From Zygnema circumcarinatum SAG 698-1b (taxonomy: Eukaryota; Plantae; Zygnematophyceae), in the NCBI GenBank assembly GCA_037447605.1, contig CM074804.1:3263909-3327908 (forward strand): a stretch of 64,000 bases of DNA. Reading direction: 5' to 3'. Positions 1 through 64,000 of this stretch are shown here, in pieces. Each line of letters begins with the position of its first letter. Position 1 is the first letter of the stretch. The notes under the pieces are model-generated. The model ran no database searches and had not been told where the DNA came from. It worked only from the letters and a program-made list of their open reading frames with translations. The translations under genes and the position numbers were made by a program.

Positions 1-3000
1 CCCGAGCAGATGGCAGCGTGCATGGCTGCCAAATCTGCTGTCTTGAATGCGGTCTTGTCGGAGGTTTACACCGCTGCTTCCAACCCTGTTCGACGAGCGC
101 TGATGCTGCTGGAGCATGGCCGCGTAGCAAGAATCCTCCCGGGTGGCTCTGTGACTTCGTCTTTGGAGGTTGTGCAGGAGGCTGTGGAACTGCTGGTATG
201 TCCCCAGTTGCAGTTTTGCTGCTGGAATCCGGAATTGTCTGTGACAAACTGAGGAGGCTCTGCTGTAATGTGTAGGCCAACTGATGTTGCGGTAAAAAAT
301 CTTTGCTCTGGACCCAATGCTATCTCACGGAAAACATCTGCCTGTTACAGGAGAAATGTATGTCAAAAAAATCAAGCAACACGTTTGCAAAAGGGGAATG
401 GCGCAAGCTAGAGGACTGCTGCGCTACGGCTCACTGTATACGGGCACTATGCTTGCGGGAGGCACATCCAGAATCTAAGGTTGGTCAAGTTTGTATGCTG
501 TTCTGGTCTCGGAGTAAAGCGAAGCATCTCACTCTAAGTCAGTCGATACCACGGATTGACGCTTGGACTATCCAGGAGTGGTCAAACTTCGCGACTGAAA
601 TGTCTCCTCCTTTTCGCTAAGAACAGCATGTGTTTCTGGATTTGTAGGGGTAGCATTAGTCCATAAGTGTCTAGAAGACATGTGTAACCATCTTAGTGAA
701 GAGTCCAAACCTGGAAAAAATCATCTGTCTCCCATACACTGGTTGGTATGAATCTAACAGTCACATTTGAGGAGGATATTTCTCATGCAGGTGTTCATGA
801 TCGACATAAATCGAGCTATCTCGCTCTGGCAAAGCATTTTCGGATGGAACGATGTGGTGCCCCTAAGTGTATCCAAAAAGAAGTCGCCAGAAGAAAAGAA
901 GATGCTTCTTCAGCGAGTGCATTCAGTTTCAACATCCGTGAATTTGCTCATGGCGGTTGCTGACCTAATGGCCTTAGAGGTAAGCTAAGGTGACATGCTT
1001 AAGTTCTATATTCAGGACAGAGGAAAATGGGGAACTGGGCAACTCGGGTTATTTTAACCCGAGTTTTCACCGGTGTTACCGATTGAGTCATCTGCGTGTA
1101 GGTACACTCACATGCTAACAAAGTGAGAGCTTGCGGAAGTTAAATGCTGCATTCTTCATCTTCTGACGAGGATTGTTAAAGTGAAGTCTGCCACTGTGCG
1201 AGAGCTCAAAACCCTCCTGCGCTGTCCATAGCTGTCGGCCCTACTGTTTGGAATGTGCTGATCATGCATCTCGTTGCTATCGCAGAATCAGGCCTCAACA
1301 CAACAGCAAGCTCATTACCTAGCCATATCCCTTGCTGCCTTAGCCGACAATGAGCAGTTGGCACTTTCGCATATCCGACTCCTTGCAGATGCGAGGTTGA
1401 GTCACATCTTGTGCCCAGTGCCCTGCATGACTCTGGGACTCCTTGGCAGCTCTGATGAGACAGAAGACACTGCGCAACACCTCGAGGACTTGCAGCTATC
1501 TGCTCATAACGTGTCGCCTGGCTCGCTTTTAGATGCTTGGCTTCTTCTCTTCAAGGGCTCAGTATCAGGCACTTGGCATTCATCACAAAAAGTCAATCTA
1601 CCGGACAGCTGGGGCACATCTGCAGACCGAGCAGTTCAAGAAATGCGACTGTCATGCGCCGCTCATGTGAGTTACAAAATGTCTCTGAGCTCATAAGGTA
1701 CGACTGAGCTTTTGTAGTTGAAACAAGTTGTCTTTGGATGGAACTGGCACTCCTTAAGTTCGGATGTCAAATGACAATTGTCTTGAATGGGATGCAACCA
1801 AATAATAGCGTCAGATCTGGAACAAAATCTAGTGATGGACCAGTGACTGCTGCTAGGTGTGCAATAGGAGCCTGCTATACAAGTATGTATAGAATTCGGG
1901 TGTATAGATTCTCTGCCTTACTGAATGGCATGAACCCGATACTGAGTTTGTTTGCTCCATCAATGCGTATGCCATTTGAAGACGACATCGTGCTCAACCG
2001 AGGAGTAGGCCTTCTCGAGACTTGACCGATCATTAAGTCATGCTCGCTTAAGGTCTCTGAGATTGGAGCTATACTGCACAAGCACGGACTGTTGGGGTCG
2101 CAGGGATTGCAACACGAAAAATGAGAAACGCACGTCTTAACTTGCCTGTGCACCTTGTTGCTATTGCAGCCACGCCGAACCGTACAAGTTCTTGTTCGAG
2201 ACGGTGGGCTGAATTATCTTTTAGCAAGTCGTGCATTGGAATTCGGCCTTGTAGACAAAGTGAGTCTTCATCCATCTACTAAATCGTACCTTTCAAAGAG
2301 TCGTCATGGGCGTTTTCCTAAGTATGCTCGTCGATCATTGTCAGCTGACTTAACATAGGCGAAGAAAGACATTGGTGTTCTCATCTGCAATTTGTCTTTT
2401 TGTTGTTAATAATAGCCCAGGATAAGTTCCTATTTCAGGGACTGATACCCATTCTGCTTTCTGATGAATAGCTTTCTGTTCTCATGTAAATGCAGGCGCT
2501 CCAATACTCGACTGACGCCCTAAAGCTACGGTTCACAGTTTTCAGCTATATGTTCAGCGAAAAAGACGAGCCGCCACCAGAGTTTAAGGAAGAGTCCCCA
2601 CAGCCACCAAAGGTGCCATCTTTGTCAGCCACGGGGGACGGTCTCAAGTCAACCTGGCCATCTCTTAAAGTCTCTCAGCTGGAGGATGCCATCAACGAAG
2701 GGGGGGTTATCTCCAATCAGTGGCGCATTTTAGGAGACTATTTGGAGAGCTTGTTTCAGGTAAAGTGCTTGGCAAACCTTACTTCTCGCTGGATGAGGAA
2801 CCATTATTGATTTTCCTGACGGCCCTATCGGTCACTAGTTTTACGACATTTTTATTTATTTATTTTTATCTTGAGGTTCACCTGATGCTGAGATTATCGG
2901 AAGTGGAGTTCTTACCTGGTGATTAACATTTGAACTCTATAAATCCGAAGTCGCTGAGTGACAAAGTGCATGTGAAATGCAGATAGGCACTGTTTCCGAG

Positions 3001-6000
3001 CTTTCTGGCTTGGTTGATGAAGCTGAAAAGCATTTCAAGGCTGGTCACCGGATAGCAACAGCATTGGAGTTTGTGCATCTGCAAGCATCGTTCGCTTCGG
3101 CGCTAGGTCAGAAGTCCTCTCCTCCTCTGGCTAGGCCCACAAGCATCTTTCTTGATGCATGATAATGAGACGCAACAGAATACATTCTATTTTGAAAGAG
3201 AAGGCCGCAGAAACAAGTCAAGTGTGTTGATGCCCACCATATTGACCATGATACAGGAGAGACTCATCGCAAGCAACACAAATGGGTCGCAGCAGAGAAA
3301 GTATTCGAAACTGCAGCTTCAGCTTTGCAACGGCTGCAGAATTTGCATGTTTTAGGCCAATGCCACCCTTGCTGGTCCATCTGCCAGGCAGATTTACATC
3401 GCCGTATGGGAGATTTAGCAAGACGAAGGAATGACATCCTCCCGAAAAACCATGAAGAAGATTGTCATAGTGCAAAACTATCAAACCTGAAGTCCGCACA
3501 AGGAGCAGCATTGCCCAATAATAAGGCAGCGACTAGTGAGAGAAAGGAAACTATGAATGATGCAGGATTCAAAATGGGTGCTTCTGATAACAAGGCGGTT
3601 GTTGTAGCTCTCAAGCACTATGCTGCTGCAGAGTCTTTCCTCGCGCTGTTGCTCCCAGATCATGCCGGCGTGGCGCAGGTGCAGTTGTCAGCGGCGAAAC
3701 AGGAAGAGCCCGGACAATCACCTACTGTAACCCAAGATAGCTCTGTGACTGAAGAAGGGGAGAAGCAGGGGAAACGAGCACTGGTGAGCAAGAGCAAAGG
3801 TTCAAAGCGAGGAAAAGCACAGGGGATGAGTCAGAACGATACACGACCGAGAAGCGGCAGTAATGTAGAGGAGAAAACGCATTCTGGTTTGTCTTATGCT
3901 GAGGGGCAGTCCAGAGCAGATGTAGAAGTGGATAGTAGTGAGGTATTTAATGGAACTGGCCGGAAAATTCGGACACGTCGGCGGGTTCAAAAGGTGATAA
4001 AGACAGACAAGGTTAAAGAAAATGGGGTGATGCAGCTTGCAACTACGAAGGCAGTAAATGTGGCATTTACAGCTTCTTGTGAAACAGGGAGCGGAATCTC
4101 ACATAGGGACAAGAATGACACTACTCTAAAAGGCTTCTCAGTTGAAGAGTGTACCTGTGCAGAACTTGATCAGTCAGTGACATCTGAGCTAAAGTCGCAA
4201 TTGTCGCTCGATCAGTTTATTGAGGGGACATTTCATGATGAGGTCAGACGCAAGTGGGCTCTGAGCATATGGCGGTCCTGCGCAGAAGGAAAGCTGGCCA
4301 GACTGCTGGTCCAACAAGGTGAGACTTTACATGGTATTCCGTCTTTGCTTTTTGCAGTATATTCATGAAACTCTGGATTCTGTTCTGGGTGTCTTCCAAG
4401 GTTTGCATGCTTTGGACAGTCCTAGTTTGATTTCTAATGACTCACTGGAATTGTACAATCATCGAGGTGGAAATTTTTAAGATAGAACTCTACTGCCTAG
4501 AATCCATGCATCGCTGTCACGACTATGACTCGGTCTATTGTGTAGCATGCACTGTGCCTGAAATTGTAGATGAGATTTTCATTCTTTGCACAGTTTTTGT
4601 ACTTGTTCAGGAAAATGCTATGTTTCAATCGGACACCTGCAAACGGCAGAGGAATGTTTTGACCTTGCTGGCAAGACTGTTCAACACAGCTCAGGCTCGC
4701 CAGAAACCTATGGAATCCCACTAGACCAAGAGGCTAATTATCCTCGTCATCCTATTGAGGAAGCGGCTTTGTTGCTCAACAAGAGCCGTCTGAAACTGAG
4801 ACGGCGCTGCAGAGAAGGTTCTACCATGGCAGGAATGCATCACTCGGACGTGCTAAGAAATTGCCAAACCAATGCTGTAGAAGATCTGGGTAAAATATTT
4901 GACTGGCTACATCGAGCGTTCAAGTTGTGCCTTCATGTTCCGATTCTGCTGATGGAGGTATGGCCTTGCATCAGACAGGAGAATACTTATTAATCTGTGG
5001 AATGGGACGAACATCTGAAGTTCATTTTTTTTTGTTTTTAGCTTTCTTGTTCAACATCTTGGCTACTTCCGTTAGCCTATACTCATTCAGCAACCTTGAT
5101 GAATTTGGCAGATTGCAAGTCTTTTGGCGATTCTCTACTCCGCCCCTGTAGGCAGCAAGTGGTTGCAGTCCATTCTGCCATCCAATAAAGGTCCATGGGC
5201 AACTGCAGCGTTGTTCCACGGAGTTTCAGTTGGAATGACGTCACTCCAGCAACACATCACTGTTATGGAATCCAAGCTGCAGAGCCAACCAAAGAAAAAC
5301 ATGAAGGTGGGCATCATCATGGAATGCTCGTGAAAGTTTCACGTCTGTCTTGTTTGATTGAATCAGGAGAAAATTGCTCATGCTGTTCCAGATTTTGGAG
5401 AGAAGGGAATCTGGACGATATGGGGGGAGAAAATGCTGGTGTCCTTTGGGAGGTCTATGTATGTTACAAGTTAAAAAGTAGACAGCTTAAAAGGCCAGGA
5501 ATTCAAAGGTTGCTCTTGCGCTAATCTGATTTCTTCACAGAATGTAGACAGTTCTGCGTAGATCACCTGCACCGTTTTTTTTTTCTTTGGAAACCCTTTG
5601 AATCCACACGAGTTGTGTCTTGAAAATGGCTCCGTGTAAAGTTTTTCGTTTATGATCAGTCTTTCATTCCAACGTTGTTTTCATTTTGCTTTGTTTCCAG
5701 CTTAGTCAGCAGGAAGAACAGTCCTTATCCGACAGCAACTCAGAAGCTGCTAAGCTGTACTACAAGGATATGCTGGAAGCTCTCCGGTAAGCTTTTGTGA
5801 AATTGCAAGAATCGCAAAAGAAGAAGCCAGAAAATTTGTTTGCACATGTAGAGCCCTCTAAACAACTTCAGAATCTTGCTTGCATCCAACAATTCACAAA
5901 TTTCATTCAAGCTCACGAAGGTCCCACAGAGTTTCCCACACTGTCAGATTTCAGATAAAGTCGAAGGGGCCAAGCAGATTGATCTTAGAACGAATTTTAG

Positions 6001-9000
6001 TACTTGAATGCTGGTTGTTAACGGTTTGGGTCAATGTAAGAATTGGCTCTTCGTCGGACTTTTGCAGCATATTAATTGGATGGTGAATCTAGATAAAATC
6101 TCCCGGAGAAAAGCCCCTGAAAACGAAGGTGTGCGCCCCCCAAAGCATTCGAGTAGGCTGTATAATAGTACTGATTGATTGATCGATCTCCACTTTACAG
6201 GCTTGTCTCAACGGCAATAGATAGCCCAAATCTCGAAGACTTCTTCAATTGTCACGTCGCATCGAAGCTACCGGCGGGCTTGACCCTTTGCTGTATCACT
6301 GCCGTAGACCTCGGAAAGGCGGGCCTGCTCCCTGCACCGGAACTGGACCCGGAAGCTGAACCTGAAGTTACTGAGTCCAGCTGCCTTTTAATTTCTAGAA
6401 TTGCGAATGGACGGATGCCAGTTGTCCTACTGCTGCCAAGTACAATAGACAACTCAAAAGGTGAGTTTCAAAACATCTAAAACAGAATAATCATATGTTT
6501 CGGAATATGGTGCTGTATACAAGCACTATTGTGTTAATAGAGTTCAGGCCGGCCAATAAGTTAAGTACTGGTACTGGTACTTAAGTACTGGTTTAAGCCC
6601 CTATAATCGATGAACTGCATAATCTTGTTTACAATACTCTGTCCACTTCGAGTCCTCGAACTTCACCATCGGATTTGCTATGCAATCCTCGTCCCTTTGC
6701 GAACAATCACATATATTGAGGACCAATTGGCCCCTGACAACTATAAACTTCATTGGCGACCAGAGAGTGTAGTGGCCACATATTGCTAGATGTTTCAAGA
6801 TACTCTGCCATGTAAACTGGCCCTTACTATGTCCACTTAAAGCGTTGCTGGCTGTTAACCCTCCATCGCTCTCTCACTGATCGTTGCTTTCTGTTTCACA
6901 GATGGTGATAACGACTTCAGTGATGATGACTTGAGTGACGTTAGCAGCGTTTGCAACTCATCTGGATTTGCCACCCCAACAAAGTCAACACCTATAATTT
7001 ATCTTTTATCCTCGGACAGTGATGAAGAAGGTAGTGGTATTGAACAGCAGATAACTCGAGGCATGAAAGGAGGAGAGAGGAAAGCTTCAGATGCGTACCA
7101 AAATTTTTCTGGCGAGCAACCCCTGGGAGTGAAGAAGCTCGTCTCGGAGTTCCTAGCCATCATGCATGAAAGTGAAAAATCCACAAGTAGCAATCAGAAG
7201 ATGGAGACAAAGGAGGAGAAGGCTGCGTGGTGGAAATGGCGCTTGAACTTGGACCTCCGCTTAGAGTCTCTCCTCAGGTGTGAACAGCTTTGCTTGCACG
7301 CGTGAAACGCATGGTCATTGCACTACCTGATGACCTTCTGTTCAGCAGGCATCGTCTGGTTTTTGTGCTTTTTCTGTCAAAAGCTCGTGGTATGCCAAAC
7401 ACTTGAACTAATCTCACGATTTAATTCGATTTCAAACTTGCAGAAACATTGAAGAGAGGTGGCTTGGTGCTTGGAAATGTCTGCTCTTGCCGGAGCCTGC
7501 CGATGTTTTCGAGGCGGCTGAGCTTCAGGCTCGTTCCAGGGCCCTTACTTCTCTCATGATGGTGAAGGCTGGGGAAGTTGTGGGCCATAAAGAGGAGATC
7601 GCGAGTATGCGACCCACACAGTTTGATGAAGAGATTGTTCGACTGCTAGTGCTTGGGGCCGGAAGCATCTCAGACGAACAGTTGAGGGATGCAATAATTC
7701 AGATATTGGATCGCATGACAGCTGCCATCTACCGCCAATCTCAGGAAGAAGAAAATGCAGCGTACAAAATGGTGAGTGTTCGACGGAATGTGAAAGAGGA
7801 GTTGGAAGGGAAGTTTCAGAACTTGGTGCAAAAGAAGTCAGTGCAGGAGCTGGTTGAGGCCTTCCTAGTGACATATGCAAAAGCTTCTTGGAGAAAAGAA
7901 CCTGAAGGAGATAACTCTAGCAAAGGAGAGGTGGTTGAGGAAACTCCACGAGTGGCAAGGGGAAGACGAAGAGCTAAAGCGAAAAGAGATGGAGCTTTGG
8001 CTCCTGATCCTGAGCCGGAGGGGCACCTCAATAAGCAAGCGACTGGGCACTCAAAACGACACGCTTTAGAGCTCCTGCTTGATGGGAATCTACAGGTACT
8101 GCCTTTCACTTAGCTTGGGACTCCGGGATGCATATGGTGTAATCTGTTGCAACAGGCTAGTCGTTGAATAGTTGCGATCGATAGCAAATATTACTGGAAA
8201 ACCATCCCGCTCGCTATTTGTTGCAAATTGCAAGTATTACGCGCACCAAATTTCTGCACCTTGCAGAGAATTGGGACATGACCGCCTGTACAACTTGTGA
8301 CTGTGATACTAATGTGTAATCTTTTCACTGCACGTAAATGGGATGTAGATGAGTTGAGATGTATGAATGAACTCTGAAGAAATGCACGCTTGAAGGCTAG
8401 AAGCAGGGGCAGGGTGGTCATTTGAGTGTGCATGTGCTTGCACGTTAGAAATACTTCTGTGCAGCAGTTTGTGACGCTATTTTGAGCTTTTCTCTCCTTG
8501 GTGCCGATATCTTGCAGGTTCTCCCTTGGGAAAATATTCCCTCCCTTCGTGGTGGACGAATCTATCGAATGCCAAGCATCCCTTCCGTGCTCGCTCTTCT
8601 TGCCCATTCTCGTCATACAAAAGCGGACAGATTTGCTGAACTCCCGGCAGACCTGCCATCGGGGTCGAGGTTTAGAAGCGTTCTTGGCGATGTGCCCGAC
8701 ATGCAATGTAGGAGTGAGGAGCTTGAGAGAGGGGGGAATTCGTGGGAACGTGTGCCTGCTGCAATTGACCCTCAAAAGGCGTTCTACCTCCTCAACCCGA
8801 GTGGAGATCTGGTGGCAACGCAAGCCGCTTTTCAGGAATGGTTTGCAGCTCAGCAGGGATGGCAGGTAAGCTGAGGGTCAGAGAATTCGAGTTATGGGAT
8901 CGTTTGGCTCTGTTGCTTGGCTCTGTCTCATCATGAACTGCAGATTCAAAGTATATTCATCTCGCTGGTCTCATTGGAGGGGCACGTTTTAATGCTCATT

Positions 9001-10298
9001 TTCCACCTCCTGCAACTGACAAGTGTTGAACAGAAAATTGAAGGCGCTCTGAACTTTTGCCTTGCGGATCTCAGGCTTGCATTTTGAGCGTGTTTCATCA
9101 AGGTCCAATATTGATACCTGTTTCGGCTTCCTGTGGCTCTTTACACTAATCTCAGGAGATTAGCAAGTACGCAGCTGACACTGACACGTTTCGCTTTCCC
9201 TCTCTCAAACTGCAGGGCACAGTCGGTCAAGTTCCAAGCGCGGAGGATTTTTCTTCAGCTCTCCAAAATCACGATCTGTTTGTTTATTGTGGTCATGGCA
9301 GTGGTATGAAACACACACGAAAGGGCATGTCAAGCTTGTTTTCGAATACGTCTGTGCTTCATATTCTGCAATATTGCACCATTTGGCACTTAACACCGGA
9401 AAACCCAAACACGTCTGGCCTCATTATTTCCATTTCAAACATTAACATGCCGGTATTTGCGTGTTTCGATTCACTCGGACAGTTTTCGCTGGTTGTACAG
9501 TGTCCTAGGACCATGGACTTTTGCCTCTTCTACTAATGGTCTAAGTTGTAGTGCAGCACTCAGAAGTCGTATCCTCTACCAAGAGAAAACTAATAGCAAG
9601 CTTCTGCTCTATGCACTGCAGGAGAGCAGTTTTTTCCAGCCAAAAGCCTTCGAAAGCTCTCCAAATGTGCAGCTGCGTTCCTCATGGGGTGCAGCAGTGG
9701 CAAACTTTCATTGCGCGGAGACTACGAGCCTGTGGGCATTCCACTTGCCTATTTTATGGCTGGATGCCCCGCCTCTGTTGCCAATCTGTGGGATGTCACA
9801 GACGGAGACATCGACAGATTTAGTCGAGCTGTGTTGGAGGAGTGGCTCAGCAAAAGGTCAGTTCTGCAAGAGGGCAGCAGCATATCCGATTCAACGAGTG
9901 AGAGCGAAGGAAAGGGAGGCCAGTCCCTTGGAGATGGGGAAAGGGTAGTCACAAGGTACCGTCGTAAGAGGGACCCGTCTGTGCCAGTCAGTGGAAGAAT
10001 CGGAGGAGAATCGCATCCACCAATAGATACAAGTGGAGCCAGAACACATAATTTGGGCGGGAGATCAGACCGGAGCCTGAAGATAGCAGATACCTCGTTG
10101 TGCGGAAGACGTGGTCCTGGTTATGGAGCAGCATCTGCAGCGAAGGTCCCACCCTTTGAAGCATGTTTAAGTACAGCAATCATTGGAGGGCGTCGAGCAT
10201 GCCGACTAAGACACCTTATTGGATCTGCACCGGTTTGCTATGGGATACCAGCAATGCTGCTGAAAGATGCCCCTTGCGAAAAGTCTTTGGGTCAATAG
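1..10298 (+). CDS. ESP1: Separase (peptidase C50), multi-exon; 5' part lies outside the window
   Basis: Spliced exons give WWKWRLNLDLRLESLLR|NIEERWLGAWK, LPWENIPSLR...RMPS, AFYLLNPSGDL, HDLFVYCGHGSG (catalytic His codon 9294-9296), LMGCSSG (catalytic Cys codon 9690-9692), VANLWDVTDGDIDRF and LIGSAPVCYGIP. The stop ends at 10298. Confidence 0.95.
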
Positions 10299-11813
10299 CC
10301 AGCTCTTAGTGCTCGAAGGGCAGGGTTGTTTGTCAATACTTGATGGTGCAAGCAAGAACGGTTGCGACCCCCTTTCCTAGTGACGAGGGTCCATAGATGC
10401 TCCAGGGAGGAGCTGGAAGCTGCGTAGCTGTGGAAAAGGTAGCATATGGAGTAAAAATAAGGCAGCAGTGGAATATGGAATTTGTACAAAAAAAATATAT
10501 CATTAAAGTGGAATTGTTGGGAAACCCCAGGTTCGACAATGGAAAGGACAGTAGATAAAGATGTTAGTTTCAAGAAACACTCAAGACTTCCATTGTCATT
10601 TGCTGTCTCTTCTAAGCTTGGGAGTGGCTCAGGCTTTGGGAACACTGTTGAACCGACCATATATGAAGACAGAGACAATTTTATCGCCGTCGGTAAATAA
10701 AAATCTTCAAGTACACTTTACGGCCACTAACTACTCTGCTTATAGATGCAAAAAATAATTTTCTACCCCCCTATTCCTTTTTCGTTCTCTGGTTTGTGTT
10801 CCAACCGCACGAGGAGAAGAGGACAAAGGAGGAGAAAGAGAGGGAGGATGAAAAATGTTCTGCATCTCGTTCTGCATGTCAGCCTGAAACTTCTTTTGAG
10901 CTTAAAAATCTACAAAATGCTTCAGCAGTCTCACTTCTCTTAACATTTCATAGAAACGATTGAATGAAAGTCTATACGCCTTGTAACCGCCTCCTTATAT
11001 ACCAAATCTCTCTTCTCTCTCATGAGCTTGCAAATGGTTCACGGTTTGAAGGCTCTGCTGAGTCCCTTGTTCACCGAGACACACCCCTCCGCGTTGCAAG
11101 GCACGAGGAAAGTGGGAAGAGGCGGGCCCTGCCCTGCCCTCCCAGGGCCTCCTCCCACAGCCAGCCCCTAGGACTGGCTCCCTCAAGAGTCGCACGAGAG
11201 AGGGCCCGCCCTTGCTTCGAGACATCGGGATATATCGGGACGCTATAAGAGCGGCCGCGAGGAGTGGCGCGGTCCGTACGGAAGAAGATTTTCCCGGTGC
11301 TACCCGAACTAGGGATGGATATTTATGACGCAGTGTCGTGTGTGTATTAGAATTCCAATCAAAATTGTAAAAGTCAGGCCGTTTTATAAAACACTTTTAG
11401 AATGGCCTTACAATATTATGTCCGTATAATCGTACGAAAAACCTCCGACGGGCAGCGCCAATTCACCGACCGTATGACCTTTATGTTCCGTTCAAATGCA
11501 GCGGGCGTACGGCCGTTCTTAAAGTGTTTTAAGACTGAAACTTTTGGATATTAGAACGTTCTAATTTTGAAATCTAAAACTCTAAAAGTCCCTTGTACGG
11601 ACTTTTGCCGTCCCTAGCCCGAACAATGTTTTTGCGCACCTCCATACGGTACGGCATTCGTACGGACACCCAACGATCGGACAACTCGCGGAGCCCCGCT
11701 GGCGGGCCGCTCGATCCGCGCCCGCGTGATAACCAACCGCGGCACGCCACGTAGACAAGAAGCCCGGTGGCCCCGGCCTCGCTGGCACTGCCCTGCAGCT
11801 GCAGCCCGTCGTC

Positions 11814-11848
<35 letters not shown>

Positions 11849-11875
11849 CTCCCTGTACCCTTCTCGCTCTTCCTC

Positions 11876-14800
11876 ATGGTGGCTCTTTCGCCGACGACGT
11901 CACTTGGCCGCAGTTCCTTTGTTCCTGTACGTCGCCTACTCTCGCCTCTTGCTTCATACGCACACCTCTCAACCCCCTCTGCATTGTTGTTTCATTCAAT
12001 ATCGAAACAAGTATCGTATACTTATGCATGATAAGTATACATATATATTTTTTTATTATTTAGATATACATATATATTTTTTTATATATTTTGATTGGTA
12101 TGCATGTATTTTTCTGCAGTTTGCACGATATGTTCACATGAAAGCACAATGCGGTCGATTTGTCTAAATTGTAACCTTCGTGTTTCCTTAACTGAAAGTT
12201 TCCAGAAACTTTCACTTGAACTTGTTTCCGTCATTCCTCTACGGCATGCAACGCAGGGAACTTACGGAATCAATGAGTCAAAATTTGGAAGCTGCTCCGT
12301 CAGACAACGCAGGACCAATGTGGAAAGATATTCAGTGCAGACTTTTGCAAGTGTGGCATCGCCCGAAGTGAAAAACTCCGACCTGAATGCTCCTGATAAA
12401 GAATACACTCCCTCTGGCATGTCATCTATGAATGTGATGACTGTTGCAGTCAACTCTCTCTTCTCTTTTCAGGTAAACGTTCAAGAAGAGCCTGATTTAG
12501 TTGCTTTTGAACAGTAACTTTACTTGTTTGTTATATTCATTGCCCGTTTCTTTTTCAAATCAAACCAGAAAACTACACATAATTAGTTCCATTCTGTTTT
12601 TTTTCGCTTATGACGAGCCGTGCTTTACTCTCAATATTCTGCTTTTGAGGCTGTCACCGCCCGTGTTTGTTTTGCCAGTTTGCGTATTTAAAATTAGCAG
12701 CCAAATGTCTAGTTTGCTAAACCAAACAAGAACAACAACAACAACAAGAACACTTGTTATGGTTTGAAAGTTTTGAAAGAAACGAAGGTCAGGCTTGGGG
12801 TTACCTGACCTATAACAACGCCTCTGTAAGCAAAAACTGAATCATTTATAGGCATACGAACTATCAGGCTAATAGCACCAACATGGTAATCCACTAATGG
12901 AAAAAATCGGGCCGCAATCGTCAACCATTAGTATTAGAAGCTCGAATGCGTAGTGCAACAAGTTTTCCTAATATCGTCTCCAATGCAAGTTGGATTTGTA
13001 AGAGATAGTCTTGGCAAAAATTGGCATATGTATGTTTGAGGCAACAGTCATTTCGTAAAACAATGTTGTTGCAAAACATCTAACTCGATTTCTTCCGGCC
13101 CAGTCAAGTTCACGCGCGAAGTACGAAAACTGTGCGTCTGGGTGTGCAGCCCTTTTTTAGATTTGCTGCCAGCAAGGCTCGGGAGATGATGGTTAAGCGC
13201 GGGGATGTTATCGGCTACCCCTGGGCCCCTGCCTTGTCCAAACTCCGAGAACATGATTGGGAAGCAGAGGCCAAGCAGATTGAACGAGTGGATTTGGAGT
13301 ACCCTGAGTATTACATCAAGCCGTTCCATGCTTACGAGAAAGGAAATCTTTCGTGGGATGCAGCACTAGAGGCGGACCTTGCAGCACGATCAGTGCATGC
13401 TACTGTCTTCGACCCCTCAGTATGCTCCGCTGCCTCTCTGATGCATTCATTTCTGCTAAAACTGCTGAAGGAGTTCGCTTTCAGCTGACTAGGAATTCAG
13501 GAATGTTCTTCGTTCTGCTTTGCCCATGGGAAGTAACTTAAGGTCACTTTACGGTGATCACTTGAACAAATCCAAATACAGTGCTCTGATCTTTGGAGCT
13601 CCTTCGATTGCCATGGCAGAGGGAGGCTATGGATTCCGCTGGAGACTCGAAGATGCGGCAAAGTTATCATCAGAAGATGAAGAGTCTATTGAGGTTGCCT
13701 GGTGGAGCCCCCAGGAACATAGTAGATGTGGGCTGCGCCACTGGCCTGAGCACTTTCGCGTTACATGAAGTGAGGGTTCAAACACATATTTTGCTGGCCT
13801 TTGAAGTTGACTCTTCTTTGTGCTTTCTTTCGCTGATTATTTCTCTTTAAGAAATAGTCCTTTGATCTCACTTTTGGGGGATGTGCTCCTGTATGTGTGT
13901 GCTTCCAATTGACTTGCGTTTCTGTCACTTTCACTGGCTTTCTTCATTCGCGAAACATGTTAACATGAATATCATCAATGAATATTAATTTGAACCTTGT
14001 TGGCATCCCTGTGAGAATCATTTTGAAGGTCCACCATTACTGTGAACTCATCAAAGTTCTCAACAGGAGTTTGCCCCTTTTAGTGATCAAGCCATAGGCA
14101 TTGCTGAACATGGAGGGAGAGGCGTTTGGCTCCACGCAAAAGTCCTGGTTTCTTTAGGGTTAGGATTAGGGTTAGGGTTCAGAGTTTAGGATTGCTTTTG
14201 AAGTTACTTTACAAAAATGTGTGGTGACGGGATTTATCGAGGTATTGGTGGTTTGCATCCTTTTCGACAGTTCTTGTGTTCTCTGACCTCTCCTTTGTGA
14301 ATGGTGGCATGGTGGTCGCAGACATTCCCTGAAGCAAAGCTGATTGGATTGGACCTATCACCATATTTTCTTTCTGTTGCCAACTACAAACTACGACAGA
14401 TACTTGCGGAGGTACATTGCATTTTACTCTCGTTCACTACATCTCCTTATCGTGCCTCTGCTTTTTCTCTTTTCCCTTGAGTCGCTTCTTGCACTCTCCT
14501 CCTTTTCCGGTTCTCCCTCTCCACTCTGCAGTTCCACCATTTCCAACCGTTCCCTCGATTTTATCCCTTTTTTTCCTCCGACCTGGCCAACTCCAGGACA
14601 CATTCAAACTTTCTGGTCGGCTCCTTTCTGGATAGGTTGGCATATCCTTTCTACCCCAAGATTATTGTGCACATGTGCACTGATTCTTGCGCTTGAAGCT
14701 GCTGGAACTTGTGGTGGCAGGGCAGCCAGCTGCAAGTGCAGTTCAAACATGCGGCTGGGGAAGCAACGGGACTGCCGTCTGAGTCTGTTGACCTCGTCTC

Positions 14801-15638
14801 CATCTGTTTGGTCTGCCACGAACTGCCCCGCTCTGCGACGAAGAAGGTTGGTGCTAATCAGGGCAACCTTGTAACGTGCTATCGAACTAAGTAAAATGTA
14901 TGGAGATAAAGTATGCAGCCGCCTATGCATGATTTAAGGCCCGAATGGACGTCTTGCTTATATGAGAAGAGAGATAGAATCCACCGGAGGGATTGGCATT
15001 CCTCCAGCATGATGAACTGCTTCTTTCAATGACAAATTCACCTCACTAACCTGCGCCTATGAGATTCTCGTCTACGTCCATAGTGCTCCGGCTCACTATT
15101 TGTCGAAACTAGCTTTTCCTCAGTGCGGTTCAGCGGACATTGGTGTATGATTCAAGCCAGAGTCTACTTGCTCATTAATTAAGTTCCCTAATCTTGCAGA
15201 TAATTGAGGAGGCACATAGGATCCTTTGTCCAGGAGGGGCCTTGTCCATCATGGAAATGAACCCACATTCGCCAATCCTGCAGCAGATGGTCAACAACGT
15301 CTTTGCCTTCACTGCGGTACGTACATTTCTATGTTTCTTTTCCCTCCCCTCCCTCCCCTCCCTTTTTGTTTCTTTCTCATTACCTGCAATTGCTGGATTA
15401 AGTCCATCTCGATGGCCAATTCTATTTTTTCCACGCGCGATTTTGGAAAGTACTTGGTGGTCACTCATACTGAGATAAGTAGGGTGGGTTCTGTTTGCAG
15501 TTCAAAGCAACGGAGCCGTACTTTGACGACTATCGAACATTTCCAATTGAAGAGGCCATTGCAGAGAGGGGCTTTGAGCATCCCCAACAGCTGGAAAACA
15601 CTCCTCGACATAGGACAATAGTTGCCCACAAGCTGTAG
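11876..15638 (+). CDS. Class I SAM-dependent methyltransferase (Methyltransf_11/25-like, cyanobacterial type) with a probable plastid transit peptide
   Basis: Ser/Arg-rich N-terminus MVALSPTTSLGRSS... The spliced core reads VNSLFSFQ|PFFRFAASKAREMMVKRG, YPEYYIKPFHAYEKGNLSW, motif I IVDVGCATGLST, LIGLDLSPYFL, SVDLVSICLVCHELP, AHRILCPGG and ENTPRHRTIVAHKL*. Confidence 0.88.
14153..14193 (+). repeat. Short interstitial telomere-like repeat (TTTAGGG/TTAGGG) in an intron
   Basis: The sequence reads ctttagggttaggattagggttagggttcagagtttaggatt. Confidence 0.7.
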
Positions 15639-16164
15639 TCCTAAATATCCTAATTTTATGTCTTTTGTTGCCCAAATAAATTTCACTGTCCTCCAATCAC
15701 TATCCTTTCTGGCAGCATACCTTCGTTCAGTAGTCCCAAAAAAATAGTTAACAGTCAAGAGTCCCATGTAGGAAATATCCTTCTTGTTGGAAAAAGGTGA
15801 TGATTGTTTCCCCAACGTATGGCCTCTCTCTAAAGAGGGATCAATTCCATGTTTCATCTACCACTCCGTGCCCACCCCCACGACCTTTGATCTCAGTTCC
15901 TTTATCATGTTGGTGGGTGGCATGTGAACCATCTACAAGGTCAAATGTACCTAGATTTGTTATTCCGTCGAAGTCGACTTCCATCGTAAAGAGTTTTGGA
16001 ATGTGGGGTCTACCGATGCCCTGTTCTGATGGTCTAATGGTAGATAAACCAATCAACGAGATCGATTATATTGAAGAAGGCTACTGGGTTCATTGCGTCG
16101 GTAAGCCACTAACAGTTTCACAATTGCAAAATGGAAATTTAAGCTGTGCTTGTGAAGTGATGTG

Positions 16165-16265
16165 GCATTGATCTCACGATGGCGATGCCATCAAATGTAG
16201 ATGGACAACATCATCGTGGGGAACCACGAGGAACTGGTCTCGAAGGACCTAAGGACAAAAAAAAA
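16165..16265 (+). repeat. Copy of a short (~100 bp) dispersed hairpin-forming repeat ending in an oligo(A)
   Basis: gcattgatctcacgatggcgatgccatcaaatg...ggaaccacgaggaactggtc...cctaaggacaaaaaaaaa. Related copies lie at 22708-22809 (-), 23110-23153 (+), 29300-29392 (-) and 60041-60083 (-). Confidence 0.75.
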
Positions 16266-16972
16266 GCTCGGTGCTGAAAGCTACGCTAGGCTCAACAACG
16301 CAGCCCTCCCTAGAAGCAGTGTGGCACATTGCGCGGAGGGCGGGGCCTGTGCTTGTGTTCATGTTTCCTTGACGTGCTTTTAAGTCACTCATAGACATGA
16401 TCCAAACCATCCATCCATACAGGCATCAAAGCTTATTAGAAGTTGCATAATTGGACCATTGAGTCCCCACTTACACGAGAATATCTGTGTCACTTAACAT
16501 AAAGTTCACAAAACGATCCACCTATTGATATTATGTTCACCAAAACCCCAAGCCCACACGTTCACAAAAACCCATACGTCGAAACCTATATTTCCATGGA
16601 CTAATTGGGTTTCCATGTGAACTAAAGTAATCCTGAAGCCTAACATTGCACTTGGAAACGGCCTCATAGGCCCCTGCGGGTGTGAGCTATCAAAGCTATA
16701 GCAGGTAAGGTGATGAAGACCAGGGTACTGAGAAATTGTGCATTTTAAATCGCATCATGACAAGCTGCTACAACTAGCGATCGCTCTTAACAACCTGGAA
16801 TTGCTTCACAGGGAAGCAAAGCTCAGAATTGGTATTAAGATTAAATGACTGCAAAACAATTATTTTCACTACAAAAAAAAATAGGGCACCAATTAATGAC
16901 TAACGCTGAAGCGTAGAGAGCGATCACGCTACCTCTGTGGTAAAAAGTCCACCGGCCCATATAAACGAATGG

Positions 16973-19900
16973 TTATAGCATTGAAACACTCCTAACGCCC
17001 ATGTCTCGCGCATCTACTTGTTGGTGTTTCAGCTTCTCTTCAAATGACTCCGAAAGGAGGTCCTTCCGAGTGATCACTCCCAACACCTTCTGGGGGTTGG
17101 GAACAACATAAAGATGGCGCAGCCCCAACTGGCGGAAGAGAGTATACACTTGGGACAGTGTCATTCCTTCTGAAACTGTATAGGGAGATCGGTTGGCAAA
17201 TGGATGCAGATCTAAAAACATTTCCATGTGCTCCTCCGTTAGCTTTATGTTTTCGATCCGGAGGCCCTTCCCTGATCCAGCTTTGCCAAAATCAAAGACG
17301 GACGAAAATCCATTGGTTCCATTCTGAGCCCTTCCTGAAACTGGGGGCTCCTGCGTTGTCTGAAATGCGCGCTTGTTGTTCAATAGCACGAGAAGATGTG
17401 AGCGAAGCACAACCCCATATAGCCCTTCCTTGTCTTTAGAGTCTGGTCCATTGATAACAGGAAAAGCGTTATGAGTTGTTGTTTGCAGCACCTCGTATAT
17501 CCTTCCAACACGCTCCACTCCTACAAATGCGACGGGCTCCTTATGCACAGCGTCCATTGCCTCCAACCTCTTCATGAACTGCGGAGGATGGGCTTCAAGC
17601 AGTGGAACACGCTTGAACCTCAAGTGCGTGTCGTATATGGCATGGTTGAAGAAATCCCCAACAGTTTTGGCCACCAAAAGGACCAGCATAATTAATGGAA
17701 GCATAGTGAGATTTCCTGTAAGCTCCAAAAGAATCACACATAGAGATACAGTCATCCGCATGGAGCCTCCGAGGAATGACGCTGAGCCCAAGAGCGCATA
17801 GGTGCCCTCATTCACTCGCTCCGGACCAGCCACAGAGACCATGAATCGCCCAACAAGCCGTCCATATGTGGCACCGCAGAGAATGGAAGGGACAAAAAGG
17901 CCGGAAGGAACTGCAATTCCATACGTTATAAGGGAAAGAGTATACACACTAATAAGAGTAACACCTAGGGCTTGGTACCTGCAACATGACATACAGCCGT
18001 ACAGCTGAAGTTAGCTTCGACAAACAATGCCCTGATTGATGTTATTGCTCAGTCAATTAACAACCCGACTGATGTTTAACACGAACCCATTCACGGTTTT
18101 GGTGCATGACACCGTAGTTTATGAATTAGCTGTGACAAAAATCGAGCAAATGCAAGTCGATCCTTTACTTGTCATGTACGGGTGCAGGACCTATGAGGCT
18201 CACCACACTATTTATACGATTCCAAACTCCCCTTCAAGACTGGAAACCATTCAAACCAGAAGATAATGACAACGTCATCTCTAGATAGGTGGAGTACTTA
18301 CGAGAACTCGTTATCTGTGCCTGCGCTGAACAGGTTGCGAATGACATCATCATTAGTGTTGAACATGAGACTTGCGAGATCATTGTAATGCCCTTCAGGG
18401 CAGTTGAAAGATTTAAAATTTCCAATACGACCCTTTGTTGGGCACTGTATATGTGATGTGTCGGAAGGGCATGGCGTGCATGTAGCTGTCCATGGCAGAG
18501 AAAACTGCACGAGAGAAGTCACCAGGGCAATGCTGGCTGCATCTGCAACTCTAACCCAGGGAGACATCCTGCATGCAGAGAAAAGTTTACATATGAACCC
18601 ACCAACAGTGAGAAGTAGAATAGTAATGCGTGCAGGAAAAACACCAGAAGTGAGAGGAGCAGACGTCAAACAGTACTCGAATGATCTCAGGTGCAGTGGA
18701 CTTCACATCCATGTGATATACTACTCGTTCTGCATGTCCCATTTGGGCATGAGTTAACCGTCCAGATAGTTTAATGATGATAATTATTGATTATTGATTA
18801 ATTATAATTATTATTATTATTATCGATCACTTCTTCAACTCCTGAGGTAAGCTGTACAATCAATAGCTTCCTACAGATACAACCTTCAGCCTGAAAAGGC
18901 TCATATATCATCTAAGCGGCATAAGTCTTGAGCTGAAAGAAACGAAAAGTACACATGTGACTGAGCAGGATGTGTAGAGGAAACAAATTATAAGGGATAC
19001 GCGTCTCGTGATTCACAAGAAAGTTAAGCAGTACTGCAGCTTAAGCTCACCTATTAAGCCAGTCTCGGCGCCATGTACAGATGTTCAAGTTCAGTTGATT
19101 GAAGAGACTTCCCAAAATGCCTCCAGTGACTCCGAGTACCGCAACAGGGGCCAGTTCCAATAGACCATAATTCGTGTGTAAGTCAAATTCGTCGAAAATA
19201 ATGAAACCCCCTGAACTGTAGAGGCCACAATTCCCATTTTCACACCAAGCCATAGCTGTGCGTACTACCACTGCCACAACAGCATTAGTGAAGAACGCGC
19301 GCCAAAGCAAAGGGCTTCGCCACCTGCAAGCACAGGAGCAGAAGGGGGCGTTGAAAACGAGAGAGGAGGTTATAAGGTTGCAAACATTATAAACGAGTGA
19401 TTTTCCAGTATGCTCAATCCTAAGATGAAATCTATTCCTTCCTCAAAGAATGCGAATGGATACAACCCCCTCCACACCTACCATGATGTGGCCTCCTCCA
19501 GGGCGAACAACACCCCCCCCACGGGAGCTCGGAAAGCAGCGGCTACACCAGCAGCCGCTCCACATGTGACAAGGTCTCTTCTGTCACGATCATTCTTAAA
19601 GAAGCGAAGCCACTTGCAGTCAAGGCCATAGCGGCGAGAACCCCCCTGTCCAAGCAGGGCTGCTATACAGGCTCCTGTGTGTACCAAGGGGCCCTCCTTT
19701 CCTACCACTAAGCCGCCCCCTACAGAGCCGATGCTGCCAAATATCTGCAGCAGAAGAGGGTCCAAGTAAGGGAGGAGTTCAGCAGATGAAGGCAAATATA
19801 AACATAGCAAAGCATTTGGAATAGCGGTCAGGAGGAGGGATCAAAGAAAGCGAGGAACTACAGGAAGACGGTCGCCGACTCATTATGAGAGGGGCACCTG

Positions 19901-22166
19901 CGGACAAGCAGAGAGCGGAGCAAGGAATGGGCAACCCTACAATGTAAATAGTGGTAGAGGAGAGAAGTGAGGAAACGGAAACTGGACCCGGTGCATATGG
20001 ACCAGAGACGCTAGTGACGCTCACCTTTACAAAGAGGGTGGATGGATGCAAAATATTGGGCACATCAACGCCATTCAAATAGGCCTTCACTTCCGGAATG
20101 CCCGAGCCAGCAGCCGCAGGCCCGACGAAGACACAGAGAGTTGCGGCAGCCATAACCAGCACAATGTTGCACGCAGCATAGGTGACGCATCCTAAGGTGT
20201 GCCTGCATACGACGCGCAAAGGTACTTCTTACAGTAAGTTTACGTTGAGCATGGCTGTAACTTGTCCATAAAGCAAGCAGAGTAGAAACACGAAGGTAAA
20301 AAATGGGGAAACAACGATAAGGATAACCCTCGAGGCGAACCAGAGATAAATTGATCGGAGACAAGCAAACAAAGTAGAGACACAAAGAAGAAGTCAACGG
20401 AACGAGAGGGAAGGGAAGGTTTAAGAGCACAAGAGACATGGAAGGGAGGGAGGGAAGGGCCAAAAGGACTGCAGACACCGGAAAGGAGGGAAGTAAGCGG
20501 GAGGTGACCAGGAGTCCATACAGAAAGAGAATGAAAAGGAAAGAGTCCTCAAGAAAAAGGAGAAGAAACAGGTTAAAAATTGAGGACTATTCGAGGCAAG
20601 TTTTCACCTTTTACATGTATCTGCCATCCCATGTAATCTATACAGTTCCATACCCACAAAAAGAACAACGCATTTGAAAAATGGGCCAAACTGTGTTGGA
20701 AAAAGAGAGCATAACGATTTGCTGTTCCCAACCGAATACAACTCTGTTTCTCAAGCTTGTGACATCGTGCATCCACTGCCACGGGTGATGAGCCTGGCAA
20801 TAGTTCTGGGCAAGACCCGCTCACCTGCTGTATGCATAGTCAAGCAGGAAAATATCCCAAGAGATTTATGGCTCCCTTACATCAGAAGCTGCAAATCCCT
20901 TTCAAGAACAAACCTCCCTTACTCATTCTGAAGCTAACCAAAGTGCTGTCTTGTTCCCTTTTCCTGCAGCTGCAGCTTGCAAAGCTTCTCACCAGCCATT
21001 GTTTGTGAAGTAAACAACAGTCTGGAATTTGAGGCCAGCCAAATTCTCCACGGCCATATTGATTCCAAACGACGCGAAGCCCGTCCCAATTCCAATGAGA
21101 AGAACAAACACCCACTTCAGCACAATGTATTGATACTGCTCAGCTTGAGTTCGTGATCGCCAGTCTTCTTTGTACACTGCTGATTCGACAATCCTGCAGC
21201 CCCTCCAACATGTCATATTCTCAATCACAACCGAATTACTATGCCATTCAATGGCCGATAGCAAGTTAGGTCCAGAGAGCAGCTTCGGGAACTTTTGGAC
21301 CATTTACTTCCTAAAAGGTCAACCGAAAGATTCCCAGCCTTATGATAGATTCGTTTTCCAAACCCTTCCCTGGAAAAAGCTGGGATCTCTTGTCAGAGTT
21401 TGCTGTAAAGCAAGCAGCTTAAAATTTGTGAACTGGCCGACTGACAAACGGCCAAAACTAAGCGGAGGACACAATTTTCAGTTATTTCGATTAGCTGCAG
21501 CTTTCAAAGTTTGATCGAAACAGCACCACATGCCCTCGAAATGCATGCTGATCCTTGCTCGCCTTTCGAACACAAGACCATTGAGGACAGGTATCACTGT
21601 AATTCATAAAAGCCTGCTAGAAAGAAAGGCCGCCTTATTCCGATGACTGTTGATGCATTCAGCAAAATCTGCGAGAACTCGTGAATTCAAAGGGAAAAAA
21701 AACCTACGACATGAACTGACTCCGTTTTCACAAAGCACAAGCCCTCCTTCCTCCTCTCCCTCCACTCCAGAACATCAGCACTTGAGGAAGCTGGAGCAAG
21801 AAGCAGGGAGGCAAGAGAAACGAGGGAGAGTCCGCACTCGTAATCAAGACTTTCAATCTGCGGCACTCCAACTGCAGGGCCTGCACCGCCGTCAAGGGTG
21901 GACTTTCTGCTGAAGTAAATCTCGCCATCTTGGCCTAGTCTCCTGGCCCTGTTTCTTGTAGTCTGCACTTCGTCTTCACCGTCTGCCTCCCTCACTTCCA
22001 CTCCGTCACCCCTCCCCTCACTCTCCCACTCTCCCAGTCTCTCCCCTTGCGGCCCCCCTGCGTGCCTAGTCCCATAGCCGTTCTCTGGGTCCTGCGCTGA
22101 GGCCTGCCCCTGCAGAAGCGGCGTGGCCTCGTCGTGGCGGTCGCCGTTCTCCAGCTGCCGCGCCAT
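16973..22166 (-). CDS. CLC: CLC chloride/proton exchanger (plant CLC-c/d-like) with C-terminal CBS pair, 7 exons
   Basis: Motifs IESLDYE, AAGSGIPEVKAYLNG, GKEGPLVHTG (gating Glu), FRAPVGGVLFALEEATSW, PSGLFVPSIL, HNAFPV and FRQLGLRHL. ATG at 22166, stop at 16973. Confidence 0.96.
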
Positions 22167-22204
22167 GCGGGCGGAGCTCGCGCGAGCAGGCAGGCAGACC
22201 GTCC

Positions 22205-22242
<38 letters not shown>

Positions 22243-22929
22243 AGGGAGACTGCTGGAGACGGCTCCTGGACCGTACGGTACGGCACAGATTCCCTTTGTT
22301 AAGGACTAACGGGATCGGATACAGTAGCGCGTGATGTGACATGATTGGGCGTGACGAGACGCCACGTCACGCTGGGCCCCCGTCGGAGTCCGGGGCACAG
22401 AGGGGACCGCCAATGGCTCAACGCCACGTGGCGAGGCGCAGAGAGGGAGAGGGAACAGGGGGGAGGGCGGCACCGCGCAGGGCGGGCCGCGGGACCAACC
22501 GTGGGGAGGGCTGCCTGCCAACCATTGGTTCGCGACCCGGCCACCCATTGCCATCACCCGAACCATTTGGCGTTGGACCGCGTGGTGACCGTGTCGGTGG
22601 CCTTCCGCCGCTCCCTCGCGATGTTGCCGCACATCGGTGACCTTCGCGGCTGCTTCTAGAGGCTGCGTTGTTGAGCCTAGGCGTAGTTTTCCGCTCTCAG
22701 CTTCTTTCTTTTTGTGCTTAGGTCCTTTGCGACCAGTTCCTCGTGGTTCCCCATGATGATTTTGTCCATGTACATTTGATGGCATCATGGCCATCGTGAG
22801 GTCAATGCCACATCTTCCCTACGCTGCCCTCCTTACATTTTCGCCAAAAAGACCAAGGTGTTTTCAATATTCATGAATCTGCCGAGTTCCTTCCTTTGGA
22901 CCTCCACCTCCGCTACTACCTCGGGCAGT

Positions 22930-23345
22930 ACTACCTCGAGAAATCACCTCGACCACCGATTTTTCGATAGTGAAATATAAAGATGCACTGGCTTCAAAAT
23001 GAGCTCCTAAAGTATTGGTAGAAGGCACATTTCATCAAAAATAAATCTCGTTGTGACGGGGACAGAATCTGGTTGTATTCAGTCCCCTTCAAGGGCGACA
23101 AAGCATGCTGCATTGATCTCACGATGGCGATGATGCCATCAAATGGACATGGACCTTCAAGGGATGCTGGTCATTAAGATGCTGCATACAGTTATCTGCT
23201 CGAAAACAGTCGAAGTATTTTGGGCGATCTGTAGATTTCCTCTTGGCGCCAACCTTATCTTCGCGCCCAAACACGAGGCAGAAACGATACACACACACAA
23301 GCAGCCGCAAGGCCTGTCTGTGAGTCCGAGCAGTGAGTGCCCTTG
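22930..23345 (-). mobile_element. Degenerate DNA-transposon (transposase-like) fragment
   Basis: Interrupted reading RFCLVFGREDKVGAKRKSTDRPKYFDCFRADNCMQHLNDQHPLK...TEYNQILSPSQRDLF...TNTLGAHFEAS. From memory it resembles transposase-derived proteins of bryophytes and oomycetes. It is frameshifted and carries an insertion. Confidence 0.45.
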
Positions 23346-23850
23346 AGACCAAACGTGTCGTCGTGGCCGCTTGGAACTCACAAACTTGTGCTCGTCGTCA
23401 TTGCCGGCATTTCAGGCTTCAACACTGCAGCCAGAGAAGCAAGCAGGCAGGCCAACGGGCGGGCGGGCAGACAGACAATATTTCGTTTCATCCGCACGCC
23501 TCATGGAGGTTTTTTTTTTTTTTTTTTTTTTTTCTCTCATATTGAATGGGCAGCTTTATTTTCGGGACTTTCTGTGATTTGTTTTCGGTATGTACGTGGA
23601 CTTCTTCAAAATAAATCCCGTATTTGACGATGCCTGCCGGCCCGTCATGCCGGGAAAGCACGGCGCGGCACGCGGAGGCGTACGGTACGGTACCGGGCCG
23701 GTCCCAAGTTCCCAACTGGGCCAACTTGTAGCGCAACAAATGATGGGAAGGTCCTGAGGCTCGGGGAGGGGTCAGGCGGGTGCCTTGCAGGCAGGCAGGC
23801 AGGCAGCCGCCATGGCTGGCTTGTAGGGGTGGCGATTAGGGTTTGCAGCT

Positions 23851-26800
23851 ATGGCTGCGCGCTGTCAAGCAGGCGTGAGGTCGCCTTATTTTACTGCATT
23901 CATTAGGCGCTCGTTTCTGTCTTGGCGCAGCGAGAGGACGGCTACTCCTGCAAGCAGGCCGTACAGATGGGATCAAGCCAGGAGCCAAGGAGGCGCTTTT
24001 TTTTTCGGAGCTCTGAAACCTGTTTCAGGGCAGGGATCCCATGGCTTGCTTTTTGTTCATCTGTACAGAGTGAACCTGAATGGTCTGAAGGAAGTTTATC
24101 AAAAAGCCTTTTGTGGTACCACTGCCAAAATGAAGCTCTCGTTCCACTCAAATGTATACCCCGGCCTTAAAAAATCTCTTCCGCACTATGGATCGAAACC
24201 CTTTAGTGTTCAATTTCTGTCGAATGTGGCATTGCTCAGACGTTTGTGGCAACCTTCTTGTCGCCAATACTCCGTATCTTCGAACTTTCTTGCTAGAATT
24301 CAGCTGCCCCATATTCGGGACAATTTGTTATTGCCGAAAATGGCATTACTGTACAGTAAGTCATCGCATTTAGGGCCCACTTTTTCGTCCGTTCAACGAA
24401 ATGTTAACAACATCGCCTATCCCTCTATGAGACGATCCTTCAGCAGCACTACAAAAGTGAGAAATCAAGTATCGCAAGAAGCTGCTCTAACTCCTCCTGC
24501 TCCCGTCACCTCCGGTGGCGTCCATCCAACGAGCGGCCCAAAGTTGAAACTCTCCCTGCTTGCAAGTATTCGAGAGAAGTTAGGAGTGACGCCGAGGATG
24601 CTTCTTGTTTTAGGGCATACAGCATCTCTGTTTGGCGTATTGGCCCTGTACATGAAAGACATGCTGTGGCTGCGGACATTCATGGTGTGCGGAAGCTGTT
24701 GCGGAATAGCGTTCAATATGCTGCAGCCCTCCCCGTTGAAGATCCCCGCCATGTGGGGATGCGTATTCATCGCCATAAATGTCTTCCAGGTGCAGCATAA
24801 CAGCCATAAATTGCTCTTGCAAGTCACCACATTATTGGTGGAAGATCATTCAGTTAATTTTACTTATCCTTAGAGGGCGGCAGGGATAAACCCTTTGTGG
24901 GTACCTTGCATGGGTTACAGTTCAGGTGCCGAGTATTATGTGATTGCTCTTGAATGCAATTTGCAATCATTCTAATGAGTAGCAACCAATGCAAATTTTT
25001 TGCATTGACGCACCCGAACGACGAGATTCGTGAATTGGTTTTACCCCTGAGAAAAGTGAATTGGTGTTGCTGATTGCTGAATTTTGAATATTTTTTTTGT
25101 CTTACTTGGCTCTTCCTTTGAAGGCAGATTGGAGTTCTCTTGCACGAACGACGTCCGGTATGCCGCCTACCTCCAACTCGTAACCACTTCAAGTAGAGGT
25201 GGCTGACTCCAATGATAGAACATATTTCTTTTGTTACTGGATAAGTCTTGTCATCTCTGTCAGATCAGAACCCGTACAAATTTCCGAATTTCAAAAACAA
25301 AGCATGGACATTACGGCAATTCCATTCTACTGTGATGAGTTATCATTTCTTATATTGACGGGATTTTTCTAGCCTATAATGGAGAGTACCTGATCTTATC
25401 CATGTAACGAAAATGACTTCACACAGCTTTCAACAATGAGTTATAAGAGCAAAAAGTATTAAAGAAAATGCCAGAGTTGCACACAATAACGTAGATAGTT
25501 AGATACAGTGATATTATATTGGCCAGTTCATTGGTTGAATTTTGGAATCAAGTGGTGAATCTTGATGGCAACATTGCAGATTACATTCAAGACCGAAGAG
25601 GCAGAGGTTTATGCAGCAGTGTTTCAAAAGCATGGAGTGACGCCCCATCAGTTTGAAAAGCTTATGCGGCAAGCAGGAGCGACATGGCTGGACCTCCCTG
25701 CTGGCCATGTGGTGAGTAAGAGCTGCAGCAGGATGTGAGGGAAGTTACTGTTCATGGAAAGACGAAGTTGAGACGAGGAAAAAGGTGAAATATTTATCAC
25801 TTTATTTTGCGAATTAAACAGATCTATTCAGTTTCAGGCAACGCCTGTCTGTTGAGCTTTCTGTATGATGGACGGAAAGGCCTGTGGCTATGGCAGATCC
25901 TGAAGGAGGGTGATCTCGTGGAGTATGTCAGTGTAATTGTCAGGTTGGTGCCTTGCTTGGCTTGTCCCATAGACGACACTTATTTTGTTGTCTAAATGAA
26001 AGTTTCATGTCCTCAATAGGTTCTTCTTCTAAACCCCTTCACTGTGCCGGATCCTTGGGTATCGATTATTCATTCGTATTCATTTTTCATTCTGGCCCAC
26101 GCTCGCCAAGTATTTCCACAGCTGCTGTTTGAATGCGTACAGTGAGTAGCGAAATCACGAAGAGTTGCCGAAAGAGCATTAGACAACTTTGGATACGTTG
26201 GCAAGTGCCTGATCACAGGGGTGGCATTGTAGCCTCAAGGTTGATAGAGATGTCTGCTCGCTACTCATTTACTATTCGAGCTTGTGGAGAGCAGCGGCAG
26301 AATAGAGGTGAGCAAAGACGGAGAAATGGTGGGAGAGATGGGCCCCGGCTGCCTCATTGGTGAGACATCGCTGCTGCTTCAGGACCACCGCGCGGGGCAC
26401 ACCGTCCTCACTGCGGAGCCCTCGCGAATTGTGAGCTGGCCTCGCAGCCGGTACGCTCCAAACTCTTAAACCTTTGGGACAGACAACAATGGACTACTGA
26501 TTTCAATGGATGAACGTGGAATCTCATCATAAAAGTCCTTTGGTCGGCTGTGGCTCTGCAAGTAGGATCAGAGGCCTGAGCCTACTCTTCTCGTAGTTGG
26601 AATAAAAAGGAGGATGGGTGGTGAAGAGCCACAAGCCCTGCAAACATAATAGACAATTCTGCAGCTGAGATGGGAGGGTCTCAGGCTCAGCCAGACACTC
26701 GCCTGCGATCAGAACCTGCTCCTCTCTACTGCCCATGTTATCAACAGCGATCTCGCCCTCAAGCTGAAGAACTCTGCCAACCTCTCCAACCGGGCCAAGG

Positions 26801-27593
26801 TTCTTGAGGTCTATCAGGTGGGCCTCCATCTGTTCAGAAAGATGTGCAACCGCAAGTATGTGGGGAATGGCAGTAGTATTGCCGATGATAACAACGGCAG
26901 TGGTAGTATGACGTTGCCCTGCAGGAGGTCATGAAGGGCATCTGCTGCGATGGCATCATCCGCCCGGTCGAGAAGAGGGCGCTTCGAGAATATCGCATTA
27001 CGCACCATATCACAAATGCACAGGTGTGTCTACCTATGCACACTATGCTGCTGCTGCCGCAGGAGTTCGCGTTTGACCTCGTCACCGGAATAGAATTTCC
27101 ATACCATGCTTCTGATAGTGGGAAAACCTAAAACGAGACAAGGTTGAAATCAGCATGCCTGGCCTAGCAGTACACTACCAATTGTGTCTAAAGTCTGGTC
27201 AAATTCCACAGCCGAAACCTAACTCCTGATTTGCTCGTTTCATTGACTTTTTCTGTTAAGCTGATGCAATATCATCTGCATGCACACTGCATACACACTT
27301 ATCCATACTCTCGCTCAACTCCCTGTAACGAGTGCTTATGGAGTTCATCTGCACGGCAGCACTTGGAAGCCGTGGCTATGTGTGGATGGACCCCGGAGGA
27401 ATATGAAGACGGTGCCAAGCTGGACATGCACAAGCATCAGTTCTCCCTCCGCAAGTCCATTGAGACTTTCAACCGCAGCATTGCCACCGCCGTGGGGGCG
27501 GGGAGGCAATCCCGCGGCCCGCCCAAGATCGCGGAGGGGACGGAATCTCCACTGCCAGGTGGCACGCCGCTGGGGTCATTGAGCCCTTCATGA
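23851..27593 (+). CDS. Popeye-domain / cyclic-nucleotide-binding membrane protein with a long Arg/Ser-rich organellar-type N-terminus
   Basis: Three TM segments around LYMKDMLWLRTF...WGCVFIAINVFQ|IGVLLHERRP. They are followed by EEAEVYAAVFQKHGVTPHQFEKL, ILKEGDLVEYVSVIVSGRIEVSKDGEMVGEMGPGCLIGETSLL and TVLTAEPSRIVSW (cNMP jelly-roll). The C-terminus reads YQEVMKGICCDGIIRPVEKRALREYR...GWTPEEYEDG. Confidence 0.8.
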
Positions 27594-29877
27594 GGTCGGC
27601 AGAGCGTGGTGATTCCCACGATGGGATTTCGCGCCAACGGGCATTAGATTTAAGAATGTTTATTATAGAAAGAGGTTAAACTTAATGGTCCTCAAATATT
27701 CTATGTATTGATGGATAGATAAATAGTTAGCCAGGCATTCTGTACGGGGCGAAGATTAGCCTTGCCTCATGATGATGACGAAATCTACGCTTGAGTTAAT
27801 TGTATAGGATCATATATGCTCAGTAGTCTTCTCTTGAGTGTGTTTATTATCAGCAGAGGGACTTCACAAAATAACAGGCCACGAGGTTATCTAGTTTTAC
27901 GACCCTTCCTTTACTTATTTACTTTCATGATAGCTAGCAACACGATCCAATGTCTCCTTATTTGGGACCTGTTTGGTACTCTATGATTCTAATTCCAAGC
28001 ACGAGCCTTAGTTTTCAGAGTGTCTCTACCGAGTGGCAATGCTGGTGGAGGCTTTTTCCAGTGGTTGTCGAGTTGTCTTGGAATTCGAACGGGGCTCTTC
28101 AGTACGGCACAACTTGAGAGTGCTCATGTTGTCACCTTCCCAACACTTGAATTGTTTTTTTTAGAATTTTTTGATGCAATGGATTGGCAGGGTGGCATTA
28201 TGTATACAGCGCCTGCCCCTGATTGTGGACGGCAAATCGTGTGAACTGCTTGGTATGAACTGCGAGGCAGTACAGTACTTCGTCACTGGGGGATGCGGTG
28301 GTCAGGCAGTGGAGTACTCACAGGGGGGGCACTTGACCGCTGCTGCACCCTCGTCTTGGTCGGATTACGGTATCGAATTGTTGCCTACAACAATGCAGCG
28401 CCAATCGCAAGTGGCAGCGCGGCAGCAGTGGCCAACTTGGTGCCAAAGCCACGCCAAGCCAAAGCCGCCAACCGCCCCGATGTCTGCCGTCCCGGCCACC
28501 AGGCCAGGCCCAGGCCCAGGCCACGCCAGGCCGCGAGTCGGATCGGATCAAACAAAATCGCATCGAATCGACTCACATCCGCTCGCATCGGATCGCGACC
28601 CCTCCCGCGCTGCCCCGGCCCGCCCGCCCGCGCGCGCTGTCGGCCGCTCTGCTCTGCGGCCTCTGCCGCGCGCCTCGTCTAGAATCGATCGCCAGATTTC
28701 CTTCCGTCCGTCTGACACCCAATCGACTCCCGTACTGGACCGTACCGTACCGCAGTACAGTACTGTACAGTACAGTCCAGTCATGTACAGTACAGTACGC
28801 AGTTCCGCGACCTTTTCCTTTCCAGAGGGTCCGATGGCCCGCCCGCCGCCGCCGCGTCGCTGCCCCCCGTCCCGCCCCGTCGCGTCGCGTCCCGTCCGGC
28901 TCGTGCCGTCCGTACGTCCCTCCTCCGGGCGGGCGGGCGGGAGCCAGCCAGCTTGTCCAGGCCGCCACAAATCCCGGCGGGGACTGCGGCCTGCGCGGGG
29001 GGCCGCCACGTTGCCGCCGGCCATGCCCGCGCATGCGGCCGCCCCCGCCTGCGCGAGGGAGCGCCCTGCGGATGTCCGTATGGTAACGGACACGAGAGGC
29101 CGCGCCACTCCGCCATGCCATCACAGGCCGACCATTCAGTGTCCGCCACGTGGCTCCGTGTCGACCAGGCTGGCTGCCTGGAGGTGGCGCCCTCAACGGA
29201 ACGGAATGGCCGACACAGAACGGAACGGAGCGGAACGGAACGCAAGGGGTTCGCAGAGAGGAGAGAGGATGGGGCGTGCATGCCCATTCATGGCTCGTTA
29301 GGGTCTTCGCGACCGATTGGATCCTCGTGGTTCCCGTGATGCTTGAACTATGTCATGTGCCTTTCATGGCATCGCCAGCGTGAGATCAATGCCAATGTCC
29401 TCCTTGTTCGCTGGCTTTGGACCGACTGGACATAAAAACCACATGAATGGTTGACATGAAACATGCGTGCATGTTGCTGGTACAAACACATCTGCAGTTG
29501 TCATGCCGACGTACAGTTTTGCTTGTAATGCAAATTTTGTTACTGTATAGGGACGAGTTTGATGTTGCATACTAATAAAAACATCATAACGTGCAATGCG
29601 TCAACAACGCACACGTGTACAACAATGTATTTAGGGGGAATACATTGCCAACAATTTTGGTTCTTGTAAAGACATGGACAACAAGAACAAAACCAAAGTA
29701 CAACTACTATAGGAATGGCTCGCACATGAGAATCTATCACAGCCTCAGGCTTCTTTTGCCATCATGCCTGTTTAAATACTAAGCTTAGCTACCCAGCTCA
29801 TGGTCGCCTTTGCGACCAAGCAAGGACCCTGTTCTCGTAGCCTGCAATAGCGAAAACATGGATGGCGTTGTATACGC

Positions 29878-30330
29878 AGTTCAGAGTTCAGAGTTCAGAG
29901 TTCAGAGTTCAGAGTTCCGAGTTCCGAGTTCCGAGTTCGGAGTTCAGAGTTCAGAGTTCAGAGTTCAGAGTTCAGAGTTCAGAGTTCAGAGTTCAGAGTT
30001 CAGAGTTCAGAGTTCAGAGTTCAGAGTTCAGAGTTCAGAGTTCAGAGTTCAGAGTTCAGAGTTCAGAGTTCAGAGTTCAGAGTTCAGAGTTCAGAGTTCA
30101 GAGTTCAGAGTTCAGAGTTCAGAGTTCAGAGTTCAGAGTTCAGAGTTCAGAGTTCAGAGTTCAGAGTTCAGAGTTCAGAGTTCAGAGTTCAGAGTTCAGA
30201 GTTCAGAGTTCAGAGTTCAGAGTTCAGAGTTCAGAGTTCAGAATTCAGAGTTCAGAGTTCAAAGCTCAGAGCTCAAAGTTGAGTTCAAAGTTGGAATGTC
30301 AGAGCTCAACGTTGAGAGTTCTGCGAGTTG
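29878..30330 (+). repeat. Heptamer satellite (AGTTCAG)n, about 55 near-perfect units plus a decaying 3' tail
   Basis: Directly visible at 29878-30260, with variants AGTTCCG, AGTTCGG and AATTCAG. Degenerate units continue to about 30330. Confidence 0.98.
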
Positions 30331-30866
30331 CGAGTCCAGCGCTCCGCAATTCGCGGGCCGGAGCTGGTCGGAGCGGATAAAGGCCCGCGTCGGCGCAAAA
30401 GGGCCGCTGACAGGCAGACAGACCGACAGGCGGGCGGGCGCGCAGGATTAGGGCTGACGGGGCGCTGCGGGACTCGCCGGGGCTGGGGCGGGCCGGGGCT
30501 GGGGCTGGGGCTGGGGCTGGGCCTGCACGCGCTGGGCGGCAGACCTGGCGGTGGGAGCTGGTGGGAGCGGGAGGCGGCGGGGGGAGTGGGGGAGTTGGCA
30601 GCGGGAGGAGGAGGTTGGAGGGGGAAGGAGGAGGACGAAGGGAGGAGGTAGGAGGACGACGAGGAGGTAGGAGGGGAGGAGGAGGGGAAGGAAGAGTTGG
30701 AAGTGCGGAGCAGGAGGAGGAAGAGAAGGAGCGGAGGAGGAGAAGGTGGAAAAGGAGGAGGAAAAGGAGGAGGAGGGGGAGGAGAAGCAGGAGGAGAGGA
30801 AGAGGAGGTGGATGCTAAGCGAGGAGGACACAGCAATGTCGGAATGAGAAAGTGGAAGTGGATTCT

Positions 30867-33800
30867 ATGGCCGGGAAGGATATGTGGTTGTGGTGTAGGA
30901 GAGTGCGGCTGTTTATTGCAAGGCCGCTTACCGTTCTTCTGCTAGTATTCGTATTAGAAGTGGGAAAGAAGGCCGAGGCAGTGCGCACTGCAGATTGGCA
31001 GAAGTGTGAGACAGCCGGGAGATTCCACAGTGCTGATGTATGGGGAACGGGACTGGATGGGCCTCAGCTCTTGAAGAGAGAATGCTTTCTCATCCAACCT
31101 AAGGTGAATGCCATTCCGGCGCTCGATGTCCTTGTTCTCCTTGTTACAGGGATTTGTTGTTTATTTGCTGACCAGGGATAGCGTTTTTGGCATTGGTCTG
31201 TACTACGACCGCCTTTTATGGATGCTTCAGTTGCTTTCAAACATCAATGGACGATCTCATGATAAACTACCGTGTCTCCAGAGCTAGGTGATGTTAAGGA
31301 TGTAAGTGCGTTTGTCACAAGAATGTCACTTCTACAGGCTGCGCCTCAGAATGCAGCATCTTCAATCCTGAGCAATTGAGTCGTTTTGTGTTAAGATAGC
31401 TACCGTGTTGCAGAAGTTGTTCGTATCGGTTTCCTGAGTGAGAAGGAGAGGAGACAACCAGCGATTTTTTTTGCATGACTGTTCGCCATTCTGCATTCCT
31501 GCAGAACGAGGCTCTTGGTTTTGTAGAATTTACTGGAAGCTTATGAAACGCTGCGGGGCTGCAGGATATAAATGGCAGCAAAATTGACCGGGGCTGCTCT
31601 CCACCGAGTACTTTCTGGCTCGTATTTTTGCGGTCTACAGATGGCTCTGTGCAACTTCTGGCAGACGTTTTCCATATTGCTGCTGAAGGTTTTCATCAGG
31701 TGCAACTAGAGTTTCTTCACCGGTTTACATATAATTAACAAGAATTACACCACTCACACCCTCTGGATGCAGTGACTGATTTTGAAGTCATAAAATGAGC
31801 TAGCTATTGATCTTGAAGAACTTTTTTATCATGACAAGTGGATTTGCTCCCGAATCATACATGGTCTTGCTCACAATGTCTATACAACTCTTTTAACTTT
31901 CATGCAGGTGTGCTTTACTCTAATGGAGCTGGCTTCATACAAAGTATCTATCTACCTTGTTACGACCAGTTTCGCAGACACATTGGCAGGGAGGAGAGTG
32001 CCTCCAGATTATTTTCCATACGCATTGGTGAAAGAAGTTACTGTAAATGCAACGGTGAGTCTCGTCATGCCATCACTAGGGAGATTGTAGTGGGTCAATT
32101 TGATCCTGTGAGGTTTTTCCTTTTGTCTTTATCACACCATAGCTGCAATCAGAAAGTTTAAACTTAATAGCAATGCTCAAGAGAATTTTTACGAAGTGTA
32201 TGCGAGGGGGAAGGTCCGCCGCCTCGGCGGAGTAGGCTGAGCGTCTTTCTGGACTGCTCTTTTTCCCTTCCTTTTCTTCCGCCCACCTATTCCAGCCTTA
32301 GCTTACCTTGTTAAACCATAACGATGTCAGTCTGCCCTCGCAAATGATGGTCACGTCAGGGTAGTCAGTCAAGGACAACCTCCATCTTTCAAATTCAAGA
32401 GGGAGTTCAGTAAGGGGATGATAAGTTATAGTGCGTCAAGATTTGAATTGAGACAGGGATTTTGACAATTTATGCCGTACCTGTGTGTAGTGCAAGTGGA
32501 ACGTCTTATTCTGAATTCCAGCAAACGAGTATGTAGGTTATGAGTTTGAGAAGCAGGAGAGCTTCCTCTTCATTGAGGATTTGTCTGGTTAGAGCTTCTG
32601 AGTCCCATACCATGATTACGAGAAAGGATGTTAGTTCTTAATTTTGCTGTTTCCTGAGTTAATGACTCAAGTGCCAGGATTCTTTGTCTGTGCGCACTTC
32701 ATTCAAGGAACTTCAATAACTTGTGATAGTTGCATGGAGTTTCAACGGGCCAATGGTCCATCCACCCGCTCTGTACTGTTCATAGTAGACCGTAGCTTAT
32801 CATACGAACCATTATAATTACGATTTTAACGCGGGTATATCATTGTTTCGCATAATAAAATTGGACACATCACATAACATTTTAGAGTTTCGAGTCTAGT
32901 GTTAAATTTATGAAGTTGCGACTGTACGAGAGATTGTAGTTAAACTTAGCTAAAAGGATTCGACTTTACTTCGTAAGACCATCTTTGCACATAAGGAGAG
33001 GTTCAGCTTGCGGAGTAGATGATGGTTTCAGCAGCTTCGAGTTCTTCCGAGGCAAATCTGCTCTGTCGATTCGAACTTGTTTCTTCTGCAGCTACAGCCT
33101 TGTGCGGGAATCTCATAGCTCACATTTAGCAGCAAGGTTTTGTCGCCTCTGAGAGGCAATGTACTGCAGGTGGAGGATGAGATTCAGCACAAAGCATACC
33201 TTGCTTCACTTCCTCCCTGCACTCAGGAGATTCTTTCAAAGAGCAATAACGACGGCCGGTGGATTGAAGATCTTTGGTATCCAAACTCGTGTCGTGTTAA
33301 CCGATTAACTCCCAGGTATTACCTTCGCAGCATTGCTTGCAGGTTATGGGCCTTGGATAGATTTTCTTTGCTCGGATTCCGCACTGTATATCTGAACAAG
33401 ACATTATAAAGTTGTGATATTTTTTGGTTGACGTTTTAAAGCTGAAGCATCACTTTCAGCTATGTCATCGGTCTTAGCAACGCTTGCATGTGGTTGTGAC
33501 CGTCCATACAGAGAGATGCTGAACTGCCTTGATGGAAAACGGTTACTCATTTCGGGGGATTATCAAATGTGGGCACTATTTGCGGAGTTAATGAATTATT
33601 TGGGGAAAGGAGATCGATGCACATATTTCTCGGAAAATAGGAATGATCTGACGGCAAGTGCCAGCCTACGGGCATACAAGGTATGCCTGTTTAATTCTCG
33701 AAAAGGGACTGAAGGATTTGTAGGTCGTTTGGCCGGCCCCGTACTTGGAGGTTGATGAAGTGTTTGATGGGATTGCTCAGTTTTTACCTTGTCGTTTCTA

Positions 33801-35295
33801 CTGAGCTGCGAATTTCTTCCTTTCTTTGCATTTGCTGTGAGAGGCATTATGCTTTGTTGGTAGTTTACCTCCATCACAATGTCTTGGCAGAGCAACTGCC
33901 AGCAACAGGAAAGCATTGCTGTCTTTGACAAAGGAACTTCAATCGATTTGATGCTTGTATTGAATGGCTCCCACTGCACCTTGGGAGGTTTCGACAGGCT
34001 CGACTGCAAGGTCCGGTACCATACCTTCCAGGATCAGAGGAGATAGCTGTGCATACGACGGAATATGGCAGTGGAGCACTCGCTACTTATTACGGAACGG
34101 CAGTCAATGGCTTCGGAGTTGGCAGGTGTGTTAAAGTCGATTATAGAATTTGGCACCATTGCAACGTTAGTTATCCTCTGTTTTGAATTCGACGAGGATA
34201 CCATGTTCAGTCCTCGCCAAAGAATCTTTTCAATTGAAGAGTGAAATTATACAGTACCTTTGTCAATGCTTTTGAAGCATTAGATGTAATCTGTACTCGT
34301 ATGCAAATGTCTGAGCCAGTCTAATGCTCCCGGTCTTGTACTGTGTGGATCTTTGCCCAATGAGTCTCAGAGTGCAGAGCAATGCACAATCTGCAAATGG
34401 GGAGCAAGATTCAGGACGCACTCTGAAGGTCACTTACGTATCACATTCTGACTCTAAAGAGCCTCTATTCCGACCCTGGATGATTGACTACACCAGAACT
34501 GGGCCCCTCGCTAATGCCTTCGCTCCTTTCGACTATGTGTTGGCAACCAGTGGGCTGCATGACTTGGCTCTTTATGACACAGCCGACGAATATACAGCAA
34601 ATTTAGGTATTGTCGAATATTCTCGCTCTTGTTTGCTTTTTATCAGGGTGTTGTGCCAACTTACAGCTTGCTTTACTAACTTGCTTCTCCGTGAATATGC
34701 TGCTCCTAATCGCATGTGCAGAGGCAGAGTTTGTGCCGTCAATCCGGTTTGTGGTGCAAAACATGAGTGCCGTCACATGGGCGGGACTGTGGTCGGCTCA
34801 GGAGGGACTCAAACTACCAAAACATCTGCCTATGAGCAATAATGCGCGCGGCTTCAACTTGGAAGCGTCTGCTCGAAGGTGCTGCAACTGGAATTTTATA
34901 AGCCACATTTGTAGATCGTTCATTTGAGTAGGTCAGGTCTTGTTGTTAGAAGAGCTAGCCATTTCCCAAAGCATTTGGAGTATGGTTCGGTTCACTCCTC
35001 TATTTTGTTTCTGATGGCTTGCAATAGCCTGACAGGCGATTTTCGTTGGGGAGTCCTTGTTGATGAACTTAGCCTTTTCTGATGCCCGGATGGCATGTTG
35101 TCTCTTTGCAGCAGAGTCACAACTGCTTGGGGAGTATCGTGGCTGGGCATGAAGGCGATGACTGCCCCTCGGAGGGATTTATGCCCTGACTCCTCACACT
35201 ACTCCTGGCCCGTCTCTATTGCAACGCTTGAGCTCTGGCTCGGCTCCCTTTGCCCTCCTCCCCCTGAAGTTGAGCCTGACTCTGAACGATGCTAG
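30867..35295 (+). CDS. Secreted or type-II membrane NXPE/PC-esterase (SGNH/TBL-like) protein with an N-terminal Ig/filamin-like domain
   Basis: Hydrophobic N-terminus, then LIQPK|DINGSKIDRGC (filamin-like). GRWIEDLWYPNSC...EMLNCLDGKRLLISGDY marks the GDS position. Later motifs are VLATSGLHDL and the C-terminal DxxH motif CPDSSHY. Confidence 0.7.
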
Positions 35296-36550
35296 GCTCA
35301 GGCAGTCTTATGTGTGAGCCCATGGATAGGCATCGTGTCTTCCGCAGTGCAATCGTAGGAAAGTTACTGCTGTCCCTTGTGCTAGCAGACATGAAGTGAC
35401 CGAAACTGGCCACTTTGCTTAAGGGCCGCTTTCTTAGGCAGGACAACTAATTAGAATGTAGTGTACCTTGCACCGCTCATAGCCTTCCTATTGTACCAGG
35501 AGCTGGTCGGTAGGAAGGGGCTCATACTTGGAGTTGCCATCAGCTCAGAGCAACTCTCTCTGGCAGTAGAGAAGCTCCAGTGCGAGGTACTAAGCCATAG
35601 TCCTCCCTCTTTGAGAGTATCTTATTGTACGTGGGGCTAGCCCTGGGTGGAGCTCAGGTAGTGATGGGGGTTACATGATGTCAGGGTGTAGAGCAGGGTT
35701 GACTTTGATTGATGGACCATCTCCTCCTGCTTGAGTGCCGTACCCCCTCAGAAGTAGGTAGACGAGCTGTCGCCCTCTTTGAAGTCACAGGAAAGTAGGC
35801 AGAAGCGCTAGCACGGTTGTTCAGGCAAAGGAACAGATCGAAATCTGTTCTTTTTGTACAGCCATTGTACAGCCGTCCCACAGGCGTCCAGACATGAGCC
35901 ATAGGATTGCTTATTCTTTTTTAATTCTCAAGCAAAAGCAGCGGGCCGGGCAGATTCATATCCGCGGGTGTCTTCTGGCGCTCATAAAGCTTAGCCTTCA
36001 GGGGCGTCTGGGTTAGCAGAGATTCCGTGAGATGATGCACGACAGTGAAGCAGTCACTATTGTTGAAAATTTTATTCTTTGAATTGCTGTATTTCAGCTT
36101 ACTCTCTTGCTACTCCCTTTTCGATACCTCTCCTGGTCAGACCGAATCCTTCCAATACTGCTGGCAACGGGTGGAAAATGAGCCATCCAACATACCAGCA
36201 AGGCATCGGTGAAACTGCAGAAATTGTTGAAGCACAAGAGAGACAATTCCTGTTGGGGTTCCTTCCATTTGTAGTCCAAGAACAACGCGAAAGACTGAGG
36301 GGTTCAAACCATTTATCCTCATACCGAGGAACTAATATCTAGTACATGAGTTTTGCTCGACTCGTCTAGCTCGTTATGCCCAGGCATATGGCTGCAACTG
36401 TAGGGCATTCACTTTGCCCGCATTTGCTGCTTGTTGAGAACGAAAGACGGGATTCTGCATTGATACAAATGATGAAAAAAAACTATTTAACAGCACACTC
36501 ATCTTGTTTGAGAGAGAACGTACGATGCAGAGGCATGTATGTCAGGTATG

Positions 36551-37883
36551 TCACGGACAAGAAACGTTTTGAAAGCTCGCAGGTCCAAAACGTTTTCGGC
36601 GTTGATCTCCTTTGTTGACCAGTGGGACCTTGTGAGCAAGCAATCTAAGAATGAGTGCTGCCTCCATCAATTCTGCATGGCTGCGATCAGGGACCATCAT
36701 AAAGGCAAAACGCAGCGGCAGCTTGCGCTGACTGCGGTGTCTCTTAATTCGATGGCCAATGCTATCACTCTGCCAATAAAACGAGCAACGAGTTAGCATT
36801 GAAGAGGAGCTAGAAGGCAGTGTAGGACAAGCCGAAGTGGTCATTAATATGTGCAACGGTGCACGACGTTCCGATTCATTGAGAAGGAGACTTAAGCCCT
36901 AGCGAACAATAATAGAGATAGTAGAAGTTAATCAAAGTATCCAAGCATCTGATGAGAAGAAACAATTTAGGAGGGCCAACCTGTCCCACATAGAAGAATC
37001 CTTTGGGTAGCTCCATTACGTAAACACATGAGTGGCAGGCTGCTCGGGGTGGAGGTCGTTGAGTTGGTCCAACAAAGGTGAAGTGCACGTCCTCTGCTAT
37101 GCCAGCTGCTACTTGGAGCTCTTTGCAAAGTTCAACAGCATAAGGCTCTACGTCCTCCAACCTCTTGAATGCCATCCTGCTCCCTTGAAACTCTTGGTTG
37201 ATAGATAATTGTGCGCCTCCTTCACTGGTTCTACTTGCGACTGAAAGAAGCCCTTCTAGTGTGGCATCGCATCCCGTAAGGTCAGAGCAAGTCCCTGCAG
37301 CCATGCTACTAGCATCTCGTACAACGGCAGCTGATGACGAAAAACTTAATTCTTCGCTTCTGAGTTCAAGAACCGCAGCGTCTGTTCCTGATCGAGCGAC
37401 CAATTGATATGTTTGCTCCCTCTGACCTTCAGGAAAGCCTGAGCCATTGCCAGTGTCAATTGAAGAAATGACTCCGCTATCAGAGTCAATTTTGCGACCC
37501 CGGCCTGGTTTTTGTGACGAGCTGGATTTTCTCGCCTTCCTCCTTCCACCAGAAACTTTCCCTTCTTCTTGCACCTCGTTACTCTTAACATTCTGAAATG
37601 TTTCAGCAGAATCACCGGCGCCCTTGCTAGCCGGGACAATCATCGACGGGTTCGACCCAGAATGGCTTTGTTGGCCAATTGCCTCTCCTTCAAGCGTAGA
37701 GCCTTCTGTACGGTAGTAGGATGAAGTTTGCAATTGACTCGGCTCGCGAAGTACAAGAGAAGTTTCAACACTGTTCAAAGACAAGTGACTCACCTCTCGA
37801 GGCTTTGCATGCCAAAGGCCACGTTTGCCTGCAGCGCAGAATAACGGCCGGACAGCCTTCATAGCCATCCCAGAAGCAGCCAT
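36551..37883 (-). CDS. Stand-alone MSH1-type GIY-YIG endonuclease domain protein (exons 37883-36981 and 36769-36551)
   Basis: Spliced C-terminus PTQRPPPRAACHSCVYVMELPKGFFYVGQ|SDSIGHRIKRHRSQ...AELMEAALILRL...LVNKGDQRRKRFG matches the pattern of the plant MSH1 C-terminal GIY-YIG domain. There are no MutS domains. The N-terminus resembles a transit peptide. Confidence 0.82.
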
Positions 37884-38770
37884 GGCCCAAGCAAGGTACC
37901 CCTAAGACACGAGGTTCGGCAAGGCATAGCCCTTGACCTCGGCAAGGCTTCCAAAAACAGCCACTCTACTGCTGGACGGTCTTGCAGGGACGGTGCGCTC
38001 CGACAGTGCCGACATCACCTGCATAGTGCAGCGCTGCAGCTCCCGTCCGAGAGAGAGAGAGAGCGCGAGAGAGAGAGAGATGGCCGTCAGCAGGCGCGCA
38101 CGCGTCCGCAGCGAATCGAGCGGTCGAATTTCTGAATAATGGCGATACGATACGATACGATATGATATATTGAGCGATGCGGTCATCTCTCGGACATCTG
38201 TCATTGTACCGTACTATACGGTACGGCAAGGAAAGACGGAGGTACGAGGGGGAGAGGAGAGGAGAGGAGAGACGAGAGGAGCAGGGGGGCAGGGGGGAGG
38301 TGGGGAATACAAAGGTGAAGGGGGAGAGGTCCTCGTTATGCACATGATCTTGAGAGGGTCAGACGCGATAGGGATCGCTTGTCTTTTGTCTCCGTCTCTG
38401 CTTGCAATGGAAGGGTGGCGCGCAGGCCCCATGGATTTGTCCAAGGCCAAAGGGCAGCGGAAGCAAAAGCAATGCCTTTGAATCAGAAAGTATTCCCCAC
38501 CCATCTTGAGGTCACAAACGACCTCAAGATGGCCGCCCTTCGGCTCACCGTGGTTGATGCGTGTAAGTTTTCTTTCTAATGGAGCTACTAACTCTTATTT
38601 GCTGACAATTATGCATATCAACTCTTGTCCTTCAGACGCTGCTTCTCTGGTCATTAGCAAAGTTGCAAAGTGGCCACCCAGTAACTCTACCTCTTACAGC
38701 GGAAACTTCCCACAATTTTACTGAACAGAACTGAACTGACCGAATGTACAGACCCTCGGACATATACATG

Positions 38771-39753
38771 TCACATATTATGAATCGAAGAGATTACATC
38801 CTCCTCAATGCGAGGAATGTCCTTGAATGGATGCGCTCGTGCCACAGTGAACCAGAAGAATATAGCCGCTCGAGTATACATCACGCGCACCTGTGCTCCC
38901 ACAACGCAAGTTCAGCAGCATTCGGAGGATGTCTTTCAGACAGATTGGGACTATCCTGCAGCATGGTTACGCTTGAGACTAACTTCTTAATGCACACATT
39001 ACATGCTGTACCGTCAGCCAGTTATCCAGTTACCTTCCAGCAGATGCAGGCACTGAATCACCTATTGGCGAGCTATTTAAGATGAAGAGAAAAAAAATGA
39101 CAGAGAATTTCAACAGCGAAACGCAATGCCGACTGCCAGCCTCATCTACACAACGGAGAACAAACAAATGATTGGATCGCCGCAAGCCAATCATTACCTT
39201 CTGTAACGATAGCCCTCCACTCGTGCGCACTGCCTTCTCCCCTCCTCCAATTCTCGTTTCCACCACTACCAATCCGTTGCTTGTCGACCGCAGATGGGTC
39301 CGATCCTCGCTCCCCGCATGCTCTTCACAGCTCAGCACCTGAACTGCTTTCTGTTCCATCGTCTCCACGACAGCAGCCTCTTCCAACACTTTCGAAACCC
39401 TATTTTCGTTAGGCATCTCCATCCGAGAAGCCATTTCCATCTCCGACAGATTGCCTCCCTTCTCAACCGAACTTTCCGAATGAGGCAAGTCATGGCGTGG
39501 AGAAAACTCCTTTCCTAAAGCCGCCGAGGTGGCGGCCAATGGCAGGCAAGGCGGGTTTGGCGGCAGGCGGAGGGCTCCAACGGCGGGGGCTGTAGTGACG
39601 ATGGGGCAGACGAGGTGCTCTAAGGGATGCTCTGCACACTCAAGGGCGCAGTTCTCCACCGTCAGATGCCCGCTCTTATGCAGCAGACACCATCCCAGTT
39701 CTGCTTGAACAGTCAAATTTGCCAATCGCGCATTCGAATGGAACTCCAAGGCC
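38771..39753 (-). CDS. SKIP5: F-box protein SKIP5-like, last two exons (39753-39198 and 38890-38771); 5' exons not found
   Basis: ALEFHSNARLANLTVQAELGWCLLHKSGHLTVENCALECAEHPLEHLVCPIVTTA and ETRIGGGEKAVRTSGGLSLQK|VRVMYTRAAIFFWF resemble the plant SKIP5 C-terminal half. Confidence 0.8.
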
Positions 39754-40092
39754 CTGCATTGCAGGCACAGGGAGAGCAGGATTAGCTCATCCAATGGGTC
39801 CAAGCTGATGGGGAAACAGAGCTGCTCCATGGACACCACCTCGGCAGGCAGTTGGGAGGAGAGAGAGTTCTCACCCTTCTGCGCCCCGACTGCATAGCAG
39901 CACAGTATCGTCCTCTGTATCTCCTCCACCAACCTGCTCCGGAGAGAAAATTCAGCTAGAGAACATCAACAAAAAGGACATGCCTGCAACAATGAAAGAT
40001 TTTGCGCATATGATCTGGTGACACAAATTCTCTATTTACGTATTCTGGCATTTGCAATTAACCAACAAGATATGGCCCTTAGGTTCACACTC

Positions 40093-40192
40093 NNNNNNNN
40101 NNNNNNNNNNNNNNNNNNNNNNNNNNNNNNNNNNNNNNNNNNNNNNNNNNNNNNNNNNNNNNNNNNNNNNNNNNNNNNNNNNNNNNNNNNNN
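40093..40192. other. Assembly gap (100 N); a second 10-N gap lies near 42858-42867
   Basis: Runs of n in the sequence. Confidence 1.
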
Positions 40193-40476
40193 ACCAATGA
40201 TAACTAGAAGCCTAGCCAAGAGACTCAGCCGAGGAGAGGAGAGGGAAGAGAGCCCCCAAGGAAGGGCTCTTTGCGCATTGAGTCCCAGCCGCCAGGAACA
40301 TCTTCGTGATCCCCACGCCGCGCTGCATTCTGAATCTCCCGGATCCTGGCTCTATGCTGCAGGCAGACCCACAGGACCAACACAACCCTTCATCAGTTTC
40401 AGCACGGACGCGCGAGTGGCCGTACAGCACCTGCAACTAGCTCAGCAGTCTCCTCTTAACCCCACTTATCTTGTGC

Positions 40477-40994
40477 TACAGCGTCCTCAATATTTTCGCC
40501 CCAATTTTGCCGAAACCACTTTTTTGTACGGTAACTTGTGTTAACCGTACTTTTCGTACTGTTCGTACTGTTCACCTCGTCCGTACCATCTGTACTAGCC
40601 GCTACGGGCTTTACGCAAAACGCGACTGCACTTCCCCTCGCTCGCGCCACCGCAGAGGCCGCTTCTCTTCCCCGGGGCTTTGACTTCATAATATAAGATA
40701 CGTATACGATACGCCAATACGTATACTTAAACTCCTCGATGGTTGGATGGCGTATAGTATGTACGACAGTATATGCGCTTTCGCCGATATGTCATTTATA
40801 CGCATACTTTATGTTGAAATGATACAGTACAATACGGTACGATATGGTGCTCTGTACGATACGCATCGCTCAACATGAACTCTAACATAATACCGCCTTC
40901 GCCTATTCGTAATATCAACCTTTATATATGCAAATTTAATATTTTCACCATTTGCCCTGAACCAGGTGTGAAAAATATGAGGACTTCTACTGTA
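40477..40994 (+). mobile_element. MITE, GTAC/CGATA-rich family (Tc1/mariner-pogo-like ends)
   Basis: Imperfect TIRs TACAG..GTCCTCAATATTTTC and GAAAAATATGAGGACTTCTACTGTA. Internal blocks ttttgccgaaaccac..gtacggtaac and aacatgaactctaacataataccgcc are shared with the copies at 58.5-59.7 kb. Confidence 0.7.
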
Positions 40995-42189
40995 CGGCCG
41001 GTGGAATCGGGTCCTGGAGTACGAACGAGGTAACGATGCGGGCGCAAGTGGTAGCACGCAAGCGGAGTCGCAGTGAGGGTGAGCCGCACTTTGGGTGTCG
41101 GGAAGCTAGTCCTTGTGGGTGAGACTTGCGGGTGCTCAGCCTGGCGGTAGAGTACATGGCCATCTGGGTTAGAGCGGTGGTGTTGGTATCGCTGTTGCGG
41201 CTGGGTGTACTATGCATAGCAAGACACGGCAGTTTATTTAGGTTGTTTGAATAAGGTTGTTGCCGGTCTCGGGGCGCCAAGTGACGTGGACATGGTCACG
41301 CCACAGCCCCATACTCATATATGTACCGGTAGCTCGGTGCCTGTAAGTTGGGGCAACTTCTGATGAGCATTGCAAAGCCACGCGCTTGAGTGTACGGCTT
41401 TGGCAAGAGGAGGTGGACCTTTGTGAGAGTCTCCGTGGTGTGGAGAGTCAGCCTCACGCCAAGGTGAAGTTGGATCATGCAGAAAGCTGACTAGGCTTAC
41501 GGGGCTTGAGTCGAAAGCCACATCATAAAAGGAGTTTTAGGTCAGAGCTTCCTACGTTTTTCTATTCCTCTTGTGTGTCAGGGCAAGCATCTCTGAGTGA
41601 AAAATGAGTGAGAGTGCTGCGGGCACCAGGAGGGAAGTTTCCATGGATAGTGATGGTGGGGAAAGGGTTGGAGACGAATTTGCATCTCATCACTCCGCCC
41701 CACTCACACTTACTTTGTCGCCTACCTCTAACTGCATTGTATATAAGCAAGCTTAGGACATTGTATAAGCACCTCATTGAATAAACACTTTCATTTTGTT
41801 TGCGTTGTTGATTTTGGAATTATTGAATGAAGGAGTGACATTGTGCGACAATAAACGAGAATGGAGAACAAACACAAGAAAGATTGATCAAGGGCTTGGT
41901 GACCACGACTGCACCAGATCTTTGTGCTGCTCACAAGAAACCAAATCCGCGATCTGAGAATGAAGCTACCATAAAAAATCCGCGCCATGTGCAGCCATAG
42001 ATAGGATTGGTCAATCGCGCAGTAGTCTTTAGCCGACGCAGTTTGGCACCCTCGCATTGTTACAAAAGCACCCCGCCGGCCGCTTCACGCAGAGGACGAA
42101 GCCCACGGCCACCGCACTCACCCAACGAGACAAAGCTCGTGGAGGCCCATGCACTGCCATGTGGCCTGCGATCTCGCCCCACAAAATCG

Positions 42190-45100
42190 CTAAATCACAC
42201 TTCGACACGTGTCTGCCTTCTGCCACGTGTAATACGGTCGGCATGCGCCCGAAGGCACCACCTGATAGCCGGTGCAGATCTGCCCTCACAACAACACACA
42301 AAAGAGCTCGTGATTTCCTTCACCGTCGTGTACCCTGTCAGTGACAGACCTACATATTCAAGTTGGGGGGGCTTATCCCCCCCTCAGATTTTTGAATATT
42401 CAACTTTTTTTATTTTATCTGAAGTATTTTATGATGAAAGAAGGCTTAGCCGCCCCTCAGCAAAAATCCTGGAATCAATAGGGTAACCGTGTTGCTGTAT
42501 GATGTCAAGGAAGAAAGACGAGAGCGAGGTTGAGCCATGTTGGGTGCTAGTGAATCCCATGCATGCATGTACATACATGGAGCTCGATGCGTGTACGCAT
42601 GCATGCATGCATGGGATGAGCGTGCCGTACCCTCTGCCCCACGTAGAGATTCCCGCAGTTGATGCCGCGGTTGATTTCGAGGAAGTCGAAGCGCGCCAAG
42701 GAGCGGGTCCTCCCGAGGATGGCGGCGCAGCTCTTGCTGCCGCGGTCGCTCTCGAGGACCACATCGGCGCTCGTGCACACCTTCGTGCTGTCGGGCGGCC
42801 CCGCCACCAGGCACACCTGCAAGGGGGGGGGGGGCTCGCCCTCGCTCGTTCGGGGCGNNNNNNNNNNGGAGGGGAGGGGAGGGGAGGCGGACTCAGGGCG
42901 GGTGGTATTAGCGCTTTTGGTGGTGTTCATAGCGTCCTACTGCACCTGCTGGCCAGGCTGAATGCCGATGGGAGTGCCATCAGGCGCTCTGGTGACGCCA
43001 CATACGAGTCCTGGATTCAGCTTGACGAGGGAGCCTACAGCGAGGCCGAAAGCGGTTTCAATCGCCCAGCACGAGTCGTTCTGCATTCACACATTTGACC
43101 TCTGTCACTTAGAGTAGGTCAAGAACATTGTGAACAGAACGAACAAGATAAAGAAGCGAATTGCTTTTTTTGTCACAATGGAGGTGGGGTCTCCGAATGT
43201 TGACTGCGTCTGGTTGGTCTGGCTTGGCCATACAGATTGGTTTTCGTATATTTTATTTTAAGAAGAGAAGCAGTTTCAGCATGTTCGGCATGAAGCGGAC
43301 CTGCTGAATGCTGTAGAGAACCTTGCAGGTTTTTGCTGCTGTATTTCGAATGTTTAGGACATCACCCATCCACAACGGATTACAAAGATCCTGCACATTG
43401 ACATGAGAGAGAACACGAGAAGATAATAAATGAATAACAAATAACAAATGAATGAAGATGAATAGAAGGTTGTGGCTCTGTCGAAGAACATCGATTGAAG
43501 AGAGTGAGCATGTGCAAAATCATCCTAATGAATTTTCCTTACACAGCAGCAGCCACACGTACCCGATTGGCCCTCGTGTTTTGACTTTTCAGTTGCATTA
43601 TTGTTAATCCAGAAGCGTAAGCGATAATATAGCAATAATCTCCCGCTTTGACAGTGTACTTCTGCGGCGATGGCGAGTTCGCTTGCACCGCTGCACAGAA
43701 GCATTCAATATTTCAATATAGCACGCTACTAAGACCACGCAAGCTGAAAAGGGGCAGCAAGAAAAGAGGAAAGAGGTGTTCCGAAATTCCCTATTTCCAG
43801 ATAGAACCGAGAACTACATTGTCGTTGATGTGCGATGGGTCCAAAGTCCAAACAATGCGAACACACACCCACACACATTGGAGCTGTGTGCAGTGCAAGC
43901 ACTTACGCGGAACACAGAGCGGCCTGCCGTCACTGTTGACCGCGCTGACATATCCTACAAAGCAGACGCAATGGTAGTAGCCGTTGTTCTCATTCACGCA
44001 GTTGCCCGCTCCGCACGGGTTCAAGCTTGTGGCGCTACACACGTCCACTGCCACAAGCGCGATAGCGCAACAACGGACATTCGATAAAGGCACGTGGAAG
44101 TTGGATCGGACGGCTTGCCTTTAATAAGGGTTGAGCCCAGTGGGCACTGAAGGTTAGGAGAAAGTTATACACAATGCAAAGTCCGATTGACTATCGGAAC
44201 AATAACAAAAGCAACGCGATTGTTTCTATGATATGCAAGTACTTACCGAGGGCGCAAGTCTGCGTGTTGTCGGTATTCTGAGCAGCGACATACTTGCTTG
44301 GGCATTGGCATGTGTATGAACTCCCAGAGTTTATGCAGGTGCCTCTCCCACAAGGGTTGATTCTCACATTGCAGGGGTTGCCGTCAGGCGCTGCACATGC
44401 AGGGAGAGGGGCCTTGAGATAAGCCAAAGCGACTATCGGGACAAGGTTGTATGAGTTTCATCAGCAAGCATGATCATGAGCTTTCAGGGCCGGGAGGAGC
44501 ATATCGTTTGCGAATTCAACTTTTTGTCATGAAACTCCGTTTGTACCAACTGGTTGTCGTTGTCCAAAAAATAGTAACTTGGAATGTCCTATGGTTGCGT
44601 TGCTACGCAGCATCCAAACAGAGAGGCCGTACCACCTGCAAGGCTTCAATCCTCAATACCAAAAACAACTACAATAAGAATATTTGGAAGACCTTGTTTG
44701 AGGAACGTGCGCGAGCAAGTACTACTCACAGGCGATGACAGGGTAGAGGGCGGAGAGGGCCGCGAGTCCGCAACTTCCCTGCTTGATGCGCGCGTAGCCG
44801 CTGCGGCCCCACCCGGGGCCGAACGAGTTCCGTACGATCCAGTACGCGACGCCGCTCTCGCTGCCGTACCCGACGAGGGCGAGGGCGTGGCTCAGCTGCG
44901 AGTCGTCCTTGCAGTCTCCCTCTGAGTCGGTGAATATGTCCCACTTCACAGCGTTCACACACACACACAAGCAGAACAACAGGGTATGCTTTGAACATTT
45001 ATAAGCATAATCTCAATGAAGTGATTCTCAATGAGCAGCACGGAATTCTATTTTATACTACGTACAGCTTGGTAATGCAAGCAGAAGGTCCCATAGTCTA

Positions 45101-48100
45101 GAAATGGTTACTTGAACCGTTCACTTGCCGAAGAAGCGACTTATTCAAAACGCATATAGCATATCCATGATCGCTTTAACCCGCATACCAGAGGTTCTGT
45201 TGACGATTTGAGCCTAGTCCCTCCCACTACTCTCACTCTCTGACATGCTTGCAATGTCTGAATCACGACAACTCTCAAGTGCACACACTGAAAAGCAGAT
45301 GATCCAATCAAGCACACACCGAAAGAGAAGAAGTAAGGAGAAAGCTCCTCGGCCTCAAAACTCCTTAATAAAGAAATGAAGAGAAACAAGCATTTATGTC
45401 AAGCCCTCAGGCTTCCACCTATGCTCTGACTAACTCCCCTACTTCCTGCTGCCCATACAGCCAGGCAACTACACTCGGCAACACGAGCCAAGCTACAGCT
45501 GAATTAAGTTGAACTCTCAGGTTGATTAACTCCTAATCAACACCTACTTAAATACTAAGCGCTGCACTACTCCACGTTCTACTGCACGCCGCCGCGCGCC
45601 ACCGCGCTCCACCGCACAGCGCACCTCCATGTCGCTGGTGATGCTCCACGTCTCCAGGAGCTCGCCTCGCACCGCGCTGGAACTCACCCTCATGGTCGCC
45701 ATGGCCAGGAGGGAGAAGGTCCGTACAGTTTCCTCCTTCCAAAGGCGCACCGACCTTCTCGAAGCTTCGCATCCACGCGCGCGCTTCTCCAGCGCCTGTG
45801 TTGGTCGTCCGTACATCCATGCGTCTCGTAAGCTCCGGACATTTCGTACGGTCGTCCACTAAAGCAATAAGCAATACAAAGCTGACACGCAGCCTATCGC
45901 TGCGCGCCACGTGTCCAAACTATACTTATCAATTCTAAGTAGACTCCTGTGGTGGCGCGGCCTATCGCCGCCCTCCACGTGTCCTACTCAGACTTCTCGT
46001 GTTCCCACTAAGAACAGCGCCCTAGCGCCCTGTTCAGACTGTGACCAAATCTCCTAAGGACCGCCGACAAAAGGCTAAGGACCGTACAGCGTACAATTCT
46101 AGGCTATACCCTTATTGTACCCAACATTCCCCCTCTCGGTCCTAGCCACCCAACACAACCAAAAGTTCCTACGCCTATGAGGATACTATTACGGCAATCC
46201 ATCTTTCCTTGGTACCATGAGACTCCTCAGCTCACTACTCAAGGCTACTCCCTATTGCTATCATCCGCCCCCTCTTAAACTACAAGCAGGGTTTGGTGTT
46301 CAGCAACACTACCCATCATGAGTGCAGCAATGCTAGCGAAGTCAGCCGACTCGTTCGTCATCCTCATTGTCCATCCGTCATTGTTCCGCTCACGTCCCCC
46401 CGTGATCCCGAAGAATGGAACGACTCTCGTAGCGTCCTTGTTCAACGGAGCCTCCATGCCAGTTGCAGTTCCGGTTTCTCCTTCCTCCTGTACCGCCAGC
46501 GAGGTACATGGTACGGCCGAGGGGCCGGCCTCACCTAATGACGCGGTGCCAGGCGCCGCAGGCTCAAACCCGATCAACGGTCCGGATGTCAAGCACGGCG
46601 TGACCGGTGACGCTCCCTCCGAATCGGACTCCACCTTCACATCCAACGGCGCTGATTCCTCCTCCTTTCTCACATCACACGGCACAAGGTCCGCTTGATC
46701 GACGGTCGCCTCCAATCGGCTCATCTCCACCATCGATTTGAAGTAAGCAGGCTCTCCACCAAGGATCGCCGAATCGCCACCGTCCGCTCCAATAGTAATT
46801 TCGAAATTGGGCCACGGCTCAAAGTTCTCCTCGAAATCCTTGTCGCCTTTCTCTGTTGTTTTCTCCTGCAGCTTGAAGCCTCTGCTCCTCTCTGCAAACT
46901 CGTGCTTCATCACACTCACGTAGCACTTCAGACCCCACACACGAGCGACATAAGATATGTAATTTCCTTCGCTGTCCAATCGAAAAGTCTTCACCTTTTG
47001 CCCGGATTCTAGCTCCACCACCTCTTGCCACTTCTCAAATGCAGCAAAGGTCTCAGCTTTGCTCTCCAGCATTCGGACCCGAATTTCCCGAGAACAATCA
47101 TTCAGAAAAGTAATAAAGAATTGTAAGCCTTCTAAATTAGCAAGAGAATTGGGGCTGCACATATCAGTGTGGACCATCTCAAGCCTTTCCTTGGCTCGGC
47201 CCTCCTCTTCACTCCCATGGCTTGAAAGCTGGCTATGAGCTTTCCCAGCAAGGCAATCTGTACAAAACTCTACCTCTGCCACGAACGCACGTTGAAGTCC
47301 CTGGGTGTGTAGGACATCTCCCATGATGATTGTCCTCTTCATCTTCCCTTCTCGAATCTTCAGCTTCACACGTCCTCCTCGGGAATCGTACACCCCCTCT
47401 CCAGTTTTTGCGTTGGCACATCTTGCCGCCACCATCTTTCTTTGCTCTGCACCAAAGGTTTTGTCAGAGCACCTGTGCTTTGAAACACCTGCATCAACTA
47501 GACATGGCAGCTCGACCTCCACATCTCGGACACCTCCAACAAACTCGTCTTTCTCAAAATCACCCCGTGCACCCAACCCCATCATTAGGTTCATCTCGGT
47601 AGTGCCGCCTCGACAAACAGCGGCTCTGTGACCCTTCTTGCCGCACTTGAAGCAGGTCCCTCGAAAAATGGACCTCTTGGTGATTTCATCTTCACTCGAA
47701 GGCTCGTCCGAGCTCTCGGGTCGTCCCTTGTTCTGGTAGCAGTCAGTTGACACGTGCCCAAGCTTGCCGCAAGTAAAACATGTTGGGGTGGGTCTTCGAT
47801 CATTCCTCCCCTTTTTCTTAGCCTGGATTAGCAACACATTGTCTACACCTGAACTCTCCTTTTCTATCAATGAGTCAGCCTCTCTTATCCTCCCTTTGAC
47901 TTGCTCCATGGTCATGGGCAAACTGGAAAGATGAGTCCTCAATGACTCCACTGTTCCCTCATATTTGCTTGGCAATCCTACCAGGAATTGGTGAATCTTG
48001 CTAGGTAATGGAATCGGCTGCTTAGCCACTACACACCTCTGCATAAGGCTATCAAATTTCACTATATAATTGGTTAATGTTTCTCCCTTTTCCATCCTGC

Positions 48101-51100
48101 AAGCACTTATTTCTGCATACAGGTTTACTGCCAATCCTCCCTCTGCAACCTCATACACTGCTTGAAGACTAGTCCACATCTCAGCAGCAGATCTTAAGTC
48201 TAGCAGCATGGTAGAGGGGCCATTGCCTACTGTCATGGCGATGTATCCTGCGGCCTTCTTGTTCTTCACTTGCCACAGGTCAAACGCCTTCACGTCCGCC
48301 GTCCCCTCAGAGTCGGCCGGAGAAGGTGGTTCCGGGGTGCTCCCGTCTACGTACTTGAAGAGGCCCTTGCTCTCCAACAGGTACGTCATCCTCCACCTCC
48401 AATGTCTGTAATCTGTCCCTTCGAAAACCGGGACCCTATACCTGGGTTCCTCATCGGAAAACGCTCTGATACCACTGTTGACAATTTGAGCCTAGTCCCT
48501 CCCACTACTCTCACTCTCTGACATGCTTGCAATGTCTGAATCACGACAACTCTCAAGTGCACACACTGAAAAGCAGATGATCCAATCAAGCACACACCGA
48601 AAGAGAAGAAGTAAGGAGAAAGCTCCTCGGCCTCAAAACTCCTTAATAAAGAAATGAAGAGAAACAAGCATTTATGTCAAGCCCTCAGGCTTCCACCTAT
48701 GCTCTGACTAACTCCCCTACTTCCTGCTGCCCATACAGCCAGGCAACTACACTCGGCAACACGAGCCAAGCTACAGCTGAATTAAGTTGAACTCTCAGGT
48801 TGATTAACTCCTAATCAACACCTACTTAAATACTAAGCGCTGCACTACTCCACGTTCTACTGCACGCCGCCGCGCGCCACCGCGCTCCACCGCACAGCGC
48901 ACCTCCATGTCGCTGGTGATGCTCCACGTCTCCAGGAGCTCGCCTCGCACCGCGCTGGAACTCACCCTCATGGTCGCCATGGCCAGGAGGGAGAAGGTCC
49001 GTACAGTTTCCTCCTTCCAAAGGCGCACCGACCTTCTCGAAGCTTCGCATCCACGCGCGCGCTTCTCCAGCGCCTGTGTTGGTCGTCCGTACATCCATGC
49101 GTCTCGTAAGCTCCGGACATTTCGTACGGTCGTCCACTAAAGCAATAAGCAATACAAAGCTGACACGCAGCCTATCGCTGCGCGCCACGTGTCCAAACTA
49201 TACTTATCAATTCTAAGTAGACTCCTGTGGTGGCGCGGCCTATCGCCGCCCTCCACGTGTCCTACTCAGACTTCTCGTGTTCCCACTAAGAACAGCGCCC
49301 TAGCGCCCTGTTCAGACTGTGACCAAATCTCCTAAGGACCGCCGACAAAAGGCTAAGGACCGTACAGCGTACAATTCTAGGCTATACCCCTATTGTACCC
49401 AGGATTCCCCCTCTCGGTCCTAGCCACCCAAAACAACCAAAAGTTCCTACGCCTATGAGGATACTATTACGGCGATCCATCTTTCCTTGGTACCATGAGA
49501 CTCCTCAGCTCACTACTCAAGGCTACTCCCTATTGCTATCATCCGCCCCCTCTTAAACTACAAGCAGGGTTTGGTGTTCAGCAACACTACCCATCATGAG
49601 TGCAGCAATGCTAGCGAAGTCAGCCGACTCGTTCGTCATCCTCATTGTCCATCCGTCATTGTTCCGCTCACGTCCCCCCGTGATCCCGAAGAATGGAACG
49701 ACTCTCGTAGCGTCCTTGTTCAACGGAGCCTCCATACCAGTTGCAGTTCCGGTTTCTCCTTCCTCCTGTACCGCCAGCGAGGTACATGGTACGGCCGAGG
49801 GGCCGGCCTCACCTAATGACGCGGTGCCAGGCGCCGCAGGCTCAAACCCGATCAACGGTCCGGATGTCAAGCACGGCGTGACCGGTGACGCTCCCTCCGA
49901 ATCGGACTCCACCTTCACATCCAACGGCGCTGATTCCTCCTCCTTTCTCACATCACACGGCACAAGGTCCGCTTGATCGACGGTCGCCTCCAATCGGCTC
50001 ATCTCCACCATCGATTTGAAGTAAGCAGGCTCTCCACCAAGGATCGCCGAATCGCCACCGTCCGCTCCAATAGTAATTTCGAAATTGGGCCACGGCTCAA
50101 AGTTCTCCTCGAAATCCTTGTCGCCTTTCTCTGTTGTTTTCTCCTGCAGCTTGAAGCCTCTGCTCCTCTCTGCAAACTCGTGCTTCATCACACTCACGTA
50201 GCACTTCAGACCCCACACACGAGCGACATAAGATATGTAATTTCCTTCGCTGTCCAATCGAAAAGTCTTCACCTTTTGCCCGGATTCTAGCTCCACCACC
50301 TCTTGCCACTTCTCAAATGCAGCAAAGGTCTCAGCTTTGCTCTCCAGCATTCGGACCCGAATTTCCCGAGAACAATCATTCAGAAAAGTAATAAAGAATT
50401 GTAAGCCTTCTAAATTAGCAAGAGAATTGGGGCTGCACATATCAGTGTGGACCATCTCAAGCCTTTCCTTGGCTCGGCCCTCCTCTTCACTCCCATGGCT
50501 TGAAAGCTGGCTATGAGCTTTCCCAGCAAGGCAATCTGTACAAAACTCTACCTCTGCCACGAACGCACGTTGAAGTCCCTGGGTGTGTAGGACATCTCCC
50601 ATGATGATTGTCCTCTTCATCTTCCCTTCTCGAATCTTCAGCTTCACACGTCCTCCTCGGGAATCGTACACCCCCTCTCCAGTTTTTGCGTTGGCACATC
50701 TTGCCGCCACCATCTTTCTTTGCTCTGCACCAAAGGTTTTGTCAGAGCACCTGTGCTTTGAAACACCTGCATCAACTAGACATGGCAGCTCGACCTCCAC
50801 ATCTCGGACACCTCCAACAAACTCGTCTTTCTCAAAATCACCCCGTGCACCCAACCCCATCATTAGGTTCATCTCGGTAGTGCCGCCTCGACAAACAGCG
50901 GCTCTGTGACCCTTCTTGCCGCACTTGAAGCAGGTCCCTCGAAAAATGGACCTCTTGGTGATTTCATCTTCACTCGAAGGCTCGTCCGAGCTCTCGGGTC
51001 GTCCCTTGTTCTGGTAGCAGTCAGTTGACACGTGCCCAAGCTTGCCGCAAGTAAAACATGTTGGGGTGGGTCTTCGATCATTCCTCCCCTTTTTCTTAGC

Positions 51101-54100
51101 CTGGATTAGCAACACATTGTCTACACCTGAACTCTCCTTTTCTATCAATGAGTCAGCCTCTCTTATCCTCCCTTTGACTTGCTCCATGGTCATGGGCAAA
51201 CTGGAAAGATGAGTCCTCAATGACTCCACTGTTCCCTCATATTTGCTTGGCAATCCTACCAGGAATTGGTGAATCTTGCTAGGTAATGGAATCGGCTGCT
51301 TAGCCACTACACACCTCTGCATAAGGCTATCAAATTTCACTATATAATTGGTTAATGTTTCTCCCTTTTCCATCCTGCAAGCACTTATTTCTGCATACAG
51401 GTTTACTGCCAATCCTCCCTCTGCAACCTCATACACTGCTTGAAGACTAGTCCACATCTCAGCAGCAGATCTTAAGTCTAGCAGCATGGTAGAGGGGCCA
51501 TTGCCTACTGTCATGGCGATGTATCCTGCGGCCTTCTTGTTCTTCACTTGCCACAGGTCAAACGCCTTCACGTCCGCCGTCCCCTCAGAGTCGGCCGGAG
51601 AAAGTGGTTCCGGGGTGCTCCCGTCTACGTACTTGAAGAGGCCCTTGCTCTCCAACAGGTACGTCATCCTCCACCTCCAATGTCTGTAATCTGTCCCTTC
51701 GAAAACCGGGACCCTATACCTGGGTTCCTCATCGGAAAACGCTCTGATACCACTGTTGACAATTTGAGCCTGGTCCCTCCCACTACTCTCACTCTCTGAC
51801 ATGCTTGCAATGTCTGAATCAATACAACCCTCAAGTGCACACACTGAAAAGCAAATGATCCAATCAAGCAGACACCGAAAGAGAATAAGTAAGGAGAAAG
51901 CTCCTCGGCCTCAAAACTCCTTAATAAAGAAATGAAGAGAAACAAGCATTTATGTCAAGCCCTCAGGCTTCCACCTATGCTCTGACTAACTCCCCTACTT
52001 CCTGCTGCCCATACAGCCAGGCAACTACACTCGGCAACACGAGCCAAGCTACAGCTGAATTAAGTTGAACTCTCAGGTTGATTAACTCCTAATCAACACC
52101 TACTTAAATACTAAGCGCTGCACTACTCCACGTTCTACTGCACGCCGCCGCGCGCCACCGCGCTCCACCGCACAGCGCACCTCCATGTCGTTGGTGATGC
52201 TCCACGTCTCCAGGAGCTCGCCTCGCACCGCGCTGGAACTCACCCTCAGGGTCGCCATGGCCAGGAGGGAGAAGGTCCGTACAGTTTCCTCCTTCCAAAG
52301 GCGCACCGACCTTCTCGAAGCTTCGCATCCACGCGCGCGCTTCTCCAGCGCCTGTGTTGGTCGTCCGTACATCCATGCGTCTCGTAAGCTCCGGACATTT
52401 CGTACGGTCGTCCACTAAAGCAATAAGCAATACAAAGCTGACACGCAGCCTATCGCTGCGCGCCACGTGTCCAAACTATACTTATCAATTCTAAGTAGAC
52501 TCCTGTGGTGGCGCGGCCTATCGCCGCCCTCCACGTGTCCTACTCAGACTTCTCGTGTTCCCACTAAGAACAGCGCCCTAGCGCCCTGTTCAGACTGTGA
52601 CCAAATCTCCTAAGGACCGCCGACAAAAGGCTAAGGACCGTACAGCGTACAATTCTAGGCTATACCCCTATTGTACCCAGCAGGTTCAAAGTAATTGCTA
52701 TTTTCTCACCGTGTTCCACACCATGAGCTGCTGTGTGAGAGTTATGAACGCTGTGACGGGCTGTCGGCTGACAGCAGCTTTGAGGGCCAAAACATTGGAC
52801 GCAGGAACCTGCTCATATCTCAGCACATACACTATCCGCTGTACGGACGCAGCCTGCTCAGCATCCGCACAAGCTCAAAAAGTACATATCAGCACTCGCG
52901 GAGTCCCCGCCCCCCAAGTGACTTCAGAACAGTCGCCTTCCAAGCTCCGAACCCTTGAGATTGCGCAAACCCTTAAACTCCTGAAGGCCGCGATTAAACC
53001 TTCGACCGTGGCCCACGGGGAGGCTCGCATCAGCACGAGTGCACGCCACGACGAACCACCTCAATAAAGTAAATCATTGAAATCTGACACCTGACGAAGT
53101 CATGTTAAAAGTCAATGGACCCTATTAAGTCAACGAACACGACAGACGCAACCACAAAGGCCGCCACATCTCAGCAAGTCACGTTCGCGTAAAGTCACGT
53201 GTGTGCGCCTACCCACCCGGCAGGCGGCCTCGGTGTTCGGTCCGTACGGTCCGTACGCCGGCGCCGTGGCGAGGCCGCCCGAGGCCGCCGCGAGCCAGTC
53301 GAGGACGCGCGCGGGCCACCCGCCCAGGCACGAACCGACCCCGGAGCAGTCCCGGACCTGCGCCTCCGCGAGCGCGACCGCCGCGGGGGGTGGCCCGCGC
53401 CACACGCCGTACGCGCCCTCCACAGCGGCCACCGCCGCGAACACCGTGCACGACCCTGCGGGATGCCGCGCAGGGGTTTAGGGTTAAAGGTGTGAGGGTG
53501 AAGGGTGTATGGTTGAGAGTTTAGGGATAGGATGTGAGGGTGGAGGGTGTAGAGTTTTGGGTTGAGGGTTTAGGCACCGCATGCGCCCTGGTCCTTGGCG
53601 GGGCCAAAGTACGGGGACCAGTCGACGGCGGGCGGGAGGGCGTCCATCCAGCTCGCGTGCCGTGACAGCACGTTCAAGCGCGTTGTGCCGCCATCGCTGC
53701 CTGCAGGCGGCGCCGCCAGCCCGGACGGGGCTGCACGCACGTGCGTACAGGGGCAAGGTAAGGACAGGGACAAGGACGAGCGCTCAAGGGGCAAGGCCAG
53801 GCGGTGCAAGCAGCATTCCCGCCATACTCACTCAAAGCCACGGGGACACTCACAGGCTAAGTTGTTGACAAGTGCACGGCGAAGTGGCAGCCACAGTTGG
53901 TTGGCGTTGTTGGGAGCATCGTTAGACTTGCAATACCACTGCTTCAAATACTCTCCACTACGGGATCCGGTAGCATCGAGGCACAGGCCGGAGTTTACGT
54001 TTTGCCATTGAACGGAGAAATCCACAGAGCTGCTGTAGATGGGCGTCCATAGCTGGTTGGTACCGCCATGGCATGCTGCAGCCCATCCGCCACCCCATAT

Positions 54101-57100
54101 AGACATCAGACAGAGATTTGAGAATAGCACCAGCGTCTAAGACTAGTCAATAACATTCAGGGAATCCTTAAGAAACGCGTTTGGATGATTCTTCCACTGC
54201 CCACGTGTTATCTTTTTCCTATCTTAAAGTTGTTTCAGGCCAAGTGATCATCTCAAATATCCAGATAGCGTAAACTCTGTATAGAACGAAGAGAGCTAAA
54301 TTATGTCTTGTGTATTGGTTTTAACCAGGGCGAGAGCTCACTGAATATAGTCAAGACTGTTTCAGCATCTTTGCTAGCCCATGGAACATCCAAACACATT
54401 CCTCGCGTTTGCTGAAAAGAGTAGGCGTTCCCGACCTTGTTGAGGAACCACAGGGCTCCGACATTACCATCAAATCCATTAGGATCTGCAATCGCAACAG
54501 AGCTTCTTTGTTCAGAAACAATGATTTATATGCGTCAAAAGCGAGCCAAGGAAATGCATGTCAAAGAAATCGCGTGCATGCTGCATGCTAAGGGGCGGAA
54601 AAAGTTGTCGCCACTTAAAGAGTGATTCGAAAATATTGTGAAAGTTGCATTGGCAGAAACAGATTTTAAGGATATCTCAAAGGATATTCCCACTAAGCTG
54701 TGCGGCAATACGTACAGTCAGAAAACTGAACTCGAGTTCCGACATTAGAATTGTTTCCCTCGGCAGACCACGCGTTCAACGAATTCGAGGGTACAACAAG
54801 GAAGTTCCCTATTGAAGGATCGGTCCAGAGCTTCAGATTTACTGCAAGCAGAGAGACATGGAATTGATGTGTGTGCGTGCATGTGCACAGGAGAGAGTAA
54901 AGTAGAGAGCGGGCGAGGAGAGAGGAAGGGAGAGAGGGAGAAGGAAAGGGGAGAGAAGAAAAAGAGAGCTTGCGCACGAGAAAAAGTGAGGAAAAGAGGA
55001 AGAAGAGAGTGAGCAAGAAAGCAAAGAGAACAAGAAACAAAGAAAAAGCCAAGTGCAGCAGTGTATCAACCGACTCTCATTTGAAACAATCAAAGTCATC
55101 ACAATATACACTTGAGGTGTTGTTGACAAGTGCACGGCGAAGTGGCAGCCACAGCTGGTTGGCGTTGTCGGAAGCATCGCTAGACTTGCAATACCACTGC
55201 TTCAAATACTCTCCACTACGGGATCCGGTAGCGTCGAGGCACAGGCCAGAGTTCACATTCTGCCATTGAACGAAGAAATCCACAGAGCTGCTGAAGATGG
55301 GCGTCCATAGCTGGTTGCTACCGCCATGGCATGCTGCAGCCCATCCGCCACCCCATATAGACATCAGACACAGAGATTTGAGAATAACACCAGCGTCTAA
55401 GACTAGTCAACAACATTCAAGGAATCCTTAAGAAACGCATCTGGATGATTCTTCCACTGCCCACGTGTTATCCTTTCCGTATCTTAAAGCTCTTTCAGGT
55501 CCAAGTGATCAACTCAAATATCTAGATAGCGTAAACTCTGTATAGAACGAAGAGAGCTCAATTATGTCTTGTGTATTGGTTTTAACCAGGGCGAGAGCTC
55601 ACTGAATATAGTCAAGACTGTTTCAGCATCTTTGCTAGCCCATGGAACATCCAAACACATTCCCCGCGTTTGCTGAAAAGAGTAGGCGTTCCCGACCTTG
55701 TTGAGGAACCACAGGGCTCCGACGTTACCATCAAATCCATTAGGATCTGCAATCGCAACAGAGCTTCTTTGTTCAGAAACAATGATTTATATGCGTCAAA
55801 AGCGAGCCAAGGAAATGTATGTCGAAGAAATTGCGTGCATGCTGCATGCTAAGGGGCGGAAAAAGTTGTCGCCACTTAAAGAGTGAAACGAAAATATTGT
55901 GAAAGTTGCATTGGCAGAAACAGGTTTAAGGATATCTCAAGGGATATTCCTACTAAGTTGTGCGGCAATACGTACAGTCAAAAAACTGAACTCGAGTTCC
56001 GTCATTAGAATTGTTTCCCTCGGCAGACCACGCGTTCAACGAATTCGAGGGTACAACGAGGAAGTTCCCTATTGAAGGATCGGTCCAGAGCTTCAGATTT
56101 ACTGCAAGCAGAGAGACATGGAATTGATGTGTGTGCGTGCATGTGCACAGGAGAGAGTAAAGTAGAAAGCGGGCGAGGAGAGAGGAAGGGAGAGAGGGAA
56201 AAGGAAGGGGGAGAGGAAAAAACGAGAGTTTGCGCACGGGAGAAAGTGAGGAAAGGAGAAAAGAAGAGAGTGAGCAAAAAAGCAAAGAGAACGAGAAACA
56301 AAGCAAAAGTCAAGTGCATCAGTGTGTCAACTGACTCTCATTTGAAACAACCAAAGTCCGTGCAATGTGCTCTTGAGGTGTGTATGTACTCAGGCCACAA
56401 AGAGTACCTGCTGAAGGCGACTGAGGTGGTGGAGGCGACGGAGGAGGTGGAGAGGGTAGATCTGGACCATAAACGCACATCGCAACTTGTCACGAAAAAA
56501 AATCAAAAGAATCGTCAACTTCCATTGCGCAAAAGTGTAATTCATGTGTGCGGATAGCCTCCTTTTAACCGAACACCGAACGACATTCAATTTGTCATTT
56601 TGGAGTACATATCCTTATTTTGTAAACGCTTTTATGCGAAGGCCCATCTGTCCTTTCGTCCTGCGAGCACTGCTCTCAGCTCACTTCACACACGTGCAGC
56701 CTTCGTGGTTATTGTAAAGCAGAGGGGTAAGTTTACAAAACTTGCGATGGCACAGCCGTCGACCAAAGCAGGACAGGACAAAACAGCATTTGGAGGTGGG
56801 CGGTTGGTTGGTTGGCCCTCCGCTCACTCACTGCATCGTCCGTACGCGGTCTGGCATCCTGTCAAGCAGTACTCGTCCGTGTAACCGCACCAGTTGCTCG
56901 AAGAGCAGCACGAAGTGTCGGGACATCGCCGCTGCGCCGCGGACCCGCAACTGCCTGAAAGAAAATGAGCGACACAGCAACATGCAAACACAACAGGCAA
57001 GCAAAAGAAAAACAAACAAACAAACACGCTGGTGAAATACATATAAAAAATAAACTAGAATAGATAAAATATCAAGCGGCAAGTACATAAACAAAAGTTG

Positions 57101-57759
57101 AACAAAGAAATTGAAAGATAGAAATGCGCATGATACCTTATAGCGCTTAAGAGATCAAGCATAGCACTTGACAAGAATGAAATGTGAGAAAAAAGATGCT
57201 ATTACCAGATGGTAGACATCGACATACTTAGTTTGGAAACACAAAAGACAAGGAGCAAGGACTTAGCAAAATGAAAAATGAGAAGCAATACTTTATATGG
57301 ACGATAAAGATGTAAAACAACAAACGAAAACAAGAAAAACTCGTAACAGAAAGATGAAAACAAACCTAAATGCAAAAGAGCTAAGCACAAAACAAACAAA
57401 AGGAAACAGGAAACAACGGAAAAGCAATCAATGCAGTATTTGTGGAAGCAATGCGACATCAAGTTTCGCCTTTAGGGGCAGTCAATCGCTGACCATCAGT
57501 CGATATCGGAAGCATGCTCCGGCGAGTTTCATTTGTCGGACCCACTTCAAGGGAAGCTCCTTCTCCTGTTCACAGTCCATTTTGAAAAGTGAGAGGTAAG
57601 AATCAGAGTAGGGAAGAAATAAACAAGACATAGGAGACAATAGGAGAACCCTCCCTCCCTCCCTCTCTCCCTCCCTCCCTCCCTTCCCCCCACACCTGCA
57701 GCTCCCCGCCATGACGCTACAAGGAGCGCCCAAAAGACAAGCGCCACCATTCGCGTCAT
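42190..57759 (-). CDS. Modular secreted protein: signal peptide - hevein (CBM18) - SPPPP linker - 2x ricin-B lectin - papain C1A protease - 2x EGF - 3 LysM plus a broken 4th LysM
   Basis: Exons on the minus strand: 57759-57696 signal; 56954-56832 [39 protein letters not shown]; 56461-56408 [11 protein letters not shown]. Ricin A: 56101-55976, 55746-55603, 55333-~55120. Ricin B: 54841-54716, 54485-54342, 54075-53854 (CLD...NQLW repeats). Papain: 53730-53578, 53455-53217 (QGACG|SC), 52853-52710, 44943-44730 ([19 protein letters not shown]). EGF: 44390-44247, 44047-43907. LysM: 43690-43563, 43390-43301, 43080-42946, 42816-42631, 42279-42190. All joins are GT-AG and in frame; the ricin A donor is cryptic. 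Confidence 0.8.
45198..46126 (-). repeat. LTR 1 (3' LTR of the array)
   Basis: TGTTG...CAACA ends. The PPT agagggggaa lies immediately before it on the minus strand (46127-46136). Confidence 0.95.
46275..48389 (-). CDS. Copia Gag plus degenerate protease and truncated integrase (copy 1)
   Basis: Gag helical region, two CX2CX4HX4C knuckles ([28 protein letters not shown]), VDAGVSKH, and integrase-like [22 protein letters not shown] and [13 protein letters not shown]. No RT or RNase H motifs. Confidence 0.9.
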   Translation of the reverse strand: MTYLLESKGLFKYVDGSTPEPPSPADSEGTADVKAFDLWQVKNKKAAGYIAMTVGNGPSTMLLDLRSAAEMWTSLQAVYEVAEGGLAVNLYAEISACRMEKGETLTNYIVKFDSLMQRCVVAKQPIPLPSKIHQFLVGLPSKYEGTVESLRTHLSSLPMTMEQVKGRIREADSLIEKESSGVDNVLLIQAKKKGRNDRRPTPTCFTCGKLGHVSTDCYQNKGRPESSDEPSSEDEITKRSIFRGTCFKCGKKGHRAAVCRGGTTEMNLMMGLGARGDFEKDEFVGGVRDVEVELPCLVDAGVSKHRCSDKTFGAEQRKMVAARCANAKTGEGVYDSRGGRVKLKIREGKMKRTIIMGDVLHTQGLQRAFVAEVEFCTDCLAGKAHSQLSSHGSEEEGRAKERLEMVHTDMCSPNSLANLEGLQFFITFLNDCSREIRVRMLESKAETFAAFEKWQEVVELESGQKVKTFRLDSEGNYISYVARVWGLKCYVSVMKHEFAERSRGFKLQEKTTEKGDKDFEENFEPWPNFEITIGADGGDSAILGGEPAYFKSMVEMSRLEATVDQADLVPCDVRKEEESAPLDVKVESDSEGASPVTPCLTSGPLIGFEPAAPGTASLGEAGPSAVPCTSLAVQEEGETGTATGMEAPLNKDATRVVPFFGITGGRERNNDGWTMRMTNESADFASIAALMMGSVAEHQTLLVV
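48463..48474 (-). promoter_or_regulatory. Primer-binding site complementary to initiator tRNA-Met (second copy at 51741-51752)
   Basis: TGGTATCAGAGC on the minus strand, 1 nt inside the LTR boundary. Confidence 0.93.
48476..49404 (-). repeat. LTR 2 (shared middle LTR)
   Basis: Flanked by a PBS on one side and a PPT on the other. One terminus is mutated (cccagga). Confidence 0.95.
49553..51802 (-). CDS. Copia Gag plus degenerate protease and truncated integrase (copy 2, intact N-terminus starting inside the LTR)
   Basis: Near-identical to copy 1, with the added N-terminus [46 protein letters not shown] (F.G..Y..W..RM Gag motif). Confidence 0.9.
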   Translation of the reverse strand: MSESESSGRDQAQIVNSGIRAFSDEEPRYRVPVFEGTDYRHWRWRMTYLLESKGLFKYVDGSTPEPLSPADSEGTADVKAFDLWQVKNKKAAGYIAMTVGNGPSTMLLDLRSAAEMWTSLQAVYEVAEGGLAVNLYAEISACRMEKGETLTNYIVKFDSLMQRCVVAKQPIPLPSKIHQFLVGLPSKYEGTVESLRTHLSSLPMTMEQVKGRIREADSLIEKESSGVDNVLLIQAKKKGRNDRRPTPTCFTCGKLGHVSTDCYQNKGRPESSDEPSSEDEITKRSIFRGTCFKCGKKGHRAAVCRGGTTEMNLMMGLGARGDFEKDEFVGGVRDVEVELPCLVDAGVSKHRCSDKTFGAEQRKMVAARCANAKTGEGVYDSRGGRVKLKIREGKMKRTIIMGDVLHTQGLQRAFVAEVEFCTDCLAGKAHSQLSSHGSEEEGRAKERLEMVHTDMCSPNSLANLEGLQFFITFLNDCSREIRVRMLESKAETFAAFEKWQEVVELESGQKVKTFRLDSEGNYISYVARVWGLKCYVSVMKHEFAERSRGFKLQEKTTEKGDKDFEENFEPWPNFEITIGADGGDSAILGGEPAYFKSMVEMSRLEATVDQADLVPCDVRKEEESAPLDVKVESDSEGASPVTPCLTSGPLIGFEPAAPGTASLGEAGPSAVPCTSLAVQEEGETGTATGMEAPLNKDATRVVPFFGITGGRERNNDGWTMRMTNESADFASIAALMMGSVAEHQTLLVV
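51754..52682 (-). repeat. LTR 3 (5' LTR of the array)
   Basis: TGTTG...CAGCA ends. It is followed on the minus strand by the PBS. Confidence 0.95.
53475..53575 (+). repeat. Degenerate telomere-like heptamer run filling a papain intron
   Basis: gggtttagggttaaaggtgtgagggtgaagggtgtatggttgagagtttagggatag...gggttgagggtttagg, with roughly 7-bp periodicity. Confidence 0.7.
53861..56380. repeat. Direct tandem duplication of about 1.26 kb (53861-55119 / 55119-56380) carrying one three-exon ricin-B domain per copy
   Basis: Both exons and introns align closely between the two copies. Confidence 0.95.
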
Positions 57760-57769
57760 CCGTGACGTG

Positions 57770-58035
57770 ACACCTCCTCCTCCTCCCTCGTCTTTCTCTT
57801 CCTCCTGCTCCTCCCTCCTCCCTCCTCTCTCCTACCTCCTGCCTCCTCCCTCCTCCCTCTTCTCTCCTCCCCCCTCCTCCCGCCTTCCTCCCTCCTCCCT
57901 CTTCTCTCCTCCCCCCTCCTCCCGCCTTCCTCCCTCCTTCCTCCTCCCTCCTCCCTCCTCCCTCCCTACTCCCTCCTCCCTCCTCCCTCCTCCCTCCTTC
58001 CCTCCCTCCCTCCCTCCCTCCCGCCCTCTCTTCCT
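57770..58035. repeat. Polypyrimidine (CCT/CCCT) low-complexity tract upstream of the modular protease gene
   Basis: Directly visible. A similar purine tract (GGA-rich) lies at about 30600-30830. Confidence 0.85.
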
Positions 58036-58477
58036 CCGGAAGCCGAAAGGCCTCTTGGCGTCTGCGCAGGCGACACTGCGGGCGGGCTCCGTGGACGTTT
58101 GCGGGACACGTGGCGAATGCACATTGGATGTGCTACAAAAAGATTTTCATTGACCGTAGGTCGCGCAAGTCATCAGTAGGTCCCCGGCTGCATCAGGTCA
58201 ACGGCTGACGGCCACCGACCAGCCACGACCGACACGGAGCCAGTTTGGCCGCCTCTCCAGTTTTACGCATGGCAGCCGGCGATTGGCTCGTCTCCAACAA
58301 TTGTTTTTCGTCAACATGGGAGAAGCATGAACTGCGAACATGGCCCGTTCATTGCTTTGTCGATCCATTGCAATCGGACGGCTGGCGTGCGTCGTCGATA
58401 TTACGACATTGTGCGACGATGTCTTCATAGTGCGACTTTCATGCGACTTCTGACAGGCGACATTATCGCACTATGGG

Positions 58478-59690
58478 GATTTTGCCGAAACCACCTTTTT
58501 GTACGGTAACTTTGTGTTAGCCGTACTTTTCGTACTGTCCGTACTAGATGTACTAGCCGTTACGGGCTTACGCAAAACTCACCTAATCTCCCCGCACATG
58601 CCGCCGTAAGAGGCGCTCGCCCTTCTCCCCTTCTTCTTGGTTTCGATACGATACGATACGAGACTCCCCAATACGATACGAAACGCCCCGATACGGTACT
58701 ATCCGTACTAGCCGTACTAGGTCTACTAGCCGTTACGGGCTTACGCAAAAGTTCACCTAATCTCCCCGCTCGTGCCGCCGTAAGAGGCGCTCGCTCTTCT
58801 CCCCTTCATCTTGGCTTCAGTACGATACGATACGGAACGGTACGATACGGCGCGATACGAAACGCCCCGATACGGTACTATTCGTACTAACCGTACGAGC
58901 TGTAGTACTGTAGGACCCCATCATATTTTCCACCTACATTTGGCAAAAATCGGGCGAAAATATTGTTTCTGGCAAATATAAGGTCCGTGTTACCAATAGG
59001 CGAGCGGAATTATGTTAGAGTTCATGTATGTTCGTACGTATCGTATCGTATCATATACTGGCATATCGTACCGCATCGCACCGTATCGGTTATATGGCTA
59101 ATAAGAATATTACGGATAGTACCGTACCGGAGCGTTTCGTATCCGTATCGTATCGTGGCAACTGACATTATGGTGGCTTACGACTGTACTACAGCTCGTA
59201 CGGCTAGTACGGATATTACCGTATCGGGCAGGTTCGTACCGTATCGTATCGTATCGAAGCCAAGATGAAGGGGAGAAGAGTGAGCGCCTCTGACGGCGGC
59301 ACGTGCGGGGAGATTAGGTGAGTTTTGCGTACAGTACTGTAAGCCCGTGACGGGCAGTACAGCTAGTACGGCTAGTACGGCTAGTACGAATTATACGGGT
59401 TGTACGGCTAACACGAAGTTACCGTACAAAAAAGTGGTTTCGGCAAAATTGGTGCGAATTTATTGGTGACGCAAATGTTGAGGTGGAAAATATGATGGGG
59501 TCCTACTGTAGCCGATACAGTACGATACGGTACGCTATGGTACGGTACGATACGTACGGTCCAACATGAACTCTAACATAATACCGCCCGTCTATTGGTA
59601 ACACGAACCTTCTATTTGCAAAATCAAGATTTTCGCCTCATATTGGCCAAAACCAGGGTGGAAAATATGAGGACCCCTGTACCTACTGTA
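58478..59690 (+). mobile_element. MITE of the same family as 40477-40994, with an internal ~175-bp tandem duplication, interrupted by a second copy
   Basis: The left part matches 40500-40620. The right part, 59510-59690, matches 40825-40994. A unit at 58551-58725 is repeated at 58725-58900. Confidence 0.7.
58906..59510 (-). mobile_element. Intact MITE nested in inverted orientation; ~30-bp TIRs with TA ends
   Basis: TACTGTAGGACCCCATCATATTTTCCACCT ... AGGTGGAAAATATGATGGGGTCCTACTGTA, with one mismatch. Confidence 0.85.
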
Positions 59691-60397
59691 CTGTAGTACT
59701 GTAGTCAATGCTTAATTCTCCCGACAGGCTTACGAAATTGATTTGGCGATGGTCAAGGTCTGACTCCCCCTAATGAAAGGGCCACTTACTGACAGGCCTC
59801 TTCAAATAGGGGATTTCGGCCTAAGATAGGGGAGATGAAGAGCTTTGGCAGGGGTGTACAAAGCTTTGATACAATTATTCTTTTTCTTAAGTTTTAGATG
59901 CAATTGGGTCTTGAATGAGTAACTACATGTTGACTGCCAAATACACAAGTGATCTGATTGATTGGTAAAAAATCCAATCAATAAAAGTCGAAGAGTTTGC
60001 ACCAATTTCTAAAGCCGTGTTGTTAAGCCACCAAGTAGAGTTCATGTACATGTGATGCCATAGCCATCGTGAGTGCAACGCCAATTCATTTTACGTTTTT
60101 TTAACCAGAAAAGGGCCTTTTTTAGGGCCTTTATTGAATGAAGGTAAAATCCCTTCAACTCATGTCAACATGTCCCATGAATAACCTATTTACGAGATTT
60201 AGGGGATATCCCCTATTTGACGCCTGCCCACTGACCGCTGTAAATCTCAGCCAATCCGTACAATACGTACGCAACTGCCGTACGATTTGTACGAAAAATG
60301 TGCGTACGGTCGCGAAGGCGACCAGGTACGCGCACGCACCACGTGGCGCGCAGCGCTCGCCTCCCTCCCTCGCACAGCTCTCCGCTCGCTCTCTCTC

Positions 60398-60431
<34 letters not shown>

Positions 60432-60517
60432 GCTCTCAAGCTTCTCTCTCTCCCCTCCTGCGGAGCCCCCTCGCAGGCAGGCAGGCAGGTGGGCAGGTGG
60501 GCAAGAAGGCAGGCGCC

Positions 60518-62388
60518 ATGCTGCTGATTCCGATGGGCGCGGTGCTGGCCTGCCAGACCGCGGTGGTGGCGCTGCTGGCGGTGCCCTTGGGGCCCGCGCG
60601 GCGCGGGGGCATGGCGCTGGCGGGCGCCGCCAAGTCACGGTACGGCCGCGTGGCGGCGCGCACAGTGGCGGTGTGTCTGGCGCTGCTGCTCGCCTCCTCC
60701 CTCTTCTCCGTGCAGCGCCTGCAGGCCCGCCTCTCCCTCCCCTCCGCCATGGGGGGCACATCCGCCGGCCTCGTGGACAAGGTGGAGCTTCTGGAGGACG
60801 CCATGGAGGCGCTTCTCATAGGTGAGAGGCTGTTTTTACTCTCTTATTTATTTAAGTTTAGGTGGTTAGCTTTGTGGAATGGGAATTTGCATAGAGGTGT
60901 GGTGTAGGGAGGTGGAGCAGGAGGGATGTTGTGTGGTATTGGGGGAGGGTAGAGGAGAGAGGAAGCTGGATGGATTGTTGGATTGGATGTTGCGCGCGTG
61001 CGCGCGCGAGAGAGAGAGAGAGACGTGTGAATGCTGTATTAAAAGTTTCCTTTAGGGATTTCAGGAGAATTGTTTCCAAGTTCTTAAGAGTAGACATGAG
61101 ACAGTTTTCCGTTCCCTTACGATACACATTCACTTCAATGCTGTACTTGCCGGAGTGTCTAATGAAGATTTCAACGAGCATGATCATCAGCAGAGTAGGC
61201 TGTCACAACTCATTTAGAAATAGTCGCACCTTAATATTATCTTGCAGTCAATAGCTCGTTGGCTCGCTCTTGCCCTGCAGATATTTCATTGGATTAGGAT
61301 CTTTTATGTTGCTCGATAAATCTCAAGCTGCTATCTCAGTAGTTTTTCTAAACTCTTAACTCGAAAAGCTTATCCGTCCACTATTTCATGGAGATCGAAG
61401 TTGTGAGGAACGTAGCACTAGGGTTCATTAAATTTCTATTTAGTTCCTGCTCTCTCAAGTTTAAGCTTATGTCGCAATGAGATTAGTTCAGTCTTAAACG
61501 GCAAGGCTTTCCCCCTTTGAAGAGCAACTGCTTGTGTTGATTGACAAGGTAACTTCATTGAGCGACTTAATAAAATTTTGCATTAGACGTACGAGTCCCT
61601 TTCCAAGCATCAGTGAGTACTTGAAGGAAACTGTTGCTGTTCACTGTCGAGTTCAACGTTGAAGGCCATTTAAGGACTTCGTTTTTCATGGATGTTTGTT
61701 TTTTTCGGCCCCTTCATTTAGCCAAACAGCAGGTCTCCTTTCGCTGATTCCTATGCTGGACCTGCTCTTTTCTCGGCTCGGCCGCCAGGTTTCAGCTTAT
61801 TACTAGGGATACTCATTGGTCGCCTCCATCATGAAATGAAGAATGGCGACTCTCTGAAGGTGAATCTGGAGATGCTGAAGAAGCAAGCTAAGGGAATGGA
61901 GACGGAATATTTGCGCCTGACAAAAGAGCGTTCAGGCCAACCGAAAGATGATGAAACGGATCCGCAGTTAGAGAGGGAGAAGGCGCTGAAGGCAACTATT
62001 ACAGATCTAAGGTCGGCCTTTGAAAATGTGAAGGTGGGTGAATCCTGACGACTCGACTGCATGCATATGTGCCTTGCAGCGTAGATCCCTTTCTTCACTT
62101 TTCTGAGGCATTTTCACTCAGGTCTATTGACAACCTTCGAATGGTCAGCTCAAACGTCTTTGTGCTCGTTCTGAAACTTTGGACATTTTTTTATTCAAAC
62201 AGGCGGAGGTGGAAGTGAAAGCGAAGGACTTGAAGCAGGCGGAAGCGAGTGTGGCTGCGCTGAAGAAGCAGACCCATGGTCTGCAGTTGGAGTATGACCG
62301 CTTGCTCGATGACAACAGTGGTCTCAGAGCACAGCTCTCCATTCTCAGCCGGGAATACTCCAGTTCAGATGATAAGAAAATGCATTAA
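60518..62388 (+). CDS. BAP31: B-cell receptor-associated protein 31-like ER membrane protein (exons 60518-60821, 61789-62033, 62203-62388)
   Basis: Three N-terminal TM helices, EALLIG|FSLLLGILIGRLHH, the coiled coil LKKQTHGLQLEYDRLLDDN, and a C-terminal KKMH* ER-retrieval motif. Confidence 0.9.
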
Positions 62389-62689
62389 GAGGAGTTTCAG
62401 AAAAGAGAAAGACCGTGATAGGAAGCAGAAGGAGTAGGTTTGGCGCCTTTTCATATGAGGGGTTGGAGCTGACGGTTTTCTTTGACCGAGGCTGCGCCTG
62501 CTTGTTTGGTTTAGAATGTACGTGAATGGTAGTTGTTCATAAGGTAGATGGTTAACTCTCTTTTTTTTTATTTGAGATTTGAGTTCTATTTTCAAGCCTG
62601 CATGTTTTTATCCATGTAGTTTGTTGACGAGGCTATCATCGTTTGCATTTGATCATTCGATGATTCTTCATACAGAGCAGGAGTGCGTT

Positions 62690-63963
62690 TCAGGGTCTTT
62701 GCGAGCTCTTCTTCTCGAGAGCTATGGCTGTTTGGTACGGAGGGGCGATCGGCGGCTGCACTGGCGGCAGCCTCCGGTACCTCTCCTCGACCTCCCCTCT
62801 GCCTCTCTCGGGAAGGTGGAGCGGATACGATTGGTCCGCGTCATATCCGCTCAAATCTCCGCACGCCAAAAAGGGGATGAGCGCACGGTGCGGCCCGTCG
62901 AAGCCTGCACTGCAGCAGTCTGCAACAGCAGCACAGAGGGGGCGTTTGAAAACATGGACACGCTCTGCACGAGCTCTTTGTTCCTTTCTTTTGGAAAATT
63001 TCTTTTCCACAAGTCGGTTTCAATTGGAGCATGCTCCATCGCTTATGCGAACTGAAATAGGAAAACGGGGAGACGGAGCTGACCGAGATCGGGGGAGGCG
63101 GCGGAGGTTTGCGCGAGCAGAGTCTGCAGCAGAGAAGGGTCGAATCCGTCGGGCGGCCGATAGCCCTCACACACTACGAAGGCCTCTGAGCAAAGGAGGC
63201 ATTCTCACACTCATTTTCAGCACTTGCATGGTGTCAGGCAGATGCCTCTTCCTCTCTCTCCTTCTCCCTCACCCCCTCTCTTTTTCTCCCCCTCAATACG
63301 GAGAGGTAGAGGTGAAACACAACATGAGTGTGTAAAGCACGGACGCTCTTACAAGGGAATTCACACTGAAACAGGAAAAGTTACTTTCAGTGGTGAGCGG
63401 ATGAGGGAGAGATATTCGAAAGACAATAGAGAGTGGGTCGGAAAGATGCGCTCACCAATACTGGAATTGCGGCTGCTCTTTGGCTTTGCGCAAGTGACTT
63501 GCGGGAAAAACATTTTGAGCTGCCCGACACATGCAACGTCGACAGAGAAGCAGGCTTCATGGTGAATGTCCACCTTTAACTTTCTTTTGCCTATATCTTT
63601 TGCATTTTCCCTTTGCAAATGCAAAATGCAAGTTGGGTTATTGGAGCTACGAGTGTTCTCACCTGGGAATACAGCAAGCTTATGTCTTTTCCGCGGAAAA
63701 CTTTGGCTACAAAGGTGCCTCCGGGGCGTAAAATGTGCGTCACGATAGTCAATGCCTGCACAACGGGGCCTCTGCCAGAGCGTTAAAATTTGCTCAACTG
63801 GCCCTTCTTTTTCAACGACAACTGTCCTTCGCATCGCTAAGCAGAGAGGAGAGGAGAGGAGAGGAGAGAGGCGAGAAAACTGGATGGTAGAAATAAGAAA
63901 GAGCGTTTACCGCAAGAATGAGCTGTGACTGCACAAACTCATCCATGTCATGAAGACCTGTCA
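62690..63963 (-). CDS. TRM7: tRNA (cytidine32/guanosine34-2'-O)-methyltransferase, FtsJ family; last five exons, 5' end outside the window
   Basis: Spliced VTGLHDMDEFVQSQLILA|ALTIVTHILRPGGTFVAKVFRGKDISLLYSQ|LKMFFPQVTCAKPKSSRNSSI|EAFVVCEGYRPP...IPFLACGDLSGYD...PVQPPIAPPY. Confidence 0.93.
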
Positions 63964-64000
63964 CTGCGGCCGAAGAAAAACAGTAATTAGAAAAGCAGGT

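Follow-up and report, generated by a model that had tools for sequence, protein, structure and literature searches.

The window, a stretch of 64,000 nucleotides from Zygnema circumcarinatum SAG 698-1b, carries on its minus strand a gene that runs from 57759 to 42190 and comprises 20 exons separated by 19 introns, all of them with GT-AG borders. A coordinate check of this 20-exon model revealed that all exon-exon phases are compatible and that no internal stop precedes the TAG at 42192-42190, giving a coding total of 2889 nt (962 codons plus TAG). The predicted modules follow one another in the order signal peptide, hevein, Pro-rich linker, two ricin-B trefoils, C1A papain, two EGF modules, three LysM repeats and a partial fourth LysM, with Pfam queried by single exons, one at a time. 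An earlier note on this DNA had proposed that about 20 exons join in frame from a signal peptide to LysM repeats and place three lectin types and a papain on a single chain; the stop-free frame and the splice phases back both parts of this proposal. We consider it fairly probable that the locus is one minus-strand gene encoding a modular secreted protein, made up of a lectin head, a C1A protease lacking its propeptide, two EGF modules and a LysM tail. No second gene of the same kind was found among the neighboring open reading frames or in the rest of the window. We infer the secretion of this hevein-ricin-papain-LysM protein, as well as its expression and role, from the sequence.

The head begins with exon 1 (57696..57759; all exons are on the minus strand), which holds the start codon, with its ATG at 57759, and a putative signal peptide of 21 residues plus 1 nt that has a hydrophobic core, was called by eye only and is followed by a donor GT at 57695-57694. 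Exon 2 (56832..56954) encodes a hevein domain (CBM18) with eight Cys (Pfam Chitin_bind_1, PF00187, 34.4 bits versus a cut-off of 27.8), which among solved structures most resembles pokeweed lectin-C and wheat germ agglutinin (WGA). When aligned with pokeweed lectin-C and WGA-type lectins, it keeps all Cys, the Ser and two aromatics, with Ser at the first aromatic position. A short Pro/Ser-rich linker follows in exon 3 (56408..56461), which has GT-AG borders and goes from phase 1 to phase 1.

The two ricin-B trefoils lie in exons 4-6 (55112..56101: 56101-55976, 55746-55603 and 55333-55112) and exons 7-9 (53854..54841: 54841-54716, 54485-54342 and 54075-53854), and they match RicinB_lectin_2 with 34.4 and 36.6 bits, respectively; these scores come from the third exon of each trefoil and compare with a cut-off of 25.6 bits (PF14200, PF00652). 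Together with the hevein, they bear out the hevein and two ricin-B domains of the earlier note. Trefoil 1 runs from phase 1 to phase 1, and its second exon gives a weak Pfam match only. Q-x-W motifs are visible in both units, and among solved structures trefoil 2 matches a Streptomyces xylanase CBM13 and the ricin B chain. At the DNA level, the two units form a tandem direct repeat of about 1260 nt with 88-98% identity and with indels in the introns. The duplicated block preserves phase 1 to 1 and has an in-frame GT donor at the duplication joint. Judging from this repeat, the second trefoil is a recent tandem genomic duplication of a 1.26-kb three-exon block.

The protease is divided over four exons. 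Exons 10-12 (52710..53730: 53730-53578, 53455-53217 and 52853-52710) encode a linker of about 30 residues and the N-terminal two thirds of a mature C1A domain, including the catalytic Gln and Cys, while exon 13 (44730..44943) encodes the C-terminal third with the catalytic His and Asn; an alternative in-frame acceptor lies 3 nt upstream of exon 12. Exon 11 (37.8 bits) and exon 13 (57.8 bits), queried apart, both pass the Peptidase_C1 cut-off (PF00112, 20.7 bits). The catalytic Cys of exons 10-12 aligns with Cys25 of ananain, and exon 13 aligns with cathepsin H residues 159-217, catalytic His and Asn included. The Gln lies in exon 10, six residues ahead of the Cys, so that the full Gln/Cys/His/Asn set proposed before, which corresponds to Gln19, Cys25, His159 and Asn175 of family C1A, is present, with three residues placed by alignment to solved papains and the Gln by its spacing. 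We also observe two substitutions, of Trp26 beside the catalytic Cys by Thr and of Trp177 by Phe. No exon gave a Pfam match to an I29 propeptide, and merely some 30 residues separate the second ricin-B trefoil from the mature N-terminus. The I29 propeptide ordinarily guides the folding of papain-type proteases, and its absence from the model makes protease activity uncertain.

Downstream of the protease, exons 14-15 (43907..44390: 44390-44247 and 44047-43907) encode two putative EGF-like modules with six Cys each. The first reaches 19.5 bits with both EGF and EGF_CA (E 0.0012), which is under the cut-offs (21.5 for PF00008), and the second was detected solely by its 42% identity to the first. 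LysM repeats 1, 2 and 3 occupy exons 16-19 (42631..43690: 43690-43563, 43390-43301, 43080-42946 and 42816-42631), with fitting phases and Pfam LysM scores of 28.8, 24.9 and 14.1 bits (PF01476, cut-off 20.9); repeat 3 stays under the cut-off because every repeat is divided over exons, which were scored singly. According to the coordinate check, exon 20 (42190..42279) completes LysM3 and then encodes the 14 opening residues of LysM4 before the TAG. The LysM array of the earlier note thus consists of three complete repeats and a fourth that ends after 14 residues. An unstranded assembly gap of Ns (42858..42867), bordered by a C-run and by low-complexity, CT-rich sequence, falls within the intron that follows exon 18, which measures 129 nt as assembled, from the end of exon 18 at 42946 (donor GT) to the start of exon 19 at 42816 (acceptor AG). 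Because the gap is intronic, with phase 0 junctions on both sides and a LysM2 whose end is restored when the two exons are joined, the reading frame is independent of the gap.

With respect to database relatives, the last ricin exon found 137 matches among 1.84 billion representatives, with identities of 48-51% for the best of them. In the nine long matches at the top, ricin-B is accompanied by Ig, alginate-lyase or other modules, and none of these nine has ricin and papain on one protein, which counts against the one-gene reading. For the C-terminal papain exon, a word-indexed search found no relatives within a length window of 53-168 residues, outside which full-length kin would fall. A metagenome scan with the same exon yielded 49 loci, all with 59% identity or less, and the EGF and LysM exons had no match at any of them; the ESM Atlas returned generic papain fragment clusters only. 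Five sequencing runs from one organism contained 0.22-0.45 of the sampled words; words internal to exons would give about 0.27, so RNA and DNA are indistinguishable by this measure.

The intron that splits the papain between exons 12 and 13 is 7766 nt long and houses an element of about 7.5 kb, a Copia-type non-autonomous LTR retrotransposon in the tandem form LTR-internal-LTR-internal-LTR (45198..52682, minus strand, in sense orientation to the gene). It has a period of 3278 nt, LTRs of 929 nt that are 98.7-99.6% alike and internal parts that are 99.8% alike, and it carries a primer-binding site for tRNA-iMet as well as a polypurine tract; Pfam further detects zinc knuckles and a copia gag. 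The element is flanked by a perfect 5-nt target duplication (52687-52683 and 45197-45193), and the intron without the element would measure 276 nt, a size like that of the neighboring introns; both observations indicate insertion into a pre-existing intron. The similarity of the LTRs indicates that the element is young. Sense-oriented LTR elements in introns can cause early transcript ends, and this gene copy may be impaired by the element and by the truncation of its fourth LysM.

It is thus possible, although we hold it to be doubtful, that the copy was recently disabled and is decaying, with the element halting or mis-splicing transcripts within the papain, a nonsense or frameshift mutation having removed most of LysM4, and no more than a truncated or lectin-only protein being made. 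The youth and orientation of the element speak for this, as does its position, which begins 22 nt past the intron donor, but the splice sites on either side of it are intact, and transposon-holding introns are often still spliced out. Beyond the TAG, a further 53 codons in the -1 frame are free of stops and close with a Cys-rich tail that resembles the end of a LysM, as expected if LysM4 had been lost by mutation; however, no Pfam LysM was found in any frame downstream of the TAG, the local alignment of the downstream frame with the LysM exons is not significant (13 of 300 shuffles reach its score), and an assembly indel at a T-run might account for the stop. The ricin copies also fit decay, since their exons diverge about as much as their introns, with 9 synonymous versus 10 non-synonymous codon changes between them, a pattern suggestive of weak constraint. 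Against this, all other exons are intact, with 933 codons free of stops and frameshifts.

We regard it as unlikely that assembly errors gave rise to the duplication of the ricin unit, to the tandem arrangement of the retrotransposon or to the TAG and the frame shift of exon 20. The scaffold does contain N gaps and lengthy homopolymers, the near identity of the element's two internal parts would suit a doubled assembly, and the frame switch of exon 20 sits at T-runs. Yet the ricin units differ from each other by 2-8%, with indels in their introns, more than a collapsed or doubled pile of reads would allow, and the LTRs of the element differ among themselves. Least probable is that the model fuses two genes, a secreted hevein and ricin-B lectin (exons 1-9) and a papain-EGF-LysM protein (exons 10-20). 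If retained, the intron after exon 9 would bring a stop within 8 codons and hence a lectin-only product, but this intron, which separates the ricin part from the papain part, is just 123 nt long and has a strong donor, a strong acceptor and matching phases. The exon 10 region also provides the papain part with neither a signal peptide nor a separate start, the sole Met lying directly ahead of the mature protease start.

For a single gene encoding all of these modules, the conserved domains and residues predict glycan binding and protease activity. The protein would be secreted, its hevein and LysM modules would anchor it on GlcNAc polymers, whether chitin, peptidoglycan or glycans in the wall of the alga itself, and its ricin-B trefoils would anchor it on galactose-type glycans, after which the tethered cysteine protease would cleave proteins close to the bound surface. 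The head of one hevein and two ricin-B units would have gained its second trefoil by tandem duplication, with the LTR element acquired later. From this architecture we infer a possible role in defense or in wall remodeling. If made and active, the protein would be a single secreted chain in which the recognition of chitin or peptidoglycan (hevein, LysM) and of galactosides (ricin-B) is linked to a protease. The alga's lineage stands close to the origin of land plants, which have their receptors and apoplastic proteases as separate proteins. The algal protein would then offer a testable model of extracellular defense or wall turnover before receptor kinases took over. The locus also displays how such a head can grow, by duplication of a three-exon block with the phase kept, and the young retrotransposon may have turned this gene copy into a natural knock-down.

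More speculatively, proteins of this build might represent a form of recognize-and-cut extracellular immunity that predates land plants, an idea to which we give little weight. Swappable heads, of lectin or LRR type, would act with a LysM tail to aim a propeptide-less papain at microbial surfaces, the head would replace the propeptide as a folding aid or latch, and the present locus would capture both head evolution by exon-block duplication and a natural insertion allele.

Mosaics of Peptidase C1A and LysM have been tabulated in Chlamydomonas reinhardtii (PMC2728734; PMC6362431 Supplementary Table 3), where they are catalogued only, their function being untested in these two papers. As in the Zygnema gene, C1A shares one chain there with two to three LysM, and some of the mosaics also have EGF-like and lectin-type modules. 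The listed partners are galactose-binding-like, SRCR, fucolectin, WSC or C-type lectin modules, with hevein or ricin-B in none of those listed. C. reinhardtii is a chlorophyte, and the likeness is one of shared domains. The full combination had been described as unfamiliar in the earlier note, which applies to the hevein and ricin-B modules but not to the C1A and LysM core with EGF and lectin partners. We accordingly rate the core design as already catalogued in green algae and the hevein and ricin-B head as a new variant of a kind that is functionally unstudied.

In land plants, the apoplastic papain-like proteases of the RD21, Rcr3 and Pip1 type are secreted C1A enzymes with the same Gln, Cys, His and Asn; they possess an I29 inhibitory propeptide and have no lectin, EGF or LysM modules, and RD21 bears a C-terminal Cys-rich add-on (granulin). 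The nearest solved matches of the LysM and ricin modules belong to module-tethered wall hydrolases. This group includes class I chitinases (hevein and GH19), fern and Volvox LysM chitinases and CBM13 xylanases, and it shares with the algal protein the design in which a glycan-binding module brings the enzyme to a polymer surface. Those wall hydrolases are glycosidases, whereas the enzyme encoded by the algal gene is predicted to be a protease, and it is combined with three lectin classes.

The entire coding signal of 42190-57759 lies on the minus strand, where splice sites set by eye on the DNA and then verified by coordinates with a script give a gene model of 20 exons (2889 nt in total, 962 codons). 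All 19 introns are GT...AG, the exon phases are all compatible in the coordinate check, and the first in-frame stop is the TAG at 42192-42190, which bears out the claim of the earlier note that about 20 exons join in frame from a signal peptide to LysM repeats. Intron lengths range from 122 to 741 nt, with a single exception of 7766 nt. The predicted product consists, in order, of a signal peptide, hevein, an 18-residue Pro/Ser linker, ricin-B 1, ricin-B 2, a linker of ~30 residues, a mature papain domain, two EGF modules, LysM 1 to 3, and 14 residues of LysM 4. Directly 5' of the start codon, we observe a long low-complexity tract (57760-58150) that is CT-rich, i.e., AG-rich on the gene strand. 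In an ordinary neighboring gene, a long exon (16976-17992, minus strand) covers a CBS domain together with the end of a CLC chloride channel domain.

Domain searches were run per exon, each exon alone, against Pfam and solved structures. On the minus strand, Pfam identifies Chitin_bind_1 (hevein) in exon 2 (34.4 bits), RicinB_lectin_2 in exons 6 and 9 (34.4 and 36.6 bits, with weak matches on exons 5 and 8), Peptidase_C1 in exons 11 and 13 (37.8 and 57.8 bits), EGF/EGF_CA in exon 14 (19.5 bits, slightly below the cut-offs), and LysM in exons 16 and 18 (28.8 and 24.9 bits) and in exon 19 (14.1 bits). The second EGF-like module, in exon 15, has 42% identity to exon 14, with six Cys present. The solved-structure searches concur: the hevein exon is closest to pokeweed lectin-C and wheat germ agglutinin, the ricin exon to a CBM13 module from a Streptomyces xylanase and to the ricin B chain, and LysM2 shows weak similarity to LysM modules from a fern chitinase and a Volvox chitinase/lysozyme.

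Within the protease domain, the catalytic Cys aligns with Cys25 of ananain, and a His and an Asn align with the catalytic pair of cathepsin H, while the catalytic Gln is found six residues upstream of the Cys, with the boundary of exons 10 and 11 falling inside a codon between the two. The full Gln/Cys/His/Asn set recognized earlier from the sequence is therefore confirmed. Two usually conserved Trp are replaced, by Thr beside the catalytic Cys and by Phe after the Asn. No I29 inhibitory propeptide, usual in papain family C1A, was found when every exon and open segment was searched by profile, and the stretch from ricin-B 2 to the point where mature papain usually begins is only ~30 residues long.

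The model could instead join two genes, a lectin and a protease. The intron between the ricin and papain parts is just 123 nt with matching phases, and, as read from the exon sequences, the papain part lacks both a propeptide and a start codon with signal peptide of its own. Together, these features argue for the lectin head and the papain-EGF-LysM part being encoded by one gene. In that head, a block of ~1260 nt (three exons plus introns) occurs twice in tandem within 53854-56400. Identity between the two copies is 92-98.6% in the exons and 94-96% in the two inner introns, a divergence that argues for a true duplication rather than an assembly doubling. Since the block begins and ends in phase 1, the duplicate remains in frame, and at the joint near 55120 a GT in copied former intron sequence acts as a new in-frame donor. 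Codon differences between the copies (9 synonymous, 10 non-synonymous) make the constraint on them look weak to moderate. Third-codon-position GC forms a strong mosaic within the gene, at 0.86-0.95 in exons 10, 11, 13, and 19 (53730-53217, 44943-44730, 42816-42631) and 0.47-0.66 in the exons for ricin-B and in the first LysM exons (56101-53854, 43690-43301); one candidate origin is gene conversion between paralogues.

This gene copy has acquired a young transposon, and its tail is cut short. The insertion, an LTR retrotransposon (45198-52682, minus strand), sits in the 7766-nt intron that separates exons 12 and 13; three LTRs alternate with two internal parts at a period of 3278 nt. Its 929-nt LTRs are 98.7-99.6% alike and its 2349-nt internal parts 99.8% alike. 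An initiator tRNA-Met primer-binding site follows each LTR, a polypurine tract precedes each, and a single perfect 5-nt target duplication bounds the whole array. This tandem form is rare and suggests unequal LTR recombination after one insertion. Pfam detects a copia-type gag with two zinc knuckles in the internal ORF; integrase shows up in faint traces only, and reverse transcriptase is missing, which points to a Copia-type element that is non-autonomous. The insertion is in sense orientation relative to the gene, 22 nt past the exon 12 donor; without it the intron would measure 276 nt. Both flanking splice sites remain intact, and no papain sequence is lost between exon 12 and exon 13. Because a young sense LTR element is able to end or mis-splice transcripts, the gene copy may be impaired.

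With respect to the 3' end, an N gap (42858-42867) falls in the intron between the exon 18 donor (42945-42944) and the exon 19 acceptor (42818-42817). An intron is needed there, as the exon 18 frame meets a stop two codons past the donor. Exons 18 and 19 join in phase 0, and the LysM2 end motif is completed across this joint, as the LysM3 end motif is across the next one. The reading frame is thus independent of the gap, and an extra exon hidden in it is unlikely. Exon 20 encodes the end of LysM3 and the start of a fourth LysM, with 13 initial residues that parallel the LysM1 start, followed by TAG; of the LysM array proposed earlier, three repeats are present, but the fourth ends after 14 residues. 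In the -1 frame, 53 further codons past the TAG are free of stops (42032-42192, minus strand), and this frame ends with a motif resembling the LysM2 and LysM3 ends plus a Cys-rich tail. No LysM was matched by Pfam 3' of the TAG, and alignment scores there are not significant. The frame switch coincides with T-runs, and a 1-nt indel, real or an assembly error, is a possible fit.

In a set of 1.84 billion representatives, the ricin exon has no close relative: the best matches reach 48-51% identity, and the long ones at the top all lack a papain domain. Further searches, each restricted in length or in collection, recovered no members of the family. We likewise found no paper on a hevein or ricin head on a C1A-LysM protease, or on the function of C1A-LysM mosaic proteases. 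The earlier interpretation is partly supported, with splice phases favoring a single in-frame lectin-protease chain. The core combination itself is already catalogued. Peptidase_C1 plus LysM has been named in Chlamydomonas (PMC2728734), and six Chlamydomonas entries in Supplementary Table 3 of PMC6362431 combine Peptidase C1A with two or three LysM; one of the six also has EGF-like domains. The two largest add SRCR plus fucolectin, or WSC and C-type lectin modules, and three others carry galactose-binding-like domains (PMC6362431); the text of that paper states that C1A-lectin combinations are not retained in vascular plants. From its predicted architecture, we would class the gene as a variant, with a novel head, within a kind of algal mosaic protease that is catalogued but unstudied; the C1A plus LysM core is already known from a green alga, where none of the listed entries carries hevein or ricin-B.
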